Source of the DNA: a virus
Reading direction: 5' to 3' (one strand)
IMG/VR virus record: IMGVR_UViG_3300016665_000824
Span: 64,001-128,000 of that record
DNA length: 64,000 nucleotides
Part shown: piece after piece, positions 1 through 64,000 of the stretch
Layout: the number at the start of each line of letters is the position of its first letter
How positions within the stretch are numbered: position 1 is the first letter of the stretch
Made by a program: the position numbers and the translations under genes
The notes under the pieces: model-generated
What the model was told of the DNA's origin: nothing
The model's input: only the letters and a program-made list of their open reading frames with translations
Databases searched by the model: none

Positions 1-686
1 TGTTCCCCTTCAAACCAAATCATCGGTTTGATCCTACAAATTTACAGTTTGAAGGATGGTTTACTGGGTGTAATTGGTACGAATTGAGAAAGGGCGAGTA
101 CATCACCGCAGAAGAGGAAGTTCTTGACGGCATTGCCTATCAAGGACAGGAAGTAGCGATCATCACAAAGAATGCTTACGAGGCAGAAGTTTTGAACGCC
201 AAGAATATGATGATTGTTGACGTGGATCTTGAGGGTGATCAGGCGATCGTGCAGAATGCTCAGTTCGCTCTTGACGTACTTCGATCTTTTATTAGCAACA
301 CAAAAAATTGGGATCTAGGCTTTAGGGTTTACAAAACTGCGGCAGGTTTGAGATATATCTGCACGACCCATGAATTTGAAGCGACAGATCCTCTTAGCGA
401 CAAGATTATGCGTAATTTACTCGCTGATGATCGCTACCGAGCTTTGTGTAAATTCCAAGATACCTATCGCGCTCGATTAACTCCAAAACCTTGGCGAGCT
501 TCTGACATTGCGTGGCGTAATCGCGGAGTGTGGGATGTTTCAGGCGAATGGGTGGAATATTTCAGGGTGTGTGACTCGCTTAGCCTCTACGGAAATACTA
601 ATATCCTTCCCCAGTTCGCCAAGGCGATCGAATACCATGATCGAATCACAAATGTCTTTGCCGATCCAAAACTAATCCTCGCGTAG
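1..686 (+). CDS. hypothetical protein, probably 5-prime partial (frame stays open to window start; TTG at 84 is the in-window start)
   Basis: No stop codon in this frame between nt 3 and 84; long ORF; no recognisable motif. Confidence 0.45.
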   Translation, partial: FPFKPNHRFDPTNLQFEGWFTGCNWYELRKGEYITAEEEVLDGIAYQGQEVAIITKNAYEAEVLNAKNMMIVDVDLEGDQAIVQNAQFALDVLRSFISNTKNWDLGFRVYKTAAGLRYICTTHEFEATDPLSDKIMRNLLADDRYRALCKFQDTYRARLTPKPWRASDIAWRNRGVWDVSGEWVEYFRVCDSLSLYGNTNILPQFAKAIEYHDRITNVFADPKLILA

Positions 687-1109
687 ATACTCTTCCAGAA
701 TAATCCCGATCTCTACCTCATCCTCTTTGGATACACCCAAGAACTTACGCACGGGTAAACCCTCTAGTCCTAATTGATGCTTCCGCATATAGTCCACATT
801 AGTACCCACAACCACGCGATCTTTAGTTGCCGCATAGTTAATCGAAGCTCGACCTCGACCTGACGCTTGGAGGATTTTATCGATATACCCCTTAGCCTTC
901 TTTAGTCGCCTTGTATAGGGCGTATTAGCCTTCCAAGGGTTTCCGTCGGGGTCAACCTCTTTCTCGAATCTCTGGTCTGTACTCAATAGAAGTTGCTGTC
1001 CGATCTCATTCATTACTGGAGTGAGGTCGGATGTTTTTTTGATCAACTTTCGGAGTTGCTCTTGGATGGCTTTGTCATTATAAGTGAGCGAGATGATTGG
1101 ATCAGCCAT
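672..1109 (-). CDS. phage virion morphogenesis protein (Mu gpG-like)
   Basis: 145 aa; ILQASGRGRASINY segment typical of Mu G-like family; directly downstream of Mu F-like gene with 8-nt overlap. Confidence 0.5.
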   Translation of the reverse strand: MADPIISLTYNDKAIQEQLRKLIKKTSDLTPVMNEIGQQLLLSTDQRFEKEVDPDGNPWKANTPYTRRLKKAKGYIDKILQASGRGRASINYAATKDRVVVGTNVDYMRKHQLGLEGLPVRKFLGVSKEDEVEIGIILEEYLRED

Positions 1110-1812
1110 TGACTTTCGCCTTGATTTGCTTCTTGACTTGAGTTCTCAGGTCTGGGGATAGTCGCTTCAGTCCCTGATTCAATATTTGCTGAGTTGTCTT
1201 CGCGTCTGTACCGCGACGAAAGTTGACACCCATGATCGTGTCGGGATCTGGTGGGTTTTCCAAGATTTCAATACCATTTCGCTCGCAGTAAGCGCGAGAC
1301 ACAGCGATCGCAGTACACTTGCAATTCCAATCACATGGAAATCCTATTCGCCTCCAGAAAGGAGAGGCTGCGGGAATCCCTTTATTGTGTAAAGCCTTAT
1401 GTGCTGGACGAGGCACTACCGAGTCGCGATGTCTCCATACCCATATATCGAGTTTCGCCATCACTTCAGGACTCCGCATCACCTTCTCCCTACCCTGCCA
1501 ATAAGACTTGTTGATATTCGTATCAAAAATCAACTTAATCTTCTGACCATTCGGCTGATATCCTGCGCGACCGATACGACGGTTAAAGCTACGAGTAAAT
1601 TGCTCGAAGGACGTGCCATCTTCAAGGGCTTTACCGATTAACCACTTAGTTGCTTCAAGTAAATCTGCTCGCATTAATCCAGATACCATAAAAGCGTGGT
1701 CGTGGATACGGGCATCTAAACCTTTGTAGTCGGATATAGGTAGAGCTAACCGATCGCGTAAGGCTGCGATCGCATCAACAGGTTTTAACTTCAAATACTC
1801 AGGGGTTGCCAC
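1102..1812 (-). CDS. phage head morphogenesis protein, Mu F / SPP1 gp7 family
   Basis: 236 aa; C-terminal PCDWNCKC resembles the conserved HPNCRC-type motif of the Mu F family; stop/start overlaps neighbours. Confidence 0.6.
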   Translation of the reverse strand: MATPEYLKLKPVDAIAALRDRLALPISDYKGLDARIHDHAFMVSGLMRADLLEATKWLIGKALEDGTSFEQFTRSFNRRIGRAGYQPNGQKIKLIFDTNINKSYWQGREKVMRSPEVMAKLDIWVWRHRDSVVPRPAHKALHNKGIPAASPFWRRIGFPCDWNCKCTAIAVSRAYCERNGIEILENPPDPDTIMGVNFRRGTDAKTTQQILNQGLKRLSPDLRTQVKKQIKAKVNG

Positions 1813-4394
1813 TAGCTCACCCTCCGAAACTTGTCGCGGGTTTCCCAGTAGGCTGCGAGGTAGACTTCCGATGTGGCGATCGCGTCGTTATTGAGTTGAC
1901 TGTCAATGAAGTCGCGTCCCTCCTTCTGCTTTTTCTGGATTTGCTCTTGTTGATAGGCGATCGCTTTTTGTAGTTTTGAGATCTGCTTCTCAGGGGTTAG
2001 TGTTCCAAATCCAGTTATATCTATCCCCATATTGGTTAGTGCTGTTTGAGATGCAGCTAGCGGCTTCTTCCCTGACTGAATTCGAGCAAGGGTCGCCTCT
2101 AAGGTCTTAGTGGTTGCCTCCATCTTGCTGATGTTGTTTTGAAGCGTTTTCAAGTCTATAGGCGGAGTAGCAGTCTTTGATTCAGTACTTGCAGCAGTAT
2201 CCACTGATTTATTTTTACGCGATCGTTTTTGGGTTGCGGTAGTACTGGTTGCAGTACTTACTGATTTACTGCTAGGCGATCGCGTAGAACTTTTTGAAAG
2301 GGGTGGCGCGGCGGAAGACTTAGCTCCGTAGTTTTCGGGATATCGGGCTTTGTTTTCTTGCACCAGTGATTCGTAGTAATCGGCGAATCCGTCTGCCGCT
2401 TCTTTTGCCTGTTCAAGGGAAAAGAAGCGGGTTTTATCTCTGTTCCTACCGCTAAACATATCGGCTAAATCTTCAGGTTCGTGCTCTTCGGTATAAACCA
2501 TCCACCCATCATCTTCTTTTTGGATGGAAATAAAGAGTGATGCGTCTTTGTCTGAAGCCTTTTTTCTTGCGTTGGAGCTGTATCTGTCAGCAGAGTCTGG
2601 ATCTTTAACCCACTCTCCAGCAATAACCTTGTCCAGCTTTTTATTGTATGTTTCTCGTGCTTTCTGTCTTCTCTCTGCGGCTTTCTGTTTTTTGGCAAAC
2701 TCTGCCAGTGTTTTTTCGGCGCTAGATACTAAACTGTTGGACTGACTTGAAGTCAAGTTGTCGGGTTTGCTGCTAGGCGATCGCTCTTGAGGGGTTTCGG
2801 GTTCTGCTTTAGGTGGTTTCGGAGCAACATACTTTTTACCAATCATCGCCTCATGCAGCAGCATTAATTCCTTGGCTTCAGAAGTATCAACACCTAGTGT
2901 CTCGATATCCCTAGCAATGACGGAGGCAAGCTTAGACTTTTGTTCTGGGGTAGCCTTGTCCGCAAACACCTCCTGATCCGACTGAGGAAACTTCTTGGTG
3001 TTTCTCAGCTCGTAAGCCGCATTTATGTTTGCTATCCCATCAACAGCCTTGGAAATCCTAACAGCTTCTTCCTGTGCTATTTCTTTCTTGCTTTTAGGTT
3101 TGACTGGAACATTCGCCTCCTGAGCGATCGCCGCTACTGGCTGGATAACTTCTTCAGTTTTTGGTTTTACCGCCCTGCTGCGACTCTTCTTAGGCTCGCC
3201 CTCTACGGGGTTTTTGGTTGATCTTTCTGTGTTAGGAGTCTCGTCTACCTGAGTTTTTGGAGGCTTAGCCGCTTTCTCTGTCGATCGAGACTTCGCCCGT
3301 GGGTTCTTGATGTTCTCGGCGATCGCCTCTTGAATCTTGTCTTGATTACGAGTAAACCGCATCTCGCCTACACGAATAACTCCTTTCCCATCCCTAAGAT
3401 CGATAGAGTATTGATTTGCACTCTCGGCAAGAGGAGTTCCTTTTTTCTTGTCAATGGCTCCACGAAACTGGATAGAGTCCTCAAGTCCATGTTCTTTAAG
3501 CTTGTCGTATAGTCGCTGCAAATCGACAGACTGTTTTTCGCGAGCAACCTTGTTTACAATACCGTTTCCTGCGCGAGCCTTTACGTCGTCGATACGGACA
3601 TATCCCTCATCATCAGCTAACTCAAGGTTCTGCTTCTTCCTCTCGATCTCTTCTGGGAGGAGTTGCTTACGTTTCAGTTCCGCAGCTAGAGCTAGTTCAT
3701 ACCCCCTCTTTTGGGCGGGGTAATTAACCGAAACTAGCTCCTTCAGGGCTTGAATCTTGGGTTGCTCAGCTTCGTATGCGGACTGGGCTTCTGGAGTTCT
3801 AACCTCTTGAGTCTTCTGCGGTTTTGTTACAGGAGTAGACTCAACCTGTTCAACTATGGGTTCAACCTCTTTAATATCTGTGTTTGCGGGTGGAGTTGAC
3901 TTGTTTGCGATCGCCGCACCAACACCCAATCCAACAGTCGCAGCCGCACCAACACCTACCGCAACATTTCTTGAAGTATTAGAGGGCGGAAGAGTTGGTC
4001 TCTGCCTAACGGGTTCCTGATAAGGTTCACTAGAACGCCCTGCGTTCACCACTGCGCCAGTCAAGGCTAGTCCGCCAACAGCTAATCCCGCACCGATCGC
4101 CGCTTTACTAAGAAAGCCCATCTCAGATTTTGGTGGTTCCTGCGATCGCGCCAATGCTCGCTCTAATTTTGATGGTGGTAGTACATTTACGCCCTGTCCT
4201 TGTGGAGCTTTCCGATAATAAAAACCACCCCTAACACGTCTATCCTGAACGCAAACATAACCTGCCCGTGGAGCGCAAGCATCGTAGCGCAACTTAACTT
4301 CTAGAGCCGCATCAATATACTCTTGAGGCATTACATCAAGAGTAATTTCGTCTAGATACAGACCAGCAAGGTAGTTCTTATCGAGATCTGGCAT
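1812..4394 (-). CDS. large (860 aa) membrane-anchored, low-complexity/coiled-coil protein of unknown function
   Basis: Two Gly/Ala-rich hydrophobic segments near N-terminus, long Lys/Glu/Ser/Thr-rich region; immediately upstream of Mu F-like gene. Confidence 0.55.
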   Translation of the reverse strand: MPDLDKNYLAGLYLDEITLDVMPQEYIDAALEVKLRYDACAPRAGYVCVQDRRVRGGFYYRKAPQGQGVNVLPPSKLERALARSQEPPKSEMGFLSKAAIGAGLAVGGLALTGAVVNAGRSSEPYQEPVRQRPTLPPSNTSRNVAVGVGAAATVGLGVGAAIANKSTPPANTDIKEVEPIVEQVESTPVTKPQKTQEVRTPEAQSAYEAEQPKIQALKELVSVNYPAQKRGYELALAAELKRKQLLPEEIERKKQNLELADDEGYVRIDDVKARAGNGIVNKVAREKQSVDLQRLYDKLKEHGLEDSIQFRGAIDKKKGTPLAESANQYSIDLRDGKGVIRVGEMRFTRNQDKIQEAIAENIKNPRAKSRSTEKAAKPPKTQVDETPNTERSTKNPVEGEPKKSRSRAVKPKTEEVIQPVAAIAQEANVPVKPKSKKEIAQEEAVRISKAVDGIANINAAYELRNTKKFPQSDQEVFADKATPEQKSKLASVIARDIETLGVDTSEAKELMLLHEAMIGKKYVAPKPPKAEPETPQERSPSSKPDNLTSSQSNSLVSSAEKTLAEFAKKQKAAERRQKARETYNKKLDKVIAGEWVKDPDSADRYSSNARKKASDKDASLFISIQKEDDGWMVYTEEHEPEDLADMFSGRNRDKTRFFSLEQAKEAADGFADYYESLVQENKARYPENYGAKSSAAPPLSKSSTRSPSSKSVSTATSTTATQKRSRKNKSVDTAASTESKTATPPIDLKTLQNNISKMEATTKTLEATLARIQSGKKPLAASQTALTNMGIDITGFGTLTPEKQISKLQKAIAYQQEQIQKKQKEGRDFIDSQLNNDAIATSEVYLAAYWETRDKFRRVS

Positions 4395-4953
4395 AATGTC
4401 TTTTCACTTCTAGATAGGCGGCTTGGTACTCAAGGGGTTTGGTTGAGTCAACTCGTTTAGATTTTGCGAGTGGTTTCTTATAGTTCGGAGCCTTGTCTTG
4501 ACCACCACAAGCGCATTGAGCTTTAGTCAACCCTTTCTTCTTGCAGTCCGAACATCCGCATTTATCGTTCATACCCATAGAATCCACCTTGTATTTATTA
4601 CTGCCGTTAGCAGGAAGGCTCTTTGACCACAAATCTTTCCTTGCCCAATGATTGGGACTAAACACGTCGTTTGCTGTGGACTGCCCTGATTTGTTTTTAA
4701 TCCCCGCCGATCGCGCTAAGTAGCTCTTCTTCGCCTCGGCGCTGTAGTTGTTCTGATATCCAGTTGCGCCATAGTGGACAACCTTGATGCGATCGCCTTT
4801 TTTCACGAGTACAGCCCGTTTCTTGCCTGGTCGCCATGACTTGATGGGTTTGTTAAAAGCGGGAAAGGTATGCCCAGCATAGTTAATACCGCCACCTTCC
4901 TTCTTGAGGCAGCGCTTGCCTGCCGAGATATATCCTTTGCCGCATTGAGCCAT
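4378..4953 (-). CDS. basic Cys-rich hypothetical protein
   Basis: 191 aa ORF, Lys-rich with CGCSDC and CACGG cysteine clusters; 17-nt overlap with downstream gene. Confidence 0.4.
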   Translation of the reverse strand: MAQCGKGYISAGKRCLKKEGGGINYAGHTFPAFNKPIKSWRPGKKRAVLVKKGDRIKVVHYGATGYQNNYSAEAKKSYLARSAGIKNKSGQSTANDVFSPNHWARKDLWSKSLPANGSNKYKVDSMGMNDKCGCSDCKKKGLTKAQCACGGQDKAPNYKKPLAKSKRVDSTKPLEYQAAYLEVKRHYARSR

Positions 4954-5039
4954 GATTTAGATCTGAATACGTTGTCCGATAATAAGCGATCGCCAATTCA
5001 GCTTCATTTAAAATCTCCGAAGGCGCGATCGCTAAGATT

Positions 5040-6593
5040 TTGGCATTTAGTTGTGCGATCGCTATGGCAAAATTTACAACAGGAGATCAGGCTTCAACTG
5101 CTGCTCTGTCGCGAGTTGACACTCTTCTCCAAACTATAAATACCGACGCAGACTATGCGCTTTGGCGGGAATGGATTTATGACAGGGCGATCGCCAAACT
5201 AGCACTAGGCTTAACTGGCGGAGGTGGAAGCTCCACTTCAATTCTTGCGGGTTTCAAGGCGATCGCTAATGGCACTGGCTACAGTATTGGCGATTTGATA
5301 TTTTTGCGGCAAACAGGAACTAACCAAACCGAATATTACAACGGTACTACAGGTTTAGTTATTACACCTGCCCCACCTAGCAGCGATCTTGGCTCTATTA
5401 TCTCTTCTAGTAATGTTGCTGTTACATCACTTCCTCCATTGCCGTCTGGCGCAAATACCATTGGCGCTATATCAAATGCTAGTTTTGGTATTAGTGGTAG
5501 CTTGCCAGCATTTGCTAGCACACCCACAGTAAATATTGGTACTACTGGCGCGATCGCCACTGATAGCACCTTACAGCAAGTAAGGGACGCGATCAAAGCA
5601 CAGATCGATATCGCCTCAACAATTTGGACAGATAACACAGATACTTTTTATGTACGACGAGATCTGGTAAACGAAGGAACGGGAGTAATCACTGTATCTT
5701 TTACTTTGCCAGACGGTACGGCGGCTACACCTAGCGCTGGACTTAGACCTCTAGCAACCGTAGATAAAGATGTTCTTAGTGATTATTACGATGTATTGAT
5801 TGCGGGTACTGGCTATGCGATCGGGGATTTATTAGCAAGGGTTGCGATCATTGATGCAAACGGTGCTTCTCCAACATCAACATTTATCTGGCTGAATTTG
5901 ACGGCAGGGACAATCCTCGGAACAGCACCTAGTTCTGCAAATATTGAAAGAGCGAACGAAACTATCGGTGCTAGGCAAAGCGGTACATGGAATATCACCA
6001 ATATTAGTGGTACGGTATCACTACCTACGGGAGCCAGTACATCGGCTAATCAGGCTACAGCGATCTCAAGCCTTGGCAGCATTGACGGAAAACTCCCTGC
6101 GAGTTTAGGGGTAAAAACTGCTGCTAATTCACTTGCTGTAACGCTTTCAACGGATGGAATCGCGAGTGGAATTGACACAAAAATTGGCGAAGTCCAAACA
6201 ACTCCAACTGCTAATACTGTTTTGGCGAGATTAAAAAATATTGCTGATGCGTTGGTGTTTGGGGCAAAATCACCAGCTAATAGTATTTCAGTTACCCAAG
6301 CTTTCGCCGCAACATCTACCCTAGCGAATGTGGCTAGTAGTGCGACATCAGTTAGCTTGTTAGCTGCCAACAATAACCGCAAAACAGCAATCATTCTAAA
6401 TGATTCGACTTCAGATTTATACGTTACTCTCAACGCAAGCGCCGCCAGTACGACGAATTATTCATTATTTTTAGCCGCTAAAGTTGGTAACACGCCATCA
6501 TTTTTAGCTATAAATGGTGATGATTATTCGGGCGAAATTCGTGGAATTTGGAGTAGTGCTAATGGTTTCGCAAGAATTACGGAGGTCGTGTAA
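5040..6593 (+). CDS. tail fibre-like protein (Ser/Thr/Ala/Gly-rich); ATG at 5064 is an alternative start
   Basis: 517 aa low-complexity S/T/A/G/N-rich composition typical of fibre/receptor-binding proteins; stop overlaps next start (TAATG). Confidence 0.5.
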   Translation: MAFSCAIAMAKFTTGDQASTAALSRVDTLLQTINTDADYALWREWIYDRAIAKLALGLTGGGGSSTSILAGFKAIANGTGYSIGDLIFLRQTGTNQTEYYNGTTGLVITPAPPSSDLGSIISSSNVAVTSLPPLPSGANTIGAISNASFGISGSLPAFASTPTVNIGTTGAIATDSTLQQVRDAIKAQIDIASTIWTDNTDTFYVRRDLVNEGTGVITVSFTLPDGTAATPSAGLRPLATVDKDVLSDYYDVLIAGTGYAIGDLLARVAIIDANGASPTSTFIWLNLTAGTILGTAPSSANIERANETIGARQSGTWNITNISGTVSLPTGASTSANQATAISSLGSIDGKLPASLGVKTAANSLAVTLSTDGIASGIDTKIGEVQTTPTANTVLARLKNIADALVFGAKSPANSISVTQAFAATSTLANVASSATSVSLLAANNNRKTAIILNDSTSDLYVTLNASAASTTNYSLFLAAKVGNTPSFLAINGDDYSGEIRGIWSSANGFARITEVV

Positions 6594-7498
6594 TGATTAT
6601 TGTTAATAATTCCACTAGTGCTGCTGGCATTGGGAAAAACTATTTTAAGAATCCCAATTTTCAAGTAATCCAAGGCACTGCATCAGGGACGCTCGCCAAT
6701 TCCACAGCATTACCCACAGCATCACTAGGATACCTAGGTGAGACTGAATGGGGTATTGCGGCGGCGGGTGGCACTCCTGCTTATGCTTTTAGCTCAGCGA
6801 ATGAATCTGTTACCTTTACGGGTGCAGCATCAACTACCGCTATTTATTTGCTTCAAAGACTTGAAAGCAGAGATATTACTACTCTAGCCAACAAACTGGC
6901 GACAATTACTTTTAGTGCTGAGATATCTAATTCGCTGCTTACTTCGGTAATTTGGGAAGTATTTCGCCCTACTACCACTGCTGACACTCATGGCACAATT
7001 GGCACACCTACGCAGACATTGATTGCTAGTGGAACGTTCACCGTAAACTCAACGCTGACAAAGTATAGCGCCACATTTACCCTTCCTGCATTAGCTGCTA
7101 ATGGACTGGAGGTAAGACTAAGAGTAGGGGCGCAAACTTCTGGAACTTGGGTGGTGTCAAGGTTGCAATTAGAAGAAGGTAGTGTTGCTACTAACTTCAT
7201 TTGTGATGATTATTTGACTGAATTGAATCAATGTCAAAGATACTTTAGAAGATTATCAGATTATCTATATGTTTATTTTGGTACTACTGGTGTATTAAAT
7301 AGTGAACGAATGCATTTAAATATGTTTGGTACTACTAGAATTAGAAATTTAATAGCACAAAATTCAATAGGTGGAACTGGAGTTACTATATCAGCAGGAC
7401 TTAATGAAGATTCAACTAGAGCTAATTATATAAATAATGCTGGAGCTGGTTACTATGGTGGCAATCCATTATATACAGTGTCAGCACACATCCCTTAA
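6593..7498 (+). CDS. tail fibre-like protein
   Basis: 301 aa, S/T/A/G-rich, translationally coupled to upstream fibre-like gene. Confidence 0.45.
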
Positions 7499-7515
7499 AA
7501 ATACAAATAAAAACA

Positions 7516-7896
7516 ATGGAATTTACATATAAACTAATACAAAATCAACCAAACTCCATCATAAGACTTGAAGATGGAGCAATTATCCCAGAAGGGCATA
7601 ATGGTGATTGGCAACTTTACGAGGCATGGTTAGCTGAAGGAAATACGCCTGAAGCCGCTGATGCGCTGCCTATTGTAGTGCGGGAAATCGATGCTCGTAA
7701 ACTGCGATTAGCTTTGCTTCAATTAGGGCATCTATCTACCGTCACTAGCGCTATTTCTAGCCTTGGTGAGGCTGCAATCATTGATTGGGAATATGCCACA
7801 ATCATTCGCGAAGATTACCCTTTGGTACTGGCTTTGGCAAGCAATTTAAATTTGGATATTAAAGCAATATTTGATTTAGCGAATTCATTGGTGTAA
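7516..7896 (+). CDS. hypothetical protein (possible tail-fibre assembly/chaperone by position)
   Basis: 126 aa ORF directly downstream of fibre-like genes; positional inference only. Confidence 0.35.
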
Positions 7897-7898
7897 TT

Positions 7899-8444
7899 GT
7901 GGCAGGAGATCTAATCCCAATCTTAAAGAGCTATTTTGATTTTGCGGTGATCGCGCAAATATCGGACAATAGAGGTACGGTTGGGATACCTTCTCAATCA
8001 AATCCCCCCGACAGCAGCATCAGCCAGATCAGCACTGCTGCTGTCGGTAGTGCTGTCGTTGTTACTGCTCTTTTTAAATTGTTTGAAAAATTTGGAACAA
8101 ATGTAATTGATGGGCAAAAAAGCAGGCTTAGCCTTGATTTAAAGGCTAAAGAGCTAGAGCTAGAATTTGAAAAGGCTGAAAAGTTGGCAGCCAGAAAAGA
8201 GGAAGAGCGCAAAACTGAACTAATCGAACAAATACTGAATAACGCACTGTCACACGTTTACAGCACAGCCAAAGAAAACAAAGAAATTTACCATGAATTG
8301 CTTGAAAAATTCCAAAAAAGTAACGAAATTAACGAGAAAGCTTGGAGCAAAATAGAAGAACAAAGCCAAGAAATCCATTTGTTAAACCAAACTTTAAAAG
8401 ATGTTTTAGCGACGCTAAGTTTGAAAGATCGTCAAAAAACCTAA
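7899..8444 (+). CDS. hypothetical protein with hydrophobic segment and Lys/Glu-rich coiled-coil region
   Basis: 181 aa ORF; start 3 nt after upstream stop. Confidence 0.4.
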   Translation: MAGDLIPILKSYFDFAVIAQISDNRGTVGIPSQSNPPDSSISQISTAAVGSAVVVTALFKLFEKFGTNVIDGQKSRLSLDLKAKELELEFEKAEKLAARKEEERKTELIEQILNNALSHVYSTAKENKEIYHELLEKFQKSNEINEKAWSKIEEQSQEIHLLNQTLKDVLATLSLKDRQKT

Positions 8445-8510
8445 AACAAAAGCCCAACTCAAGCTATGGCAAGAATTGGGCGTAGGTTACGGACAGGGGT
8501 GGCTATGGGG

Positions 8511-8930
8511 TCAGGCCATTCCTACTTGATCTTGACCAGATAACGTAGCGATCGCCAACCACTCCGCTAGTCCATCGGCAAATCCTTTGTCACTGTATTC
8601 GTCAAGGCTGTAGATAGAGTCGATGCGATCACGCACCTCTTCTAGCGTCAAACCTTCTTTTTGCCATTGTTTTAGCTTTCGCCCAATCACTTGATTGAAC
8701 TTCTCGATTTGTGGCGCTAGATTTTCTCTCGCCAACTCAGAAATGCGATCGCGCAAATCATTCTCTTCGATTTCGGAGATCTCATCGTCAAACCGTTGCA
8801 GATATTCGGGATTTTCTTGAGCAATGCGAACGCGGAGTAGCTGTATCGCATCATCGAACAGGATGTCGATTTCGTTAGGTGCGATCGCGTCAGTCCTATA
8901 GCCAAGCTTTTCTAATACTTCGAGTTTCAT
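8511..8930 (-). CDS. hypothetical protein
   Basis: 139 aa ORF, 4-nt overlap with upstream gene. Confidence 0.4.
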   Translation of the reverse strand: MKLEVLEKLGYRTDAIAPNEIDILFDDAIQLLRVRIAQENPEYLQRFDDEISEIEENDLRDRISELARENLAPQIEKFNQVIGRKLKQWQKEGLTLEEVRDRIDSIYSLDEYSDKGFADGLAEWLAIATLSGQDQVGMA

Positions 8931-9337
8931 ACCTCTACCGCCTTAACACCATAATCGAAACTGAGAAGCTTGATCAAAAAGCTTGGCAACTCATCTTCAA
9001 GTCTAGTAAATCCAGTCTCTGACTGCCCTTCAAGATACGTGTAAACGTAGTAGGGAGCTTCTTCTTGGAGTAAGAAATAAAATTGATATCCTTGATGATC
9101 GTAAAAAACAATAGCTTCGTCAGGAAGTTCCTTTAAAAACCCATCCTCTTTGAGCAAAGATTTAAAAGCTGCTTTTACTTCGGAGCAAGAGTGAACAAGC
9201 AGGGCTATCAACTTGTTGTTCTCGCCTAGTAGTAGTTCTGTACTCATAGACTGATGGAGTCGCTCAAACTCTTCGGTAGGAGCGTCGGAAAAATTTATTC
9301 TTAGGAGATCCTGAACCTTATCGAAAACTATATACAT
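8927..9337 (-). CDS. hypothetical protein (start moved to internal ATG at 9337)
   Basis: Track ORF 8927..9442 overlaps upstream gene; internal Met (MYIVFDKV) removes most of the overlap. Confidence 0.4.
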   Translation of the reverse strand: MYIVFDKVQDLLRINFSDAPTEEFERLHQSMSTELLLGENNKLIALLVHSCSEVKAAFKSLLKEDGFLKELPDEAIVFYDHQGYQFYFLLQEEAPYYVYTYLEGQSETGFTRLEDELPSFLIKLLSFDYGVKAVEV

Positions 9338-9552
9338 TTTAATCCTAAATCCTTGGTGGCTTTGATAGCGTCCTTTTCTGAGTCGGCGGCGTACAGGCAA
9401 AACTTGTCGGCGATCGCCTGTACCTTCCATAGCCCTGCCCATCCCTGCTCGATCTCAACTGGTTCCTGTGTATTCACAATGTTGGTGGCACGAATCAAGG
9501 TGTTGCTGAGCAGGTGGGAGTTTTGAATATCTTCGAGTGTTAATTTTGCCAT
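9328..9552 (-). CDS. hypothetical small protein
   Basis: 74 aa; ATG immediately follows the stop of the 551-aa gene (TAAATG on minus strand). Confidence 0.4.
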   Translation of the reverse strand: MAKLTLEDIQNSHLLSNTLIRATNIVNTQEPVEIEQGWAGLWKVQAIADKFCLYAADSEKDAIKATKDLGLKCI

Positions 9553-11208
9553 TTATTTGAGTCGTCCCTCAACCCACATCTTAGCAAAGGGAGAGTCCAA
9601 ATCCTTAAACAACCGAGAAGCAATTTCTACAGCCGAAACGGAATCCTGTTTAACACCTTCTTCGGGAGGTGTATCTGCTTGACCCTGATCTGCACCTTGA
9701 TCGCCAAAGTAGTCGCCACCTTGATCGCCGCCATATCCCTGTAGAGCTGCAAGCTCTTGTTGCTGCTTGGCTAATTCTTCATCCTGCTTCAGTTTTTCCC
9801 ACGCTTCCTTATCGAGAGAGACCTCATAGGAGTACTCTGTTCCACCGTAGAGGCTAGCGCGAACTTCATCCTTAGTAATTGCTCCCGACTGGGTTTGCAG
9901 AGCGATAAGCATATTAGTGTGAGCAGTTTGGTTGGCTACTTCATCTTTGCGACTCTCTACATAGAGGGGTTTAAACTTATAAGACCATCCTTCAGGGATC
10001 TTACCCTTCGTAGGGCCATCTTGAGCGAGCCAAATATACTTGTAAAGCATATCCAACTTGCGGTGGCGATAATTCTGCTCTTGATAGGCAGCAACGGTCT
10101 TTGACCAAACCTGATCTTCGGTTTCTCCAGTACCACCTGCCGCTAACCCTTTTGGTCCACGCCCAAAGATCATTGTGTAAGGAATCCCCACCGCAGCAAC
10201 CAAATCTTCTTGAAAGCTCGCTTTCATGTCGGACAAGCCTTGGTAGTTCCGCACTAGATAAGTAAGGTCATCTTCCGAGTCTACCGACACCGCCCCCAGC
10301 TTCCGCATCTGCATCTTCATGGCGCGAAACTGTTCTGAAAGAATGGTTAAAGCTTTTGGCACTCCATTGGTAGTGGCAGCTCCACCAGCAGCTTTTTCTT
10401 GGGCAAGATTTTGTTTGATCAGGTTTTGCAGGTTCTTCATCTTGTGGAGAAGAATCGTGTGATCTTGAATCATCTCCGCCATTGCGTCGGAGACTTTTGT
10501 GTAGCGAGCAATTTCTTTGAGTGCTGAGACGATTAGCGGATCGCCCCATCCACCCGTCGATCGCAACAATCTTGGAGGTAATCGAGAACCATCAAATCGA
10601 ATAATCCGCGATTTGTGAATTAAGTTGAACGAGGTGTAGTTTGAGCCTAACTTATCTATCTTGGATTTCGATTCTTGGGAGTAAAAGACCTGATAAAAGT
10701 CGGGGTCATCAGAGGGTGCATCAAGGTTTGGGAAATACGGGCGGATATCCTGCGGGTCAAGCTCGTAGATACCCTTGATGGTTTTAATTTTTGCCGTGTT
10801 AACTGGCTCGTTTGGGGGTAGCCCATCATCGATATTGACGAGAATAGCTGCGCCGCCATAAATATTCGCTAGCCAGTCAGCCTTATTAAATTTGTATTTC
10901 GCTTCTATCCTTTCTTCGTACTGTTCAAAGGCTGTGGCAATCTTGCGATCAGTGTCCTTAACTAAGCTAATCTCAGTCCATTTTCTTGTTGCCTCGTCAG
11001 GAAACACCGAGACAATTTTCTTTCCTAGCCAGTCCCTAGATAGTTCTTCGAGGGCTTTGTAGCTTAGTCTGCGCCGATCGCCTGTGCTATTCATCCCCAG
11101 ATCATTCTGAGCGAGCAGGTTGTTGTTGTACTCAGCCTCATAGAGCGCATCGATAATGGCTCCGTCTTGTCTCACATAGACTTCGGGATAATCTGTTTCT
11201 TTGGACAT
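9553..11208 (-). CDS. major virion structural protein (portal or major capsid candidate; not resolvable by eye)
   Basis: 551 aa ORF with Gly/Asp/Gln-rich C-terminal tail; preceded by intrinsic terminator and leader inverted repeat; downstream of a coiled-coil scaffold-like gene. Confidence 0.6.
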   Translation of the reverse strand: MSKETDYPEVYVRQDGAIIDALYEAEYNNNLLAQNDLGMNSTGDRRRLSYKALEELSRDWLGKKIVSVFPDEATRKWTEISLVKDTDRKIATAFEQYEERIEAKYKFNKADWLANIYGGAAILVNIDDGLPPNEPVNTAKIKTIKGIYELDPQDIRPYFPNLDAPSDDPDFYQVFYSQESKSKIDKLGSNYTSFNLIHKSRIIRFDGSRLPPRLLRSTGGWGDPLIVSALKEIARYTKVSDAMAEMIQDHTILLHKMKNLQNLIKQNLAQEKAAGGAATTNGVPKALTILSEQFRAMKMQMRKLGAVSVDSEDDLTYLVRNYQGLSDMKASFQEDLVAAVGIPYTMIFGRGPKGLAAGGTGETEDQVWSKTVAAYQEQNYRHRKLDMLYKYIWLAQDGPTKGKIPEGWSYKFKPLYVESRKDEVANQTAHTNMLIALQTQSGAITKDEVRASLYGGTEYSYEVSLDKEAWEKLKQDEELAKQQQELAALQGYGGDQGGDYFGDQGADQGQADTPPEEGVKQDSVSAVEIASRLFKDLDSPFAKMWVEGRLK

Positions 11209-11257
11209 ATTCAGTGGCGATCGCGTATGTCCATCTGACAGGCGATCGCCACTGAAT
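11209..11257. promoter_or_regulatory. perfect 16-bp inverted repeat (ATTCAGTGGCGATCGC / GCGATCGCCACTGAAT, 17-nt spacer) abutting the start codon of the 551-aa gene
   Basis: Read directly: arms 11209-11224 and 11242-11257; start codon at 11206-11208 on minus strand. Confidence 0.55.
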
Positions 11258-11279
11258 CAGGAGTATTTGCTAAAAAAGC

Positions 11280-11309
11280 AAAACAGGACTGCGTTGGCAA
11301 TCCTGTTTT
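11280..11309 (-). terminator. rho-independent terminator-like hairpin for minus-strand transcripts
   Basis: 9-bp stem AAAACAGGA/TCCTGTTTT with 12-nt loop; on the minus strand followed by GCTTTTTTA. Confidence 0.5.
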
Positions 11310-11310
11310 A

Positions 11311-11328
11311 GGTGATTCAGATCGGAAT
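11311..11328. repeat. 18-mer GGTGATTCAGATCGGAAT (copy 1), abutting stop codon of minus-strand gene 11329..12120
   Basis: Exact copy at 21272-21289; one-mismatch copy at 49106-49123. Confidence 0.6.
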
Positions 11329-12120
11329 CTATTCTGGGATGTCTATATCCCCAAGCGCTCTTATCTTCTCTCTAAACTCTATAAATGTCCTTACCACGCC
11401 TATGTAGTCACTAAATCGAGTCTTAAGCTCAGAGACTTCTTTCTGGCTTAGCTGTAGAGACTCAATATAGTTTTGTTCTCGATCCTTGAGGTTCGCGTTC
11501 TCTTCCTTAAGATCCGCAATCTGTCTGCGTAGATCGGCGATCGCTATTAGGATCTGATCAATCTCCTCCTTTGTTATTGCGCTTGGAGGATCTTCAAACT
11601 CCCCATTCTGTAGGGCGATCGCGCCAATCTTCCGAATAGCTTCGCGGTACTGAAGTCTTTCTTTCTGGAGGTCGTAGGCACTTTTCTCGATCTTTGTATA
11701 CTCTGCGTCAGTCACGTATGGAGGGGACTCCACTTCGACACACAGAAAGTTCGTGCCAATTCTTGCTAATCTATACCCAATCTCGGACTTAGCTCGACGG
11801 ATATGATTTATCTGGGATTCCAGCTTTGTATAGAACTCGTCGGTCTCAACGTCGGACGGAGAAAAACCTTCGTCTAGCAAGAGCCTGCCAAGATAATCAA
11901 TCTTTTTAGCGAATAGCTTCTTGGTTTCTACTGCTCGTTCGTAGTCTTCTAGCTGCTCAACATAGGTCTGTGCAAGCGTCTGAATACTCTCGTACTGCGA
12001 TCGCGGAACGAACCACTTGGAAAGGATGTCGTTAATTAGATTCAAATCAATCCTCCAGCTCATCTGCGTCTGGGGGTGCGGGAGTGCTAACCACAGTAAG
12101 CCAATTAGCTTTTTGCTCAA
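11329..12120 (-). CDS. coiled-coil protein (scaffold-like by composition and position)
   Basis: 263 aa, Glu/Lys/Leu/Gln-rich heptad-like stretches; immediately upstream of the major virion gene. Confidence 0.4.
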   Translation of the reverse strand: MSKKLIGLLWLALPHPQTQMSWRIDLNLINDILSKWFVPRSQYESIQTLAQTYVEQLEDYERAVETKKLFAKKIDYLGRLLLDEGFSPSDVETDEFYTKLESQINHIRRAKSEIGYRLARIGTNFLCVEVESPPYVTDAEYTKIEKSAYDLQKERLQYREAIRKIGAIALQNGEFEDPPSAITKEEIDQILIAIADLRRQIADLKEENANLKDREQNYIESLQLSQKEVSELKTRFSDYIGVVRTFIEFREKIRALGDIDIPE

Positions 12121-12736
12121 CTAAAGCCGCTTGATAGTCCTGCTCCTCAAGAGTGGAGAGATCGGGGCGCAACTCGGCTAGTTTTTCGTCAGGAATGGCA
12201 ATCAATTTTTCGGCAGTTTTGACTGCGGCGATTTCTTCGGGAGTTACTTGCTGCCCAGTGAGATCTTCTAGGGTTGGCGCTTCAGGAGTTTTTTCGCCGA
12301 AGCCTTTTTTCTTGCGAGATTTCTTTTCTGGTTGAGGCTCCTCCACTGCGGCTTCCGTATTTTGAGGTAACACCGCATTGATAAATTCAATCAGTTCAGT
12401 TGCACCCAAACTTGCTGGCAAGGTGGGGATTAGCTTTCTGAGATTATTCTCCAATGCTACGCGGGGATTCTTGGCGGGGTCTGGCTCGATTTCAGGGTCT
12501 AGGTTTAGAGAGAACAAGAAAGCCGAGTCGCGATCGCTAGATTGTGTTTCCACCATTAGATCCTGAAAGGCTTTTACGGGATCTTTGGTTGTTAGCGCCG
12601 ACTCATAGGCTTTGGCGGACGAAATTTTTAAAAGCGACCAAATAATCTTGGTGGCAGGATCGATCGCGGCATCGCCAGAAACGAAGGGGTACTCAACGCC
12701 GCGCACGGTGATAGTGTTACTCAACGAATTCTCCAT
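12047..12736 (-). CDS. acidic hypothetical protein
   Basis: 229 aa ORF, Glu/Asp/Pro-rich C-terminus. Confidence 0.4.
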   Translation of the reverse strand: MENSLSNTITVRGVEYPFVSGDAAIDPATKIIWSLLKISSAKAYESALTTKDPVKAFQDLMVETQSSDRDSAFLFSLNLDPEIEPDPAKNPRVALENNLRKLIPTLPASLGATELIEFINAVLPQNTEAAVEEPQPEKKSRKKKGFGEKTPEAPTLEDLTGQQVTPEEIAAVKTAEKLIAIPDEKLAELRPDLSTLEEQDYQAALVEQKANWLTVVSTPAPPDADELED

Positions 12737-13247
12737 AAATATTTAGGTTTGACTGATATCGAAAAATCACGCCGAAGGGGATATCGACTATCCATGCAGG
12801 TGACTGCTCATACTGCGTCCTTATGGGCTGTCTTGGTACAGGGGTAATATCCCGTCCGTCCCATTCGACTCCTAAGAAGTTTTTGCTGGGGATTTTAAAT
12901 CTGTTGTACTTCGCGATCGCGTGAGAGATGAACGCCAGTTCGACAGGAACTTTTTGTTTGTATTCAGTCTCGTTGGCATATCCTTTGATCGCCAAAACCT
13001 CAATCCTTTGCATTCGATAAGCCCTGTTTGGGCTGTCGGGACGCTCAGAATCTTTGCCGTGGTCGCCAATTGAAGCTATGCCGACGGTCTCGCCTTCGAT
13101 CACGTTGTAGTAATCCCCACTAGTGTCTAAGTGCAGCTCACTGATAATGTGTGCGACAAAGTGATTTATCGACTCGGTTATAAGCCCTTTGTAATAGTCT
13201 TCAAAGTTCATCGTGGCGATCGCAAAATATTGCCTTGATATTACCAC
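12717..13247 (-). CDS. hypothetical protein
   Basis: 176 aa ORF in minus-strand structural block. Confidence 0.4.
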   Translation of the reverse strand: MVISRQYFAIATMNFEDYYKGLITESINHFVAHIISELHLDTSGDYYNVIEGETVGIASIGDHGKDSERPDSPNRAYRMQRIEVLAIKGYANETEYKQKVPVELAFISHAIAKYNRFKIPSKNFLGVEWDGRDITPVPRQPIRTQYEQSPAWIVDIPFGVIFRYQSNLNIYGEFVE

Positions 13248-13373
13248 AGAAATGCGTTATGGTTGTTATGCGATCGCCAAGTCTCAATTGGCAGGAAGAA
13301 TGTCACTGGCGACAAACATAAGGATACGCGGCGAGATACTGGCGATCATCTTAAAAGAAATCGTAAAAACCAC

Positions 13374-13805
13374 ATGAAAGAACTTGAAAACAATAAAGAT
13401 CTTGAATCTTTTCTAAAAGAGCTGCGAGAGCAGGCGGTTGCGGGTGACTTTGGTGTGGATGCTCTGCTTAACGAAGTAAGGAAAGCCGCAAAAAAGTGTG
13501 AAGAATTTAGGAATACAGAGTCTAGTCAGCCCAAGGATATTGAGTTTATTCAAGCTCTAATGCGATTTGCCGCTAACCAGCCCAGTCTTGCATTTCTAAC
13601 CCCTTATTTTGGCAAACAAAAATCAGAAGAAGAAGTTCAGGCTATTTTTAAATCGTTGCTGCTTAGGGAGTTAGGAGAACTCAAACTCTCTGCTAATCAC
13701 CACAAAGCCAGTATTCAGTTCTATCAATATGAACTAAAAAGGAACGAGAGATATCGAGCAGACATAGAAGAAGCGATCTCCAGAAATTATCCAAACCTAA
13801 AATAA
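13374..13805 (+). CDS. hypothetical protein (opposite-strand insert in the structural block)
   Basis: In-frame ATG at 13374 inside track ORF 13263..13805; Lys/Glu-rich. Confidence 0.35.
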   Translation: MKELENNKDLESFLKELREQAVAGDFGVDALLNEVRKAAKKCEEFRNTESSQPKDIEFIQALMRFAANQPSLAFLTPYFGKQKSEEEVQAIFKSLLLRELGELKLSANHHKASIQFYQYELKRNERYRADIEEAISRNYPNLK

Positions 13806-14050
13806 TGAACTTGTATATTTCAATTCTGTCGTACCTATCCCTTGGAGTTGCCTATACTCTTCTGAGGTACAAATACCTTGAAGACAACTGTATTAGGGCT
13901 TTGCGAGACAATTTTTCTTATCTGGATTCACGAACTCAAAATCTTCTGCTAAAACAGGTTCTTTTCTCCGTCGTCTTGACTTATCCTCTGTTTATTCTTG
14001 GAGGCATTTGGGACTGGATATGCGATCGCTTTAATCCGCCCGAAGACTAA
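13805..14050 (+). CDS. small membrane protein (two hydrophobic helices)
   Basis: 81 aa; ILSYLSLGVAYTLL and LTYPLFILGGIW hydrophobic segments; start overlaps upstream stop. Confidence 0.4.
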   Translation: MNLYISILSYLSLGVAYTLLRYKYLEDNCIRALRDNFSYLDSRTQNLLLKQVLFSVVLTYPLFILGGIWDWICDRFNPPED

Positions 14051-14781
14051 AACCCATCGGGGAAACAAACTCCCCGATCGCGCAGAATTCCCGCAATATC
14101 ATCCTTAACCCCTTCCCAGTATTCCCGATCAATCTTGCCGACTGCGACAGTCCGAGAAGTGGTCGGGAATTTTTGATCTTTCTCGGCATCTTTAGGATCT
14201 CGCTGGAGGTTAGCAGCTTCCTCAAGAATATCCATGACCATGCCCATGCCAAAACTCTTAAGCACCGTATCGCCAGAGCCTTTGAAATTTAGATGTACTG
14301 CGGCAATGATGCGAGCGTCCAAATTGCCTGTCGAGAGCGGTGCGGAAGGCTTGTCTTTGGACTGTTTGGGTTGACGACTTTGCTTGGCGGGATAGGTCAA
14401 ACCCATCAACAATTGCAGTTGTGATAGACCAGGCATTTCCTGCTCGTAGCCAACGGGTTTAACTGGCTCGGTACAGAAGAAAAAGTTGTGGCGGGACTTA
14501 GTGGTGAGATTGTCGATATTTAGGAGGCAGTCTGGCTGGGTGCGGCGAAATATCAGCGCGATCGCCTCTAAATGTTTGCGCGATCGATATACCAAGAACT
14601 GATGCACCGTAATTTCATCCTTTAATACTGCGTCGGGCGGATATACTGGTACACCCCTGATGAGTTCGAGCATGTCGTCGATAACAGGGATTAACTCGGA
14701 ACGGGTATGAAAAGATGGTTCGCGAATAAATTCCCACGACTCGTCTTCATAGTTAATTTTCTGAGGATAAATTAAGGGCAC
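14047..14781 (-). CDS. hypothetical protein (structural block)
   Basis: 244 aa ORF. Confidence 0.45.
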   Translation of the reverse strand: MPLIYPQKINYEDESWEFIREPSFHTRSELIPVIDDMLELIRGVPVYPPDAVLKDEITVHQFLVYRSRKHLEAIALIFRRTQPDCLLNIDNLTTKSRHNFFFCTEPVKPVGYEQEMPGLSQLQLLMGLTYPAKQSRQPKQSKDKPSAPLSTGNLDARIIAAVHLNFKGSGDTVLKSFGMGMVMDILEEAANLQRDPKDAEKDQKFPTTSRTVAVGKIDREYWEGVKDDIAGILRDRGVCFPDGF

Positions 14782-15508
14782 TTACGGCTAAATTGTTGTT
14801 ATCGAAAGCTAATCTCAAGGTGATGTTCTGCGCGTCGGCATCAAAAGCCTCAATTACGGGCAAAACATCCTTGATGACAACATGGTACGGCACTTCGCTT
14901 TTTATTGCCACAAGATTTAATTCGATGGGGGGTAAGGGCTGATTAGTGTTAACAACAACATCGTCCACCAAAACAACTGCCATTTGAGAGACGATCCGTT
15001 TGCCATAAAAGCTCCTGTTAACTTGAAAAGTACCATCGGGTGCGATCGCCACATCATTCCCATCGGTGTATTTGTCAGCAATCCGTAACGAAATATTGTC
15101 GCAAAGAACTTTGGGCTGGTCGGTTGTATCGAGCTTATAGTTAGCCGTCAATCGCTGAGTTGGTTCTAGCCTGCCCGTACCATCTTGATTGACGTTGGCT
15201 TGAAACAAGTAGCGTTGGCGGTAGTTTTTGTGGACTTTGTAATCTGAGCCAGAGGCGATCGCCACAATCTCCGCGCTATTAACAGTCTCAAATGACAATG
15301 CGACCACAGGCATTTTTACTGGCGTACTTTCCTGTGATCGCATCTTACCGAAAAACATTTTGTCCGAGCAGGCATCTCGAAAGATCTCCTGCTCGGAGAT
15401 GGCGATCGCGCCCAAGGACGGATACGCCGAAACTACTCGGCTTGGCTCCAATACAAGCCAAGCGCGGTAGAACACCATATCGTCGAGACTAGACTCCACG
15501 GGCAGCAC
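14753..15508 (-). CDS. hypothetical protein (structural block)
   Basis: 251 aa ORF. Confidence 0.45.
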   Translation of the reverse strand: MLPVESSLDDMVFYRAWLVLEPSRVVSAYPSLGAIAISEQEIFRDACSDKMFFGKMRSQESTPVKMPVVALSFETVNSAEIVAIASGSDYKVHKNYRQRYLFQANVNQDGTGRLEPTQRLTANYKLDTTDQPKVLCDNISLRIADKYTDGNDVAIAPDGTFQVNRSFYGKRIVSQMAVVLVDDVVVNTNQPLPPIELNLVAIKSEVPYHVVIKDVLPVIEAFDADAQNITLRLAFDNNNLAVSALNLSSEN

Positions 15509-16202
15509 GTAAAGCCTTGATAGACTTGGCGTGTTTAGCAGGTGCTAGGGTAACAACACCACTAGCACTTGCGGCGGTGGGTTGAGCACCGTCGAAGGAC
15601 TGGAAGTCCACGCTGACTTGGAAGTAAGCATCGGCATCACCAGAAACACCAGCATTGATATTGGTGGTAAAGATCTTGCCGTAGTTGGGTACACCGCTCG
15701 CAGCCGTCGCAACGGTCGTACTGGAAATTGTAAAAGATGTGCCAGTCTCGGTAACAGCGATCGTGTGGGCTTGACCAGGAACTACCGAGGTTACGGTAAT
15801 CGTGTAAGGACTAGCGACAGAAGCGGTGCTGGCGTAGAGATAAGGATTGAGGTTGATTAGAGCCAAGACAATTTCGATTACATCAGCAAGGCTGTCGCCA
15901 GACTGAACCGTGTAAGTCAACTCGCGAGTCTTGGGAGATCCAGAACCGTCGGTTGCCGAGACAATAACAGTGTCGCCTGCGGTAGGAGATGTTGCGGCAA
16001 TAGTAAAGGTGGAAACTTGAGCGATCGCGCTAGGGTTGAAAGATAGGTAGTGGTCAACTGTGTTGCGCTTGTTGGAGCCTACAAAGTTGACACTAGTTTG
16101 AGCGGTCAGAGGCAGTGTTGTAGGGGTCGAAGTGGTCGCGGTTTGACCGTAAGTAATCGAAGATACTGCTTGAGCCGAAGCTTCGGGGCTGTAGGAAGGC
16201 AT
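15489..16202 (-). CDS. Ser/Thr-rich virion structural protein candidate
   Basis: 237 aa, T/S/A/V-rich beta-rich composition. Confidence 0.45.
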   Translation of the reverse strand: MPSYSPEASAQAVSSITYGQTATTSTPTTLPLTAQTSVNFVGSNKRNTVDHYLSFNPSAIAQVSTFTIAATSPTAGDTVIVSATDGSGSPKTRELTYTVQSGDSLADVIEIVLALINLNPYLYASTASVASPYTITVTSVVPGQAHTIAVTETGTSFTISSTTVATAASGVPNYGKIFTTNINAGVSGDADAYFQVSVDFQSFDGAQPTAASASGVVTLAPAKHAKSIKALRAARGV

Positions 16203-16351
16203 TGAAAGTAATCCTCATGAGGGAATCCCCCGATACTTTCAGTTAAATAAGAAGGCTGTTTTTTTTTAGAGGAATTAGCGAATGTTATTCCCTATTTACC
16301 CTCGTTCTTGAGGTAGAATTACTTCAATCGATAACAAGCAGGGGTCTTCAC

Positions 16352-16630
16352 TTGGTGATTACGCAACAACTACGGGGGCTAGAAAGCTTCCTGTCGGAAC
16401 TATGCCCGTCACACGGATCTGGAATTGAATTAACTTCGATAGGCGATCGCGTCGTTAAAATTGCGTGTCAATACGAGGGTCACGCAAGAATTATTAGTGA
16501 TCTGCTAAAGCTGCAAAAAAACATAGCCAAGCTCGAAGGGCTTGGCTATGAAAAAGCAATAATTGTCTTTGCCAGCGCGACAAAGAAAGAAGTTATCTTG
16601 ACCGTAGAGACCTGTGACTATCTTCCCTGA
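16352..16630 (+). CDS. hypothetical protein
   Basis: 92 aa ORF. Confidence 0.3.
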   Translation: MVITQQLRGLESFLSELCPSHGSGIELTSIGDRVVKIACQYEGHARIISDLLKLQKNIAKLEGLGYEKAIIVFASATKKEVILTVETCDYLP

Positions 16631-17471
16631 TTGGCTCAAAGCCTAGTGGCGTTGCTAGCAGCTCCGCCACTGAATAGGGATCTCCATTCTCTTTCTTAAG
16701 GACTTCGAGCTTTGCTAGTTGCTTAACAATGCTCCTGATTTGTCCTAGATAAGAGCTTTCAGAGATTTTGTTTATGATCAGTTCTAGCTCCATCCTCACA
16801 AAGTTTTGTCCATCTTCGTTCATCTGATCGACTAGCGATCGCAGAACCCCGTCTTGAGTTATTCCTCTTAACGTCATTTGCTCTCTAACGTACTTACTCA
16901 GCAAGTCAGAGATGGTTGTCTCGGATTCCATGCGGTTTTCTTTTGTAGGTATTGTCTTCGACTCTATAGCCTCGACCTTCTTCCGCGAGTCGGCGGAAGG
17001 CGCTTTACTGGCAACTATTAGCGGGATCTCCTTCCTTATCCACGCATTTTTGGGTAGTTTGCCATCATCATTCGTGTCTAAATAATCAAAAACGTTGTAA
17101 TCCGAATCCACACTTCCCGTCATACAGAAGAGGAGGAATAATTTAGTCCAAGCTTCGTTCACTTTCGAGTCAGAATATCTTTGTTCTATTTCAAATCCGC
17201 GAGCCATCTCAGTAAGCTCCCCCCGCAGCCTTTCCTGAGCGGAAAATCTGTCCTTAGCTGTCAAGTTTGTGCCGTCTAGTTTGAGCAGATAGATAATAAA
17301 CTGCTGCATGTAATTACCAAACTCCGCTTGGCTCATTACCATTACATCTTTACGATAGCGCGAGAACCATCTTGAAAATGCCTTAGATCGAATTTTTGTT
17401 CTAGGGTCGTCCTTCCCCTTCTTGAGACTGCCTTGCTTTTCTTTGTCTTTCACCATAGTTGCCGAAGGCAT
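16593..17471 (-). CDS. hypothetical protein (ATG at 17471; track start 17495 is TTG)
   Basis: Long ORF; internal ATG 24 nt downstream of track start. Confidence 0.45.
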   Translation of the reverse strand: MPSATMVKDKEKQGSLKKGKDDPRTKIRSKAFSRWFSRYRKDVMVMSQAEFGNYMQQFIIYLLKLDGTNLTAKDRFSAQERLRGELTEMARGFEIEQRYSDSKVNEAWTKLFLLFCMTGSVDSDYNVFDYLDTNDDGKLPKNAWIRKEIPLIVASKAPSADSRKKVEAIESKTIPTKENRMESETTISDLLSKYVREQMTLRGITQDGVLRSLVDQMNEDGQNFVRMELELIINKISESSYLGQIRSIVKQLAKLEVLKKENGDPYSVAELLATPLGFEPIREDSHRSLRSR

Positions 17472-17595
17472 AATTTTCCTCTTGTTTTGCCACAAAATTA
17501 AAACATTTTTACGTTATATATGGTATCCTTATGAGGTGTCCATATATTGGATCAAATCCTAGTATAAGGATACACCAAAAAACGGAAAAACGAGT

Positions 17596-18051
17596 ATGTC
17601 TAACTCTAGTTCTGCCACAAAATTGGCGATCGCAAGATTAAAAGGATCTGACCTGCCTATTTTTGTTCCAGTTTCAGTCTCTGAGAAAGTCGCAACCCTA
17701 GTCAGGGAGTGTATTTTACAGTCCGACAGTTTAAAGATATTAAAAGTTACTACTACAGTTTACAACGAGCTTACTAAGCATTTAAAGCAGTACGAAAAGC
17801 CAAAATATACCATTCCTCAGTATCTTTTGATGCTCCTATATACGGTTTCTACTACTTCAGAATTGATCGAAAAACACAACAAGGGTTTAATTTCAGATGA
17901 CGAGTTTATTAACTGTATCAAAAACAACAAAAACGCAAACGGGACTAAAACCTCCCGCAAAATGGGTCGGAAGAAAGCAAGCGTTGATGCCAGCGATCGC
18001 GCAGTACTTCCCCGCGAGGTTCACAAAAGAACCAGTTCCAAGGTTTCTTGA
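17596..18051 (+). CDS. hypothetical protein (3-prime end overlaps methyltransferase start; true end uncertain)
   Basis: 151 aa ORF. Confidence 0.35.
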   Translation: MSNSSSATKLAIARLKGSDLPIFVPVSVSEKVATLVRECILQSDSLKILKVTTTVYNELTKHLKQYEKPKYTIPQYLLMLLYTVSTTSELIEKHNKGLISDDEFINCIKNNKNANGTKTSRKMGRKKASVDASDRAVLPREVHKRTSSKVS

Positions 18052-18814
18052 TTTCAAAAAGGGTGTCGGCAATTTCCACGACCCTTTCGTTGGTACTGGT
18101 AGTGCATTTTTGTATTTTGCGGATGGATTTCGAGGCGATCGCAAGATTTTTATTAGTGACAGTAATCCTGAACTCATTAATATTTGGCTGTGCATTCAAG
18201 CCGATCCTCTAAGGCTTTTAAGATCCTTGCTTGAATACAAGCGCCCTGTATTTAACAGCGCCGAATCGTACTATCACGAAAGGCAGATCTTCAATCAGCA
18301 GTTTAAAGGTTCTTACGACTACGAGCTAGCAGCAAGAATGATCTACTTAATTCAGGCTGGTTTCAATAGCCTATGGAGGGTTAACAGCGACGGTGAAATG
18401 AACACGCCTTTTGGCTCTCAGAAGCAAATTGCCCTTCTTACCGAGAATGATTTGACCGCGCTTTCGGTTCTCCTTCAAAAAGCGACAATCAAACATCAGC
18501 CTTTTGAAGAGTCGCTAAAAGATGTACAACCCAATGATGTCGTCTATCTCGACCCGCCATACATTGAAGTCAAAAAGAATTCCTTCAATAAATACACCAC
18601 AAAAGGTTTTAGCAGAGAGCAGCAGATACTCCTCCGCCAAGAAGCCGATCGCCTGCACGATCTAGGCGCTTATGTATACGCCAGTAATAGCGATACCCCC
18701 TTGAGTCGCGAAATTTGGTCGGGCTGGAAAATCGCAGAACTGACGAGATCGGGCTGCATGAACTCAGATGCAACCAAGCGTCAACGGGTTGGAGAGTTGT
18801 TATTTTATAAATAA
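17897..18814 (+). CDS. dam: DNA N6-adenine methyltransferase, Dam/D12 class
   Basis: KWVGRK near N-terminus, FVGTGS AdoMet-binding-like motif, DPPY catalytic motif. Confidence 0.7.
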   Translation: MTSLLTVSKTTKTQTGLKPPAKWVGRKQALMPAIAQYFPARFTKEPVPRFLDFKKGVGNFHDPFVGTGSAFLYFADGFRGDRKIFISDSNPELINIWLCIQADPLRLLRSLLEYKRPVFNSAESYYHERQIFNQQFKGSYDYELAARMIYLIQAGFNSLWRVNSDGEMNTPFGSQKQIALLTENDLTALSVLLQKATIKHQPFEESLKDVQPNDVVYLDPPYIEVKKNSFNKYTTKGFSREQQILLRQEADRLHDLGAYVYASNSDTPLSREIWSGWKIAELTRSGCMNSDATKRQRVGELLFYK

Positions 18815-18914
18815 AAAAAGCCAGTCGCGGGACTGGCTACAGGTAAAACAACAAAAGACAACTAAGCGGAAATCAACATATACCGAGCATTTGTGGAGAA
18901 CAGCTCAGGCACTT

Positions 18915-19418
18915 ATGGATATTAGCACAGAATTAAAACAAATCACTGTGAGATCGATGCGAGGAGGCAGCTTTTCGTTCGGTCCTCACGATATTCGAGT
19001 CGATCGCGGGTCGATCTTAGGCAATCCCTACGAGATGGCGAAAGATGAATCCAATCGCGATCGCGTATGCCTTGCCTACAAGCACTGGCTATTTGCAAAT
19101 ATTCGGTACTGGCTGGACATGAAAGAAAAAGGCATTGCAAAGGCTCTCTGGTGGCATATCGATCCAAAGAGCATAGCGATCGCCTCGGATTTAAGAATTG
19201 CTCCGTCGTGGAAGCAGTTCACTGTTGCTCAGGTGGAGAGTGAATTTACTCGCCTCTGCTATGAAGCAACCCAGCACGATATCAACCTCATTTGCTGGTG
19301 CTTTCCAAAAGCTTGCCATGCGGATGTACTGCGAGCAGCCTTGATCTGGTACTACGAGGAGCATTACTTAAAGGAGTGCTCACGGATTGAAACGACTATT
19401 AAAGAATTTTTTAGGTAA
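18915..19418 (+). CDS. DUF4326-like protein
   Basis: GNPY...CWCFPKACHADVL pattern; start placed at internal ATG 18915 to avoid overlap with the methyltransferase. Confidence 0.35.
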   Translation: MDISTELKQITVRSMRGGSFSFGPHDIRVDRGSILGNPYEMAKDESNRDRVCLAYKHWLFANIRYWLDMKEKGIAKALWWHIDPKSIAIASDLRIAPSWKQFTVAQVESEFTRLCYEATQHDINLICWCFPKACHADVLRAALIWYYEEHYLKECSRIETTIKEFFR

Positions 19419-19423
19419 ACACT

Positions 19424-19690
19424 ATGAGAAAACAAGTCCACTATGCCGTTCGCGCCGTTAAAGCCTTGATGGATGGCGATGTTGTAACAATCGATGGGAT
19501 GGATTATATCTATCAAGACGGGCAGATACTGATAAGGGCTACTCGCATTGAAGACGGCGTTGAGTCTGAAGTATGGCTGGGAGGAATGTGCTCCGAAATG
19601 AGTCTCGACTACTTTTTGAATTACTGCGCCAACAAAACTTTTGAAGATCAAGTTCTCGATTTTCCCGTAAAAATTCCATCACGGTACTAA
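19424..19690 (+). CDS. hypothetical protein
   Basis: 88 aa ORF. Confidence 0.4.
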   Translation: MRKQVHYAVRAVKALMDGDVVTIDGMDYIYQDGQILIRATRIEDGVESEVWLGGMCSEMSLDYFLNYCANKTFEDQVLDFPVKIPSRY

Positions 19691-19691
19691 T

Positions 19692-19901
19692 ATGAATACA
19701 CAAATTAAGCTCAGGCATTCCGTTGTTTTACCTACACCCCTAAAAGTTGGCGATCGCGTAGAAATCGCAGGTCCATCTCGCCACGTTGGAATTATTACGG
19801 AGATTAAAGATAGTCCATATTCGGGGCTATCCTACAGCGTCAAGTTTGGCAGCAATATCCGTCTTGACCGTATCGCCCCAGAAGCCTTGACAAAGTTATG
19901 A
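19692..19901 (+). CDS. hypothetical protein
   Basis: 69 aa ORF, 4-nt overlap with next gene. Confidence 0.4.
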   Translation: MNTQIKLRHSVVLPTPLKVGDRVEIAGPSRHVGIITEIKDSPYSGLSYSVKFGSNIRLDRIAPEALTKL

Positions 19902-20230
19902 TTAAGAAGCGTCCAGCGATCGGGCGGCTAGTAAGGTTGCCAAGTAAAATCGTCACTGTTGTGGGGTATAAGGATGGGGTTTTTCTAGTCCGCGTCGGCA
20001 CGGGAAAGACTCAGAAAATCACGGAATCGTTTCTTATGGCGCACGGCGTTCTTGTCGAGAAGGAGTGGCGCGAGGAGAAGAAGTCTGCACCCAAACAGGA
20101 ATACGTGAACCGAGAGTTTAAACGCTTCTTTGAGGAGCGAGCCGAAAGGGACTACCAAGAAAAAGTTCTTAAGGGCTTTAAGATTGAGGATGAAGTTATC
20201 GAAGGATTTGAGGCGATCGCGGAGGAATAA
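19898..20230 (+). CDS. hypothetical protein
   Basis: 110 aa; ends in junction repeat GGCGATCGCGGAGGAATAA. Confidence 0.4.
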   Translation: MIKKRPAIGRLVRLPSKIVTVVGYKDGVFLVRVGTGKTQKITESFLMAHGVLVEKEWREEKKSAPKQEYVNREFKRFFEERAERDYQEKVLKGFKIEDEVIEGFEAIAEE

Positions 20231-20233
20231 ATG
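20212..20233 (+). repeat. gene-junction repeat GGCGATCGCGGAGGAATAA + ATG (copy 1)
   Basis: Identical 19-mer at 20419-20437; degenerate third copy at 20682-20703. Confidence 0.7.
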
Positions 20234-20437
20234 GATATCGAAGAACTTGTTGCCGCAGCATCCGTAAGTCGGCATATATATCTTGAGCGCGTCGGCAAAG
20301 GTAGGCTACCAAAAGGATTTCCCTGTGGTGAGCTAATGTGCGTTAATTCGGACGGCAACCGAACTTATTTATTTGATTCGGCGAAAGTCTTAAAGTGGTG
20401 TCGAAAGCAAAATAATCAGGCGATCGCGGAGGAATAA
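20231..20437 (+). CDS. small DNA-binding protein candidate (excisionase/AlpA-like HTH)
   Basis: 68 aa; overall resemblance to excisionase-type HTH proteins; weak. Confidence 0.3.
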   Translation: MDIEELVAAASVSRHIYLERVGKGRLPKGFPCGELMCVNSDGNRTYLFDSAKVLKWCRKQNNQAIAEE

Positions 20438-20439
20438 TG
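20419..20439 (+). repeat. gene-junction repeat GGCGATCGCGGAGGAATAA + ATG (copy 2)
   Basis: Read directly; combines HIP1, GGAGGA, stop TAA and next ATG. Confidence 0.7.
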
Positions 20440-20703
20440 CGAAAAATAGACAAGGACTACAGTTTTACAGAACGAGAGATTCAGGCGTTAATGTTGATAT
20501 GCACTATTGGACGAGAAGACTGGCTCACTAAAGAGGTGAAGGAGATATTGTCGCAATACATAAGCAGAAAGATGTATCACAGGACTGCTTCTCAAGTCTT
20601 TGCTCACAGAAAAAGAGTTCTGGGTTCTTTCCCTAGCAATGCGGGTAAATACTTACTTGAAAGGCGAACTAGCTTTATTGAGCGATCGCGGAGGAGTGAG
20701 TAA
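20437..20703 (+). CDS. hypothetical protein
   Basis: 88 aa; ATG overlaps upstream stop (TAATG). Confidence 0.4.
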   Translation: MRKIDKDYSFTEREIQALMLICTIGREDWLTKEVKEILSQYISRKMYHRTASQVFAHRKRVLGSFPSNAGKYLLERRTSFIERSRRSE

Positions 20704-20710
20704 AAATATA

Positions 20711-20745
20711 AAAAGACGATCCGACGTGAGATCGGATCGTCTTTT
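20711..20745. terminator. bidirectional intrinsic terminator between convergent genes
   Basis: 14-bp perfect stem AAAAGACGATCCGA/TCGGATCGTCTTTT, 7-nt loop; A-run on one side and T-run on the other. Confidence 0.6.
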
Positions 20746-20874
20746 TATATTTTGGTAGGCTGTGAAACAACTAATACAAAAGGGTTTTAGGGTATTGGAA
20801 GGAATTTTGGTAAGGTGTGAATCTCGCTGCTTTTTAATTACGCGAATACACGTAATTCATATTTACCAATACCT

Positions 20875-22632
20875 CTAGCTAGCGATCGCCATTAATTTAG
20901 TCAACCCAGCCTTCCGCAACATCTCTTGCTGGAGCTTGGTTTGAAAATATGGCTTATCCTCAGCACTTGCTACTCGATACAGTTCCAGCCAGTATTTCTC
21001 CCGCTTCTCGCAGTGTATATGCTGAATCTTGGCGATCGCACGGTCAACCACTGCCTTGACATCGCCAGCGATCGCCTCTTGCATTGCGTAAGGTATGTCC
21101 GAAAAGTCATCGTTCAGGAATTTATCCCACAGCGCACAGTGATCGTCATGGGCAAATTCGATCTCTTGAAGCAGGATATACCCCCGCAAATCGGGATGAT
21201 GGACAAAGGCTTTTAGTATCTGCATTTCGGCTAGTTGCAGAGCAGTATAACTGGGTTTTGCGGCAACCTGTGGTGATTCAGATCGGAATACCGATCGCGC
21301 AAGTCGATGTAAATCCTCCTCAATGCGTACGGCAAGGCGAGCATTTCCCTGAGCTAACTTCTGAGCACACTTATGGGTATAGTGGCTACGTCGGGCATCC
21401 ATCGGCAATGGGGCGAGTATTTGCGCGATCGCTTGATTAGCTCGCTGGAAGTCGGCAGAATTGTTAAGGTCTTTGCCCTTAATCTCAAGGTCAATTAACC
21501 AGTCAAGGTATAGCGGCGCTTCGCGGAGCAGCGATAAGTACGCTTCAGAACCATAAGTGGTTAGGTACTCGTCGGCATCTTTTTTGCCCTCAATGGTTAG
21601 TATCCGTAGATTTACCGTACCATCCAGAACTAGCTCTAGGACTTGACTTACGGCTTTTTTAGTTGCCGTAACACCTGCTTTGTCCGAGTCGAAGTTGCAA
21701 ACTATACGCTTCGACTCAGTATGGCGTAAAACCTGTTTAATTTGAGCGGCGCTAAGCGCTGTGCCCATTGAGCCGACTGCATGGGTAATTCCATTTTGGT
21801 GCAGGGAAATCACGTCGAGGTGTCCTTCGACAATTACCGCCTCGTCGTTCTTGGCGATCGCCTCACAAGCTTTGTCTAGTCCAAACAGTAGTTCACCCTT
21901 TTTGAACAACTCGGTTTCGGGCGAGTTGATATACTTTGCGCCGTCGTCCTCACCGCTTAGCGATCGCGCAGAAAATCCAACCACGCGACCACGGATATCG
22001 GCGATCGGGATAATCAGGCGATCGCGAAATCGGTCATAGTAGCCTTCGTTTTCTTTGCGAGGTATCGCCAACCCCAATTCTTCAAGAGTTTGAACGGGGA
22101 TATTTAACTCGGCAAGGTTACTCCACCCCGCAGGCGCGTAACCGAGCTTGAACTTATTGCAGGTATCTCTGGTGATTTTGCGTTTTTCTAAGTAGGCAAG
22201 GGCTTTGGTGTTGAGCTGTTGCTGGTAGTAACGAGTGACTTTAGCTATTTGATCGAAGAGGTATTCCCTGTGCGATCGCTCCTTAACGATTTGCTCGGCA
22301 TGTTCTGGCTCTTCGGTTCTTACTTCAACCCCGTAACGACCAGCCAAATCTAGTACGGCATCTGGGAACGATTTATGACCAATCTCCATCATAAACTTGA
22401 TCGCACCACCCGACGCACCGCAGTTATGGCAGTAATACATGCCTTTGCTGGGGTCTACCGAGAGGGCGCTGGGATTCGTGCCGTTGTGAAATGGGCAAGC
22501 GCCACGAAATGAGTGACCCGACCGCTTAAGTACGACGTTTTCGCTAACGACATCAACGATGTCGGCTTTGTCGTTTACTGCGGCGATCGTATCAGCATGG
22601 ATTCGGAATGATTTAGGTTTGGCGGATTGCAT
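20875..22632 (-). CDS. DNA primase, DnaG-like (CHC2 zinc finger + Toprim)
   Basis: CPFHNGTNPSALSVDPSKGMYYCHNCGASG zinc-binding motif; Toprim-like EGHLDVISL and NFDSDKAG. Confidence 0.75.
   Translation of the reverse strand: MQSAKPKSFRIHADTIAAVNDKADIVDVVSENVVLKRSGHSFRGACPFHNGTNPSALSVDPSKGMYYCHNCGASGGAIKFMMEIGHKSFPDAVLDLAGRYGVEVRTEEPEHAEQIVKERSHREYLFDQIAKVTRYYQQQLNTKALAYLEKRKITRDTCNKFKLGYAPAGWSNLAELNIPVQTLEELGLAIPRKENEGYYDRFRDRLIIPIADIRGRVVGFSARSLSGEDDGAKYINSPETELFKKGELLFGLDKACEAIAKNDEAVIVEGHLDVISLHQNGITHAVGSMGTALSAAQIKQVLRHTESKRIVCNFDSDKAGVTATKKAVSQVLELVLDGTVNLRILTIEGKKDADEYLTTYGSEAYLSLLREAPLYLDWLIDLEIKGKDLNNSADFQRANQAIAQILAPLPMDARRSHYTHKCAQKLAQGNARLAVRIEEDLHRLARSVFRSESPQVAAKPSYTALQLAEMQILKAFVHHPDLRGYILLQEIEFAHDDHCALWDKFLNDDFSDIPYAMQEAIAGDVKAVVDRAIAKIQHIHCEKREKYWLELYRVASAEDKPYFQTKLQQEMLRKAGLTKLMAIAS
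21272..21289. repeat. 18-mer GGTGATTCAGATCGGAAT (copy 2), inside primase coding sequence
   Basis: Encodes VFRSESP in the primase frame. Confidence 0.6.
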
Positions 22633-22861
22633 CTTGATCTTCCCTATCTACGCGAGCTTCTCCCTCTAAAACTTTTTGCAGGTCTAAAACTCTGAAGCCG
22701 ACTGGGTTGCACTGAGTTAACTTGGCTGCGTCATGGATGGCATGACCATACTCTTCGTAAATCTTTCCCTCTTCTACCCCCGCTTCGGCGCAGGCAGGGC
22801 CAGAATAAGGCTCGGAGGTGTAACGACTCGATTTATTGATGATGTACTTAGGCATATTCAC
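22613..22861 (-). CDS. hypothetical protein
   Basis: 82 aa ORF overlapping primase start by 20 nt. Confidence 0.35.
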   Translation of the reverse strand: MNMPKYIINKSSRYTSEPYSGPACAEAGVEEGKIYEEYGHAIHDAAKLTQCNPVGFRVLDLQKVLEGEARVDREDQDAIRQT

Positions 22862-22896
22862 CTCTTGAGAATCTTTTGTACGATCGCTTGTTGTCG

Positions 22897-23199
22897 TTAA
22901 ACAAATAGGAAGGACTGAACTTCATCAGCCTTGGTTGCGACCAACGGCAAGTGCTGACGCAGTATCTTGTACCCTTGCATCTCCCAAGTCAAAGCAATCC
23001 TCTCCGCTAGCTCTAAAGCGTCATAACAAGGATTTAATCGATGAAAAACACCGCTCAGTAATTCGTACCCACACTCAGGGGGGAGTTGCTCAAGATCTTG
23101 GATTAGCTGAGTAATTTTAGTACTTACCGTGATACCACCTTGATTAACAAAAATAGTCGCGTCAAATGTTTTGCTTAGACCTTTCAAATTGATTGTCAT
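22897..23199 (-). CDS. hypothetical protein (start at internal ATG 23199)
   Basis: Track ORF 22897..23283 overlaps upstream gene; internal Met (MTINLKG) removes the overlap. Confidence 0.35.
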   Translation of the reverse strand: MTINLKGLSKTFDATIFVNQGGITVSTKITQLIQDLEQLPPECGYELLSGVFHRLNPCYDALELAERIALTWEMQGYKILRQHLPLVATKADEVQSFLFV

Positions 23200-23209
23200 T
23201 TTGTTCTTC

Positions 23210-23674
23210 CTATATCTTTTGCGCGATCGCTTGCTTATGGATGCGATCGCTATGTGTTTGCACTGCCGCCAATTCCCGCTCAAGCTGATCGAATGTCACT
23301 CCATCCCTCTTGTCGCCGTCAACCACTGGGGTTAGTACGGGGTTGATAACTGGGGAGTAGACACACCAGCAGATAGCGATCATGTCGAACTCGGAAGACA
23401 ATCCTTCAGCCTTAAAGACCTCTACCGAATCAACAACCCAATCGGACTTACGAGAATGTGTAGTCCCATCGTCACGCTGATGGGACTTGAGAGACTCGGT
23501 TACTGTTACTGGGTGGATAGGTCGATCGCCTTTCTTTGGCACGGGTTTTGATGAGTAGCTAAGAACCGTGTAGAGGATGTCGGTAAATAGATTGCAGTGA
23601 GTTAGCTTGCGATCGCTAGCACCCTCAGTTTGTCCCACTTTTGCCTTATAGATAATATATTTACTCACTGTCAT
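23210..23674 (-). CDS. hypothetical protein
   Basis: 154 aa ORF. Confidence 0.4.
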   Translation of the reverse strand: MTVSKYIIYKAKVGQTEGASDRKLTHCNLFTDILYTVLSYSSKPVPKKGDRPIHPVTVTESLKSHQRDDGTTHSRKSDWVVDSVEVFKAEGLSSEFDMIAICWCVYSPVINPVLTPVVDGDKRDGVTFDQLERELAAVQTHSDRIHKQAIAQKI

Positions 23675-23882
23675 TGTCTCCGTATGTTCTGGGGAATTTT
23701 GCTTCGCCTTTGTAGAAGCAGTTGTGTGTCAGGATTGGATCTCTTGTCAGCTCGTAATGAGAGTAATCCCAATCGTATTTCTTAGCCATTTTTATACATC
23801 TTTCTTCGCTTGACGCGCTGTGAGTTGTATAAAACTCCTGTTCTTCGTCGTCGTCATTCTGTGGCAAAATCTCGTTAGCCAT
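23661..23882 (-). CDS. hypothetical small protein (first gene of minus-strand operon)
   Basis: 73 aa; divergent from the HTH gene at 24028. Confidence 0.35.
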   Translation of the reverse strand: MANEILPQNDDDEEQEFYTTHSASSEERCIKMAKKYDWDYSHYELTRDPILTHNCFYKGEAKFPRTYGDNDSE

Positions 23883-24027
23883 TAGACCTCTCAGATAGGT
23901 TTGTTTGGTTAGAGGTGATTGCTTGTTGAGAGCAGGCGATCGCCTCGATAGAAATATTATTGCAGAAGTATTGCCAAAACGTCAACTATTGTTTTACACT
24001 TAGAGCATATTAATTCGGTGTAGCGAT

Positions 24028-24261
24028 ATGACTAGTTCTACTTTTGTTGTTGAAGTACCTGTAGAGGTCGGAGACCTACCCCAAAAAATATGGGAGGCTC
24101 GGAGACTTTGCCGACGCAATCATGTTGATTTGTGTAGGGATGCTGGCATAACCCGACAATATTGGACACAAATTGAGAAGGGGCAACGCAAATCAATCCC
24201 TTTACACACACTAAGAAAAATAGAAAAAGCTTTAGGCGTTGATTTTGGTATTCAGGCTTAG
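24028..24261 (+). CDS. helix-turn-helix transcriptional regulator (XRE-like)
   Basis: 77 aa; segment DAGITRQYWTQIEKGQR resembles an XRE-type HTH. Confidence 0.45.
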   Translation: MTSSTFVVEVPVEVGDLPQKIWEARRLCRRNHVDLCRDAGITRQYWTQIEKGQRKSIPLHTLRKIEKALGVDFGIQA

Positions 24262-24266
24262 AAATT

Positions 24267-24623
24267 ATGAAAAAGTTAGACCCCGATGAAATTATCAACA
24301 TCAGCTTTGGCTGGTGCTACTTACTTAAAAATGGCGATCGCGTCTGGGAGCAGGACGACGAAGCTATCTGGGCGCATGATGGTGAGGGTGAAATTCGGTG
24401 GGATCGTGTCAAGGATATTGAGGCGATCGCTGCTCAAGACCCCACCGCCAGATACTTGCTAGTTGTAGACGGAGCCATGTATTCGCGAATATACGAGCGC
24501 TTTGCAACTGGCTGGGTGCAGATTAGGCAGATGCTCGGATTTGCGGATGACTACAGCGCTGAGCTTTTTCAAGAAGAGTTGGAGCGGATTGTTCGTGAAA
24601 AGACATTGTGTTTTGTTGAATAG
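24267..24623 (+). CDS. hypothetical protein
   Basis: 118 aa ORF 6 nt after HTH gene. Confidence 0.4.
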   Translation: MKKLDPDEIINISFGWCYLLKNGDRVWEQDDEAIWAHDGEGEIRWDRVKDIEAIAAQDPTARYLLVVDGAMYSRIYERFATGWVQIRQMLGFADDYSAELFQEELERIVREKTLCFVE

Positions 24624-24655
24624 GCTGCGATCGCATAAAAATCGAGGAGAAAACC

Positions 24656-25102
24656 ATGAGTTACGACGGGAACATTTACGAGGATGCTATGGAATCAATT
24701 TCACAGTTATCCTCAACGGAAAATCTTTTGTCTTGGGCTAAGAAACTGCGAGAGGCGGCTGAAGTCGAAACGTATCGCAGTCAGTTTTTGATAAATACAG
24801 CGTGGAATCTTGAGGAGTGCGCGTGGATGCCTGAGCTATTACAGCAGCTTGAGGATATGGGGATCAAAAGAAACACAATGTTTGGCGGCGCTCCGACTGG
24901 GAGGGGGCAGACAGGATACTGGACCCATTTAGCCCCCAAGGACTGCGATTTCGATCCTTGTATCTCACCCGTGTTTGGTAAGACTGAGTATGAGTCACTG
25001 AAAGAGGCGATCGCGCTGGAGGTACAAATCCGAGAGTATATGACTGGTTGGAGCAAAATACCCTTTGCTTGTTCTATACCTGCGGAAGTAGGCGATCGCT
25101 AA
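24656..25102 (+). CDS. hypothetical protein
   Basis: 148 aa ORF. Confidence 0.4.
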   Translation: MSYDGNIYEDAMESISQLSSTENLLSWAKKLREAAEVETYRSQFLINTAWNLEECAWMPELLQQLEDMGIKRNTMFGGAPTGRGQTGYWTHLAPKDCDFDPCISPVFGKTEYESLKEAIALEVQIREYMTGWSKIPFACSIPAEVGDR

Positions 25103-25466
25103 TTTTTAATCCGCAACGTAATTTTGTTGTGCTATTGTTGTAATCACCAAAGAAGCAAATGAGAGACCCACCTGCTAAAAATAAGCAAAAAATAAAAGAG
25201 CCAACCGCCAAGTCGCTCTTTCATTCTTTGAAAATGATTGTTTGTTTCACTTCAGTTTCGGTTGTTCCTTCCACCTCGTCGTTTACACGCCTTGGCTGTT
25301 TGTGTTCAACACGACACTAATTTCCTGAATACTCTAACACATGGCGATCGCTTTGTGAAGGGGAATTTACGGAATTGGTGAAAAAACTGGAAGACAAGTG
25401 GTTTCTTGGGAATCTCAAGAACGCTTTGGTTGTTTTTTACACTTTAGTTTCGTAGGAAATTTAGTT

Positions 25467-25997
25467 ATGCTCTCAAGCGAAGAATACATACGCGACAGAC
25501 AAGACTTCGGTTGCTGGGAAGCCCGTATATTTTACTCCCCAGAATTAGATGCCGTTGTTGCGGCAGGTTTTATGGATGGGTTGATCTTCAACAAGGAAGA
25601 ACTCTTCCAGCTAGGCTCATTACTCCTTGATGCCTCAATTAACGTTTCGGGTAAAGACATCTGCCACCTCAATAATCGGACATCGGCGAGAGGTCGTTCT
25701 GACAAGGATTTTTGGCTACAGCGCAAGAATAGATCTGGACTCGTGTATCTAATCAAGGCGATCGGGACTAACTACTACAAAATTGGTAGAACAAAAGATA
25801 TTGAGACTAGATTAGAGACCCTGCAAAAGTCATCTCCATTCGACCTCTCGCTGATTCTTGCCATAGAAACATCAGACTCTTTGGCTCTAGAGAGGTACTT
25901 CCACGATAAGTACAATGATTGTCGAGTTAGGGGTGAGTGGTTTGAGCTAGATGAGTATGCGATCGCTGAATTTATGAGCTACGAGGAGGTCGCGTGA
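25467..25997 (+). CDS. GIY-YIG / T5orf172-like nuclease domain protein
   Basis: GLVYLI...YYKIGRTKDIETRLETL pattern; start placed at internal ATG 25467. Confidence 0.45.
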   Translation: MLSSEEYIRDRQDFGCWEARIFYSPELDAVVAAGFMDGLIFNKEELFQLGSLLLDASINVSGKDICHLNNRTSARGRSDKDFWLQRKNRSGLVYLIKAIGTNYYKIGRTKDIETRLETLQKSSPFDLSLILAIETSDSLALERYFHDKYNDCRVRGEWFELDEYAIAEFMSYEEVA

Positions 25998-27220
25998 TGA
26001 AAGGATACGAACAGACCTGCCCCAAAGTCGAAGCGATCGGGCAAATCAACTTTCACGGCGACGGTGTTTTTACGCCAAACAACTGGTATCACAACATCTG
26101 TCACAAGAACGGTAAACCCTATCTCGAAGCAATAATTCTTCTTGCGGATATTGTTTCTTGGTATTTGCCCATCTACGAAAGAGATGAAGTCACTGGCAAG
26201 ACGATTGGGGTCAGGAAAAAATTCAAGGCAGACAAACTCCAGCGAAACTACGACTCTTTTGCGGACCATTATGGCATGACCAAAGATCAAGCTAGAAATG
26301 CTCTGAAACACCTAGAAAGAGACGGACTCATAGACCTAGAGCTAAGAACAGTCGAAACTTCAGTACAAAAGCTTGGAAATGTTTTGTTTATCGGTGTTTA
26401 CCCAGAAAAAATCAAGGATTACACTTTCACCCTCTCGCCAAAAGAACAGACCCCTGTGCTCACAGAAACCGATAGGGGTATCGACAGAAAAGCAGAGGGG
26501 TCTGCACAGAAACAGACAGCACTCCCCACAGAAGCCCAGACAAATACAGATCAATCTACAGATCTTTCTACTGATCAATCTACTAAAAATATAAGAGCGG
26601 ATGAATTTTTTGCGATCGCTCCTTCGTCGCAAATCCAAGAAAATTCTTTTCCCGCACAAACAGAAAATCCGAGAATTGAAGAAACCCCAACACCCCCTAC
26701 CCCCTCTTCCCCTTCCGCGCCCGAAAATATCGGCAAGGCGATCGCGCCCTCGGTAGCCACCTCAAAACAGGCAGAAGCGTATATGCAGTTTGAGCAGCGC
26801 TTTAGCCAACCAAAACCTCAAAACCGCCACGTACCCAAACTGCTTGTGGAGGCTGGCTATGCAGAATGGCACAACGGCAAACACCCGAACGACTGGCGCA
26901 AATCCTTGATAGATGTTTGCATCCAAAGGAAGAAAAAGCGTGGCGATGAAGCGACTGTAGGTGCAGCCACCGACTTTATTTTTAACGTAATGAAAGACTG
27001 TATTTCCCTCGGATTCTGGGGTAAGTTCCAAGAGCTTGTTGATCAAGCCCTAAAGCTCGAAGCCGTCGAAGCGATCGCCGCACAACAAAAACAAATTGAA
27101 GATCAGCGATTCGAGCAACAGCCAGTTGAATCTAACGCCCCCACAATGACTCTTGAACTTCGCAAGCAATATGCTGCCGAATTGAGACGTAAAGCCAACA
27201 ACATGAGACTAATTGCTTAA
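25994..27220 (+). CDS. hypothetical protein translationally coupled to DnaB (replication initiator / helicase loader is a positional guess)
   Basis: 408 aa; strong GAGGAGG upstream; 8-nt overlap with dnaB-like gene; low-complexity linker in the middle. Confidence 0.35.
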   Translation: MMKGYEQTCPKVEAIGQINFHGDGVFTPNNWYHNICHKNGKPYLEAIILLADIVSWYLPIYERDEVTGKTIGVRKKFKADKLQRNYDSFADHYGMTKDQARNALKHLERDGLIDLELRTVETSVQKLGNVLFIGVYPEKIKDYTFTLSPKEQTPVLTETDRGIDRKAEGSAQKQTALPTEAQTNTDQSTDLSTDQSTKNIRADEFFAIAPSSQIQENSFPAQTENPRIEETPTPPTPSSPSAPENIGKAIAPSVATSKQAEAYMQFEQRFSQPKPQNRHVPKLLVEAGYAEWHNGKHPNDWRKSLIDVCIQRKKKRGDEATVGAATDFIFNVMKDCISLGFWGKFQELVDQALKLEAVEAIAAQQKQIEDQRFEQQPVESNAPTMTLELRKQYAAELRRKANNMRLIA

Positions 27221-28952
27221 AACTATGAAAGACCCACAACAGATCCAAAGACTCAACGCTCAGATCGAACCTAGCAACGTTGAAGCCGAACAAACGATCA
27301 TTGCGGGGGTTTTTGAAGGTGGAAGCCTTCTTAGCCTAGTCGCCGACGCAATCACACCTGAGATGTTTTTTTCGAGCCTTCTAGGGGCATTTTTTAGGGC
27401 ATCGTTGTTTTTGAGAAATAGCGATCGCGACATAAACACCCTAACCTTAGCCGCCGCGCTACAGGAGATGGGTTTTAAAGACTTTTACGGCTTTGACAGT
27501 ATCTCGGCGCTAGTCCACAACACCTATGCCGACATTATGGGCAGCACGTATATTCAAAGTCCAGCCCACTACGAATCTGCCGCCGCCCTAATCCGTGAAG
27601 CCTCCGTAAGGCGAGACCTGATTAAAGCTGGCAGAGCAGCGATCGCCGCAGCCTACGATCAAGAAATATCTGTGCTTGATGCCTGTACTAAAGCTCAAGA
27701 TTTGATTGGGGATGCTATGACATCATCTCAGGTTCGTAGTACCGTGTTTGAGGTTGGTACAACCTACACAAACATGTGTGCGGAACTTCTCGATCCTCAA
27801 ATTGGAGAGTTCAATCCCGTAATCCCCAGTGGTTATGCGGCGTGGGATGAAATGCTTGAAGGTGGTTTTCGGGGTGCTGAACTCGCGGTTATTGGTGGAG
27901 ACTCGGCGATCGGTAAGTCGATGCTCTTGTTTGGTGCGGCATGGAATATGGCGAAATTCCTTTCGGATCAAGGTAGGGTGGGTTATATCGGCTCGATGGA
28001 AATGTCCACTCGTAGCGTTGTGCATCGCTGGATTGCTTCCGAAGCGCAAGTGGCTTTATCTCGGATGCGTCGCCGAGAATTAAGCGAAGCCGATTGCGAA
28101 AGGATTATGAAGGCATCTAGCGCTGGCGAAATGTTGAATAACCTTGTAATTGACGAGGACAACAAGGCTACTATCCCCCAAATGCTTAACCGAGCCAAAG
28201 AATTTGCACGTAAACATGCTAGAAAATATGGCGGTAGCGGCGAGCTTGGCTTTATGGTTATCGACAACATCAAGATCGCCGAAAAAGGTGGTGACGATTT
28301 CAACTTGGTTAACCGATACCTCAAAGATCTCAAGGGGATTGCAAAGGATTACAACATCCCGATAATCTCTTTGTCTCAGCTAACTAGAGAATCCCTGTTA
28401 AAAAGTTCTGACAAACGCCCTACTGTTGAGGGGTTGTATGGCGGCAAAGCGATTGAAGAAAATGCTGACGACATTTTTGGCTTGTATCGAGGTGTTAAGT
28501 ACGACGATTTCTCTATCCCCACAAACCGAGCTGAGATTATTCGTCTGAAAGGTCGAAACTCAGACCAGTCAAAGGAAAATAGAACGATTTTGCTTGGCTT
28601 CAATGGCGCTCTTTCTACTTTTTACGACCTTGGCGAACCAAAACTAGCCCAAAAATCGGAGCAAAAACAAGCGATCGCCACACCAGTCACCGAAGACATT
28701 AACTACTTCGGCGATCTCGAAGATGGATGTCAAGTTGTTCTGGATATTTCCTACTCAACACCTGAAGAAAAATCGGAGATCAGCGATCGTATCAACGCAA
28801 AGCAGCTACCAAAGCCCAATGAAGTCTGTGGAGTAACCCGCCTAAGCGTTTGCGAAACTCCTGAAGTAGGTAAATTTGGGGTTGCCCACCTAATACTGCC
28901 CGACAACTCCGAAATGAAGGTTGCAGTAGACGAATTGCGCCGAGTCAGTTAG
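27213..28952 (+). CDS. dnaB: replicative DNA helicase, DnaB-like
   Basis: Walker A IGGDSAIGKS, Walker B-like FMVIDNIK, RecA-type core with N-terminal helical domain; C-terminal extension. Confidence 0.65.
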   Translation: MLKTMKDPQQIQRLNAQIEPSNVEAEQTIIAGVFEGGSLLSLVADAITPEMFFSSLLGAFFRASLFLRNSDRDINTLTLAAALQEMGFKDFYGFDSISALVHNTYADIMGSTYIQSPAHYESAAALIREASVRRDLIKAGRAAIAAAYDQEISVLDACTKAQDLIGDAMTSSQVRSTVFEVGTTYTNMCAELLDPQIGEFNPVIPSGYAAWDEMLEGGFRGAELAVIGGDSAIGKSMLLFGAAWNMAKFLSDQGRVGYIGSMEMSTRSVVHRWIASEAQVALSRMRRRELSEADCERIMKASSAGEMLNNLVIDEDNKATIPQMLNRAKEFARKHARKYGGSGELGFMVIDNIKIAEKGGDDFNLVNRYLKDLKGIAKDYNIPIISLSQLTRESLLKSSDKRPTVEGLYGGKAIEENADDIFGLYRGVKYDDFSIPTNRAEIIRLKGRNSDQSKENRTILLGFNGALSTFYDLGEPKLAQKSEQKQAIATPVTEDINYFGDLEDGCQVVLDISYSTPEEKSEISDRINAKQLPKPNEVCGVTRLSVCETPEVGKFGVAHLILPDNSEMKVAVDELRRVS

Positions 28953-28977
28953 TAAAAAGCCCACGAGACCCATTCTT

Positions 28978-29559
28978 GTGGGCAAAAACACACAAAATTA
29001 CAACAAAACTATGCAAGAAGAAATCTCACAACAGGAAATCGCTGCGATCGCAGCCGCAAAACTGAAAAGAATGCAGCGATCGCAACAACAAGAGCCGATA
29101 ACGAAGGTCGAGCCAAAAACTCCAAGTCCCGCACCAGCAAAACAGTCAAAATCAGCAACAAACAGCTACTGGAACAAACCTCAAAGCAGCATCGACATCG
29201 TGAAAAACCCCAAGCACGTTGCCGATATTTACACCATGACCCCGTGGATACCCCAGCCACAGGTAGATGATATCTGCGCGATCGCCGAAAGACCCTACGG
29301 CGACTGGATAGACCTCGAAGCGCAGCATATCGAAGGCAAGTGGGATAGGCAAAGATTCATTGAGTCAGCCTATAACTGGCCTTTCCGCGCCAAGATGCGA
29401 TGTGTTGAAATTTCTGAGGACGGACTGATGGCAACAGTATCCGTCTCAGGAGTCCGCAAACGATTACCACTAGTGTGTTTATGGGAGATGAATGAAATAG
29501 TTGACACTATGACTAATAGTGAGTATGATGAATCTTGGTTTCAGGTAAGACAATTATGA
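28978..29559 (+). CDS. hypothetical protein
   Basis: 193 aa ORF; 3-prime end lies in a duplicated junction segment. Confidence 0.4.
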   Translation: MGKNTQNYNKTMQEEISQQEIAAIAAAKLKRMQRSQQQEPITKVEPKTPSPAPAKQSKSATNSYWNKPQSSIDIVKNPKHVADIYTMTPWIPQPQVDDICAIAERPYGDWIDLEAQHIEGKWDRQRFIESAYNWPFRAKMRCVEISEDGLMATVSVSGVRKRLPLVCLWEMNEIVDTMTNSEYDESWFQVRQL

Positions 29560-29560
29560 C
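29501..29560 (+). repeat. ~60-bp junction segment, copy A
   Basis: About 80 percent identical to 29958-30016 by eye; both end in ...TTTCAGGTAA(G/A)ACAAT(T)ATGAC. Confidence 0.6.
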
Positions 29561-29870
29561 AAAGACTTTAATCTGTAGAGAGATTAAGTGCCTGTATTTC
29601 GACGTTTCAGACCCAATGAGTTCTGGTTGTAAATTCTACGAAAGCGCTCGTCAATGTCACCTACTGTCTGGGATGCTTTCTACTGAAAAGACAGCACTGG
29701 CGACTGACTACGAAATAATTGCTGAAGATTTGTATACGGCTGAAGACCTGATCAGGGTTGAAAACGATTTTTACATTAAATGTTCTGAAAAGTATTTACG
29801 CGATTGTGAGCTTCAGGGGCTTACACCTGAACCCGTAAGAGAAAATGTTCGAGCATGGTTTCGTAGATGA
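29556..29870 (+). CDS. Cys-containing hypothetical protein (ATG at 29556; track start 29535 is TTG)
   Basis: ATG overlaps upstream stop; flanked by two copies of a ~60-bp junction segment. Confidence 0.4.
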   Translation: MTKTLICREIKCLYFDVSDPMSSGCKFYESARQCHLLSGMLSTEKTALATDYEIIAEDLYTAEDLIRVENDFYIKCSEKYLRDCELQGLTPEPVRENVRAWFRR

Positions 29871-29957
29871 CTCCAGCAACTAAAGCAAGATTCACAAATA
29901 GGCGATCGCCTTCTCTGCCTCGTTTTTTAACATTTTGTGGCAGTTAAAAGAAAATGT

Positions 29958-30016
29958 TTGACAGTATGCCTAGTAGTGTGTATGATGGTATTTAGTTTCA
30001 GGTAAAACAATATGAC
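29958..30016 (+). repeat. ~60-bp junction segment, copy B (upstream region of gene 30012)
   Basis: See copy A. Confidence 0.6.
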
Positions 30017-30530
30017 GAATAGCTTGGCTGTGACCTACCAATCGCTCCCACAGAAAGAACAGCTTGAGATACTAGCAGGAGTATCACACCTTATGATAAA
30101 GGTAATGGCAGGTAAAATCCCAACAACAGAAGAGATGGACTTGGCTTCAAAAGCCCAGACCCATCCAAGCCTATTTTTAAAATGCTTCTCTGCCGAACTT
30201 ATGGGAGAGGAGTGGAGACCAAAGCTATTGCCTCAAGGCGGAGAAGGGTATATTATTCGCTGGAAATCCGATGAATACGAAGAGGTAGAGACCGACTCCT
30301 ATCCCTTTAAAAAGAGGGTTTACAAAGAAGAGGGCAATGGACTTGAAATCCAAAGCTACGAGCAGGCGATCGCCAATTGTGAATTTCTAAATAAGCAATA
30401 CCCAGAGAGGACTTACTGGCACTTCTGGGTAAACCAAGACATCCTCAACAACGCAGAAAGCGAGGGTCTTCAACTCATAGACACTGTTGCTCAGCATCTC
30501 TTTGAGGCTCTATCACAGGCTCATGGTTAG
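30012..30530 (+). CDS. hypothetical protein
   Basis: 172 aa ORF. Confidence 0.45.
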   Translation: MTNSLAVTYQSLPQKEQLEILAGVSHLMIKVMAGKIPTTEEMDLASKAQTHPSLFLKCFSAELMGEEWRPKLLPQGGEGYIIRWKSDEYEEVETDSYPFKKRVYKEEGNGLEIQSYEQAIANCEFLNKQYPERTYWHFWVNQDILNNAESEGLQLIDTVAQHLFEALSQAHG

Positions 30531-30533
30531 TTT

Positions 30534-30824
30534 ATGACCCCAGAAACTAGAGCGCGATTCAAAGAATGGGCGATCGCCTACTGGAAGAAAAATCCAAAGT
30601 TACTGAAGCCACCCGATGACTTTCTCACGCAAGGACAGCAGTTGGCGATCGCTATCTACCATGCCATTCCCGCCGATGGGAAGTTTATTAAAGCTGATGC
30701 GATCGCTACTAAGCTCAAACGCAAAACCAGACAAATAGAAGAGATTCTGGGGCTAATCAAAGAGCCGTGGCATCTCAAGTCAAGTAAAAACAACAAGGAA
30801 GGAGGATATACGAGAAATGAGTGA
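30534..30824 (+). CDS. hypothetical protein
   Basis: 96 aa ORF. Confidence 0.4.
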   Translation: MTPETRARFKEWAIAYWKKNPKLLKPPDDFLTQGQQLAIAIYHAIPADGKFIKADAIATKLKRKTRQIEEILGLIKEPWHLKSSKNNKEGGYTRNE

Positions 30825-31089
30825 CACAGTTGGTTTGATTTTTGGTAAGGAAGATAGCAGGACAGAGCAGGAAATCTCTGAGCTTGCGGAGGTCGTAAAA
30901 GCGGCTGGAATTAAGAGAAACCCTGCCATGTTTGCAAGATTTATTTACACACTCGACAAGACAAAAACCTGTCACCCGTCGATTGACCGTGAAGCCTTTC
31001 TGCTAACACTTCAAGAAGTATGGGAAGAGAAGGGACTCCAAGGACTTTCTCTCGCTGAAGAAATATATCAAAGAGGTTTTACAAGATGA
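30817..31089 (+). CDS. hypothetical protein
   Basis: 90 aa ORF, overlapping starts/stops. Confidence 0.4.
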   Translation: MSDTVGLIFGKEDSRTEQEISELAEVVKAAGIKRNPAMFARFIYTLDKTKTCHPSIDREAFLLTLQEVWEEKGLQGLSLAEEIYQRGFTR

Positions 31090-31823
31090 TTGAAAGGCAA
31101 GTTAAACTGCTGGTTCTAGACAAAGACGGTACACTCGTTCGCCCCAAATCTGGCAATACCTTCGTCCAGCACCCCGAAGATCAGGAGCTAATCGAAGGAG
31201 TGGCTGAAGCTATTCAGAGGTATGTTGCTGATGGATGGCAGTTGGCGATCGCGTCAAATCAGGGTGGATGCGAAGTGCGATGGTGTCACCCCGCCGAATT
31301 ACCTGTAGGTAGTTACTGCAATGTAGATAACATTGCCATCAAGGTTGAATACCTTCAAGACACTGGTGAGTTTATACTCGTAAATGGGCATCACCCACTA
31401 CCAAAAACTAGGTTTGCGAAGTTCCAATACAAGACTCTCGGCATAGCGATCGCAGAGATGCAGTATGCGATGAAGCTGATCGGCATTCAGTATCATGGTC
31501 TATTCTGTCCAGACATGCAAGGGAATGAATGCTACATGACTTCGGACTTTGCTGCTCCGCCATTACACAAGGTTGATAGATACAAACACTTAATAGGCTC
31601 GTTCCGTAAGCCCAGTGGTGGAATGTTGCTAGCATTAAAGCAGCACTTTGAAACACATCTTGATGATGTTGATCGGCTGCTCATGATCGGCGATCGTCCC
31701 GAAGATTTGGGATCGGCTCAAGCCGCAGGATTCGATTTTGTGTGGGCAGAAGACTGGCGAAATAACGAACTAGACAAAGTTCTGCCCTACAGGAGCGAAG
31801 AATGGATCGCTCTGAACTCCTAA
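31086..31823 (+). CDS. HAD-superfamily phosphatase
   Basis: N-terminal VLDKDGTL (DxDGT motif I) and C-terminal MIGDRPEDLGSAQAAG (motif IV-like). Confidence 0.5.
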   Translation: MIERQVKLLVLDKDGTLVRPKSGNTFVQHPEDQELIEGVAEAIQRYVADGWQLAIASNQGGCEVRWCHPAELPVGSYCNVDNIAIKVEYLQDTGEFILVNGHHPLPKTRFAKFQYKTLGIAIAEMQYAMKLIGIQYHGLFCPDMQGNECYMTSDFAAPPLHKVDRYKHLIGSFRKPSGGMLLALKQHFETHLDDVDRLLMIGDRPEDLGSAQAAGFDFVWAEDWRNNELDKVLPYRSEEWIALNS

Positions 31824-32101
31824 CTCGCATCCAAGTCCAGCGAATGTGGCTAGAGGACATCCGTGGCAAGTCTCTAGCTCCTCAGTTGGAGATTTGGAAG
31901 AACAAATACCTTGCCGCAAATAATCTCACGCATCTGGATGCTCAGGGGCTGGAGCAACTGCTTAAGGCTCTTGAGTCTATGACTAAGGCTACGGTGAGTA
32001 ACGCCGAGGAATTGGATAGTCAGATGCGCGAGAGGATTAAGAGTGGCGACTACTCGATTCGATTTGTTGAAAAGATTGTTGAAGATGATGAATATTTTTA
32101 G
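31802..32101 (+). CDS. hypothetical protein
   Basis: 99 aa; 3-prime end encoded by junction repeat R1. Confidence 0.4.
   Translation: MDRSELLTRIQVQRMWLEDIRGKSLAPQLEIWKNKYLAANNLTHLDAQGLEQLLKALESMTKATVSNAEELDSQMRERIKSGDYSIRFVEKIVEDDEYF
32074..32100 (+). repeat. junction repeat R1 (GATTGTTGAAGATGATGAATATTTTTA), copy a
   Basis: Identical 27-mer at 32619-32645; both followed by a purine-rich RBS-like GGAGG/AGAGG. Confidence 0.75.
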
Positions 32102-32120
32102 GAGGAGGTAAACCCCAACC

Positions 32121-32336
32121 ATGCGAAACGCCTACTTAACACTTTTTGTGATCAACACCCGTTCAGGACTCGCAGTTAATTATTCAATCAATACCGCAGC
32201 CGACCAGAAGGAGGCTAGAGCCGATGCTCTACTACTCATCGATGAGAGATATCGAGGTCAAAATATTCAGGTTCTAGAAACATCTATTATTCCAAACGAA
32301 GTTATCGATCAGGTTTATGAGTCTCGACACGAGTAA
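32121..32336 (+). CDS. hypothetical small protein
   Basis: 71 aa; GGAGGAGG RBS upstream. Confidence 0.4.
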   Translation: MRNAYLTLFVINTRSGLAVNYSINTAADQKEARADALLLIDERYRGQNIQVLETSIIPNEVIDQVYESRHE

Positions 32337-32340
32337 ACTC

Positions 32341-32384
32341 GATCGCCACTTTTTCAGATCTGAATTACCACAAAAGCACAATGA
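32341..32384 (+). repeat. junction repeat R2 (...AGATCTGAATTACCACAAAAGCACAATGA), copy a
   Basis: 29-bp identical core at 32356-32384 and 33097-33125, flanked by near-identical GATCGNCNCTTTTT. Confidence 0.75.
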
Positions 32385-32614
32385 TTTTAGAGGCCTATTA
32401 TGAAACGTGGGTATCTCGCCCCATTCAAAAGAGAGCTAAAGGTCGAGCCACCTATAGTAAGCCGCAGTGGGAGCATACCTCAGACACAGAAGAAGAGGCG
32501 ATCGCTCACAACAAGATGCTTTCGGCTTACTACCCCGACTGGAAGATTGAAATCAGGGCTGTCGAACAAAAACGAGAATACTGGGATGTCAAGACTGCGG
32601 CAGTTCGAGATTAA
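32381..32614 (+). CDS. hypothetical small protein
   Basis: 77 aa; ATG supplied by junction repeat R2; alternative frame 32400..32627 also open. Confidence 0.35.
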   Translation: MILEAYYETWVSRPIQKRAKGRATYSKPQWEHTSDTEEEAIAHNKMLSAYYPDWKIEIRAVEQKREYWDVKTAAVRD

Positions 32615-32618
32615 AGAA

Positions 32619-32645
32619 GATTGTTGAAGATGATGAATATTTTTA
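32619..32645 (+). repeat. junction repeat R1, copy b
   Basis: See copy a. Confidence 0.75.
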
Positions 32646-32655
32646 AGAGGTTAAT

Positions 32656-33147
32656 ATGGCAAGTGTCAAGCATTATTTAAGTTGCCCAGCTAAGCCCTAC
32701 GAAGAAGGGATACCCTTATACTCCGATCGCCTGAGAGAATGGTTTCACGATATCGGTGATGTCTGGGAATACTACGAAGATCAGATCGGAGAAGATGAGG
32801 ATATTGATCTTGAATGGGCGGAAGCCAAGCAATCGCCTCAAGGTATTTGTGAAATGGCTCGTCTTTTCTTAGGTAGACCAGTTTATTTGCCGTGGGCTGA
32901 GATTCCTGAATTTGATCTACCTGATGGTGTTGACGATATCTCGGAAATACTGCCGCCAAGCCACGAGATCAACATAAAACTTGCCGAGTTAAACAAGCTT
33001 ATCGAAGAAACAAAGCTGGTTGTTTGCTACGAGGAGTCTAGCTACCGCCCAGATCCAGAAACCTTGGACTTTAAGTGCGCGATCGTCGCTTTTTTTAGAT
33101 CTGAATTACCACAAAAGCACAATGAAAGCTCGACAGTTCGAGATTAA
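32656..33147 (+). CDS. hypothetical acidic protein
   Basis: 163 aa; C-terminal codons lie in second copy of repeat R2. Confidence 0.4.
   Translation: MASVKHYLSCPAKPYEEGIPLYSDRLREWFHDIGDVWEYYEDQIGEDEDIDLEWAEAKQSPQGICEMARLFLGRPVYLPWAEIPEFDLPDGVDDISEILPPSHEINIKLAELNKLIEETKLVVCYEESSYRPDPETLDFKCAIVAFFRSELPQKHNESSTVRD
33081..33125 (+). repeat. junction repeat R2, copy b
   Basis: See copy a; supplies C-terminal codons of gene 32656..33147 and the ATG of gene 33122..33376. Confidence 0.75.
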
Positions 33148-33376
33148 ATTTAGAAACCATCCAGAGTGCGATCGCCTAGTCGAAGCCACCAGTCATGCCA
33201 AAGCCAAGATGAAGCTCGCCTACGAGTTGGTTGAGGCGGGAGTATTTAATACTTTTGGAGAGGCTTTACTGGCGATCGCCACCTGCCGAGTCTTACAGCC
33301 AATGAAGCGAGGGAAACCCGAAGGGTGGTATCGGGTGAACCCTAAACGAAAAACAACAAGGAACAAAAAGCAGTGA
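33122..33376 (+). CDS. hypothetical small basic protein
   Basis: Internal ATG at 33122 (supplied by R2 copy) inside track ORF 33020..33376. Confidence 0.35.
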   Translation: MKARQFEIKFRNHPECDRLVEATSHAKAKMKLAYELVEAGVFNTFGEALLAIATCRVLQPMKRGKPEGWYRVNPKRKTTRNKKQ

Positions 33377-33939
33377 TTGACAAAACAAGATTAGAAATAG
33401 CGAACAAGGTCTTAGCAGTACTCAGTGAGTCTTATCGTAAGACTGAGTTTGTAGTTAGCGATCGCAACCGACTTTACCTGAACTGGTTCGATTATTACGG
33501 CAAGGCATATAGTCGTCCTTGGGCAACAAGATGTGGCTCGGCGTATCCAAGCTGGAGCGACAAACTGTCTTGCGGCGGCACGATGATGACGGCGATCGCG
33601 CAGTTGGCTTTATGGGTTCGCGGATTGCCTTGCTACCCCATTCAGACTTGGGAGTATTGGTGCGGAGAGACGGTTGGAATGAGAGGTGGGGAGAAAATTC
33701 TTCCACTCTTAAGGGACAGTGGCTGTTATCCCGATGGACTTAGTTGTGCTTTTTGTGGGGCTAGGGATGTCGAGAGGGATTGGTATTGGTTCTCGCCTCA
33801 CCCTAAGCACTCTGGGTTTGGATGCCAGCGCCCAGAATGCCAGCCAATTATAGATCTTAGGAATAGTTTGGACGTAAAACAACAAAATCGCGTCAAAAGA
33901 ATTTTATCCTCGCAACGTATCCCTGCTTCCGTAAAATAG
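33373..33939 (+). CDS. Cys/Trp-rich hypothetical protein (possible metal-binding)
   Basis: 188 aa with 12 Cys and many Trp/Tyr. Confidence 0.4.
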   Translation: MIDKTRLEIANKVLAVLSESYRKTEFVVSDRNRLYLNWFDYYGKAYSRPWATRCGSAYPSWSDKLSCGGTMMTAIAQLALWVRGLPCYPIQTWEYWCGETVGMRGGEKILPLLRDSGCYPDGLSCAFCGARDVERDWYWFSPHPKHSGFGCQRPECQPIIDLRNSLDVKQQNRVKRILSSQRIPASVK

Positions 33940-34086
33940 TTTGATCGGTAACGTAAATTTGTGGCAATATTAACAGAAGCGTTTCAAGAACAATGAACAA
34001 ACTAATTGCCTATCTGGTAAACAAAATCGAATCTGCTTACCACACTGCAAGATTCCTGCTATCTATACTTAAATTGGAGTTTCCCC

Positions 34087-34401
34087 ATGCTAGACCCCAT
34101 AGAGCTACAGGTCAGTATTTTCGAGATGGAGTTCACGCAGGCGATCGCGCACCAATCCCTCCCAGAAGCAAGAAAGGCAGTAGCCGATTATTTGCAGCTA
34201 CTGGAGCACAAGAAGGACTCGACAATCAGGCTGAGACCCCAAGTGACATCCTTGGTTTCTGGGCTGGAGACCCTCTCGATAGATTTACTAATTCAATCAA
34301 CCGAAAGTCGGGAGGAACTCAAGGCGATCGCGGTAAGGATTTGCAGGATGTTGCTGAAACTAAACACGCTGCTCAAGGAAGCGGTGAGCGGGATCTGCTA
34401 A
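34087..34401 (+). CDS. hypothetical protein
   Basis: 104 aa ORF with protein-like composition; overlapping track ORF 33993..34631 looks out-of-frame in its middle. Confidence 0.3.
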   Translation: MLDPIELQVSIFEMEFTQAIAHQSLPEARKAVADYLQLLEHKKDSTIRLRPQVTSLVSGLETLSIDLLIQSTESREELKAIAVRICRMLLKLNTLLKEAVSGIC

Positions 34402-34627
34402 CCCAGCAGGACATTATCCTAGACAAGATGCGTCGGAAGCAATCGGAATTTGAAGACTACTACGTTTTTAGCACTCACGACATAGTGACCCTATGTGAGG
34501 ACAGTCATCTGGACTGGGACTTGGCTTTTGACCAGCTAATAGCTTTAAACAAGAGGAATCTAGTTGCTATAAATCCGACATATTGCGATCGCACAGGCAA
34601 ATTTATCGGATTGTTGTGGGGTTTAAA

Positions 34628-35572
34628 ATGAGTAAAACCGTAGCCACGATGTATTCTGGCTTTGGCGGAGTTGATCAGGGTTTCGTTTTGGCAGGGTATA
34701 CGCCAGTCTTTGCGATCGATAACAATCCTGATGCAGTAGCGGTTTATATCGAGAATTTTGGCAACCACTGTCTAGAGAAGGACGTTTGTGAGTTTGATTA
34801 TTCAAGAGTTAAAGCAGATCACCTCCATGCTTCTCCAAGCTGCAAAGAGTTTAGTAGCGCCAATCACCGTAGTAGCGAAACCGATCTCGATATTCGATGC
34901 GCCCAAGCTACGGTTAAGGCGATCGCACAGATAAACCCTCAAACATTTTCCCTCGAAAATGTAAAGCAGTACGCTAAGTCTAAGTCTTTTGATTTGATTA
35001 GGCGATCGCTACGAGAAATGGGCTACGCCTGCAACGTAACCGTAGTCAACGCGAAGGATTTCGGTGTATCCCAATCACGAGAAAGGCTAATTCTTCGAGC
35101 ATGGGTTAAATCCCGCAAACGCCCTAGACCTTTGGCGTTGTACAAACAGTGTTTAACAATGGGGTGGCATGACGCGATCGCCGATTTAATCCCCACTCTC
35201 AAACCACAACCATTGAATAATTGGCAGCTAGCCTCTCTTGAGGAGCAGGGTATAGACCCCACCAACCTAACTGCACTGGTTAGCAAAGATGGGTCTCGCA
35301 AGAAAAAAGGCTTTAAAAATACTTTTGCCTTGGTAATCCCCTCGTCCAAGCCTTGCCCAACCCTCAAGGCAATGGGGCATAATCAGCACTGTCAGCAGTA
35401 TTCGATTGTGGTTAACGGTGTTGGTTATCGGATTTCTACCGAGGCGATCGCGAGACTAATGAGCTTTCCCGACTCATTCAAATTCTCAGGAGTGAATTAT
35501 AAAGACTGTATGGGTTTAGGTAATGCAGTACCGCCATTATTGGTAAGAGCGATCGCGGAAAGTTTTGCTTAA
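34628..35572 (+). CDS. DNA (cytosine-5)-methyltransferase
   Basis: Motif I-like MYSGFGG, catalytic PSCKEFSSAN (Pro-Cys), ENV motif; start at internal ATG 34628. Confidence 0.65.
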   Translation: MSKTVATMYSGFGGVDQGFVLAGYTPVFAIDNNPDAVAVYIENFGNHCLEKDVCEFDYSRVKADHLHASPSCKEFSSANHRSSETDLDIRCAQATVKAIAQINPQTFSLENVKQYAKSKSFDLIRRSLREMGYACNVTVVNAKDFGVSQSRERLILRAWVKSRKRPRPLALYKQCLTMGWHDAIADLIPTLKPQPLNNWQLASLEEQGIDPTNLTALVSKDGSRKKKGFKNTFALVIPSSKPCPTLKAMGHNQHCQQYSIVVNGVGYRISTEAIARLMSFPDSFKFSGVNYKDCMGLGNAVPPLLVRAIAESFA

Positions 35573-35605
35573 AAATCCATAAAACTACCACAAAATCGAG
35601 TTATC

Positions 35606-35875
35606 ATGAAGGAATCTGATTTAGACAATGCGATCACGCAGGCAGAACAGTTTTTAATTCTCGCAAAAGAGCTAAAAGCTGGCTTTCAAGCTCAGAAGAA
35701 GGTGATCGCCGAGGCAGAAGCCGAGGTGATTCGCGAAAATCTATCTGAGACATACGCGGAAAATAAAATCTTTTTCGCCCGTTACAACAACAAGATGGAG
35801 GGAACGAGACTAATGGGTGCAGTAAAGCATTCCTGTGTTACCCTCTCCCTCTTTTTAGCAAAGCTGAGGAAATAA
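35606..35875 (+). CDS. hypothetical protein
   Basis: 89 aa ORF. Confidence 0.4.
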   Translation: MKESDLDNAITQAEQFLILAKELKAGFQAQKKVIAEAEAEVIRENLSETYAENKIFFARYNNKMEGTRLMGAVKHSCVTLSLFLAKLRK

Positions 35876-36117
35876 TGACCCAGTATATACAGACCGAATT
35901 CTGCCTTGATTTAAGGCAAGGTGATACCGAATCACTGCCTACATGGATGAAAAGCGTAGGCGATCGCCCACCGATTCTCCCTTTAAAACCACTCTCAATT
36001 CAATTGCCACTATTCGATACAACACCCTATGCCTCAACCCAAGCTCCTGCTAAAACCAAAACCGCCAGAGGCGATCGCTATAAGCAAGTTGCTATTTCGA
36101 CCCCGCAACACCTCTAG
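35875..36117 (+). CDS. hypothetical protein
   Basis: 80 aa ORF. Confidence 0.3.
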   Translation: MTQYIQTEFCLDLRQGDTESLPTWMKSVGDRPPILPLKPLSIQLPLFDTTPYASTQAPAKTKTARGDRYKQVAISTPQHL

Positions 36118-36475
36118 CCCCAACCAGTCCCGCAGATTGATGTCTGATGGTCTGGTTGCTCACTATCCCGTACACGCCGAAGCAAGCTTGGTAATTACTG
36201 AATATACCTCCGAGATACTTCAGGAGCACCAGTCTTGCTTGGGTAAGGGTATTGATCACTTCGCGATCGCTATCTACTGGGGTAACAAAATCCGTATTGA
36301 GGCTAAACCCCTTGAGTGATTGCGCTGGCTACAGGATTCTAATTGGCGTACTGCTTTTTGGAAAGAGTTAGGCGATCGGGCGGAGAGCTATAACCCCACC
36401 ACCCATCTCAATATCGGGTACATCTCTGGAGATGGGTTGGGATGCACAAAATTACAGGCGATTTTGGAGGTGTGA

Positions 36476-36982
36476 TTGATACTTGTAGACAGGCAAATAA
36501 GAAGGTTGTGCGAACAAGGAATGGTAACACCTTTCGACCCATCCCTTCTCAACTCTCACTCTATCGATGTCCGAATAGGCGATCGCGCCAAGATTGAAGA
36601 CGGAGAAGATCTTAAGGATATTCACTTGGATTGGTACGACAAGGAGAACCCCTACAAGGTTAGACCCAACCAGTTCTTCCTATCCTGTACCCTAGAACTT
36701 GTTGACATCCCCCCTAATATCGCGGCAGAGTTTCGACTCAAATCTACCAGAGCGAGAGAAGGTTGGGTTCATGCTCTGGCGGTATGGATAGATGGTGGGT
36801 TTAACGGCTCTATTACTCTTGAGTTGGGCAATGCTCGTCAACACAAAAGCCTACCCATATACACGGGTATGAAAATTGGTCAGTTGATATTTCACGAAAC
36901 TGAGACCCCTGACGTTAGCTACGCAGAAGTCGGGAGGTATAACGGCTATACCACGGTGCAGGAGGCTAAGCCAGATGCCTAG
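36476..36982 (+). CDS. dcd: dCTP deaminase (dUTPase-fold)
   Basis: N-terminal ILVDRQIRRL...SIDVRIGD resembles Dcd N-terminus; GGAGG 5 nt upstream of TTG start. Confidence 0.6.
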   Translation: MILVDRQIRRLCEQGMVTPFDPSLLNSHSIDVRIGDRAKIEDGEDLKDIHLDWYDKENPYKVRPNQFFLSCTLELVDIPPNIAAEFRLKSTRAREGWVHALAVWIDGGFNGSITLELGNARQHKSLPIYTGMKIGQLIFHETETPDVSYAEVGRYNGYTTVQEAKPDA

Positions 36983-37367
36983 ACGTAAAAACTACTCTGT
37001 TCCAGAACCACCACCGATCGCAACCGATGAACCCGCAATCATCGACCTAGCAATCGAGGATATTGAAACCTATGGTGGTGAATTTAAGATACTTATTCCC
37101 CACCTGCGCGATCGCCTAGCTATGGGCATAGCTAAACATGGTACTCCCCTCCAGAAATCCAACGGGCGAAACCATAGGGTCGATGGATTTCAAGAGCTTG
37201 AAGACTTTATTGCTTACATGAAGCAAGGTCTTGAGCGAGGGGATGAGGAGATGAGGTGGTTTTATTATCAAGGGCTTATCCTTGCCACCGATTTCGCCAA
37301 GCTCCTAGAGGGCAAGCAATTTAACTACAACGTCAAGAAGAAAACCGTACTAAGACCAAACGAATAG
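36975..37367 (+). CDS. hypothetical protein
   Basis: 130 aa ORF, 8-nt overlap with dcd. Confidence 0.4.
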   Translation: MPRRKNYSVPEPPPIATDEPAIIDLAIEDIETYGGEFKILIPHLRDRLAMGIAKHGTPLQKSNGRNHRVDGFQELEDFIAYMKQGLERGDEEMRWFYYQGLILATDFAKLLEGKQFNYNVKKKTVLRPNE

Positions 37368-37373
37368 GAGCCA

Positions 37374-37706
37374 GTGATGACCACAAAGAAGACAATCCCG
37401 CAAGAGCCAAAGATTGATTTTGCCTTAATTGCAGAGGCGATCGCCTTTAAAACCCACGATGCTATACGAAGCGCCTTGAGATCTACCGATTCTCTATATG
37501 TGGAGAAGGCTTCCGAGGTAGCGATCGGGGACTTGGTGGCAAATATTTCCGATCTAACCGTGGGTGCTAGCTGTCTAGATAGCGTCGGCACGGTACTGGA
37601 GATTCGGGATGGCGAAATCGAAGTTCGCCGCATAGATGGAGTTACTTGGTGTGTGCTCCCTGCGATCGGTACTTATGTTGCGGCAAAAGGGGTTAGTAAT
37701 GGTTGA
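37374..37706 (+). CDS. hypothetical protein
   Basis: 110 aa ORF. Confidence 0.4.
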   Translation: MMTTKKTIPQEPKIDFALIAEAIAFKTHDAIRSALRSTDSLYVEKASEVAIGDLVANISDLTVGASCLDSVGTVLEIRDGEIEVRRIDGVTWCVLPAIGTYVAAKGVSNG

Positions 37707-37911
37707 TTTTTTTGGCGTAGCGATCGGTAAATACTATCGCAATATTAAAACTGGAGACATATACCAAGTAGTTCTTCTTTCATTTTCATCTGAGTTGGGT
37801 ACGGAACTTCTAGTTAGCTATAAGAAACAAGGAGACGCGCTTCCTTGGACTCGTCCCTTAGCTCTTTTTATTATTAAATTTGAGGAGGTCGGAAGTAATG
37901 TTCCAGCCTAA
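37699..37911 (+). CDS. hypothetical small protein (start at internal ATG 37699)
   Basis: ATG overlaps upstream stop. Confidence 0.3.
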   Translation: MVDFFGVAIGKYYRNIKTGDIYQVVLLSFSSELGTELLVSYKKQGDALPWTRPLALFIIKFEEVGSNVPA

Positions 37912-38752
37912 AGTAACGATTATTGCCGACAGCGTAAATCCGTGGGGGACGAGGCTGACCTCCTTTGCTCTTACCTATCCACGGTTTATACATGCAGAAA
38001 TGTTGCGGCACAGAGTCTTTTCTCGCTGTGTATCAAGTTCACGGGCTATTCCGATCGCCAAGATGATCAAAGCTGTCGAAGAAGCCGATCTGTATCCAGT
38101 CTTTTGGGGTGCAGCGCAAAAAGGCATGGCGGCTGACCACGAAATTAAAGAGGAAGATAAATGGTACGCGATCGCTATATGGGACGAACACAGAAAAGCG
38201 ACCATAGAAGCGGTCAAAAAGCTCTCCGACTTGGAACTGCACAAGCAAATTCCGAATAGACTGCTAGAACCATTTGCGCCAGTAACCGAACTGGTCACGG
38301 CAACTGAATATCAAAATTTCTTTGAGCTGCGAGATCACCCTGCGGCTCAGCCAGAAATTCAGGCGATCGCCAAGCTAATGCGTAAAGCATATACGGAAGG
38401 CAAACCCAAAGAGTGCGAGCTAGGTCAATGGCACATCCCGTTCATAGACCCAGAGAAAGACAAGGATTTAGATCCTGAAATTGTACTTAAGGTTGCGGTC
38501 GGTCGGTGCGCCAGAGTGAGCTATCTAACTCATGACGGCATTCGAGATCCACAGGAGGATGTCAGATTGTGCGATCGCCTATGGAATAGCAAGCCAAAGC
38601 ACCTGTCTCCGTTTGAACACGTAGCAAGGGTCGCTCCTTGGAAAACCAAGAACGATAACTTTGATGAATGGGCTAGCCTACGCCATGAGCTAAAGGTTGG
38701 CGCATTAATTTATGAGAATGGAAAAATCAAGGAGGGTCGTCGTGCTAAATAA
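37880..38752 (+). CDS. thyX: flavin-dependent thymidylate synthase ThyX
   Basis: ThyX signature RHRxxxxxxxSxR present as EMLRHRVFSRCVSSSRAIP. Confidence 0.75.
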   Translation: MRRSEVMFQPKVTIIADSVNPWGTRLTSFALTYPRFIHAEMLRHRVFSRCVSSSRAIPIAKMIKAVEEADLYPVFWGAAQKGMAADHEIKEEDKWYAIAIWDEHRKATIEAVKKLSDLELHKQIPNRLLEPFAPVTELVTATEYQNFFELRDHPAAQPEIQAIAKLMRKAYTEGKPKECELGQWHIPFIDPEKDKDLDPEIVLKVAVGRCARVSYLTHDGIRDPQEDVRLCDRLWNSKPKHLSPFEHVARVAPWKTKNDNFDEWASLRHELKVGALIYENGKIKEGRRAK

Positions 38753-39191
38753 CGAACAGATTGAAGCGATCGCCGAATCTCTTTATTGTAAAACCAGTGA
38801 CGGTTTTTGGGAAGACTCACCTCCCGAAAAGAAACAATCAGTCAAGGAGGGAATAGCTTTTATCGCAAACAGAGCGATCGCTATCCAATCAGAGCAAGAC
38901 CGCCGCAGCTTCATCGCCGTCGGGAAGTATATCGGCGTTACATTCACCTCTGAGACCGACGTGGTTTCCGCAGTCTACGACAAGCTCGACGAAATCATGA
39001 CGGTGTTTAGAGAGCATAGTCAAGAGATTGCGATCGCGCAGCAAATTAAAACCTTGAACAATCTACTGGAGAAATATGTCAAGCAACAGGAAGCCTCGCC
39101 TATTTGTACAGGGGCAGTGGGTGAAGAAACGGGAAGATCCTTTTGTGCTGGAGAAGAGTGCGTCGGAGGCTCTGAGGATTCAAACCTCTAG
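38712..39191 (+). CDS. hypothetical protein (boundaries uncertain; overlaps thyX end and next ORF)
   Basis: 159 aa ORF. Confidence 0.35.
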   Translation: MRMEKSRRVVVLNNEQIEAIAESLYCKTSDGFWEDSPPEKKQSVKEGIAFIANRAIAIQSEQDRRSFIAVGKYIGVTFTSETDVVSAVYDKLDEIMTVFREHSQEIAIAQQIKTLNNLLEKYVKQQEASPICTGAVGEETGRSFCAGEECVGGSEDSNL

Positions 39192-39373
39192 GAGAGGTGA
39201 ATCCAACTACGGCGTTGTTATTTCGTCAACAGAAAACAACAAAATTAACACAAAACTACGGATTTTATTTTACCCTCAAGGTAAGATAGAGGAGGTTGCA
39301 AAGAGTCGGCTAGACTTTGCGATCGCCCCTACTGATATCAATAGCGCTAGCCATAAATTTTTGGATACTTACA

Positions 39374-39811
39374 ATGAACGAATTAGAACTGCTTAACCAA
39401 AAGGTCGCAGAAAAAGCTGGCTGGATTGACATTCACGAATGGAGTCCTAACCCTAAATACCCGCGTCCGCGAAAATCTTACAAAGGAACAAACCCTGCCC
39501 ATCCTGAACTAGGGGCTTTTATCCCAAACTATGTCGAGGACTTGACCGCGATCGCAAAGGTATTCACCTCCCTAGGTATTGAATGGACTCTCTCCAGCAT
39601 TGGACACGCAAACACCGTAGACCCAGAAGAGATAATAACTTCTGGACTGTGTGACAGTCCCGCGATCGCACTTTGCCAACTCCTAATAAACATTGATCCC
39701 GAACCGATAAAACCCAAAGTCGAATGCGAAAAGTGTAAGACTGCTCCTAGAGACTTTCAGGCAGAAGCAGCGAAAAACAATTCTGGAGTTATCGAGGTGA
39801 GTTTTGGATGA
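39374..39811 (+). CDS. hypothetical protein (start at internal ATG 39374)
   Basis: Track ORF 39317..39811; internal Met MNELELL. Confidence 0.4.
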   Translation: MNELELLNQKVAEKAGWIDIHEWSPNPKYPRPRKSYKGTNPAHPELGAFIPNYVEDLTAIAKVFTSLGIEWTLSSIGHANTVDPEEIITSGLCDSPAIALCQLLINIDPEPIKPKVECEKCKTAPRDFQAEAAKNNSGVIEVSFG

Positions 39812-40065
39812 TGACTGTCGAGTATTCCATGCCCTGTCCACATTGCGGCGAACCTGCAACCCATAAGATTGGATTCACAAAGAAGACTGGTTATCGAAGA
39901 TTCAGGTGTCCTACATGTGGCAAAAACTTTAGTAACTCTCCCCATCCCAAGGGTAGCCGCCCTCACGGAGAGGAGCCTAAGCCTAAGTCTGTAATTGCAA
40001 TGCGATCGCGTCAAAAGAAAAAACAAGAAGCTCTGCTCGCAAAAGAAAATCATGAAATTAGCTAG
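39808..40065 (+). CDS. zinc-ribbon protein
   Basis: CPHCG...CPTCG pair of CxxC motifs; basic C-terminus. Confidence 0.45.
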   Translation: MMTVEYSMPCPHCGEPATHKIGFTKKTGYRRFRCPTCGKNFSNSPHPKGSRPHGEEPKPKSVIAMRSRQKKKQEALLAKENHEIS

Positions 40066-40339
40066 ACTACAAAAAATATTCGAGGAATTACAGACGGCTC
40101 AAAAGGAGGAGTGCGGGTTTGGGGATACCACTCCTTACTCACTCCTGATTGAGCGGATGCTTCAAGACGAAGATTCTGATTTCTGCCTAATGATTGTCGA
40201 GAGAGCGATCAACATCGGAAGAAAGAAAGAAGGGATCTTTGATCGCCAAAACCCTGAACCTGTTGTGCCAGTGATTGCTCCTGTTAAGAGAGGGCGGAAG
40301 CCCAAGGCTCAAGCAATATATGGAGCGACGGATGGCTAA
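40052..40339 (+). CDS. hypothetical protein (start at internal ATG 40052)
   Basis: Overlaps upstream stop by 14 nt. Confidence 0.35.
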   Translation: MKLARLQKIFEELQTAQKEECGFGDTTPYSLLIERMLQDEDSDFCLMIVERAINIGRKKEGIFDRQNPEPVVPVIAPVKRGRKPKAQAIYGATDG

Positions 40340-40799
40340 GCGATCGCAACCTCAACCACTTCTATCCGACGAAGAATTAAGGGACTATGCGATCGCCAAG
40401 TATATCGGGAACTTGCTTAAAGCGGAGAACGAGTCAATTGTTTTTCGCTTGCAAGGCTCGGTAGTACCCAAAGCACGACCAAGAGTGACTAAAACTGGTC
40501 AGGCATATATACCCCCGAACTATCGAGCATGGAAAGAAGAGGCGATCGCGTGTTTGAGAGGGATTAAGTTTCTCTACCCGCAGCACACTTTCCCGCTCGA
40601 ACAAGCTAACGCCATGTTCACCCTTGACGGCAAGCATAGCCGAGGCAGTGACGGAGACAATATTTCTGGGGCATTAAATGATGCTCTAGTACAGGCAGGG
40701 ATAATGAAGGAAGACAATCTACTCCATATTCCTGAGCAGGCGGTTATTTTGAATTATGACAAGACGCGATCGCCATCCACATTAATTGTTTTGTACTAG
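40332..40799 (+). CDS. rusA: Holliday-junction resolvase RusA-like
   Basis: VVPKARPRVTKTGQAYIPPNYRAWKEEA matches RusA core; start at internal ATG 40332. Confidence 0.6.
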   Translation: MAKRSQPQPLLSDEELRDYAIAKYIGNLLKAENESIVFRLQGSVVPKARPRVTKTGQAYIPPNYRAWKEEAIACLRGIKFLYPQHTFPLEQANAMFTLDGKHSRGSDGDNISGALNDALVQAGIMKEDNLLHIPEQAVILNYDKTRSPSTLIVLY

Positions 40800-40803
40800 A
40801 ACT

Positions 40804-41160
40804 ATGTCTATAAAAGTAAAAATCCTCCCAAAAGATGTTCTATGGCCACCCGAATTAGAGGGCTATGGTTTTGATGTTACTTCTGCCGACGTAGGTATCT
40901 GTGGAAAGAATGCCTATTGCCGTCTTCGGCGCTCTAAAATGAAGGCTGTTGAAGCGCTGTTTAGGGCGATCAAAGGCCAACAGAATTGTTCCGCGATATC
41001 AAGCGTGAATTTTGGCAGCTACTTTAGCGCTTCCTATAACGCGGACGGATCTATAACCTCAAGACCAAGAACAATGATGATCGATGGTGAGGAATACCTT
41101 GAATCATACATAGAAATCAATTACAGCTATCCGATCGCGATCATTGATCCCGTCGATTAA
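40804..41160 (+). CDS. hypothetical protein
   Basis: ATG at 40804 inside track ORF 40786..41160. Confidence 0.4.
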   Translation: MSIKVKILPKDVLWPPELEGYGFDVTSADVGICGKNAYCRLRRSKMKAVEALFRAIKGQQNCSAISSVNFGSYFSASYNADGSITSRPRTMMIDGEEYLESYIEINYSYPIAIIDPVD

Positions 41161-41240
41161 CTGACGTATATTTGTGGTAGTATTATTTTATTAGGCGATC
41201 GCCACAAGAATCGCATTAAACTTTTATCAGGTGAATAAAT

Positions 41241-41597
41241 ATGAGTTATCCCCAAGACAGGGAGACTGCTAATGACTATCAAGAGTATGTCGTGAAGTAT
41301 TCTAAGGGTTATGCTATCTATGGAACCGCAAATGCGTTGCCAGTCTATTCGCTCGGACTTGCTGGAGAAACTGGAGAAGTCTCAGAACTGTTGAAGCGGC
41401 ATTTTAGAGGTGACGATGTTAGCCCTGAAGCCTTTAAGGAAAAACTAACGCTCGAACTGGGTGATGTAATTGCCTATGCAGCGCTAATTGCCCATTCTTT
41501 TGATATCCGCTTGGATGACGTGCTTCAGGCTAATCTGCACAAGGCGGCTAAACGAAACGCCGCAAATACTCAACTAGGATCGGGAAGCGATCGCTAA
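41241..41597 (+). CDS. mazG: MazG-like nucleoside triphosphate pyrophosphohydrolase
   Basis: GLAGETGEVSELLKRHFRGDD and LELGDVIAYAALIA resemble the MazG EExxE/D motifs. Confidence 0.55.
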   Translation: MSYPQDRETANDYQEYVVKYSKGYAIYGTANALPVYSLGLAGETGEVSELLKRHFRGDDVSPEAFKEKLTLELGDVIAYAALIAHSFDIRLDDVLQANLHKAAKRNAANTQLGSGSDR

Positions 41598-41599
41598 CT

Positions 41600-41953
41600 A
41601 TGGCTACACAACTAGTCCACTATGAATATCTCTGTCACGGTAAGGCGTGGAAGATGCTCGCAGTAATTGGTGAACAGTTACTAAGCTACGATCAGCTATC
41701 AAGAAAGTACTTGGAGTTTGAGGGCGATTTCACTGGCGTTGTTACTACACCTGAAAAATGGGATATAGACACAACCTTGGAGGAGTTCACAAGGGCTGGA
41801 GCTATTTGTCAACGAAACACATTACTTGGAGTCAAATATTCACTCCCTCCTGAAGTCCTCGCCCTGAGCACTGACCCTCATTCTTACGAAGCTTGGGCGA
41901 CCGTATTTAGCCGAGCCTCCTTTGACGACTGGAAGACGTTACCCAAAAACTAA
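41600..41953 (+). CDS. hypothetical protein
   Basis: 117 aa ORF. Confidence 0.4.
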   Translation: MATQLVHYEYLCHGKAWKMLAVIGEQLLSYDQLSRKYLEFEGDFTGVVTTPEKWDIDTTLEEFTRAGAICQRNTLLGVKYSLPPEVLALSTDPHSYEAWATVFSRASFDDWKTLPKN

Positions 41954-41959
41954 CTAACT

Positions 41960-42415
41960 ATGAACAAACTTATATTGTCGCCCCTGACGCTGTTGGAGGG
42001 GAGAGCATCTAACACTAAAGACTCTACCCGATTTGATGGCGTGGGGTCATTCCATGAAGCCTATGGCGATCGCGCAGTTCGCCAGATTCACATCCTTGCA
42101 TTTGGCAAGACGGCTGAGCGATTGAAGGATATCGTGATCGGTAGCAAGCTGGAAACCTCTGGTGAATACCGTAGCGAGACAAGAGATCTTGGTAATGGCA
42201 GAAAAGAATATCTGAATATATTCTTGATCAACAAAATCACTAGGGTTGGCAAACCATCTGAGGTTAGCGAAGCCATTGAAGTCGAACAAGAGGCGATCGC
42301 GCCAGTAGTTGAGGCTAAGAAAGTGGCGCAGAAGACAAAGGTTGCTCCTGTTTATACACCACCCGCAGTAACAGACAGTACTGCCGACATAGATCTAGGG
42401 GACATCCCCTTTTAA
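41960..42415 (+). CDS. hypothetical protein
   Basis: 151 aa ORF immediately upstream of ssb. Confidence 0.4.
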   Translation: MNKLILSPLTLLEGRASNTKDSTRFDGVGSFHEAYGDRAVRQIHILAFGKTAERLKDIVIGSKLETSGEYRSETRDLGNGRKEYLNIFLINKITRVGKPSEVSEAIEVEQEAIAPVVEAKKVAQKTKVAPVYTPPAVTDSTADIDLGDIPF

Positions 42416-42429
42416 TTCAGGAGAATATA

Positions 42430-42792
42430 ATGATAAACGAAGCTATTTTTGTTGGCAGAGTAGGCAGAAATCCCGATATCAAATATTTTGAATCGGGCAA
42501 GTGTAACGCGACGTTATCGATCGCTGTTAATCGTAAAGGCAAAGACCTCCCTCCCGACTGGGTGAACCTTGTTGCATGGGAGAAGACCGCCGAAGTCTTT
42601 GCTCAGTACGTTCGTAAGGGCGACCTTATCGAGGTTGAAGCTAATCTAAAATTTGAGACATGGGAAGATCGCCAGACAGGGGAGCCTAGATCTAAAGCCG
42701 TGTTCCAAGTCGAGAGGTTAGGCTTGCTAGGTAAATCAAGAGGCAGTAGCCAGAATGATGCCGACTACGGAGACTATGACGACGACTTCTAG
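42430..42792 (+). CDS. ssb: single-stranded DNA-binding protein
   Basis: OB-fold-like N-terminus (FVGRVGRNPDIKYFESGK), acidic C-terminal tail ending DYDDDF. Confidence 0.7.
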   Translation: MINEAIFVGRVGRNPDIKYFESGKCNATLSIAVNRKGKDLPPDWVNLVAWEKTAEVFAQYVRKGDLIEVEANLKFETWEDRQTGEPRSKAVFQVERLGLLGKSRGSSQNDADYGDYDDDF

Positions 42793-42944
42793 TCCATGCG
42801 ATCGCTGCCGACACAACAGCGATCGCTACTGCAAGATTCTTGATGTGGCGATCGCTGAATATCCTCCCTGCCAGTATTGGTATCACAAAGCCCCTCATAG
42901 CAGGGGTATAGAATTACAACTAACAACAATTGAGGAGTTAATTA

Positions 42945-43256
42945 ATGCACACAAAGCTAAAGCTCTCGCATGATGAGATGGTGGTATTGGCGGCGATCGC
43001 TGATCAGGAATTAATGTTCTCCGAAATAAAAGAAGAAATAGGCGAATCCTGTCAAGAGGTCTTTGGTGGCAGCAACCTAAATGGGATGGTTCTTCTTCAG
43101 GGATTGATTGACAAGGGACATGTACTAAGAACATCTCCATTCAGATCGTCTCTCTTCCGTCCCTACCCACACTATTACTATAAGATCGCACCAGAAACCC
43201 TCTCGCTAAACCATCCGCCATATTCTTATGAAAGCTGGAGAAACTTAAGTGAGTAA
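42945..43256 (+). CDS. hypothetical protein
   Basis: 103 aa ORF. Confidence 0.35.
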   Translation: MHTKLKLSHDEMVVLAAIADQELMFSEIKEEIGESCQEVFGGSNLNGMVLLQGLIDKGHVLRTSPFRSSLFRPYPHYYYKIAPETLSLNHPPYSYESWRNLSE

Positions 43257-43479
43257 AAAGTCTGTCTACTGGCTAGATGAAGAATACTATCTTTATGAAC
43301 TGGAGGAGTGTGACTCTGACGAATATTTCGCCACTCTAGAAATAGACGAAGACTTTCTTCAAAAGTATCGTGACATCAAAAAGGAGTGTCTTGAGATGCA
43401 AAACCAAATTTCAAGAATGATCTGCAAGCAACATCCGCAGGAATGCCCTATCGTGAATTACAAGCCCGAAGATGAATAA
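43249..43479 (+). CDS. hypothetical small acidic protein
   Basis: 76 aa ORF, overlaps neighbours. Confidence 0.35.
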   Translation: MSKKSVYWLDEEYYLYELEECDSDEYFATLEIDEDFLQKYRDIKKECLEMQNQISRMICKQHPQECPIVNYKPEDE

Positions 43480-44668
43480 AATTATTTGGAAAGGCGATCG
43501 CTTTGAATGCAGTAGCCCCGAACTAGAAGGCGCAAAATGGCAAGTCCTAGCTTCTAACCATTTAAAGCTAAGGGATTTCATGGTTTGCTACGATTTGCGT
43601 CTCGACGAGTTTATATGCCACGCTGATCGCAGTATCACAATTCTTAAACTCAAGGAGGATCTGTCTTTTGCGGAGTTTCCGATCGCCGATGAAGGCGCAG
43701 GTTTTAATATTTGCTTTCACTTGGGAGCTTATGCGATCGCGTCAATGAATCTCGGTCAAAAGCTTGAGATCTGCGCGTACTCATTTAAGCCCTTACTGCA
43801 TCCAGTACTGTTTCAAGGTTTGGGTAAATGGTTTCGCGATCGCAGATCTTCTACTATTGATAGGAAATGTCCTTATTTTAGTGGCAGTTACGAGCTTAAG
43901 TGCGCGGTCAATCCTTCGTTGCCTTGTAATGAATGTGCCGAGGCTTCTGCAAGCTTCAGAGAGAATCTATTCGTATGGACTGCCGCCGATTTAGGCGATC
44001 GCATCCCTAGTGGCTTTGATTGGTTTAAAGCCATTGAGGATACCGTTAATCAAGGTCGAGGTTTCGACGAGATGAGACAAGCTTTTTGGGCAGCACAAGA
44101 ATCAATGCGATCGCAGATGGTAGAGATTCCTCGTATGGTCATAGGCGTAGATGAGGGTTCTGGGCAGGATACTACTGCGATCGCAATGGGACTCACTACT
44201 GAAGATGGAACTATTCTTACTGACGGTCTTGAGATCCGAGCAAATATTTCCGAGGCTGAGGCAAAAATAGAGGTAGCGATTACCAAACTTCAAGTCGCGG
44301 CTCATAAACTTCTCGATCAAAGATTGTTGGATGTATGTCAGCACGGACTAAGCGATCACATTACACCTCTACCGCCCAGACTTGAGGAGGAACGTCAACG
44401 GTATACGGAGGAGAGGAAACGGGCGAGGATCTGGTCTCACTTTGAAGGAGTAGTGGTATATCCTCAGCCCCACAGAATGCCAACGCCTCAAGAACTTTAT
44501 GGCTTGTCAACGAATACCGAGGAAGACCTCTCTAGTCGGCTAGGACTATCCCCAGAAGAGATGGCGGAGCATAAGGCTAACGGGACATTGTTTGCTGAAT
44601 TGCATAGGCGATGGCTACTAAAAAGAAACAATAGGCTTGATATTCACGATGAAAATATTCAAGGATAA
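43472..44668 (+). CDS. hypothetical protein (398 aa)
   Basis: Long ORF, Cys-rich N-terminal half; no recognisable motif. Confidence 0.5.
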   Translation: MNKIIWKGDRFECSSPELEGAKWQVLASNHLKLRDFMVCYDLRLDEFICHADRSITILKLKEDLSFAEFPIADEGAGFNICFHLGAYAIASMNLGQKLEICAYSFKPLLHPVLFQGLGKWFRDRRSSTIDRKCPYFSGSYELKCAVNPSLPCNECAEASASFRENLFVWTAADLGDRIPSGFDWFKAIEDTVNQGRGFDEMRQAFWAAQESMRSQMVEIPRMVIGVDEGSGQDTTAIAMGLTTEDGTILTDGLEIRANISEAEAKIEVAITKLQVAAHKLLDQRLLDVCQHGLSDHITPLPPRLEEERQRYTEERKRARIWSHFEGVVVYPQPHRMPTPQELYGLSTNTEEDLSSRLGLSPEEMAEHKANGTLFAELHRRWLLKRNNRLDIHDENIQG

Positions 44669-44797
44669 AGAAACCTTTGGTGAACCTACGTGGATTTGTT
44701 TCCACGACTGTTACATGTACACAGATGCGACATTCTGGGGCTTGATCGCTCAGATGCTGCGTGAGTGGAATGACGGCAAAAATCTTATAGGGTAGAT

Positions 44798-45160
44798 ATG
44801 GGTACTTGGACTGCATTTGTATTTAACGCGGTAATCAAAGATGATTCTGCCGCTAGTAGTTGGTTCTTGATTGAGCTTGATAATAAATTAGAGCAATTTC
44901 GCGATCGCCGAAGCTGTTACTTTCCTGCGGTAAAGCATTACGCCGTATTTAAGCAAGAGCCTACCGAGTGCTACGAAGTTGAGAATACTGTGTCGATTTG
45001 CTGTTCGACTAAAAACTATCACAACAAAATTGAAGGCTTCTTGGATTGGATTAATCCCCATCTTGCGGAATGGCAAAAGCCGACTCAGTGTCTTGGCTAT
45101 AAGCAGGTTATGGAGAACGAAAATCCGCCAGAGTTTATTTTTCGGAGGGTCTATGACTAG
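44798..45160 (+). CDS. hypothetical protein
   Basis: 120 aa ORF. Confidence 0.4.
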   Translation: MGTWTAFVFNAVIKDDSAASSWFLIELDNKLEQFRDRRSCYFPAVKHYAVFKQEPTECYEVENTVSICCSTKNYHNKIEGFLDWINPHLAEWQKPTQCLGYKQVMENENPPEFIFRRVYD

Positions 45161-45386
45161 AGAAGATGCTGAAGAATGCTTAGCTAAAAATCTAAAGGTT
45201 GTAACGCGCTATGGGCTAGGCGAAATTATTTCGATCGCCAAGAAAAGCGACCCAGTACAATGGGCAGAGATAAAACAACTTGACCGCGATCGCCAGTTTG
45301 AAGTACCCAGATGTCTATACCTATCGAGCATCAGCAGATATACTGCTGTTTTGGTTGAGCAAAGTGAAGTAGAAAGTATTTTTTAA
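45153..45386 (+). CDS. hypothetical small protein (start at ATG 45153 after GGAGGG)
   Basis: Internal ATG of track ORF 44979..45386 with RBS. Confidence 0.35.
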   Translation: MTREDAEECLAKNLKVVTRYGLGEIISIAKKSDPVQWAEIKQLDRDRQFEVPRCLYLSSISRYTAVLVEQSEVESIF

Positions 45387-47011
45387 TATCCCGATCGCCA
45401 CACGATATCCATCAGAGTTTCCCTACCAGCGAAAGCAATAACACAAGCGTCACTACAATTAGGCGATCGCCCCAATCTACGAATAGTTTTAGAAGCCTTA
45501 TCCTCAATGCGTAACTTCGCGTTGGGGGTTTCTTCGTAGTAGACGTTACTAAAGTCCGTCATCAGATATTCTTCCTCCTCTAGTGGTGCGATCGCCGATA
45601 TATCGTCATTGCCATCGGCAGCAGCAAAGAATTCACGCAGTTTCCAATACCATTGAGCCTTCCAGTTCATATATAGCTGATCGAAGTCTTGGTTGGCATC
45701 TTCTTCTACCGCATCACCAAAGTTAGCTGCCCATACTTGCGCTCCCCATCCGCGATCGAGCAAGTAAGCTAATGTACCCGAACCAACACCCGTGGCATCT
45801 ATACCCACTTTACAGTTAGGATAGACGCGCAGATATTCTTCCTCAATGATTTGGGCAATACGAATAACGTCTTTGCGATCGCCTACACAGGGGATAACCC
45901 TCGCGATCTTAAGCACATTACCTTGAAACCCACAAATAGCATGGTCATCACTCATGGAGCCGACATCTACACCAAAACTCCAAGGTGTATTGACATTGAT
46001 AATTGTTTCCCACAGATCGGGATTGAGATCGTATCTTGCCCGTGCCGCAACAAAGTAGCTCTTGGGAAGTATAGACGCGCCACCCGATTCCGAGAACAAG
46101 CCCTCAATACGAGTCAGCCAGAAAGGTGAGTTTTCACCCTTCTTGATACGCATCCTTTCAATCCATGCGATCGAGATAGCACCCTTGATTACATCTCTGG
46201 GTAAGTCAGCATCCCATTCGGATTGAGGTTTGATTGGCTCGTCGCGAGAGTTGGGGTCATTAGGCGATCGCTTAATCTTTGCCTCGACCTCTGGTTTAAG
46301 TCGGTGCATCCCATCAAGATGCAGGTCGTAAGCCCATTCAACATTTGGGTGCTGCCATGCACTGCATCTGATATGGCTGAGGTTGCAAGCAGTATAGAAA
46401 GGGGAGTCACATCTGGTTGGGTTGCCAATACGAAGAATCTTATTTTGTTCCCCTGTAAGACAGCTTTCTAGGGAGGTATCTACGGCAGGACTGATACCAC
46501 AGGCTTCATCTTCAATAATAAGCATTCGTTCTGAGTGGATACCCTGCGCTGCCGAATCATTATGGTCACTACTGGAAAAGCCGTATGCCTCAACCCCTTC
46601 TTCGAGGAATACCCGCAGCTCATTTCTCTTGCCGCCGAGCTTCTTCTTGTGTTTGTCGTATAGACGACGGACAACGCCCCAAAGCAACTTAGTAACCTGT
46701 CGGTGAGTTGGTGCGGTAGAGATAACAAGCGATCGCACAGCAAATACCGCCCAGAGGACTAACCACCCACTCAAGTATGTCTTGCCTAAACCGTGGCAGG
46801 CGGCAACATTGGTAACACGCTTGTTCTTGACCGATTCAAGAATGGTGATCTGTTGTCCCGTGATAACAATATCGGGTTCAAGGTATCGAATAAATCCTTC
46901 GGGGTCGTCGGCAAATCGGGTTAAGTCTTCACCGATCGCCACATCCCCCTCATTACCTGATACCAGCTTAATCTGCGTATTACAGCTCGTCTTCAGTCTC
47001 GCAAAGCCCAC
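45383..47011 (-). CDS. terL: terminase large subunit
   Basis: Walker A-like ACHGLGKT, Walker B-like LIIEDEA; 542 aa. Confidence 0.75.
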   Translation of the reverse strand: MGFARLKTSCNTQIKLVSGNEGDVAIGEDLTRFADDPEGFIRYLEPDIVITGQQITILESVKNKRVTNVAACHGLGKTYLSGWLVLWAVFAVRSLVISTAPTHRQVTKLLWGVVRRLYDKHKKKLGGKRNELRVFLEEGVEAYGFSSSDHNDSAAQGIHSERMLIIEDEACGISPAVDTSLESCLTGEQNKILRIGNPTRCDSPFYTACNLSHIRCSAWQHPNVEWAYDLHLDGMHRLKPEVEAKIKRSPNDPNSRDEPIKPQSEWDADLPRDVIKGAISIAWIERMRIKKGENSPFWLTRIEGLFSESGGASILPKSYFVAARARYDLNPDLWETIINVNTPWSFGVDVGSMSDDHAICGFQGNVLKIARVIPCVGDRKDVIRIAQIIEEEYLRVYPNCKVGIDATGVGSGTLAYLLDRGWGAQVWAANFGDAVEEDANQDFDQLYMNWKAQWYWKLREFFAAADGNDDISAIAPLEEEEYLMTDFSNVYYEETPNAKLRIEDKASKTIRRLGRSPNCSDACVIAFAGRETLMDIVWRSGY

Positions 47012-47567
47012 CGCTTAGTACCTCCCTGATAGTTGTTTGCGCTTGATCGGCGATCGCCATAATCGTCTCGGCTTTGGACTGCGGTAGTATTCCCTCGTTA
47101 GCCATTTGCGTCGCTAGTACATCGATTGTTGTCCGAGGTATCGCTGGCATAATCATCTCGATAATCTTGGGAGGGCAGCGCAGGATAACCTCGTTAGTAG
47201 TCTCTACCTCGTCAATGCAATCTAAGACTAATTCATCGGGCTTTTTCTTGTTTGGGACATACCGAGTCCTTTTAGTTCGAGAGGTGGTAGTCCTTGGAGA
47301 CTTGTGGCAGGTTAAATAGTCTTCTACGCAAGCCTTAGCTAAGTTAATAAAGTAATCGGGCTGCGATCGCCTGTAGGCTAGTAGCGCGTCGTCAATTTCT
47401 TCGCTCAGAGTTGGACACTCCTGTCTCAATCTGAGATACGTGTCTTTCGATAGAATACGAGGATCGTTTTTATAAATGGATTCGACCTCACCAGTTATCC
47501 TGATGCGGTCTTTTATCTCCTTTATTAATGCGGGAGTTACCTGCTTGATTACGCCTTTCTTAGCCAT
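46980..47567 (-). CDS. terminase small subunit candidate (positional)
   Basis: 195 aa immediately upstream of and overlapping terL. Confidence 0.3.
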   Translation of the reverse strand: MAKKGVIKQVTPALIKEIKDRIRITGEVESIYKNDPRILSKDTYLRLRQECPTLSEEIDDALLAYRRSQPDYFINLAKACVEDYLTCHKSPRTTTSRTKRTRYVPNKKKPDELVLDCIDEVETTNEVILRCPPKIIEMIMPAIPRTTIDVLATQMANEGILPQSKAETIMAIADQAQTTIREVLSGGLCETEDEL

Positions 47568-47598
47568 TCATCGACGAAAGCATGTCCTAACGCAGATT

Positions 47599-47847
47599 CT
47601 AGCCGATTTTGTGGTAATAGCGATCGCATTCTGCTAATTCTGACTCAATATACTTAAGATCGGACTCAAGATGAGGGGACAGAGGATTTAGATGGGCGTA
47701 TCTCATCTCGGCGGAATATCTTCTATAGAGGATCTTAAGCTCTTCCTTTGTTGGCTCAGGTAGCGATCGCCTAGCTCTGTCCTTGATCATTACATCGGAA
47801 TACTGTTCAAAAGCCAATTTATTCATTACTGATTCTGCTGATCGCAT
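47599..47847 (-). CDS. hypothetical protein
   Basis: 82 aa ORF. Confidence 0.35.
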   Translation of the reverse strand: MRSAESVMNKLAFEQYSDVMIKDRARRSLPEPTKEELKILYRRYSAEMRYAHLNPLSPHLESDLKYIESELAECDRYYHKIG

Positions 47848-48125
47848 AACACCACATTGTCAAAAGAAAATGGGACTAACTCCCCGTTGTCGAAGCGAAT
47901 CCACACCCTCTCACAAGCGATCGCCACTGTCTCTACGGTTGCCTCAAGCCCATACTTGCCATTGCCAGGGTATAGGCATACTACGCGATCGCCTTCTTCG
48001 GGAGTATATCTTCCGAGGCGTTTTAGAACTGTCTTTAGCTTGTGTATCATATTTTGCTTATTACTAACGGCAAGCCTGTTAGGAGATCGCATATTAACGA
48101 CAAACTTCAAGCTATAGACTTTCAA
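47826..48125 (-). CDS. hypothetical protein
   Basis: 99 aa ORF. Confidence 0.35.
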   Translation of the reverse strand: MKVYSLKFVVNMRSPNRLAVSNKQNMIHKLKTVLKRLGRYTPEEGDRVVCLYPGNGKYGLEATVETVAIACERVWIRFDNGELVPFSFDNVVLCDQQNQ

Positions 48126-48465
48126 AAGTTACAGCTTGATTAGCAAACATCCTGATCTGCTGAATCAACATCATTTTGTTTTCAGGGTTCGATTCTGCTT
48201 TGAGTTGATCATGCAGATTTAAAATCCACTCAGTAACCTTGACTGTGGATTCTTTTGCGGGGCTATCAAACAACCCTATGATTTGTGCGATCGCCTCCTT
48301 AGAGATTTCGTCCCACCCCATAGAGTCAATACTGCTAGCCAAAACAAAACTCAGCCTATTAACCGCTTCGTGTTTAGCTTTTCTATCCTCGGTTGTGGGC
48401 GGATGATATTTAAACCAATCACTCAACGGGATACCTAGATATAGTGCTTCCATAATTCTCCTCAA
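48112..48465 (-). CDS. hypothetical protein (first gene of terminase operon)
   Basis: 117 aa ORF. Confidence 0.4.
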   Translation of the reverse strand: MRRIMEALYLGIPLSDWFKYHPPTTEDRKAKHEAVNRLSFVLASSIDSMGWDEISKEAIAQIIGLFDSPAKESTVKVTEWILNLHDQLKAESNPENKMMLIQQIRMFANQAVTFESL

Positions 48466-48485
48466 ATGCTTTATAAAGGTAGGTT

Positions 48486-48580
48486 AAAACCCATCAGTTA
48501 AACCTTCAAGCACTGCCTTCAACAATATACGCGGCGCGTGTATCTCTGGCTTAGCTCTATTGATTTAACTGATGGGTTTT
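48486..48580. promoter_or_regulatory. perfect 17-bp inverted repeat (AAAACCCATCAGTTAAA / TTTAACTGATGGGTTTT) with 61-nt spacer
   Basis: Read directly: arms 48486-48502 and 48564-48580, inside a 657-bp ORF-free region upstream of the terminase operon. Confidence 0.5.
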
Positions 48581-49105
48581 GCAGAGAGTGGATTTTGCCT
48601 TTTTAGGAGCGCCAAGTAATTAGTTTTGGAAGAACAATTACTAACAAACTTTTATGCGATCGCACAACATGGCTTTTTCCTGATTCCTACATAGGCTTTT
48701 ACCCTGTAATGCCATGAATTTATAGGTTCAGCGATCGCATGGTAGACAGATTACTCTGTCCGCACTTTCTCTGGACAAGAAAGTAGTGGGATAATCAACC
48801 GCCAGCACCATATCTGGCATTCGTCACCACGAGGGCTTAAGGTGTGTGTTGCCACAGTTGATTGTTTGCTAGCGTACTGGAAAGGCGATCACTATTGCCT
48901 CATGACCACCTAAAACTCGCTCATATATTAAGGTTAGGCTTCGAGCAAGGCTTAATCTCAGGTCTAGCACCCCCTGTTCGACACCTTACTGCCGCAGGGA
49001 CGGTGCGATCGCCTACCAACTAGGGAAATTTATTCAATAACCACACGGAGAGACCCCGACGTTCATTGATAGTGCGATCGCAACATAATTCTAACACAGT
49101 CTTGT

Positions 49106-49123
49106 GGTGGTTCAGATCGGAAT
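49106..49123. repeat. 18-mer GGTGGTTCAGATCGGAAT (copy 3), overlapping stop codon of minus-strand gene 49123..49605
   Basis: One mismatch relative to copies 1 and 2. Confidence 0.55.
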
Positions 49124-49605
49124 TAGTTGGCTGCTCGACCACCACATCTAGTACCATCTGCGGCAGTCTGCCATGAGTATTGACAGTTTCCAGAGTATCC
49201 AGAAGTGTTTGAGGGTGGATTGTCTAGCAAATAAACAGGCTTTTGCTGACAAGTTAAAGAAGCACTATCAAAGGTTGAATCCGTCGGGCAGGGGGCAGTA
49301 CAAAGAGTCCCATCCCCACGTCTGTCGATAGTTCCTTTTGGGCAAGCACTACCAACCAGAAACCCTTGACTTGGAGAAGTTTTTTGTGATGAGGTTGGGA
49401 TGCTTCTTGATTCGCTAGTCGTATTGATAGAAGTCCCATTGTTGCCCGTACATAGATGGTCCAGATTTACCAGAACCCCTCGGCTGTTGACCATATAACA
49501 CAAGGGCAAGTTGCTGGGTAGCCCCTCAAAAGGATCTTTAGCGATCGCTAGTTGAGGCAAGGCAAAAATAGTAACAAGAGACAACAAGACACCGATCTTT
49601 TTCAA
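49123..49605 (-). CDS. secreted Cys-rich protein
   Basis: N-terminal signal-peptide-like MKKIGVLLSLVTIFALPQLAIA; 10 Cys in the mature part. Confidence 0.5.
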   Translation of the reverse strand: MKKIGVLLSLVTIFALPQLAIAKDPFEGLPSNLPLCYMVNSRGVLVNLDHLCTGNNGTSINTTSESRSIPTSSQKTSPSQGFLVGSACPKGTIDRRGDGTLCTAPCPTDSTFDSASLTCQQKPVYLLDNPPSNTSGYSGNCQYSWQTAADGTRCGGRAAN

Positions 49606-49671
49606 GATTTCTTCCTCTTTTTAGAATATATAAATGATTATTTCACTAAAGCCCGATCATTGGGTAGGCAT

Positions 49672-50331
49672 CTAGCCTCCGTAATAGTCAGCACATAAAT
49701 ACTCAAGCGATCGCCCTATTTTAACCGAGTAATTCTCACCCTCGATACTAGCTTCCTGCATCACCTTTTCTAAAGCCGCTCTCACGATCTCCACAGCGTC
49801 CGTAGGAACACTAAAGATCATTCGAGTGAATTCATCACTGGCTTCGGGAGGAGCTTTCTCCTTGGCGGCTTCGAGCATCTTGGCGAGACTTTCCTTTGTG
49901 TGAGGTGTGGGGAGATAAGCGCGATCGCCTAATTTCTTTTCAACCCTTTTGAGGGAAACACTTAGCTTAACTGGATCTTCTTCGCCGTGAGCCTTGGATG
50001 CGGAGGTGTATAACTCGTATTCTTCATCCTGTAAGCCCGTAATGACATTGCAATAGTAGTATTCCAGCCCCTCTAAGTATCTATGTTCGCCATTTACAAT
50101 CTCGTACTCACCCTCAATATGCGGATGGGGGCGAACAACAAGCGGCTCAATTTGGGTAAACATCTTTAAGCTCTCCCCCAAAGCCTTTTGGTGGTGAGGC
50201 TGCAAAACGTTTGAGTTCCAAGAGTTCGGATGTATCTTTGAGGTCTCAATCTTTACATTCCACTCTTTCTGGATTCGTTGCGCGATCGGTAGCGAATAAT
50301 CAATCTTCTTCGTCATCTTCATCCTCTTCAA
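49672..50331 (-). CDS. ParB-like nuclease domain protein
   Basis: EIVNGEHRY resembles the ParB N-terminal GxxR-type motif; weak. Confidence 0.35.
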   Translation of the reverse strand: MKRMKMTKKIDYSLPIAQRIQKEWNVKIETSKIHPNSWNSNVLQPHHQKALGESLKMFTQIEPLVVRPHPHIEGEYEIVNGEHRYLEGLEYYYCNVITGLQDEEYELYTSASKAHGEEDPVKLSVSLKRVEKKLGDRAYLPTPHTKESLAKMLEAAKEKAPPEASDEFTRMIFSVPTDAVEIVRAALEKVMQEASIEGENYSVKIGRSLEYLCADYYGG

Positions 50332-51481
50332 ATTTCTTGGGCATAATTACCGATGTCAGGAATGATTCCTGCTCTACTCCGTCGCAAGGGCTAACCATTA
50401 CTAGCGGTCGAGTTCCCTCGTATACCTCCAGCTTAATGTGTTTTGATTTTGTGGTATCCAAAATATGCTGCAAGTATTTTATGTTGAACCGAGCAGCAAA
50501 TCCTGACACGCCAACATCGCATGGCAGTGATTCTTCCACCCTGCCAACACCCGCAACTTCAGCAACAAGTATCAACTCATCACCCTTGATAGTGATGTCA
50601 ACCAAGTAGCTAGTAATCTCACCCTCACACAACGAAGCAACGGTCTTCAAGCTGGTAATCAGCTCTTTGCGATCGCACTTTACCGACCCAGACATCTCTT
50701 TGAGCCGTACGTTAACGAGACTCGATCGTACTGGTGGAAATGGTTGAGCAATTAGTGGTGAGATGATGGTTAGCGCGTGGCTATAAAACCAAATATGGTT
50801 ACTGGCTAAACGCACTTCAGTCTCTGCTTGGGTGATGTGCAGAACCTCTTTGAGCGATCGCGCAGGTATTGTCGCATTAATCAGCTTTTCACTCAATTCG
50901 GGGTGGACAAATCTGATACAAGATCCTCGACAGCCATCGGTTGCTGTGAAGGATAGGAATCTCGTCGGGTCATCTTCACCATCAATGATTTCGTCGTACT
51001 CCGCTAGGTTCACACCCGTAAGTGCAGGCTTAGTTTCGTCGTTAGATACGAGCTTTAAGGTAGCCACAATGCCGTCCCGCAGTATATCTGTGGCGATCGC
51101 AAAGGTGTCAGCATCAGTAATCTTGGGGGTGCTTGGGTATGAGTCGGCGCTGATAGTTGGTAGTGAGATTTTACTCTTACCACACTTAATAGTGGCAATA
51201 CCTTCGGATACCTTGATTAAAACCTCTTCACCGTTGAGGGACTTTACCGCGTCGGAGAATCGCTTGGCATTGAGCGCGATCGCGCCCTCTTCTTTGATAC
51301 TATCGGAATCCTCTCTGCGGATTAGCCAAAGCTTTAGGTCGGTAGCTGTGATGGTGAAGAGATCGTTCTTCGCTTCGAGTCGAAAGTTTGTTAAGATTTC
51401 CTGCGGTGGAGACTTAGAAACAGCTTCCTTTACTGCGTCCACCATCGATTTCAACGTTTTGAGAGGGAGTGTTAGTTGCAT
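50300..51481 (-). CDS. dnaN: DNA polymerase III beta subunit-like sliding clamp
   Basis: Matches to DnaN pattern: LFTITATDL, FTATDGCRG, FNIKYLQHILD, MPKKF near C-terminus; acidic tail. Confidence 0.55.
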   Translation of the reverse strand: MQLTLPLKTLKSMVDAVKEAVSKSPPQEILTNFRLEAKNDLFTITATDLKLWLIRREDSDSIKEEGAIALNAKRFSDAVKSLNGEEVLIKVSEGIATIKCGKSKISLPTISADSYPSTPKITDADTFAIATDILRDGIVATLKLVSNDETKPALTGVNLAEYDEIIDGEDDPTRFLSFTATDGCRGSCIRFVHPELSEKLINATIPARSLKEVLHITQAETEVRLASNHIWFYSHALTIISPLIAQPFPPVRSSLVNVRLKEMSGSVKCDRKELITSLKTVASLCEGEITSYLVDITIKGDELILVAEVAGVGRVEESLPCDVGVSGFAARFNIKYLQHILDTTKSKHIKLEVYEGTRPLVMVSPCDGVEQESFLTSVIMPKKFEEDEDDEED

Positions 51482-51506
51482 TTAGTATTATTACCACAAG
51501 ATTGCG

Positions 51507-51740
51507 TTACAAAAAGTTATCAATAACATTCTTCGCTCTGGCGATCGCCGCTCCAGAAGTTGTTTCTCCGCAGTCATGGGTATTGTCGCTGAGAACCCCC
51601 TTAAAGGCGCGATCACATACAAACCAGAAGTAGTGCGGAGGGTATTGAGGTGAAGCCTGCTCCGTAATAACAATGCCTTTCTTTTTGTATTTTTCGACGG
51701 CAACAACGTGGACGGATTTAAACAGGTCTGGCGGTTTCAT
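51507..51740 (-). CDS. hypothetical small protein
   Basis: 77 aa ORF. Confidence 0.3.
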   Translation of the reverse strand: MKPPDLFKSVHVVAVEKYKKKGIVITEQASPQYPPHYFWFVCDRAFKGVLSDNTHDCGETTSGAAIARAKNVIDNFL

Positions 51741-51775
51741 TTTCTGCTCCTAAACTCTTTGGATGATTGTTATCG

Positions 51776-52279
51776 CTATTCAAAAACCGAGTGGCAAACG
51801 AGACATACATAAGCAGCGATCGCGTAGACATACTTATACTCCGATGGGAGGAATGTCGGTTGCAATAGGGCATATCCAAAGACTCCTGTGAAAACAAAGG
51901 CGATCGCTGCCACCATCTTTTTACCGATCAGTTTTGCCCATAGGTTGGCAAGACCTAAAACCAGCAACCAGAAAAGTAGTGACGGACGGAGCAACAGCCA
52001 GTTAACGAAGAATCTAACCGCATGGATGTCATGCCTGCGATGGAATAATCTAGAAACAGGGTGGACTATGCCGTGGTGAACGAAGTTACTTAAGGGTATG
52101 CAGTCTCGAAGTAGTAACTCGCGAGAAAGATTAGCGTAGGTCATGTGATGGGTCTGATTAGATTTTAGGAACGGGAATACAGCACACCTGTCGAACATAA
52201 TGCTACGAAATTTTCGAGACTTCTGCTGCCAATCTTTTGAATGAATGTAGGCTTGATAATCTACTCTTACTTTTGTCAT
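51776..52279 (-). CDS. integral membrane protein
   Basis: 167 aa with several hydrophobic segments (LLLRPSLLFWLLVLGLANLWA, AIAFVFTGVFGYALL). Confidence 0.45.
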   Translation of the reverse strand: MTKVRVDYQAYIHSKDWQQKSRKFRSIMFDRCAVFPFLKSNQTHHMTYANLSRELLLRDCIPLSNFVHHGIVHPVSRLFHRRHDIHAVRFFVNWLLLRPSLLFWLLVLGLANLWAKLIGKKMVAAIAFVFTGVFGYALLQPTFLPSEYKYVYAIAAYVCLVCHSVFE

Positions 52280-53424
52280 TGTTTTTTGAATCTCTTATAA
52301 ACAGTTTCTGTATACTCAGCAATACTGGGGTAGGAGTTTCCACCATAGGTTTGGGGACGAGTGTTGTTAAATAGAGCTGGATCTCCCGAATACCAAATCG
52401 AAGCAGCCTTCCGAATTTGTTCTTCTTCGGATTTCGATGTTGGGGCGACCTGTTTTAGAGCTTCCTCTAACTTGCAGTCAATGATCTTGACCTGCTTAGT
52501 CTTGTCTTTAAGGAATTCCTGTTCGGTTAATGGAGAGCCGAGGCATTGAGTACTCCACGACTTGATGTTTTCAGGCATTATCTGCCCATAACCCAATGCG
52601 CCGCTATCTGCATTGATAGCTTTATGGTCGTGGTTTGATTCTTGACCAGCGATCGCATTACGAAGTCTCTCAACGACAGGTTTGGCTGGAGCCTTGGTCG
52701 GCTCTGTCCCCTGCAATAACCACGAGACAATACCTCTTGGAGGATTAATCAACTCGCCCTTGAACTTAACTCCGACGTGCAGGTGTGGACCGCTAGATGC
52801 TCCCGAATTTCCAGATTTGGCAATCATCGATCCGACGGGATGCCTACCTGAATAGCACTCGTTTAAGTGGAATAACTGGATTTCATATTCGGGTAGCAGA
52901 GGGCTGGTTACATAAGCTGCCACCCCTTCTGGCGGATTGAATGGGCTGAACGGGCAGGCAACATCTACAAAACCGTCATGAAATGCACTTTTAGAGCCTA
53001 ATTTCCCGATCGCGTAAACAGGAGTTCCAACTGGAGTTGCGATGTCAACGCCTTTGTGGTCTTCGCTACATGATGGGCATGGTTTTTCTCTCTTACCAAA
53101 GCCAGAAGTGACTTCATAGCCAAGTATTTTGTCCCCAACTTTAAGTGGCTCGTTAAAGTCCTCATCGGGCTTGAAGTTAACTTCAAGAGATGTCTTTGCG
53201 ACTGTTGGTAGTCCCAGAAACCTGTAAGCCCACTTAACCGAATCGTTTGCTGGCTTGTAGAGGATCGCGATCGCAATTAACGCGATCGCGAATAATTTAC
53301 CGTTTCTCCAGCGAGTCTCCTTTGCTTCGAGCTTCTCGTGGTAAACGATCTGAAACTCTTTGCTGGTTTCCTCCAGTTTCGGTTTTGGTGGTAGAAGGGG
53401 TCTCTTCTGGTGGCTTAAAACCAT
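52276..53424 (-). CDS. bifunctional peptidoglycan hydrolase: M23 peptidase + lytic transglycosylase-like domain, membrane anchored
   Basis: M23 motifs HKGVD and HLHVG; later QESNHD...GALGYGQIMPEN resembles SLT-type motif; N-terminal hydrophobic anchor. Confidence 0.6.
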   Translation of the reverse strand: MVLSHQKRPLLPPKPKLEETSKEFQIVYHEKLEAKETRWRNGKLFAIALIAIAILYKPANDSVKWAYRFLGLPTVAKTSLEVNFKPDEDFNEPLKVGDKILGYEVTSGFGKREKPCPSCSEDHKGVDIATPVGTPVYAIGKLGSKSAFHDGFVDVACPFSPFNPPEGVAAYVTSPLLPEYEIQLFHLNECYSGRHPVGSMIAKSGNSGASSGPHLHVGVKFKGELINPPRGIVSWLLQGTEPTKAPAKPVVERLRNAIAGQESNHDHKAINADSGALGYGQIMPENIKSWSTQCLGSPLTEQEFLKDKTKQVKIIDCKLEEALKQVAPTSKSEEEQIRKAASIWYSGDPALFNNTRPQTYGGNSYPSIAEYTETVYKRFKKQ

Positions 53425-53788
53425 ATCTAATAGGCTCGTCTAGACCTTGATCGAGTTGCACGTAAAGTTGTTTGGTTGAGTTGGTAAGGAATTTAAGATA
53501 AGTAACCGATCCTTTCTTGCCTTCACAAAAATAGTTGGGGAATTCTTTGAGAACCTGTCTTGTTGTTTTACCTTCAAGCTTGAGGGCTTGACTCATTGGT
53601 ACAGGTATTGTCTGAGATGAAGTGGTAAGGCAATCTTCGGTGTTGCCATCGAGTACTTTTGCTAGCTGTGTCTCCGCGATCGGGCGGAGATCTACGAAGG
53701 CGAGATAGCCTTCTTCTGGAAGATTTAAAGAAATAGCGATAAGCGCACCTAGCAGCAATGCGTTTATCGCTATGTCACGTTTTTTCAT
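53297..53788 (-). CDS. membrane-anchored hypothetical protein (start at internal ATG 53788)
   Basis: MKKRDIAINALLLGALIAISL signal-anchor-like N-terminus. Confidence 0.4.
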   Translation of the reverse strand: MKKRDIAINALLLGALIAISLNLPEEGYLAFVDLRPIAETQLAKVLDGNTEDCLTTSSQTIPVPMSQALKLEGKTTRQVLKEFPNYFCEGKKGSVTYLKFLTNSTKQLYVQLDQGLDEPIRYGFKPPEETPSTTKTETGGNQQRVSDRLPREARSKGDSLEKR

Positions 53789-53792
53789 TGGT

Positions 53793-54311
53793 TTAGCGAC
53801 GCTCAGCCCTTGCTTGACGAGGAGAAAATGCCACATCGTCATTTTTTTTAGTGTTCTCGGCAACGATGTCGTTAACCTTTTTTTCTGCGATCACACCAGT
53901 AAACTCTTTAACCGCAGAAACTCCGTTAAAAGCCCATGCGTTAGGCATTCCACCAGCTTCCGAGGTAGTGAGATAACGAGGCGTGGGATTGAAAAAACTA
54001 AGAAGAGCCATAATGCCCATAGGAATAACCACGATCGCTGTGCATCCGTATAGAAGCGCCCATCGTTTGTTGCTCAAAACAGAGTCTATAAATGCTCTAG
54101 CGGAAACGATGATTGCCTGATGCTGATCTTTGTCGATCAAGTAAACTCTTTTACCTGATTCAAGTCCATCAACAAGACCATCACCGTTGATATCGCCACT
54201 AAAAGCCGTCTTACCTGCTTTCCCGTAAACAACAATATCGCATTCTGCTCGTTTCATTGTCATTGGTTTTCCTCCTCCACCGCCCTGTGGCGGCATATTT
54301 CCTGCGTTCAT
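53793..54311 (-). CDS. membrane protein
   Basis: 172 aa; Gly-rich N-terminus, hydrophobic segment LLYGCTAIVVIPMGIMALLSF. Confidence 0.4.
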   Translation of the reverse strand: MNAGNMPPQGGGGGKPMTMKRAECDIVVYGKAGKTAFSGDINGDGLVDGLESGKRVYLIDKDQHQAIIVSARAFIDSVLSNKRWALLYGCTAIVVIPMGIMALLSFFNPTPRYLTTSEAGGMPNAWAFNGVSAVKEFTGVIAEKKVNDIVAENTKKNDDVAFSPRQARAERR

Positions 54312-54314
54312 GTT

Positions 54315-55658
54315 TTAAGCCGTTCTTGGAAACAGCACTAGGTTGTCTTTACCGATCGCGAGGATTCTATCAAGAGCTTCCTCCACCGATTCTTCAGTGA
54401 CTTCCGACTTCTCGGAATCAAACCTGAAGCCGTCCAGATGCTTGAGATCTGGCATTAATGCAATCTTGGGTATACCCATTGTGGTTAGCAATACTGGGCG
54501 ATCGCCTTGCTTCTTAGCCATTGCGATCGCATCTCCAAGCATCCCCGCAAGAGATAATCTTTGCTGCTTATTAGGGAATAGTTTTGCATCGGCAAGAGCT
54601 GCTTCAATGGGCCTATAGCCAACATCATTCTTTTCACCCATGCGACCTAGCGCAAGAACTGAGAAGCAGCCTCGCACTGGGTCGCTGAAGCCAATTTGAG
54701 TACAAAGGTGAGTTTGCGCGACAAGAATAAGGCGAACACACATCTCTCTTCCCATAGCAACTATCTGATTGAGCATTCCAAAAAATTCTGCCTCTCTTTT
54801 TGAGGAAGCAATCATGTCTTGTAGTACCCACCACTCGTCAAGGATTAGATATTGAGGGGCAAAGACTGGGCGCTTCCCGCCTTCTCGTAATATCTTTTGT
54901 ACTGCGCGAATCCTATTCTTCATGATCTTAAAGGCGCGGCTAATCTGCTCGGAAGCAGCATCAAGCTGCTCGTCTTGCGTGTCTTGATCTAAGTAGGTGA
55001 CGATGCCATCTTCGCTTTGAAGCCCTAGCCAGTCCGTTGTCTTTGGATCGACAATACCGAATTTAGAAGCGGGGTTGATCTTCTTTATTCGCTGGATAAG
55101 CGCCTTTAGCAAGGTAGACTTACCCGCGCCAGACTTGGTGGCAATCAGTACATGAAGATCTGTGTGAGCCACCTCGCCGATAATATCTCCAGTAAACACT
55201 CCTTTCGAGTACTCGGTAACAGCTATAGGCTCTTCGTCCGTATAAGGCTCGTCATCAAACTGAGGAGGTCTAACTGCTGCTACTGGTTGAGGGCGAGGCG
55301 CGGATGTGCGCTGAACATTGGTATTGCGAATAATTACTGGGGCAGCAACTTGCTGTTGAGCGTGAGGCAGAGCTACTGGAGTCTCCTCGCCTTTGGGTTG
55401 TTCATCTTCAAGGTTGCTTGCCAAGCCGACACCTGACGCGATCGCCATGCCAAGAAAAGCCAAAGTAGCAATAGGATTATTGTAGGAACTGGGCTGAAGT
55501 ACAGCCTGTTGCCCATGATCGTTAACACTTGAGTCTACCCTCCTGTATTCGTCTGCGGACTTAAATAGGACATCTCTCGGTAATACCGACCATCCAGCAG
55601 CTCCTAGCCATGCTGCACAGCTAATGCCTAATAGTAGGTTTACTGTTGACTTCTTCAT
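54315..55658 (-). CDS. FtsK/SpoIIIE-like membrane-anchored P-loop ATPase
   Basis: Walker A IATKSGAGKST, Walker B YLILDEW; N-terminal hydrophobic segment and Pro/Gln-rich linker. Confidence 0.5.
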   Translation of the reverse strand: MKKSTVNLLLGISCAAWLGAAGWSVLPRDVLFKSADEYRRVDSSVNDHGQQAVLQPSSYNNPIATLAFLGMAIASGVGLASNLEDEQPKGEETPVALPHAQQQVAAPVIIRNTNVQRTSAPRPQPVAAVRPPQFDDEPYTDEEPIAVTEYSKGVFTGDIIGEVAHTDLHVLIATKSGAGKSTLLKALIQRIKKINPASKFGIVDPKTTDWLGLQSEDGIVTYLDQDTQDEQLDAASEQISRAFKIMKNRIRAVQKILREGGKRPVFAPQYLILDEWWVLQDMIASSKREAEFFGMLNQIVAMGREMCVRLILVAQTHLCTQIGFSDPVRGCFSVLALGRMGEKNDVGYRPIEAALADAKLFPNKQQRLSLAGMLGDAIAMAKKQGDRPVLLTTMGIPKIALMPDLKHLDGFRFDSEKSEVTEESVEEALDRILAIGKDNLVLFPRTA

Positions 55659-56389
55659 AGCTTCTTGTTCAGTTTTCCAGCTTGGGCATTGGGGCTGGAC
55701 TCGATTAGGTCTAGCCTTATTCTTTGAAGCTCGTCAAGATTGCTTCTTACTACTTCTGGAGCGGTTTCAACCAGTTCAACTCTTCCCTCGCGAGCCGCCT
55801 CAATAGCTAAAAGATTTGCGTTTGCGAGAATCATCTCCTTGGCATCTCTAGCGCGAGAAGCAGCTTGCTGGCGAGCTAGCCAAGCGTCTCGTTTTCTGTT
55901 TAGATCGCAGTCAATCCCTTTCTCGGATCGAAGGCAGTCTTTATCGTTTTTATCCTTGACCGCTTTGTTTGCGGCTTGGAGATAATCATTCGCTAGAATT
56001 TTTATTGCAGCGTCCGTGTCTTTGTCTAAGGCTGCTTTAGCACCAGCTTTCGCCTCGCTAAAACTAATCTTTTTGCCTTCTAAAGATTTTTGGAGCAACT
56101 CCTCGGATCTTTGGTCAAAGGATTTAGGAACGAAAGGATCTATTCTTTCTGCGGGTTTGGGTTGGCTGTTGACCACTGCCGCGATCGCAATAACAGTAGA
56201 GACAACGCCTAGCCCGATATATATTAAGTTTTTTGGAGTAGCCCAAGCGAGGTTCGACTGAGCGGGTGCTGTAGCTGCGGGTGTCGTGGGAGCAAGTCGG
56301 CTGGGCTGTCTTTCTGTGATTCGAGGGGTAGCGATTGGAGTATCCGCTACTTCCTCAAACTCATCTTGCATTGCGGCAGTGTCAAGCAT
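55655..56389 (-). CDS. membrane protein with coiled-coil region
   Basis: 244 aa; hydrophobic segment LIYIGLGVVSTVIAIAAVV then Ala/Lys/Asp-rich helical region. Confidence 0.4.
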   Translation of the reverse strand: MLDTAAMQDEFEEVADTPIATPRITERQPSRLAPTTPAATAPAQSNLAWATPKNLIYIGLGVVSTVIAIAAVVNSQPKPAERIDPFVPKSFDQRSEELLQKSLEGKKISFSEAKAGAKAALDKDTDAAIKILANDYLQAANKAVKDKNDKDCLRSEKGIDCDLNRKRDAWLARQQAASRARDAKEMILANANLLAIEAAREGRVELVETAPEVVRSNLDELQRIRLDLIESSPNAQAGKLNKKL

Positions 56390-56391
56390 AT

Positions 56392-56754
56392 CTACCTCCC
56401 CGCCGAAGGAAGAAATTGACTGATTGGGCGGTTCGTAGGAAGAAAAGGATTGTCTTCCGAGTTGTTCACGCCAGTAAAAAAATCACCGAGAACTTCTCCG
56501 CTATAGGCGATCGCGTCAGGGAGTTTTTGAATTACGTTGAGCGCAATCTGTTCTCCAACCGCAAAGGCGATCGTTCCTGCGATTTCATTGCCGACTTGAG
56601 TTCCGACTGTGCCAACCTGAGTGCGAACCTGCATTTGTACCTGTTCTGGGGTTAGAAGGGCGGACTGGGGAGCAGTAGCCCTAACATCTTCTACAGGAGT
56701 TACATCTAGCAAGGCTTGCTCTTCTTCGGTTAAATGAGCGTTATCTTTGGACAT
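56392..56754 (-). CDS. hypothetical protein
   Basis: 120 aa ORF. Confidence 0.35.
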   Translation of the reverse strand: MSKDNAHLTEEEQALLDVTPVEDVRATAPQSALLTPEQVQMQVRTQVGTVGTQVGNEIAGTIAFAVGEQIALNVIQKLPDAIAYSGEVLGDFFTGVNNSEDNPFLPTNRPISQFLPSAGR

Positions 56755-57016
56755 CTTCGTATGTACTCTCTAAAAAATCTGAACATTTTTGGTAATTAGA
56801 CAGGGCAGCTTTTTTTGTAAAACCTCTTGCTTTGAGGCTGGTCTCTTTTCCGATTGCGGCTATCTGTCTTGCAGTTTTAAGACCGCAAGGAGATTTGATT
56901 CTTACTCCTCTCTTCTTTAAAAGGCGGTATCCCCAATCCTTAAAAGTCCCAAAAGGTATGCCAATCTGCTCTGCCCACTCGTGAAGGTGGCGTTCTACTT
57001 GGCTTGTTTGCGTCAT
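56741..57016 (-). CDS. hypothetical protein
   Basis: 91 aa ORF. Confidence 0.35.
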   Translation of the reverse strand: MTQTSQVERHLHEWAEQIGIPFGTFKDWGYRLLKKRGVRIKSPCGLKTARQIAAIGKETSLKARGFTKKAALSNYQKCSDFLESTYEDVQR

Positions 57017-57204
57017 AGGTCTTCAAAGTTTTCTGGAACAAGGTCGAACGAATCAAAGTTTGCGAGCTGAGATTCTACCTGTTCTAGTTCCAAGCTAAGA
57101 TTCTGGGCATCTTCTCCTTGACTCTGTAACTCAGAGATAGACCTCTTAAGTTGATACTTTCTATTAAATAATGATCTAATCAACTCGTCTTGGGCGTTTT
57201 GCAT
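57013..57204 (-). CDS. hypothetical small coiled-coil protein
   Basis: 63 aa ORF, first gene of minus-strand operon. Confidence 0.3.
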   Translation of the reverse strand: MQNAQDELIRSLFNRKYQLKRSISELQSQGEDAQNLSLELEQVESQLANFDSFDLVPENFEDL

Positions 57205-57384
57205 AAGCTTTATGGATAAATATTCGTCTGATTAGACTGTCCGATCACCTGTCCAATGGACATCTGATTAGACTGTCCGATCAGAATAAAATTAGTGTAC
57301 TTAAGTTATTCGCACTTGTCAACAAAATAGTAGAAACTCGTTTTGAATGCGCTAATATTGGGCAATTCAACCTATTAAGACCTT

Positions 57385-57648
57385 ATGAGCGTCACTCAGA
57401 CTGCGCGTTTCCCCGATGATTTACATGCTGCATTGAAAGAACACTGCGATCGCACAGGAAATAGCGCCAACGCAGAAATAATCCTCGCAGTGCGAAAACA
57501 TCTGGGTATGCCAACAGTCGAAGATCGTCTCGATAGTCTTGAAGAGGGATTGAGAAAATGTATTGATAGGTTGAATAGGCTAGAGGCTAGCGCGATCGCC
57601 ACTCAGCAATCTTCCGACACCGATATTCGGTCCAGTGCGGATGATTAG
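57385..57648 (+). CDS. ribbon-helix-helix (CopG/Arc-like) DNA-binding protein
   Basis: N-terminal RFPDDLHAALKEHCDRTG...AEIILAVRKHLG pattern typical of RHH proteins. Confidence 0.4.
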   Translation: MSVTQTARFPDDLHAALKEHCDRTGNSANAEIILAVRKHLGMPTVEDRLDSLEEGLRKCIDRLNRLEASAIATQQSSDTDIRSSADD

Positions 57649-57934
57649 TCGGCGTGTACCAATTTTCATATTTGTAAGTACCCTTTGACCTGTTGCAAGG
57701 CGTACAAGCTGGTACGGTATTTGCAAAGTCGTCGCTACCCGAATCATGGCGCGGAATGATATGGTCTAGTCCGTTTGCCTCGTTACCGCAGTAGGCACAT
57801 TTATAGTCAAACTCTTGGAACGTATAATCTCTAATCTTTTGCAAAACATCTTTTTTCCTAATGCAGTCAGATAGGGATATATAGAGCATATTCAATACCC
57901 ATGTTTTGACAATGCTGCCACAAAATTGAAACAA
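57587..57934 (-). CDS. HNH endonuclease
   Basis: CAYCG...DHIIP...N...CTPCNRSKG HNH motif. Confidence 0.65.
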   Translation of the reverse strand: MFQFCGSIVKTWVLNMLYISLSDCIRKKDVLQKIRDYTFQEFDYKCAYCGNEANGLDHIIPRHDSGSDDFANTVPACTPCNRSKGTYKYENWYTPTNHPHWTEYRCRKIAEWRSR

Positions 57935-58005
57935 GTGCGGCGATCGCTACAGATTTGGCGAACCAAATATCGCTATACTGACACAAGAAGATTTTTAAAA
58001 ACTAA

Positions 58006-58212
58006 ATGCTTAAGTACAAACAAGCTGAAGTGGCGATCGCTCCCAACGGTTCGTGCGAAATTCTTTGGGGAAATAACCACCCCACAATGGCTGGAATGAA
58101 GCAAGATGTACATCTGCCTGAAGAGATCAAGGGCCACCTTGTTGCAGTAAATCAGTACGTCAGTCAGTACATTGATATCGTGACGGAGCCAGCAGATGTC
58201 TTGGACTTATAG
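58006..58212 (+). CDS. hypothetical small protein
   Basis: 68 aa ORF. Confidence 0.3.
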   Translation: MLKYKQAEVAIAPNGSCEILWGNNHPTMAGMKQDVHLPEEIKGHLVAVNQYVSQYIDIVTEPADVLDL

Positions 58213-58441
58213 AGTCTGCCGTGATTTTGAACCTAATGGGGAAGAGTTCCTCAGTATTCGCGAATGCTGGGTTAGAGAGGGCGCTTCCCCTCCCTATAAA
58301 GACGAGGACTATACTTCTTGGTCTGCCGAGCCTATTTCTGTGGTCGGAGATAATCTTGAAGAGCTGGCATGGAAGCTAGAGAAGATGGCGATCGCTCTGA
58401 AGAAAAACATTCTTGATATACCACGCGATCGCCCTGAGTAA
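58196..58441 (+). CDS. hypothetical small protein
   Basis: 81 aa ORF. Confidence 0.3.
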   Translation: MSWTYRVCRDFEPNGEEFLSIRECWVREGASPPYKDEDYTSWSAEPISVVGDNLEELAWKLEKMAIALKKNILDIPRDRPE

Positions 58442-58545
58442 ATGCACAAGAAATCCCGAAATCGTGTGCATGTTTATTCAATATACACAAGCAACCCGCC
58501 AAGCCTCTCTACGATGCTGAAACTGGCGGGTTGCTTGTGTTGTGA

Positions 58546-58929
58546 TTATACCTGAGTGGCGAAGTATTTAGAGGCGATCGCGATAAGCCTTAATTGTTCG
58601 CTGGGATAAATCCCTGAAGGTCCAACTGCCTCATATAGTCTCTTTAGCACCTCAGCTTTGCCGTACTCGGAAATCAGTAAAGCCCATCCAAGTACATGTA
58701 GCTGGAACAAAAGCTCTTTCTGGAGCCGTTCCTTATGAGCTGTACTCTTACCCTTAAACGTCGGATGTCGAACCTCTCGTACTCGCAGCTTGTTTTTCGG
58801 GAAGGAAATGTAGAGACTTGAGGTTAGGTATTCATCTATCAGAACGAGAAGTTCTTGGCGATCTTTTTGTAAGAGTTCTGCTTGCATAGACATACTCAAA
58901 AACCTTTGTATTTCTGCCAAGAAGTCCAA
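58546..58929 (-). CDS. hypothetical protein (last gene of 8-gene operon)
   Basis: 127 aa ORF. Confidence 0.4.
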   Translation of the reverse strand: MDFLAEIQRFLSMSMQAELLQKDRQELLVLIDEYLTSSLYISFPKNKLRVREVRHPTFKGKSTAHKERLQKELLFQLHVLGWALLISEYGKAEVLKRLYEAVGPSGIYPSEQLRLIAIASKYFATQV

Positions 58930-59486
58930 AGGTTTTTTACTTCAATACCCTTTTTCTTGGCATATTTCACACAGTTAGCCGTACCACCTCTCGACCCGTC
59001 CCATAGTGCGAGCATTCTGTTAGCCCGATCGCACATCCACTCATTCCTAATCTGCATCGCCGCAGCCGAGTATGGCACATCAGGGCAATGCACGGCGATC
59101 GCCTTGTCGCAGATATACTGCCATTGGTCTTGCTGCGACTGACTCCACTTAAATGAGTGGTTTAAGCAAGGTACTGCGGCGACGAGAGGTATTTCTAATT
59201 CGATCGCTGCTAATGCGATCGCGGTGTCCCATCCCAAAGCCATGCCAGAAATAACAATTACAGGTCTTTCTTGCATCAAGGCATTCTTAGCAAGGGTAGT
59301 AAGTCTGGGCAGGGTTAAGGATTCGTATTGACTCCACGTACTTTGCAGCTTCTGGGGGCGATGTCCTGTGCCAGCAACGACTAATTGCCCGTCGGTAAGA
59401 TCGAGTTTAATGTCGGAGGAGTCTGATTCGCTACCTATAGGAATATTAACTTGGAGCCAGTGATCGGTGATTGATATTGTTTTCAT
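58896..59486 (-). CDS. SLOG-fold protein, DUF1273/YpsA-like
   Basis: VVAGTGHRPQKL near N-terminus resembles the YpsA ITGYKP motif; Rossmann-like alternation. Confidence 0.4.
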   Translation of the reverse strand: MKTISITDHWLQVNIPIGSESDSSDIKLDLTDGQLVVAGTGHRPQKLQSTWSQYESLTLPRLTTLAKNALMQERPVIVISGMALGWDTAIALAAIELEIPLVAAVPCLNHSFKWSQSQQDQWQYICDKAIAVHCPDVPYSAAAMQIRNEWMCDRANRMLALWDGSRGGTANCVKYAKKKGIEVKNLWTSWQKYKGF

Positions 59487-59761
59487 TCTAAAATCCCTGC
59501 GCTTACTAGGTCTGGTTTTAGATCTCTGACGGCTTCGCTCATGGTTTTTACGATTTTATTTCGTTTCACCAAGAGGGATCTAATCTCGCCTGCTTTGGTT
59601 GTTGAGTCGTATAGAGCGAACCTCCCCCCTTGCAAGAGTTCGTCAGCGATCGCTTCAAATTCTGCGGACAAAACCCTGAAGTCCTCAGCTAAAAGCTTTG
59701 CCTCGGCAACAGCTTCTAGAAACTCGTCAAGTCTCTCAAGCCTCCAGTCTTTTTGTGTCAT
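59483..59761 (-). CDS. hypothetical protein
   Basis: 92 aa ORF, 4-nt overlaps both sides. Confidence 0.4.
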   Translation of the reverse strand: MTQKDWRLERLDEFLEAVAEAKLLAEDFRVLSAEFEAIADELLQGGRFALYDSTTKAGEIRSLLVKRNKIVKTMSEAVRDLKPDLVSAGILE

Positions 59762-60132
59762 TGCTTCTTAAAACCTTCAAAAGGGATATAAGGCTCTTGC
59801 TCCATCCACTGCTTAAGGCGATCGCGGGCAAAAGCTTCTCGATATTGCGGTGGAACAAGACTAACTTCCTGTGCTGCTGCTTCGTACTTGTCTAACTCGG
59901 CGATCGCATCATCAGCCGACATTCTCCCAAACAGTACTTCCTGATTAAGTAACGCATACTGAAGTTCGTACATTAATTCAGGATCTGTGGGCGTATATTC
60001 GGGAACAAGCTTGGACAGGTCTTCAATCGCACTGCACCAGTGTTGGTCGCTGGAGCAAGGTGCATCATCGGCTTTGACTCGTGACCATAACAAGTTGACA
60101 AGGATTAATTCGAGTTGTTTAGGATCTGCCAT
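59758..60132 (-). CDS. hypothetical protein
   Basis: 124 aa ORF. Confidence 0.4.
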   Translation of the reverse strand: MADPKQLELILVNLLWSRVKADDAPCSSDQHWCSAIEDLSKLVPEYTPTDPELMYELQYALLNQEVLFGRMSADDAIAELDKYEAAAQEVSLVPPQYREAFARDRLKQWMEQEPYIPFEGFKKQ

Positions 60133-60598
60133 GTGGGTAATACGAAAAACTATTGGGGAATATAGAACCTATTAGCAAGGAAATACCTGTATCGACGTAG
60201 TTGCAAATAGCAAATACTTCTTTCTTATTTAGGTCTAAGAATGGCAAGTCTTCCTTGAGAAACGCCTCAATACGCTTGGTAAAGATTACGCAGTTATCGG
60301 GGCAAAAACGCTCAATATTGCCTGCGTCTACTGCTATATATCTTTTATGGTCGGCAAAGAAGAAGCTTTGGGCGTTATAAGCGCTACCAAAGTCAATAAC
60401 CGTCCAGTGCGTCGGGATTATCTTGGATAAGTAGTAGTAAGTATCGACAAACCCAAGAAAGCTTGGTTCGATATCGACGTATTCTTGGTTGAACACGCGA
60501 TCGCCCTGCTCTTTAGGCAGCAAAGCCAACAGTTTGGCATTGATCGATTCAGCTTCTTGCCAGCGAAGGGCATTGTCATTAGGTATTATCATCGTCAT
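60119..60598 (-). CDS. hypothetical protein (start at internal ATG 60598)
   Basis: VIDFGSAYN segment is loosely Rossmann-like; not assignable. Confidence 0.35.
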   Translation of the reverse strand: MTMIIPNDNALRWQEAESINAKLLALLPKEQGDRVFNQEYVDIEPSFLGFVDTYYYLSKIIPTHWTVIDFGSAYNAQSFFFADHKRYIAVDAGNIERFCPDNCVIFTKRIEAFLKEDLPFLDLNKKEVFAICNYVDTGISLLIGSIFPNSFSYYPHGRS

Positions 60599-60818
60599 AC
60601 TCCTCACGATCGCGTGCTTCTTGTTCTTGGTAGCCACCAAAAGTCAGCAACATCCCACGGATTACGGACAGATTAACTTCATTGGATGAATACTTTTTAG
60701 TCGGGAGGGATTCTTCTAAGTGATCAAGGGTGTCCCGAACCCTGTAAATTAGCCGCAGCCACTCAGGAATTTCTAGAATTATTGCTGACGCGATCGCGTA
60801 AAGGACTATTAGGTTCAT
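60579..60818 (-). CDS. hypothetical small protein
   Basis: 79 aa; start directly follows upstream stop. Confidence 0.3.
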   Translation of the reverse strand: MNLIVLYAIASAIILEIPEWLRLIYRVRDTLDHLEESLPTKKYSSNEVNLSVIRGMLLTFGGYQEQEARDREEYDDDNT

Positions 60819-61238
60819 TTACAGAAGCTCCTTAGAGAAGAAAGTTGTTTCTTTAGCCACGTCGATATCGACAGGATGAAGACCAACCGCCAACGACTCT
60901 AAAGCCTCACTCGCGTTACTAGGATCTACTACCCACGTTTTTGCGTCAACTTCGGGCACTTGAGACCAGTATCTTTGCAACCACTTTAACCAGCCGTTGC
61001 GAGAAAACGGTTTAGGCGGATCGATTGCCGCCAATTTTTCAACAGCTTCTTTTACAAGGATCGCATCCTCTTCTAGGCTTGCTGAGTCAATCCAGAAACC
61101 GCATTTTTTGCAGTAAACAATATAGTTGCCACTGCGCTTTGAGATCTGAATCCCCAAAGAAATGGTCTTGCGAGCAAATCCTTGACTAACTTTTCCGTAG
61201 TTAGGATCGATCGCTTTCCGTCTTTTAGCTTCACCCAT
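60819..61238 (-). CDS. hypothetical protein with CxxC pair
   Basis: 139 aa; YCKKCGF motif. Confidence 0.4.
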   Translation of the reverse strand: MGEAKRRKAIDPNYGKVSQGFARKTISLGIQISKRSGNYIVYCKKCGFWIDSASLEEDAILVKEAVEKLAAIDPPKPFSRNGWLKWLQRYWSQVPEVDAKTWVVDPSNASEALESLAVGLHPVDIDVAKETTFFSKELL

Positions 61239-61488
61239 TAAATTTCTCCCTTGATGTTAATTCGTATAGTCCCATCTCTTCAGTTATCCTAACCAACTCA
61301 CTCAAAGCGTCCATCCTCGCAACCTTCTCCTTGGCTCGCTCAACTTCTTCAAGCATTTCACCATAGGCGAATGGTTCGTATTGCTCAATCGCCTTTGCGA
61401 GGCGATCGCGATCTAATTCATCCAAGGCAGACTTAAATTTGAGATAGGCGATCGCCTCGTTTAGATTGCTTGGTAGTTGGGTTCTCAT
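61231..61488 (-). CDS. hypothetical small helical protein (first gene of operon)
   Basis: 85 aa ORF. Confidence 0.4.
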   Translation of the reverse strand: MRTQLPSNLNEAIAYLKFKSALDELDRDRLAKAIEQYEPFAYGEMLEEVERAKEKVARMDALSELVRITEEMGLYELTSREKFNG

Positions 61489-61591
61489 TGCGATACCACT
61501 TATTTATTATTAAAAAATACATAGAAGAAATGCGGCAATTCATATTAAATGAATTACGCTCAACTCCTGAAAAGTGCAAGATATTTCGTAG

Positions 61592-62683
61592 TTAATTATG
61601 TGTTAAGGGGGTTATCTTGGAGGTTTTAGCACCCTCCTCAGAAAGCCTTGCTAGGTAAGCAGACACCCGCCGTCGCAAACTTTTTTTCGACAGTAAATCA
61701 TACTCTTTTTCAAAGATACAGCAAAGTGATTTGTAAAACAAGTTTTTATACTTGAAATAATGAGTATTCACCCTTTCTGCATCAGCAAAATGTCGAGACA
61801 GATAATAGGAATAGTTTACTTCCGCATTGGAGTCTGTTTGACAAATATGTACTCGTCTCAATCTACTGAGAGACCTGCGATCGCGTACTTCTTCGTCAAT
61901 GGCTCGAATCGCATCAAGGATCTCAAGGTCATCGCTAAATGGTTCGGCGGCTTGATGGATCTCTTTTAAGTAGGAGTCCCATCGCCGAGTTAGCGATCGC
62001 TCCTTGAGATGATTTGATATGGTTCGAGCTGTGACTCCCAATGACTTAGCTATTTCTAGCTGAGAAGCGCCATAAGGTACGAAGTTCTCGTTAGTATAAA
62101 TCCTGTCCTTAGATACTGCCTCAACACCCTCAATCCCCATAGAACATAATTCAGAGGCTTGGAGTTTTAGCAAGTCCTTTGCAGGTACTAACCTGAGTTT
62201 TTTCTTTACTTTGCGCTGCTTGTTTTTTTCTTTTTCTGCCAGTCCAGCAGCAAATTTAGAACGAGCTTGTTTTGCAAGTAATTCGGCGCGAGTACAGTGA
62301 TACTTAACTTGAGTGATCTGAATCGGACTTAGTTCGACTATCGACCCAAGTTTGGCAACATCATGTTGTTTGCAGACCTTGCCAATACTTGTGTATCGCA
62401 CCCATGCTCGACCTTCTGGTAGCCACCGATAATCGATAAGCAATCCAGCTTTGTGAGACTCCCTAATCCATTTTTTGAGTGTGTCGGGTTTTACGCCGCA
62501 ATCACTCGCCAAATGACTGATATTGAATTTAACCCAGCCTTTCCCGCGATCGCTTCTAGATGAAAACTGATCTAGCCCACGCACGACATGCCAAATATTT
62601 ACTGCGCCGATCGCATGATTTTTGATCACGGCGTAGAGAATATTTGTGTAAGTTGTGGCAATTATGGGGTAATATAGTTTCAT
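61592..62683 (-). CDS. HTH domain protein (sigma-70 region-4-like / putative regulator)
   Basis: LEIAKSLGVTARTISNHLK helix-turn-helix; 363 aa. Confidence 0.45.
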   Translation of the reverse strand: MKLYYPIIATTYTNILYAVIKNHAIGAVNIWHVVRGLDQFSSRSDRGKGWVKFNISHLASDCGVKPDTLKKWIRESHKAGLLIDYRWLPEGRAWVRYTSIGKVCKQHDVAKLGSIVELSPIQITQVKYHCTRAELLAKQARSKFAAGLAEKEKNKQRKVKKKLRLVPAKDLLKLQASELCSMGIEGVEAVSKDRIYTNENFVPYGASQLEIAKSLGVTARTISNHLKERSLTRRWDSYLKEIHQAAEPFSDDLEILDAIRAIDEEVRDRRSLSRLRRVHICQTDSNAEVNYSYYLSRHFADAERVNTHYFKYKNLFYKSLCCIFEKEYDLLSKKSLRRRVSAYLARLSEEGAKTSKITPLTHN

Positions 62684-62822
62684 CTGAGCGCTACTATCGC
62701 TTGGGTCTGCATCTCATCAGGTTGATTAAGGAATTGAGCCTCCTTAGCCAACTGGCAGTAAAAACAATATAACACAAAACCCCCGCAAACAACTTATTCT
62801 TGTGGGGGTTTTGTTGTAAAAT

Positions 62823-63533
62823 ATGTTTATGCGATCGCGTATCTCACTACCGATCGCTGACCATCCAACCATACTGGACAGTAAAAATATTATGTCATAC
62901 ATAGACAGCCTGAAAGTAACTGCGAAGAAACATGCAATAATACAGGATATTATTTCTAGGTGCTGGAATTACTGTGTTCAACCACCCAAGAGACTCAATT
63001 CTGAGATACTTAACCATCCTGACATCATCAGCCTTATTGACCATAGCTGGGATAGCAGTATTGTTGGGCTAAACGAGTACCAAAAGCTTGTATTTTCCCT
63101 TGTCAGTGAAGGGGTAAGCGTTAGAAGCGAGTACCCTCTTTGTTTTCACGACATCTTTGTTAGGTTTCTATCGGAGATGTGCCCACTAAGCCAAAGGATT
63201 TCGATAGAGGAGAACTCTATCGACGAGATACACTTAAAATTTCCAGCCAAAAGAGGGATTTATTTTTGCTTGCGTACGGTTATTGGCTTTCGCCTTGACG
63301 GTTTTAAAAACGAAGTTTGGTATGTCGGGAAGTCGGGAAATTTTAGAGAGAGGTGGAAAAGTCACCACAAGTTTGAGGCTTTAAAGGCTATCAAGAACGT
63401 TGCAGTGTGTTGGCTGCCCCTCGAAGATTACTCTGATGAGCAGCTAAGCTACGCAGAAGAAGTATATATTTACATGCTTCAACCCGTATTTAATGGCACT
63501 TCCAAGCCTGAAAGGTGTCTAGTGGTTAACTAA
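62823..63533 (+). CDS. GIY-YIG nuclease domain protein
   Basis: C-terminal RGIYFC...VWYVGKSGNFRERWKSH...E pattern. Confidence 0.4.
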   Translation: MFMRSRISLPIADHPTILDSKNIMSYIDSLKVTAKKHAIIQDIISRCWNYCVQPPKRLNSEILNHPDIISLIDHSWDSSIVGLNEYQKLVFSLVSEGVSVRSEYPLCFHDIFVRFLSEMCPLSQRISIEENSIDEIHLKFPAKRGIYFCLRTVIGFRLDGFKNEVWYVGKSGNFRERWKSHHKFEALKAIKNVAVCWLPLEDYSDEQLSYAEEVYIYMLQPVFNGTSKPERCLVVN

Positions 63534-63548
63534 CAAACAGTCTAATAG

Positions 63549-63590
63549 CCAGACAAAAAAAGATCCGAAACTGGATCTTTTTTTGTCTGG
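63549..63590. terminator. bidirectional intrinsic terminator
   Basis: 18-bp perfect stem CCAGACAAAAAAAGATCC/GGATCTTTTTTTGTCTGG with 6-nt loop between convergent genes. Confidence 0.6.
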
Positions 63591-63638
63591 CTTGGTTTTC
63601 AACAAAAAAGCACCCCGCCTAAACGAGATGCTTTTCAC

Positions 63639-63908
63639 TTACCTTGGCAGATCCCTCACGATCGCCCTAACAATCCCCTCGAACTCTCGTTCTATAAGCA
63701 TGAAAGACTCCTGCCTCGACTCCGCTCGCCTAGCCATAACGGCATCAAATATCTCCGCGTCGCGTTGCTTCAATACTAATGCTGGCTCAGTATTCGGCGA
63801 GAAGCCCCTAACGTAATACGGGAAATAATCAACCCTCCAGTACCGCACTAAGCCATCGTCGGGATTGAGGAAATCTACAGGCGCGATCACCGTGTAAATA
63901 AAGTCCAA
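63639..63908 (-). CDS. hypothetical protein
   Basis: 89 aa ORF. Confidence 0.3.
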   Translation of the reverse strand: MDFIYTVIAPVDFLNPDDGLVRYWRVDYFPYYVRGFSPNTEPALVLKQRDAEIFDAVMARRAESRQESFMLIEREFEGIVRAIVRDLPR

Positions 63909-64000
63909 ATTAATCCCGTCTAGCTCGACCTCCTCCTCGCATTGAGGGCAGATCCATCCCCGTTGAATGGTTGCATTGTCAGGTATTGAGGTGACTGGGG

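Follow-up and report, generated by a model that had tools for sequence, protein, structure and literature searches.

A linker built on the HIP1 octamer as the probable junction of a variable gene-cassette slot in an uncultured cyanophage

Why should consecutive small genes of a phage end in the same short sequence, in which the octamer HIP1, a Shine-Dalgarno (SD) sequence, a stop codon and the next start codon are packed together? The genes concerned lie in a stretch of 64,000 nt (here called the window), which is part of a 134-kb metagenomic contig from a tailed phage. An earlier note made from the letters alone had seen in them either an engineered-looking linker for translational coupling or a junction at which small gene cassettes recombine. 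The interval between gene gpA and a downstream terminator, which we call the gpA slot, and its surroundings are organized as follows:

19898-20230, + strand: gpA, a conserved 110-aa ORFan and the anchor gene of the slot, whose native C-terminus (...IEDEVIEGFEAIAEE*) contains HIP1
20211-20233, + strand: linker copy 1, made of A-G-HIP1 (20213-20220), the GGAGGA SD (20221-20226), A, TAA (20228-20230) and the gpB ATG (20231-20233)
20231-20437, + strand: gpB cassette, a 68-aa ORFan ending in QAIAEE*, whose TAATG overlaps the start of gpC
20418-20439, + strand: linker copy 2, made of A-G-HIP1 (20420-20427), GGAGGA (20428-20433), A and TAA (20435-20437), overlapping the gpC ATG (20437-20439)
20437-20703, + strand: gpC cassette, an 88-aa ORFan ending in ...IERSRRSE*
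20681-20703, + strand: linker copy 3, a putative relic, made of A-HIP1 (20682-20689), GGAGGA (20690-20695) and GTGAGTAA
20703-20753, both strands: bidirectional intrinsic terminator, a hairpin with 22-nt perfect arms (z = -6.5)
20875-22632, - strand: DnaG-type primase gene, convergent with the operon and the conserved right-hand anchor of the slot

The 20-mer AGGCGATCGCGGAGGAATAA is present exactly twice, at 20211-20230 and 20418-20437; it comprises the exact 19-mer GGCGATCGCGGAGGAATAA (20212-20230 and 20419-20437), which had been noticed earlier as followed by ATG at both places, plus the preceding A. The observation that two proteins share the C-terminal peptide AIAEE was equally reproduced, as gpA ends in EAIAEE*, with its TAA abutting the gpB ATG at 20231, and gpB in QAIAEE*. 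The third copy, at 20681-20699, has three mismatches, is 1 nt shorter upstream (GAG-CGATCGC) and lies one base out of register in gpC, and it is because gpC enters HIP1 in a different frame that its tail reads ...IERSRRSE*; in the frame of gpA and gpB the same copy would read AIAEE-TGA. No start codon follows it, the hairpin terminator being found there instead. Hence, the proposal that three consecutive genes share one junction holds for copies 1 and 2 and fails for copy 3, and two of the three linker copies are genuine stop/start junctions. Three matches were reached in none of 100 dinucleotide-preserving shuffles (mean 0.01), and with 185 HIP1 sites only ~0.004 HIP1 pairs are expected to share 11 further flanking bases (17,020 pairs × 4^-11).

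The 185 copies per 64 kb of HIP1 (GCGATCGC), against at most 5 copies of each of the other 8-mer palindromes, are a cyanobacterial signature, and the window belongs to an uncultured cyanophage (cyanosiphovirus). It encodes a portal protein, large terminase, DnaB, DnaG, Pol III beta clamp, SSB and RusA, together with a dCTP deaminase, a thymidylate synthase and two methyltransferases, one a D12 N6-adenine and one a C5 cytosine enzyme, whose genes lie at 17897-18814 and 34583-35572. Among isolated phages, the cyanosiphoviruses S-CBS4, vB_AphaS-CL131 and PaV-LD come closest, with a portal only ~30% identical, and no nucleotide or gpA match was found among 50,697 phage records. Genes gpA, gpB and gpC form the 3′ end of a same-strand operon starting at ~17.6 kb, which is best explained as an early operon containing a Dam-type methyltransferase, a DUF4326 gene, small genes and gpA; the terminator at 20703-20753 closes it and faces the convergent primase gene. 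Neither Rfam families nor tRNAs were found at the locus.

The motif is not an engineered-looking linker, as had been suggested, but the native C-terminus of gpA. Nearly all of 17 gpA homologs (52-100% identity) end in AIAEE or close variants in the alignment, and the native end of the gene, ...GCG ATC GCN GAR GAA TAA (AIAEE*), has the HIP1 octamer inside. The earlier note would have counted a 19-mer common in host coding regions away from gene boundaries as a refutation of its readings, and this refutation did not materialize: we found no match in IMG/VR, where the relaxed 18-mer (with R) gave none either, and five in 596 Gb of species-representative genomes, with ~4 expected by chance. The sole cyanobacterial match (L004) has the motif in a different frame, close to where an unrelated ORF begins, and homologs of gpA, gpB, gpC and the primase are absent from that sequence.

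Comparison of 12 lineages spanning gpA, the terminator and the primase, for which all comparators are metagenomic contigs, some of them of less than 1 kb, revealed that the slot is empty in five and that in the other seven it holds combinations of six unrelated ORFans, gpB to gpG:

Empty slot, terminator only: L006/L017, L008, L024/25, L026 and L027
Occupied slot, window: gpB-gpC
Occupied slot, L013: gpE-gpC-gpF
Occupied slot, L010-12 and L021-23: gpB-gpD
Occupied slot, L014/15: gpC
Occupied slot, L019/20: gpG
Occupied slot, L018: gpE'

All relatives have an equivalent hairpin behind the slot; that of L008 is split by a TnpB element unrelated to the cassettes, the sole transposon seen. Gene gpB stands behind gpA in L010-12 and L021-23 and is missing from L006, L008, L024, L026 and L027, and homologs of gpC occur in L013 (99%) and L014/15 (70%). 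Each cassette is a lone promoterless ORFan (47-88 aa); all have one orientation, and they vary between relatives. In all-vs-all BLASTP, gpA to gpG are mutually unrelated outside the tail, a 6-aa stretch that is all they share. Of the 12 junctions between one gene and the next within the slot, 11 consist of HIP1, or HIP1 with 1-2 mismatches, plus rGAGGA and an overlapping or abutting stop/start; elsewhere in the window, HIP1 combined with GGAGGA was found at no gene end. The motif is missing from genes directly preceding the terminator, as exemplified by gpE' in L018, which ends in KKN*, versus gpE in L013, which is followed by gpC and ends in VAIAEE*. Additionally, the bases that follow HIP1 vary together with the cassette downstream, being GGAGGAATAA(A)TG before gpB, rGAGGAArTATGA before gpE and GGAGGAGTAAAATG before gpG. 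Likewise, a junction of the type of linker copy 1 precedes gpB in L010 and L021, and gpC is preceded by HIP1 plus GGAGGA in L013, behind gpE, and in L014, behind gpA.

The crossover positions can be read to the base from a block shared by the window and L013:

20420-20689, + strand: HIP1-to-HIP1 gpC block, 270 bp with 1 mismatch, 99.6% identical to positions 255-524 of L013

The first base of this block is the first of one HIP1 and its last base the last of another. Its left flanks are unrelated, gpB in the window versus gpE in L013, and on the right it continues into GGAGGAGTGAGTAA plus the terminator in the window versus CTAGATAG plus gpF in L013. The HIP1 at the 3′ side of gpC continues into three different sequences in three contexts, so that what is shared at the crossover on that side amounts to 8-9 bp only. 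Excision in silico between successive HIP1 sites (HIP1 x HIP1) gave the upstream gene an in-frame stop within 1-3 codons in seven of seven cases, with restored tails QAIAEE* for gpB, EAIAEE*, ...NAIAK*, ...EAIVEE* and ...EAITEE* for gpA, and ...STVAIA* for gpE. The gpA tail reconstructed in this way for L010 (AIVEE*, GCGATCGTAGAGGA) is the real gpA tail of its empty-slot sister L026, and this clade-specific tail stands behind gpB in L010 and behind gpA in L026. Gene content in the slot is combinatorial, and its breakpoints fall at HIP1 or the linker. The relatives, with their slot empty or differently filled, bear out the suggestion of a recombination junction for small gene cassettes.

Divergence differs sharply between neighboring genes: between the window and L010/L021, gpB retains 83% nucleotide identity (dS 0.6-0.8; dN/dS 0.11-0.16), versus 61-63% identity and saturated dS for the adjacent gpA. 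This discordance reveals lateral transfer of gpB, and the cassettes are real genes that move laterally.

We consider it probable that genes of a hyperplastic cassette slot are joined at the motif, which would serve at the same time as exchange point and as translation signal for arriving genes. Related phages would gain, lose and exchange cassettes with the structure GGAGGA-stop-start-ORF-HIP1 through recombination at HIP1 or at the linker, for which double crossover of co-infecting genomes, Campbell-type integration of a circle after its excision, and a cut-and-rejoin reaction at HIP1 are possible routes. Upon insertion, the upstream gene would read into the leader of the cassette and acquire the new end AIAEE*, and the old tail of the resident gene would be pushed behind the new cassette. 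Such a displaced tail would explain the out-of-frame third copy in the window, with its orphan SD, and we interpret linker copy 3 as this displaced tail of a resident gene. An excised circle would join the 3′ HIP1 of a cassette to its own leader, giving junctions such as ...ATTGA-GCGATCGC-GGAGGAATAATG... and ...TTTATTGA-GCGATCGC-GGAGGAATAATGCG... The direction of each event (insertion or deletion) and the enzymology are inferred.

As for the translation signal, the leader would bring a strong SD, 3-4 nt ahead of a start codon that overlaps the stop of the upstream gene or directly adjoins it; the arriving gene would then be translated, probably in a coupled manner, from an operon mRNA with a single terminator. 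In the window, GGAGGA is placed 4 nt before the ATG of gpB and 3 nt before that of gpC, with the stops arranged as TAA/ATG and TAATG, respectively. This is the layout of a coupled junction, in which the stop overlaps or abuts the next start and the SD lies within the upstream ORF at functional distance. GGAGGA serves as SD for only ~6 other genes of the window. At 20211-20233 and 20418-20439 we found no significant RNA structure (z = +1.1 and +0.2, respectively) and no promoter-like or terminator-like sites. The hexamer is present in six of the seven occupied and in none of the five empty lineages (Fisher p = 0.008, for lineages that are not phylogenetically independent); the latter carry synonymous variants instead, e.g., GAAGAA or GGAAGA, and both states occur intermingled among the gpA clades. 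This link to slot occupancy supports GGAGGA as a working SD, but it does not by itself demonstrate selection, as an SD may be brought in by the cassette. The two readings of the earlier note, coupling linker and cassette junction, are thus supported as compatible with each other, translational coupling of the cassette genes being the part that is presumed from the layout of the junctions and, indirectly, from the retention of the hexamer in occupied slots.

How HIP1 would act in the exchange is a separate issue. Sharing as little as 8-9 bp argues for microhomology annealing, HIP1 cut-and-rejoin or a site-directed activity, and against RecA-type exchange. There is some chance, which we hold to be low, that HIP1 is a genuine site-specific integration site, with octamer-bounded cassettes joined by an activity directed to HIP1 or CGATCG and possibly sensitive to methylation. 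If true, the gpA tail would be an integron-like capture platform, and the slot would offer evidence from nature that HIP1, whose role has been debated for ~30 years, functions in recombination. The stricter version, in which a dedicated HIP1- or CGATCG-specific nuclease or recombinase of host or phage, possibly methylation-dependent, makes the slot an integron-like capture site, appears doubtful to us. It agrees with the 8-9 bp of HIP1 shared at the 3′ crossover of gpC in three contexts, too short for RecA-type exchange, with the D12 N6-adenine and C5 methyltransferases of the phage, which belong to enzyme classes acting on GATC and CGATCG within HIP1, and with literature on HIP1-like plasmid recombination, SDR5 insertion and methylation-dependent integration (PMC4390886; bioRxiv 10.1101/2024.09.10.611283). 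However, searches with Pfam and PHROGs of the ~60 ORFs of the window (64 kb of the 134-kb contig) recognized no recombinase, integrase, SSAP or other enzyme of this kind, the recombination-related products being limited to SSB, RusA and a T5orf172 nuclease-like protein. Moreover, all cassettes have one orientation, which a palindromic cut site alone would not enforce.

Breakpoints elsewhere in the genome speak against such an enzyme as well; together with the lack of a recognized recombinase among the ~60 ORFs, they also count against our main reading of the slot. HIP1 lies within 5 nt of 5 of 62 alignment ends between the window and L028/L006, versus 3.6 expected (p = 0.29, in a test that is noisy at 80-90% identity), and across this phage family it does not mark breakpoints in general. 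An indel in ORF88 (19419-19690) has no HIP1 at its left edge. In a second slot (32072-32650), two extra ORFs are enclosed by copies of a 34-nt sequence, AAGATTGTTGAAGATGATGAATATTTTTAGGAGG (32072-32105 and 32617-32650), which encodes KIVEDDEYF* plus an SD; the relative L028 has this sequence once only and lacks both ORFs. This duplicated junction speaks for the cassette reading, but it contains no HIP1, and therefore the general rule in this phage is a duplicated junction of C-terminal codons, stop and SD around cassettes. The HIP1-precise crossover is specific to the gpA slot.

Convergence without recombination, by which the junctions would have independently evolved SD and stop/start coupling and would contain HIP1 merely through its hyperabundance by mutation or repair, we regard as improbable. 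HIP1 is indeed very dense in the window, with a mild excess before stops outside the slot (8 copies at 8-21 nt before stop codons versus 4.3 expected, not significant), and GGAGGA tracks the presence of a downstream gene. Convergence leaves unexplained, however, the 270-bp block bounded exactly by HIP1 between unrelated flanks, the out-of-frame third copy with an orphan SD beside the terminator, the finding of GCGATCGTAGAGGA behind different genes in L010 and L026, the seven successful excision reconstructions and the discordant dS of gpB and gpA, as well as the confinement of the HIP1 plus GGAGGA combination to the slot junctions of the window. The HIP1-bounded block, the dS of gpB and the excision reconstructions largely refute it.

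Repeated transposition behind gpA, with a target-site duplication of ~20 bp each time, is highly improbable: direct repeats do flank gpB and gpC, but neither a transposase nor terminal inverted repeats were found in the cassettes, a 20-bp duplication would be unusually long, the full repeat is missing in L013 and L014, where gpC is followed by HIP1 only, and the sole transposon, the TnpB element of L008, sits in the terminator. Least credible of all is that one ancestral gene was duplicated in tandem and its copies diverged, or that a repeated k-mer misled the assembly. In favor, the genes are neighbors of similar size with common 3′ ends. However, gpA to gpG lack detectable similarity outside the tail, the 20-nt repeat is shorter than the assembler k-mer implied by the contig names (k141) and than that of Logan (31), and the arrangement of the window is found in three source collections (jgi, lgn and ena), with the locus identical to the window in the ENA contig. 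Paralogy of gpA, gpB and gpC was rejected, as all-vs-all BLASTP gave no similarity outside the tail.

A cassette slot with a combined exchange and expression signal has its functionally closest known system, as far as analogy goes, in the PeSL (promoter-early stem-loop) mobile regulatory cassettes from the hyperplastic regions of T4-type phages (Arbiol et al. 2010, PMC2839356; Comeau et al. 2014, PMC4122927). In both, a short conserved expression signal flanks small non-essential ORFans clustered in a plastic region, the motif delimits the indels and replacements by which close relatives differ, and it would mediate exchange and also secure expression of the incoming gene. However, the PeSL motif is a larger composite of a sigma-70 promoter and a stem-loop terminator, whereas that of the gpA slot is an SD with stop/start in the last codons of the upstream gene, a linker of ~20 nt with a minimal crossover of 8 bp, built on the host-type HIP1. 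The gpA slot has one terminator for the whole array, unlike PeSL, and mini-circles excised by recombination of neighboring motifs are a PeSL trait that is only predicted here. The gpA slot is not a PeSL member because its motif is translational rather than promoter plus terminator; it would be the translational counterpart.

The slot also resembles integrons: its arrayed cassettes lack promoters, carry one ORF each, all point the same way and terminate in a recombination site with a palindrome, and it has a fixed anchor, upstream expression signals and, among relatives, empty or variously filled arrays. Integrons, however, have the tyrosine recombinase IntI and attI, neither of which was found among the ~60 ORFs of the window (64 kb of 134 kb). 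The integron attC sites are folded structures of 57-141 bp, whereas the gpA-slot site is an 8-bp palindrome in a 20-nt linker; around the slot there are no attC-like inverted repeats, the terminator being the sole hairpin, and fold z-scores were not significant. Unlike the integron site, that of the gpA slot lies inside coding sequence and alters the C-terminus of the upstream protein.

The function of HIP1 is unresolved (Xu et al. 2018, PMC5861425). It has been linked to site-specific plasmid recombination and to the precise insertion of SDR5 inside the octamer (Elhai 2015, PMC4390886), and in PCC 7002 integration is stimulated by homologous HIP1 sites in a manner that is Chi-like but AddAB-independent and that methylation enhances (Kamoku & Nielsen 2024, bioRxiv 10.1101/2024.09.10.611283). 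The phage contains this same octamer, which is hyperabundant here as it is in its presumed host, and HIP1-bounded insertion of its cassettes resembles both SDR5 insertion and HIP1-linked plasmid recombination. Nevertheless, the earlier reports concern host chromosomes, plasmids and transformation, whereas here protein-coding cassettes of a phage are involved, and we found no literature describing protein-coding cassettes of phages with HIP1 at their boundaries. The HIP1 palindrome is here tied to exact crossover points around protein-coding cassettes, and the slot offers a defined natural substrate for testing its role in recombination.

Short boundary "linker" sequences and relaxed homologous recombination are known from phage mosaicism (modular theory; De Paepe et al. 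2014, PMC3945230), with which the gpA slot shares that gene-boundary sequences common to otherwise unrelated modules are the crossover points. It differs from relaxed recombination in that homology goes down to 8-9 bp on one side and in that no Rad52-like protein or SSAP was recognized in the window. The gpA slot is a new variant of motif-mediated modular shuffling. It gives a single-base view of how ORFan accessory genes are gained and swapped in an uncultured cyanophage family, in which one short linker would both move genes and guarantee their translation; this linker could serve as a design element for gene insertion in cyanophage or cyanobacterial operons.

The products of the cassettes have no Pfam or PHROG match that would point to a function. 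Their AlphaFold models are of low confidence (pLDDT 59.6 for gpC and 51.5 for gpB), and in the latter, with confidence as low as stated, the AIAEE tail is disordered. A distant gpB homolog, P0003, reads ...NQAIPNE... and then continues.

A second cassette slot of the phage lies at window positions 32072-33148. A 34-nt junction, AAGATTGTTGAAGATGATGAATATTTTTAGGAGG, which is composed of the 3' end of gene 31802-32101 plus a Shine-Dalgarno sequence, occurs there in two copies (32072-32105 and 32617-32650), and these enclose two ORFs; the related metagenomic contig L028 has a single copy of the junction and lacks both ORFs. Two other repeats are nested in the slot, and a CGATCG core precedes both copies of the longer one.

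Features of the second slot (window coordinates)
32121-32336, ORF enclosed by the junction copies
32381-32614, ORF enclosed by the junction copies
32350-32384 and 33091-33125, 35-nt leader repeat
32598-32615 and 33131-33148, 18-nt repeat

Comparison with L028 also revealed that gene 33122-33376 contains an in-frame segment of 186 nt (33166-33351) that is missing from this relative; a copy of the cyanobacterial octamer palindrome HIP1, at 33168, is 2 nt from its left edge. The region around the C5-cytosine methyltransferase gene (approximately 34401-35843) is occupied by a different sequence in L028. This gene and a second methyltransferase gene belong to the classes that, in cyanobacteria, methylate GATC and CGATCG inside HIP1, a likeness at the class level.

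Methyltransferase genes (window coordinates)
17897-18814, D12-class N6-adenine methyltransferase
34583-35572, C5-cytosine methyltransferase

Positions 19419-19747 are a further variable position, whose left boundary is devoid of HIP1. The window has here an ORF of 88 aa (19424-19690) that is missing from the relative L006; in other relatives, an ORF of 131-132 aa separates the DUF4326 gene from the gene that precedes gpA, the anchor gene of the first slot.

The tail of gpB, a small ORFan cassette of the gpA slot, has a 21-nt match (CAGGCGATCGCGGAGGAATAA) in the cyanobacterial MAG contig L004 (JBCBTQ010000061.1, reverse strand, ~3106-3131). ATTA comes after this match, just as it does at the gpB|gpD junctions in relatives L010 and L021. 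The match may be a fragment derived from a phage; however, it is probably due to chance, because cyanobacterial genomes contain many HIP1 sites. Homologs of the slot genes are not present in L004.

Downstream of the gpA slot, the spacer from the terminator to the stop codon of the primase gene is longer in the window than in relatives and contains an 18-nt direct repeat, ATTTTGGTArGGTGTGAA, at 20749-20766 and 20804-20821. In the relative L008 (IMGVR_UViG_3300046328_001165), an element of ~1.4 kb that carries the gene for a TnpB-type protein is inserted within the terminator hairpin of the slot, with the stem halves aaaaagatccgat and atcggatctttttt on its two sides.

Feature of L008
10340-11715, TnpB-type protein, 397 aa (OrfB_IS605, Cas12f1-like TNB and HTH domains)

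Genes of the T5orf172/MUG113 type (GIY-YIG-like, nuclease-related) occur at window 25398-25997 and in the relative L018 (6799-6947), several kb away from the slot. Additionally, the window contains an abiF RNA motif (Rfam RF03085; 58495-58531, + strand), which scores 46.9 bits where the gathering score is 37.

Follow-up and report, generated by a model that had tools for sequence, protein, structure and literature searches.

The repeated segment that flanks the 104-aa gene g104 in the window (the whole 64-kb stretch of viral DNA analysed here, 64,000 nucleotides) is probably a sigma-70-type promoter, named J, that heads a variable gene slot; we propose that its two copies, J_A and J_B, arose when two versions of this slot were stacked by out-of-register recombination of two genomes. 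The resulting order is g193, J_A, g104, a 5' relic of g96, a 3' relic of g193 that carries J_B, g172 and g96, all on the + strand. The locus offers a reconstructable case in which a phage would have gained an ORFan while expression of the genes behind it was kept, and in which relics of both core genes still mark the joint.

The window is called as phage on matches that include a portal protein (9553-11208, - strand) and a large terminase (45383-47011, - strand), and further phage matches comprise a DNA polymerase processivity factor (clamp) and endolysin/peptidase families. It forms part of a 134-kb ENA metagenome contig and contains 185 copies of the HIP1 octamer (GCGATCGC) in 64 kb, which indicates a cyanobacterial host; its sequence features point to an uncultivated HIP1-rich cyanophage. 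Relatives at the DNA level were not found among cultured phages and plasmids, the best match of the DnaB protein of the window is only ~28% identical, and a search of 185,579 reference genomes gave no relative of the g193 family. The locus lies in a long co-directional array that encodes a T5orf172 protein, a DnaD-like initiator, DnaB, g193 and many small ORFs, followed by a PNK3P/HAD phosphatase, a methylase, a dCMP deaminase and ThyX. The conserved gene g193 (29011-29559, + strand) is located 3' of DnaB and holds copy A of the repeat in its last ~20 codons. An earlier note on this DNA had started the gene at the GTG at 28978; the ATG at 29011 is most likely instead, as the g193 homologues (n = 12, 63-100% identity) start at the equivalent ATG and begin with MQEEISQ or MSEEISQ. 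No match to g193 was found in Pfam or PHROG. The contigs with g193 homologues yielded nine further distinct locus versions, ten with the window; viral contigs added two loci, both duplicates of loci already in the set, and metagenome contigs only two more, which are of the L004 type.

The ~60-bp repeat described in the earlier note was upheld: segments 29495-29554 and 29952-30011 are 80% identical over 60 nt without gaps and lie 457 nt apart. The limits given by MAFFT and BLAST are longer, namely 29478-29563 for copy A (J_A) and 29934-30019 for copy B (J_B), both on the + strand, with 77% identity over 87 columns, two 1-nt indels and a BLAST E-value against the window of about 1e-10 to 6e-10. 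Both copies indeed share the ending GTTTCAGGTAA(G/A)ACAAT(T)ATGAC, both downstream ORFs start with M-T, and exact matches to GTTTCAGGTAA occur in the 64 kb at these two places only. The likeness extends beyond a short AT-rich ribosome-binding region, since a -35/spacer/-10 unit and ~24 nt upstream of it are also shared. The 104-aa gene does lie between the copies; however, it does not lie exactly between them, as had been stated, because its stop and copy B are 63 nt apart (29871-29933). The independent Logan assembly L002 equals the window over 29422-30540 except for two substitutions, and the identical arrangement shows that the repeat is not an assembly artefact. In a tiling of the window, the top three short-range direct repeats of the 64 kb all fell within 29.5-33.1 kb; thus, the junction repeat belongs to a local pattern.

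Bacterial promoters of the sigma-70 type (group 1 sigma) combine a TTGACA-like -35 hexamer with a TATAAT-like -10 hexamer 16-18 nt away, and transcription begins 6-8 nt 3' of the -10 hexamer. In J_A, the -35 hexamer TTGACA (29501-29506), a 17-nt spacer and the -10 hexamer TATGAT (29524-29529) are followed by a predicted transcription start at ~29536-29538, an SD-like box AGGTAA (29543-29548) and the ATG at 29556; in J_B, the corresponding elements are TTGACA (29958-29963), TATGAT (29981-29986), AGGTAA (30000-30005) and the ATG at 30012. The AGGTAA box, which agrees with the Shine-Dalgarno consensus core AGGTGA at 5/6 positions, lies ~14 nt past the -10 hexamer, with the ATG 6-7 nt further on. 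Both copies thus have sigma-70 hexamers (11/12 positions) at a spacing of 17 nt. No other sigma-70-like site on the + strand of the 64 kb scores as high (one further 11/12 site is found at 7237 on the - strand), and the two copies are the sole matches in the 64 kb to TTGACA-N17-TATGAT with at most one mismatch. As hexamers, leader, SD-like box and ATG occur in each copy, the repeated unit is read as a putative promoter with a short leader, a ribosome-binding site and a start codon. This near-consensus promoter and leader, kept in every relative, had been overlooked in the earlier note.

The consensus of J across the loci is GTTGACA, 17 nt, TAT(G/C)AT, then TAG-TTTC(A/G)GG in most versions, and then ATG. 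The hexamers and the 17-nt spacing are kept at orthologous positions in 10/10 distinct g193 homologues, and the synonymous third positions within the hexamers are invariant (4/4, versus 6/31 upstream; Fisher p = 0.004, or p = 0.04 with the L002 variant counted); in copy A of L002, a synonymous change weakens the -35 hexamer to TTGATA. Part of the hexamer conservation acts at the protein level, because conserved V-D and Y-D codons overlap the hexamers. Coding conservation might even be the whole explanation, in which case TTGACA and TATGAT would be by-products of the V-D-T and Y-D codons at the C-terminus of g193, J would have no promoter role and copy B would represent a recent pseudogene fragment devoid of function. 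Such a reading agrees with the invariance of V164 and D165 in the protein alignment and with the tolerated TTGATA of L002. However, neither the sequence nor the length of the tail after V-D is constant. The ORF of L004 and L022 stops at VDI*, which leaves the spacer and the -10 hexamer untranslated; the 17-nt spacing and a TANNNT -10 hexamer nevertheless persist. Copy B is also hard to reconcile with it: the whole element is non-coding there, with perfect hexamers, and its promoter and leader match those of L027 at 49/56 and those of L023 at 48/56 positions (86-88%), whereas the relic upstream of the -35 hexamer has decayed to 13-19/31 (~55%) against the relatives. As the hexamers, moreover, outrank every other sigma-70-like match on the + strand of the window, we consider coding conservation alone an unlikely explanation. 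Intact hexamers and leader of J_B beside a decayed upstream relic are what selection on a promoter function would predict, and we infer that J is a putative functional promoter, taking its conservation as good though indirect evidence.

Additional regulatory or structural features of J were sought with the following results. A conserved hairpin or operator in the spacer was rejected: palindromes are present in copy A (CACTAT-N5-ATAGTG), L003 (ACACGC-N5-GCGTGT) and L013 (CACTA-N7-TAGTG), but these are not centred on corresponding positions, the other relatives are without them and the folds are no better than those of shuffles. RNA folds of both copies and of 29862-29960 did not go beyond shuffles (z from -0.91 to +0.79). 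The promoter-like units form a tandem on the same strand with neither terminator nor significant structure between them; in particular, a + strand scan found no terminator from g104 to copy B, where the RNA fold of 29862-29960 is not significant (z = +0.58). In 28500-33500, known RNA families gave nothing but sub-threshold, chance-level snoRNA matches. A relaxed promoter/leader pattern had 15 matches in genome contigs, all in unrelated Firmicutes/Nitrospirota MAGs and taken as chance, and the exact A/B consensus pattern had no match in viral contigs.

The content of the region behind J was compared across the loci by tblastn and ORF clustering. The full J element is single in 9/9 other distinct relatives, where it occupies the 3' end of the g193 homologue, and the region behind it is closed by the conserved gene g96 (30534-30824, + strand) in 9/10 distinct lineages, the short L027 contig being the one that does not show g96. 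Between J and g96, L004 is empty, L016 has 35-aa and 33-aa ORFs, and L023, L022 and L024 have a 54-aa, an 81-aa and an 87-aa ORF, respectively; in L003, a g172 homologue directly follows the single J, and in L027 a g104 homologue does so. As nearly every lineage has a gene content of its own, J heads a hypervariable cargo slot. A conserved internal promoter, albeit putative, and a hypervariable slot are thereby defined in an uncultivated freshwater cyanophage group, and the slot is a natural place to seek host-takeover or anti-defence genes, for example the Cys-rich g104 family. The arrangement with two copies is not shared by the relatives at large: a pattern scan of all loci detected two full -35/-10 units in the window and L002 only, the best self-match of J in the next 3.5 kb scores no more than 25 in five other representative loci versus 73 in the window, and in L025 and L026 just the final ~16 nt (leader) occur a second time. 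The comparison with relatives lacking the 104-aa gene, as suggested in the earlier note, gave a clear result in L003, where the g193 homologue is followed directly by the g172 homologue with one junction. Thus, the idea of an insertion holds to the extent that g104 was added with respect to other members of the group and that the second junction is tied to this addition, as L003 has one J and is without g104.

The proposed mechanism of that insertion, recombination between the two junction copies, does not agree with the structure of the joint. The apparently intergenic stretch after g104 comprises 141 nt and holds two gene relics with 19 nt between them. The first is a 48-nt 5' relic of g96 (29867-29914, + strand) with a 1-nt deletion and a TGG to TAG change, which ends a few nt past a HIP1 site; its ATG shares nucleotides with the TGA of g104, in the way that slot genes adjoin g96 in other loci. 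Its identity to the g96 start is 89% in L024 (3209-3254) and 87% in L016 (3024-3075), and further alignments were obtained with L013, L023, L025 and the g96 of the window itself (30534). A T-rich filler at the novel joint (29915-29933, + strand), which has no significant match in the window or the relatives, leads to the second relic, a g193-type 3' end that carries J_B (29934-29995, + strand). This relic reads ..SSVYDGI*, and its TAG (29993-29995), taken as ancestral, is at the same place as the stop in 6/9 other relatives; its left edge is fuzzy, with ~15/24 positions matching upstream of the -35 hexamer (binomial p about 0.001-0.005). In the g193 gene itself, the stop in the window is changed from TAG to TGG and the ORF is 6-7 codons longer than in the relatives, so that g193 now reads through the leader of copy A and ends in an ATGA that overlaps the start of g104. 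Since the joint thus falls between a 5' end of g96 and a 3' end of g193, the breakpoints lie outside the repeat, and the repeat is therefore a by-product of the stacking and not the recombination substrate; the two copies, in addition, are not each other's closest relatives. A repeat that flanks an insertion, as the locus teaches, need not be the substrate of the recombination.

Both single-cargo arrangements exist with one J each, as is evident from L003 (J-g172-g96) and L027 (J-g104 homologue), although the exact parents were not found among the relatives: the g104 protein of L027 is 34% identical and the g172 protein of L003 63% identical to those of the window. The two-parent origin and the direction of events are inferred from these comparisons as follows. 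The first parent would have had the order g193-J-g104-g96 and the second g193-J-g172-g96, and an out-of-register crossover would have joined the first parent, at about nt 50 of g96, to the second parent, about 25-70 nt short of the end of its g193. The repeat would then be one promoter and leader drawn from two parental lineages. In the product, J_A would drive g104, whose translation may in addition be coupled to that of g193 via the ATGA overlap, while g172 and the later genes would keep their own promoter, leader and ribosome-binding site in J_B and would also receive read-through transcription. The direct repeats could later delete g104 by homologous recombination.

An in-situ tandem duplication of the segment from the 3' end of g193 through J and the cargo to the 5' end of g96, followed by replacement of one cargo and its flanks from another phage, would yield an identical joint of g96 and g193 relics, and the conserved anchors J and g96 with many cargos between them could support such a later replacement. 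Two events would be needed instead of one, though, and g104 and g172 are unrelated. Furthermore, J_B matches J_A at 46/57 positions, versus 49/56 for L027 and 48/56 for L023, and the g96 relic scores 76 against L024 and 74 against L016 versus 64 against the window's own g96. Both duplicated flanks are therefore nearer to other lineages than to the partner copy, which favours two co-infecting genomes over the duplication, by a small margin that reflects short sequences and differences of 3-4 positions. In-situ duplication is accordingly held to be a rather unlikely origin of the two copies, and recombination of two genomes is preferred.

PeSLs (promoter-early stem-loops) are regulatory cassettes of T4-type phages (Arbiol et al., 2010, PMC2839356; Comeau et al., 2014, PMC4122927). 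In the RB49/phi1 case, one phage has an ORFan with a promoter motif on either side, and its relative has just one motif between the same neighbours (PMC2839356). The locus in the window resembles these systems in several respects: a sigma-70-like promoter, an SD box and a start codon directly precede the ORFan-like g104 in a hyperplastic region, the ORFan is flanked by two copies where a relative without it has one, and the repeats could mediate deletion and re-insertion. A PeSL-like shuffling, in which g104 was inserted by homologous recombination between J copies, for example as a mini-circle of g104 and one J entering a resident J, would thus reproduce the topology of the window and L003 known from RB49/phi1, and J, as the one well-conserved block of ~60-110 nt beside a variable region, is a plausible substrate for homeologous cargo exchange. 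We nevertheless regard it as improbable, since a 5' relic of g96 separates g104 from J_B, J_B itself lies inside a 3' relic of g193, neither copy looks chimeric, and the sole other context of the g104 family has no J after the gene. J also differs from PeSLs in its own properties: it is without a stem-loop or terminator component, it has just 2 copies in 64 kb and is single in the other relatives whereas PeSLs are dispersed with ~50 per genome, its copy A lies within a coding region, and the joint, at which both flanking core genes have left relics, does not fall within the repeat. As J has no stem-loop, is not multicopy or dispersed and has the breakpoints outside the motif, it is not a PeSL. 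Finally, that two AT-rich ribosome-binding regions are alike merely by chance, for which nothing speaks beyond the AT-rich leader, can be dismissed on the basis of alignments, shuffles and relatives: the local score of copy A against copy B is 73 as opposed to a mean of 21.2 (sd 2.2, max 29) in 300 first-order shuffles of the 3.5 kb downstream, the likeness covers 86 nt, of which 57 nt are promoter and leader, and orthologous copies are present in all relatives.

The preferred origin, recombination of two genomes out of register, is classic phage mosaicism by illegitimate or unequal recombination and involves no new mechanism. Phage mosaicism is attributed to illegitimate or homeologous recombination followed by selection (PMC2327257, PMC3029335), and the locus shares with it a novel joint of non-homologous positions in two related genomes, truncated gene remnants at the boundary and neighbouring segments with different nearest relatives. 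It differs in that the unequal exchange doubled a regulatory junction and placed two alternative cargos of a single slot in series, and in that the same type of scar is seen in at least three lineages of this group. Morons (PMC2629481) provide another comparison: the two neighbours of g104 adjoin each other in L003, and g104 would fit the core moron definition, albeit without the terminator, as none was found between g104 and g172. A promoter-like element does precede g104, and its GC content is lower by a modest margin (41% vs 46%). Unlike in a moron, the promoter of g104 is a second copy of the resident slot promoter and not a foreign one, and the site is a recurrent variable slot, not that of a one-off insertion. 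The locus extends the moron, PeSL and mosaicism picture to cyanophages.

The cargo of the first slot unit, g104 (29556-29870, + strand), is a small Cys-rich accessory gene with the family-wide motif [IV]CxxIxCxY..GCxxYxxAxxCHL, which suggests metal binding by the predicted protein. Among 5.8e9 clustered proteins, g104 retrieved itself only, and 1.84e9 representatives contained five weak-to-moderate relatives, so that the family is rare. Its homologue in L027 (814-1137; 34% identity, E 1e-12) conserves the Cys motif. No match to g104 was found in Pfam or PHROG, and its single-sequence AlphaFold model has a pLDDT of 43.6, too low for use. The GC content of g104 is 41.0%, versus 47.2% and 45.3% in the neighbours and 45.8% in the region, a modest gap over 315 nt. 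The cargo of the second slot unit, g172 (30012-30530, + strand), has a 169-aa homologue, P0003, behind the single junction copy of L003 (63% identity, 99% coverage), which supports the start at 30012 assumed in the earlier note, one public gene call having 30093; no relative of g172 was found in viral contigs. Descent of g104 and g172 from a common gene as diverged paralogues was rejected, as they have no similarity (E 0.10).

Scars similar to that in the window were identified elsewhere. In L025 and L026, the order is J, a 50-aa ORF, a 5' relic of g96, a leader relic (~16 nt), an 87-aa gene and g96, and the right-hand breakpoint differs from that in the window; L024 represents the unstacked form of this arrangement. 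In L013, a 5' relic of g96 (3098-3129) is fused to a truncated gene of the 87-aa family. In another case, window positions 32617-32650 hold, before g163, a 97% copy of the 3' end of g99 together with a Shine-Dalgarno box, and g99 and g163 are adjacent in L004. The scars in L025/L026, L013 and window 32617-32650 show that cargo units have been stacked repeatedly in this phage group.

In the three g96 relics (window 29867-29914, L025 1577-1623 and L013 3098-3129), the detectable homology ends 0-30 nt past the same HIP1 octamer. Older reports, as summarised in PMC4390886, link HIP1 to site-specific and illegitimate recombination. If the events were independent, the stacking could be targeted and not random, with HIP1 sites serving as recombination hot spots that shuffle phage genes, which would give HIP1 a testable role; we give this lead, which rests on three cases, a low probability. 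The three lineages with a scar at HIP1 share one type of g193 C-terminus and may therefore have inherited the joint from a common ancestor. No stretch is better conserved than the HIP1 blocks, which skews the apparent end points of the homology, and the relic of L025 may run past the HIP1 site in an L022-like variant. An exchange between two HIP1 sites as the origin of the joint was set aside and left as a weak lead, as no HIP1 site is present at the corresponding place in any 3' end of g193. Another duplicated junction in the window, at 32340 and 33080, begins at a HIP1-like site.

A second junction in the window repeats in the same manner as the one flanking g104, the Cys-rich small accessory gene (29556..29870). 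Segments 32072-32105 and 32617-32650 are 97% identical; the first comprises the 3'-terminal ~30 nt of gene g99 (31802..32101) together with a Shine-Dalgarno box, and its second copy forms the non-coding leader of gene g163 (32656..33147). In the related phage locus L004 (5489-5540), g99 adjoins g163 directly with this same junction. Because the two genes are adjacent there and the g99 3' end recurs before g163 in the window, the two intervening genes, 32121..32336 and 32381..32614, look stacked in, that is, joined in tandem by out-of-register recombination, in the same type of event as proposed for g104. The same region holds two copies of a 46-nt leader, CTTTTTCAGATCTGAATTACCACAAAAGCACAATGA, at 32340-32384 and 33080-33125. 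Both start at a HIP1-like site, and the genes they precede, one with its ATG at 32381 and the other at 33122, are unrelated; L004, L013, L016 and L023 have one copy of the leader each. The final 15 nt of gene 32381..32614 (32598-32612) are identical to nucleotides 13-27 (33134-33148) of the gene whose ATG is at 33122, a further small relic.

The near-identical locus L002 matches window positions 29422-30540 at all but two sites, 29505 and 30443, the former being a synonymous C>T change in L002 that converts the -35 box of copy A, the upstream copy of the promoter-like element, to TTGATA. Window positions 29166-29421 are separated from L002 positions 3398-3660 by many scattered substitutions and indels, and further upstream L002 is unrelated to the window. 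This succession places a separate recombination boundary inside g193, the gene downstream of DnaB (29011..29559). Homing-endonuclease-like genes vary in presence around this module (L023 1482-2382, L004 603-1994, L002 2419-3393). In L023, a PNK3P/HAD phosphatase gene is interrupted by an HNH_3 gene; the L004 type has an HNH gene upstream of DnaB, at the place that T5orf172 and a DnaD-like gene occupy in the window; and L002, L024 and L025 encode a CoiA-like nuclease between DnaB and a shortened g193.

Relics of the 5' end of g96, the conserved gene closing the variable slot, occur in three lineages (window 29867-29914, L025 1577-1623, and L013 3098-3129), and the detectable homology of all three ends 0-30 nt past the same HIP1 octamer. 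This shared end could mark a breakpoint associated with HIP1; it could also stem from a joint inherited from a common ancestor, or from alignment bias.

In L004-type phages (L004 4485-4524), g193 ends at VDI* and the -10 box is TATCAT; since the ATG of the next gene lies just 8 nt past this box, a transcript from this putative promoter would be leaderless or nearly so. For g172, one public gene call starts at 30093 (145 aa) versus 30012 (172 aa). The longer ORF, immediately after copy B, is the better model, as the L003 homologue aligns from residue 1 and has a GTG start at the equivalent of 30012.

Elsewhere in the window, an ~18-nt junction, GCGATCGCGGAGGA(A/G)T(A/G)A, ends three consecutive small genes (20213-20232, 20420-20438, and 20682-20700). 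In this junction HIP1 occurs together with a Shine-Dalgarno box and with a stop that overlaps the ATG of the next gene. After the third copy, at 20703-20753, comes a near-perfect palindrome of 51 nt that is bordered by A/T runs and looks like a bidirectional terminator.

Follow-up and report, generated by a model that had tools for sequence, protein, structure and literature searches.

The genomes of tailed phages carry mosaic joints made by illegitimate recombination, as described for lambdoid phages and mycobacteriophages by Hendrix, Juhala, Pedulla and colleagues. Morons are extra genes that sit between two conserved phage genes, and the classic ones carry their own promoter and terminator. 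In T4-type phages, hyperplastic regions contain PeSL (promoter-early stem-loop) cassettes (Arbiol et al. 2010, PMC2839356; Comeau et al. 2014, PMC4122927). The PeSLs are dispersed at ~50 copies per genome, each with a sigma-70 promoter and a stem-loop terminator (PMC2839356; PMC4122927). For cyanobacteria, a link between the HIP1 palindrome and recombination or repair has been suggested (PMC6604393; PMC9239245); among the papers that we found, none describes a role for HIP1 in phage cassette exchange.

Here we analyzed a locus of an uncultured, HIP1-rich cyanophage, in which a preliminary description had noted three repeated sequences (R1, R2, and R3) at the boundaries of four small genes. The whole stretch of DNA analyzed, 64 kb in length, is referred to as the window. 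We propose that the repeats are most probably the footprint of one unequal crossover that stacked two alternative small-gene sets in tandem.

The locus resembles PeSL cassettes in several ways. Short repeats, running from an upstream stop to a downstream Shine-Dalgarno sequence and start codon, surround ORFan genes in a hyperplastic region; the flanked genes are inserted, deleted, or replaced between close relatives; and the direct repeats could excise gene circles. It differs in having two copies of each repeat, with no promoter-like site in R2, no terminator-like site at R1 or R2, and no stable fold, and in that rearrangement made two of the three from parts of the flanking genes. With the mosaic joints of tailed phages it shares the joining of related genomes without homology, at or close to the borders of genes, an abrupt change in similarity, survivors with intact genes, and small genes of unknown function that gather in early or DNA-metabolism regions. 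The joint described here, in contrast, lies inside two genes, and the truncated head of gene E and tail of gene A are still recognizable. Because both parental arrangements are seen in relatives, one of them in pieces, the event can be reconstructed at single-base resolution. Like morons, genes B, C, D, and F and the X genes are small additions between conserved neighbors, each with its own leader, but neither a promoter nor a terminator was detected in a sigma-70-type scan and a terminator scan. Integron cassettes are likewise tandem promoterless small ORFs split by short recombination-prone sites; in the window, however, each repeat is a gene end copied in direct orientation, an inverted-repeat search gave HIP1-based matches only and nothing resembling the imperfect inverted repeats of attC, and no integrase domain was found among the 30 window proteins scanned.

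Anatomy of the repeat array

The lineage is a previously undescribed one of HIP1-rich freshwater cyanophages. No annotated relative was usable, because the portal protein is only ~30% identical to those of S-CBS4, CL131, and PaV-LD, and a DNA search with positions 30000–36000 against 50,697 phage records gave zero matches. We compared the window with ~15 related contigs, every one of them metagenomic, with loci labeled in the range L001–L027. The features of the interval are as follows.

31802–32101, + strand: gene A, 99 aa, left anchor of the variable interval, with 29 homologues at 70–100% aa identity; present in all related loci
32072–32105, + strand: R1 copy 1, the A tail (..KIVEDDEYF*) plus an AGGAGG Shine-Dalgarno sequence for gene B
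32121–32336, + strand: gene B, 71 aa, accessory cassette with homologues in L009, L025, and L027 and a third-position substitution bias
32340–32384, + strand: R2 copy 1, HIP1-like CGATCGCC plus conserved leader and ATG, serving gene C
32381–32614, + strand: gene C, 77 aa, accessory cassette inserted between the R2 leader and E, with a third-position bias
32586–32615, + strand: E', the cut-off head of a second E (ATG plus 9 codons, MSRLRQFEIK), holding R3 copy 1 (32598–32615)
32615–32616, no strand: new recombination joint at which codon 10 of E runs directly into the tail of A (microhomology of 1 nt or less)
32616–32650, + strand: R1 copy 2, a non-coding A-tail remnant whose stop is now TAA, plus an AAGAGG Shine-Dalgarno sequence for gene D (nhmmer E=5.5e-6)
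32656–33147, + strand: gene D, 163 aa, accessory cassette that has lost its stop and gained 19 aa through R2 and R3
33080–33125, + strand: R2 copy 2, degenerate HIP1 (GCGATCGT) plus conserved leader and the ATG of gene E
33122–33376, + strand: gene E, 84 aa, conserved, on the right side of the array, holding R3 copy 2 (33131–33148)
33373–33939, + strand: 188-aa cysteine-rich gene, part of the variable interval, found in the window/L001 clade only and deleted in L023
33993–34631, + strand: ORF "G212," right anchor, upstream of a C5 DNA methyltransferase gene, with tblastn matches in all loci reaching that far

R1 is an exact 29-mer (32072–32100 = 32617–32645) that extends to 34 nt with one mismatch (32072–32105 and 32617–32650). 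R2 is likewise an exact 29-mer (32356–32384 = 33097–33125), or 35 nt at 97% identity, and its copies have an additional HIP1-like flank from ~32340 and ~33080. Each of the two occurs twice in the window, with zero copies expected (from shuffles in the case of R1). R3, an exact 15-mer (32601–32615 = 33134–33148; 18 nt with one mismatch), is by itself marginal compared with chance (0.23 copies expected at ≤2 mismatches; two or more copies in 2 of 100 shuffles); the pair represents genuine homology, since each copy is a 5' end of gene E. With up to 3 mismatches allowed, all three repeats have exactly two copies in the 64 kb, and a profile and fuzzy search of the window and the related loci found copies confined to the A-to-G212 interval. 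The three pairs of the preliminary description are all present, R1 and R2 far beyond chance and with no third copy. Their starts along the window (R1 32072, R2 32350, R3 32598, R1 32617, R2 33091, and R3 33131) are interleaved, and the full order reads R1-B-R2-C-R3|R1-D-R2-R3-E.

Comparison with the relatives revealed what the repeats are. R1 is the tail of gene A (the last ~10 codons, the stop, and a Shine-Dalgarno sequence) in all 29 A homologues and in the related loci. The bases of copy 1 are identical in L001, L023, and L025, and copy 2 retains the A reading frame and stop as a relic. R2 precedes E, C, or G212 in every relative, standing ahead of C in L013 and L025; together with its HIP1 it is conserved above the level of the flanking genes and, in all relatives, marks the border of a cassette. 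R1 and R3 are pieces of genes that the rearrangement duplicated and not dedicated junction elements, R2 is a conserved leader with a start codon, and R1 supplies a Shine-Dalgarno sequence. It had been proposed that a repeat can code for protein in one of its copies and act as a leader in the other. This is true of R1, which forms the C terminus of A and the leader of D, but applies to R2 solely through the loss of the D stop in the window: the D homologues of L001, L010, L011, L013, L017, and L023 (137–144 aa) all end before R2.

The four small genes flanked by the repeats are real coding genes, as initially described, because they have homologues in related contigs and an excess of third-position substitutions (codon positions 1/2/3: B, 21/13/41; C, 17/11/35; D, 10/8/38; E, 27/20/44). 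B homologues lie directly behind A in L009 (53% aa identity) and L025 (96%), with a distant version in L027, and gene C shares 68% aa identity with L013 5380–5607. Homologues of E (71–78 aa) are found in L009, L010, L011, L013, L017, L021, and L027, always with R2 ahead. B and C share no homology with D. Pfam and PHROGs scans of A, B, C, D, and E returned no informative family; the C5 DNA methyltransferase at 34628–35572 was assigned through Pfam. An alternative frame for gene C, 32400–32627, was rejected, as its substitutions fall on the second codon position and it contains a stop in L013. The relevance of this frame is limited to its last 10 codons, which are the E' remnant.

The array was also found in Logan SRR27476765, at 98.7% identity over 29166–33175, where that contig stops shortly past copy 2 of R2 and R3. 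The array, which is known from assembled contigs alone, is unlikely to be an assembly chimera, because it recurs in an independent sample and with an independent assembler.

Arrangements in related phages and the joint

The arrangement A-R1-D-stop-HIP1-R2-E is present in L001, L014–L016, and L010, and L023 has the same order up to R2, followed by just the first 5 codons of E. In L025 we found A-R1-B-HIP1-R2-C, the contig ending inside C; L013 carries D-HIP1-R2-C-E, without B; and L027 carries A-B'-HIP1-R2-E. Of the two arrangements that we propose as parents, A-D-R2-E (parent 2) is complete in L001, L014–L016, and L010, and A-B-R2-C-E (parent 1) is seen in pieces only, in L025, L013, and L027. 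Attempts to extend this set gave little. In a 5.8-billion-protein set, the C protein returned the window's own protein alone, and the B protein returned its own and a single 96% variant, so that a complete parent 1 genome was not retrieved. Scanning genome contigs for relatives of gene A and for the R2 pattern found none and gave no host or prophage lead. In viral contigs, the C-start pattern was not found and the R2 pattern gave nothing beyond the known copies; the sole return of a metagenome contig scan was a contig already in IMG/VR.

Alignment of the related phages, which the preliminary description had suggested as a check, revealed variation at these very junctions. L001 lacks B-R2-C-R3-R1, the difference from the window being exactly a 545-nt unit (32106–32616), one R1-to-R1 unit. 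L009 reads A-B-R1-F-R2-E, and in L009, L011, and L013 other genes lie between the R1 and R2 copies. The interval between anchors A and G212 ranges from 276 to 2040 nt among related loci. Its small genes belong to at least 12 families that are unrelated to one another, and several deletion joints lie at the head of E. The interval from A to E/G212 is a hyperplastic accessory region in which small genes are gained, lost, and swapped. The idea of cassette shuffling therefore holds as far as small genes being present, absent, or swapped at these junctions is concerned, but the repeats are not a dedicated family of linkers.

In L013, the end of C is overlapped by the start of an intact E (MTKPRKFEVKF...), and E' aligns collinearly with that start. 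By sequence comparison, the nearest relative switches across the joint 32615|32616. The body of A is 93% identical to that of L025 and 83–85% identical to those of L001 and L023, gene D is 95–97% identical to those of L001 and L023, and G32616 matches the A tail of L023 (GAGAAGATTG), unlike the window's own A (GAAAAGATTG). E' and E also begin with different codons (MSRLRQ versus MKARQ), which fits two parental alleles better than an intragenomic copy. The locus bears the marks of a tandem join, namely the interleaved order, a 5' fragment of E fused to a 3' fragment of A, and the change of nearest relative.

Further copies of the A tail were found in L009 (before F), L011 (before a 63-aa gene), and, in degenerate form, L013 (before D). 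A-tail copies stand before four different genes in four lineages. Extra copies arose independently in two or more, probably three, lineages besides that of the window. Their left ends lie within ~12 nt of each other, and two begin exactly at a HIP1 octamer. This recurrence with clustered ends suggests a preferred site or process over a one-off accident.

Promoter, terminator, and RNA-structure scans

A sigma-70 consensus scan of 31000–34500 gave one 9/12 match (32067–32096), with its −35 element partly outside R1, and no sigma-70-type promoter in R2; promoter-like matches of this type were fewer than in shuffles (1 versus a mean of 4.3). No terminator-like site overlapped R1 or R2, the four R1 and R2 copies showed no stable RNA fold (z = 0.10, 0.19, −0.36, and +1.44), and neither repeat matched an Rfam family. 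These data argue against a sigma-70-type promoter, terminator, RNA-structure, or Rfam role for R1 and R2, and the proposal of a repeated regulatory element was not borne out. Regarding a role in translation initiation, the R2 leader with its start codon and the Shine-Dalgarno sequence of R1 agree with what had been proposed; a family of repeated junction elements does not emerge. Of the traits that characterize PeSLs, we found neither a sigma-70 promoter, nor a stable stem-loop, nor a dispersed multi-copy family (tens); indels and replacements bounded by repeats between close relatives are present in L001, L009, L011, and L013.

HIP1 octamers at cassette edges

HIP1 (GCGATCGC) is hyper-abundant in this phage, at one per 346 bp. 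The cassette leaders open with a HIP1 octamer that directly follows the stop of the preceding gene. Among the variable-region genes, 17 of 32 have a HIP1-like site between −9 and +25 nt relative to the stop, compared with 14 of 104 other window genes (odds ratio 7.3, P = 1e-5); the leaders with HIP1 fall into only about four independent families. Cassettes B, D, and X4 each occur with more than one downstream leader, their homology ending at the HIP1 edge, and two independent A-tail joints (L009 and L011) fall exactly on HIP1.

We tentatively raise the possibility, which we consider rather doubtful, that the array is built of units of HIP1 octamer, leader, small ORF, and stop, with HIP1 as the preferred crossover point. 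HIP1 may be the cyanophage counterpart of PeSLs or attC, at which accessory genes are cut and rejoined between co-infecting phages. Such exchange could proceed through recombination on 8–11 nt of microhomology, or host PvuI-like enzymes could break unmethylated CGATCG sites. A caveat to this idea is that HIP1 is very dense in this genome. A HIP1-mediated origin of the window's own joint was discarded, as there is no HIP1 at 32615|32616.

Discussion

In the crossover that we favor, two co-existing variants of the interval would have recombined unequally, parent 1 being A-B-(HIP1-R2)-C-E and parent 2 being A-D-(HIP1-R2)-E. With no more than 1 nt of microhomology, codon 10 of the parent 1 E would have been joined non-homologously to the parent 2 A, ~10 codons before the stop of A, giving A-B-R2-C-E'|A'-D-R2-E with both gene sets kept. 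The R1 pair would be the duplicated A tail with its Shine-Dalgarno sequence, the R2 pair the E leader, one from each parent, and the R3 pair the duplicated E head. Today, the A' remnant would serve only as the ribosome-binding leader of D, and R2 copy 1 would provide the leader and start codon of C. This reading is favored by the interleaved R1-R2-R3-R1-R2-R3 order, which a tandem join predicts, and a single illegitimate crossover between A-B-R2-C-E and A-D-R2-E accounts for all three repeat pairs together. Points that count against it are that parent 1 is known only in pieces, that extra A-tail copies recur in other lineages, and that all of the sequences are metagenomic contigs.

Together, the interleaved order and the fusion of E head and A tail indicate that the repeats follow from the crossover and are not demonstrably its cause. 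Recombination via conserved junction sequences, as originally suggested, is hence upheld with regard to cassette exchange but not with regard to the part assigned to the repeats. The event was presumably a single step and may have taken place during co-infection. Its direction is suggested by parsimony only: the window could have arisen from L001-like genomes, or L001-like genomes from the window through an R1×R1 deletion. Homologous deletion could act on the direct repeats: R1×R1 would yield the L001-type array and R3×R3 would yield A-B-R2-C-E.

If the repeats were instead dedicated mobile junction or regulatory cassettes of the PeSL kind, their homology would drive excision, insertion, and exchange and would be the cause of the shuffling. 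Such a role would suit the conservation of R2 and HIP1 above that of the flanking genes at every relative's cassette boundary, the A-tail copies ahead of four genes in four lineages, the varying cassette content at these junctions, and the fact that L001 is the exact R1×R1 deletion product of the window. We nevertheless regard it as unlikely, given that R1 and R3 are pieces of genes A and E and not intergenic elements, that each repeat has two copies within a 1.1-kb stretch of the 64-kb window and none elsewhere in the related loci, that R2 has no sigma-70 promoter and R1 and R2 no terminator, that the RNA folds are unremarkable with no Rfam match, and that the E'|A' joint is non-homologous. 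A convergent or selected translation-initiation element, its similarity kept as an optimal leader or ribosome-binding region, would agree with R1 ending in AGGAGG or AAGAGG 7–15 nt before the B and D starts and with an unstructured R2 that bears the ATG of both C and E and is conserved across ~70%-identical genomes. It appears quite improbable, as it leaves unexplained R3, the interleaved order, and why the copied stretch includes 25 nt of coding sequence from A ahead of the Shine-Dalgarno sequence; moreover, the A reading frame and stop persist as a relic in R1 copy 2, and other cassettes of the array have unrelated leaders.

The interleaved order and the E-head|A-tail joint would equally result from an intragenomic tandem duplication of the segment from A tail to E head, if the cargo of one copy was replaced afterward. 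That course of events has very little probability in our judgment: two additional replacement events would be required; B and C are unrelated to D, which excludes duplication followed by divergence; and the similarity switch across the joint, the differing first codons of E' and E, and the L023-type G32616 all speak against it. Finally, a metagenome assembler could have joined two strain variants at short shared sequences, and it is true that the data are all metagenomic contigs and that the Logan contig ends at 33175, just past copy 2 of R2 and R3. Such an artefact is scarcely credible, however, when the order A-B-C-D is seen in two samples and with two assemblers, the repeats of 29–35 nt are far below the k=141 suggested by the ENA contig name (k141_20893), and concatenation would not make the unique joint between E codon 10 and the A tail.

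An unequal crossover would make this locus a base-resolved case of how the accessory repertoire of a phage grows, with one event stacking both gene sets and leaving truncated gene ends as direct repeats, through which later deletion is possible. The route is that of ordinary phage mosaicism, unusually clear in this instance. Our comparison also defines a hypervariable locus that extends from gene A to the G212 and methyltransferase genes, with the R2 leader marking its right edge. If the association of HIP1 with cassette boundaries is mechanistic, it would provide a concrete and testable recombination role for the long-enigmatic cyanobacterial HIP1 palindrome.

Three interleaved repeat pairs at small-gene boundaries

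The three repeat pairs claimed in the preliminary description, here termed R1, R2, and R3, were all found at the boundaries of the following genes.

31802-32101, + strand, gene A
32121-32336, + strand, gene B
32381-32614, + strand, gene C
32656-33147, + strand, gene D
33122-33376, + strand, gene E

R1 is exact over 29 nt (32072-32100 and 32617-32645; 34 nt with one mismatch), as is R2 (32356-32384 and 33097-33125; 35 nt at 97%, plus a flank resembling HIP1, the cyanobacterial palindromic octamer), and R3 is exact over 15 nt (32601-32615 and 33134-33148; 18 nt with one mismatch). When up to three mismatches are allowed, R1 and R2 each occur exactly twice in the window and never in 100 shuffles; the copy count of R3 taken alone is only marginally improbable against shuffles. 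The small genes B, C, D, and E proved to be real, having homologues in related contigs and substitutions concentrated at third codon positions; an alternative frame at 32400-32627 failed this test and was ruled out. The A-B-C-D order recurs in the independent Logan contig SRR27476765, at 98.7% identity over 29166-33175.

On the plus strand, the order is A ending in R1, B, a HIP1-like site with R2, C ending in R3, R1, D, R2, R3 inside E, a 188-aa gene, the conserved right-anchor ORF G212, and a C5 methyltransferase gene, with the repeats interleaved and collinear (1-2-3-1-2-3). R1 comprises the final codons of A (..KIVEDDEYF), its stop, and a Shine-Dalgarno sequence, and every relative of A has the same tail. 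R2 is the E leader: the block GCGATCGCC-CTTTT(T)CAGATCYGAAWTAMCACAAAA-N4-6-ATG stands upstream of E, or C, or, where E is absent, G212, in every related locus. R3 is coding sequence from the 5' end of E (M-K-x-R-x-F-E-I-K-F).

The related locus L013 is decisive for the identity of R3. There, R2 is followed by C and then by an intact E, whose start codon falls within the 3' end of C (..GMTKPRKFEVKFKRY..). In the window, the same C is followed by the ten codons ATG TCA AGA CTG CGG CAG TTC GAG ATT AAA (MSRLRQFEIK, 32586-32615), and the comparison shows that the R3 pair is true homology despite its marginal chance statistic. The truncated E frame (E') breaks off at 32615 and an A tail begins at 32616; therefore, 32615|32616 is a novel joint, at which E codon 10 meets a point ~10 codons before the A stop, with at most one base of microhomology.

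Gene content varies among relatives

We found 29 homologues of A and retrieved ~15 distinct contexts, in which A and G212 are 276 to 2040 nt apart.

Arrangements in related contig loci (F and X1-X7, other small genes)
L001, L014-16: A-R1-D-stop-HIP1-R2-E(mini)-188aa
L023: A-R1-D-stop-HIP1-R2-E head fused to 188-aa gene 3' end
L010: A-R1-D-HIP1-R2-E-TnpB
L025: A-R1-B-HIP1-R2-C... (contig end)
L027-30: A-R1-B'-HIP1-R2-E
L009: A-R1-B-HIP1-R1-F-HIP1-R2-E
L011/12: A-R1-X1-HIP1-D-HIP1-R1-X2-HIP1-R2-E
L013: A-R1-X3-HIP1-X4-(degenerate R1)-D-HIP1-R2-C-E
L017: A-R1-X4-HIP1-D-X5-HIP1-R2-E
L020: A-R1-X6-R2-G212
L021: A-R1-X7-HIP1-X4-HIP1-R2-E

The cassettes thus differ at these junctions, which supports the shuffling proposed earlier. 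Compared with the window, L001 is without exactly the 545-nt unit 32106-32616 and has a 183-nt in-frame deletion in E.

The E head is a recurrent breakpoint (L001 5938-6009; L023 1492-1575; window 33166-33351). L001 and L014-16 encode a 23-aa mini-E left by the 183-nt deletion, whose left end is 2 nt away from a HIP1 (window 33168), and in L023 E codon 5 is joined to the 188-aa gene's 3' end. Relatives also have other mobile genes within or next to the variable interval: a TnpB/IS605 OrfB gene (L010 5036-6217) is located between E and G212, and an HNH endonuclease gene (L013 3122-3916) directly upstream of A. Mosaicism extends to the sequence upstream of A: window 29507-31780 (2274 nt) corresponds to L001 4420-5140 (720 nt), which is without the HAD phosphatase. 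In the Logan contig, 98.7% identical otherwise, a CoiA-nuclease-like 324-aa gene and a 136-aa gene (L004 1523-2904) replace the window's 193-aa gene (28978-29559).

Origin of the array

All three repeat pairs would probably be explained together by a single unequal crossover. One essentially non-homologous event would have joined an A-B-R2-C-E genome to an A-D-R2-E genome, giving A-B-R2-C-E'|A'-D-R2-E, where A' is the A-tail remnant and the bar marks the joint. The interleaved repeat order and the E-head/A-tail fusion, as expected of an unequal tandem join, were found. The body of A is 93% identical to that of L025 and 83-85% to those of L001 and L023; D is 95-97% identical to that of L001 and L023. 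Furthermore, G32616, the first base of the second R1 copy, agrees with the L023 A tail (GAGAAGATTG) rather than with gene A of the window (GAAAAGATTG), and E' and E differ in their opening codons, as two alleles would.

Duplication followed by divergence is ruled out because B/C and D are unrelated. Gene conversion is not required for the near-identity of the R1 and R2 copies, since these segments are identical or nearly so in L001, L023, and L025 and hence conserved across the clade. The idea that the repeats are dedicated "conserved junction sequences" found no support. What defines the promoter-early stem-loop (PeSL) cassettes of T4-type phages is a sigma-70 promoter, a stem-loop terminator, and dispersal in ~50 copies per genome (PMC2839356); of the four testable PeSL criteria, the repeats fail three, sharing only the indels between relatives that they bound. 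Nor was R2 borne out as a promoter element: sequence scans of R2 revealed no sigma-70-type promoter, terminator, or Rfam match, and the RNA fold z-scores of its copies (-0.4 and +1.4) indicate that they are unstructured.

The A' remnant would supply D with its Shine-Dalgarno sequence (AAGAGG, 7 nt before the ATG), and the first R2 copy probably provides C with its leader and ATG. The earlier claim that the same DNA is coding in one copy and leader in the other holds for R2 only because the window lineage lost the D stop codon (GCGATCGCCTAAGCCGC to GCGATCGTCGC); this stop precedes R2 in all six other D-bearing arrangements (L001 with L014-16, L010, L011, L013, L017, and L023). The loss occurred by a small deletion adjoining a HIP1 site (33076-33147), and the D frame now continues across the R2 leader into the first E codons, a 19-aa extension overlapping E by 26 nt. 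The direct repeats are plausible deletion substrates, and an R1 × R1 deletion would regenerate the L001-type array.

G212 (33993-34631) contains an internal +1-frame ORF of 104 aa (34087-34401), and both frames are open across diverged relatives (L001 6621-7271/6715-7029; L009 6040-6693/6143-6454; L029 2300-2635). Between the window and L001, the overlapped middle shows third-position bias in the internal frame (6, 4, 14), not in that of G212 (14, 6, 4); for the C-terminal part of G212, the bias lies in the G212 frame (34, 25, 52). A nested gene or an erroneously called fusion of separate genes could explain this pattern. A second conserved leader (TTTGATC..AACG..ATTTTGTGGCA..ATTAAC...) precedes G212 (window 33940-33992; L011 5520-5563; L027 4200-4239), in L011 and L027 holding an R2-like core, GAATTAACACAAACTTACAA, and may be a related regulatory or leader motif.

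A novel cyanophage lineage

The window is a 64-kb segment of a tailed-phage genome, which also encodes DnaG primase, DnaB helicase, dCTP deaminase, ThyX, and a pol III beta clamp.

9553-11208, minus strand, portal protein
17897-18814, + strand, Dam-like D12 methyltransferase
31086-31823, HAD/PNK-type phosphatase
34628-35572, + strand, C5 DNA methyltransferase

The T5orf172/MUG113 family is frequently linked to homing-type endonucleases; a protein with this domain is encoded directly upstream of the replication genes (25398-25997, + strand). HIP1 (GCGATCGC) occurs 185 times, compared with 0.66 predicted from base composition, indicating a cyanophage. Its density, 1 per 346 bp, is ~3 times that quoted for Synechocystis (1 per 1131 bp; PMC6604393). 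The HIP1 core is known to be modified by two activities, and the two methyltransferases represent both. A DNA search of 50,697 phage records with 30000-36000 gave no match, and the portal is only ~30% identical to those of Synechococcus phage S-CBS4, Aphanizomenon phage CL131, and Planktothrix phage PaV-LD; the ENA metagenome contig ERZ27292652:k141_20893 (134 kb) matches the window. The phage belongs to a novel cyanophage lineage.

HIP1 at cassette boundaries

Additional copies of the A tail have independent origins in L009, L011, and probably L013. Those of L009 and L011 start exactly at a HIP1 octamer, which is at once the HIP1 that follows the stop of the upstream gene and the one lying within the A tail in several relatives (TATGCGATCGCATTTGTTG). 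A HIP1-like site lies -9 to +25 nt from the stop in 17 of 32 variable-region genes versus 14 of the 104 other window genes (odds ratio 7.3, P = 1e-5), and cassettes B, D, and X4 are each found fused to different downstream leaders, the homology stopping at HIP1. The boundary HIP1s fall into only about four homologous leader families (R2, A tail, X4 leader, and second D leader), so the independent evidence is thinner than these counts suggest. The octamer is also very dense in this genome, and no HIP1 lies at the joint in the window itself. A link of HIP1 to recombination or repair has been suggested (PMC6604393, PMC9239245); our literature search turned up no account of HIP1 acting in phage cassette exchange. 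It is rather unlikely that HIP1 is the preferred crossover point.

Together, the repeats form a well-resolved recombination scar within a hyperplastic region of accessory genes in this cyanophage lineage, and HIP1 at cassette boundaries is the remaining lead worth testing.
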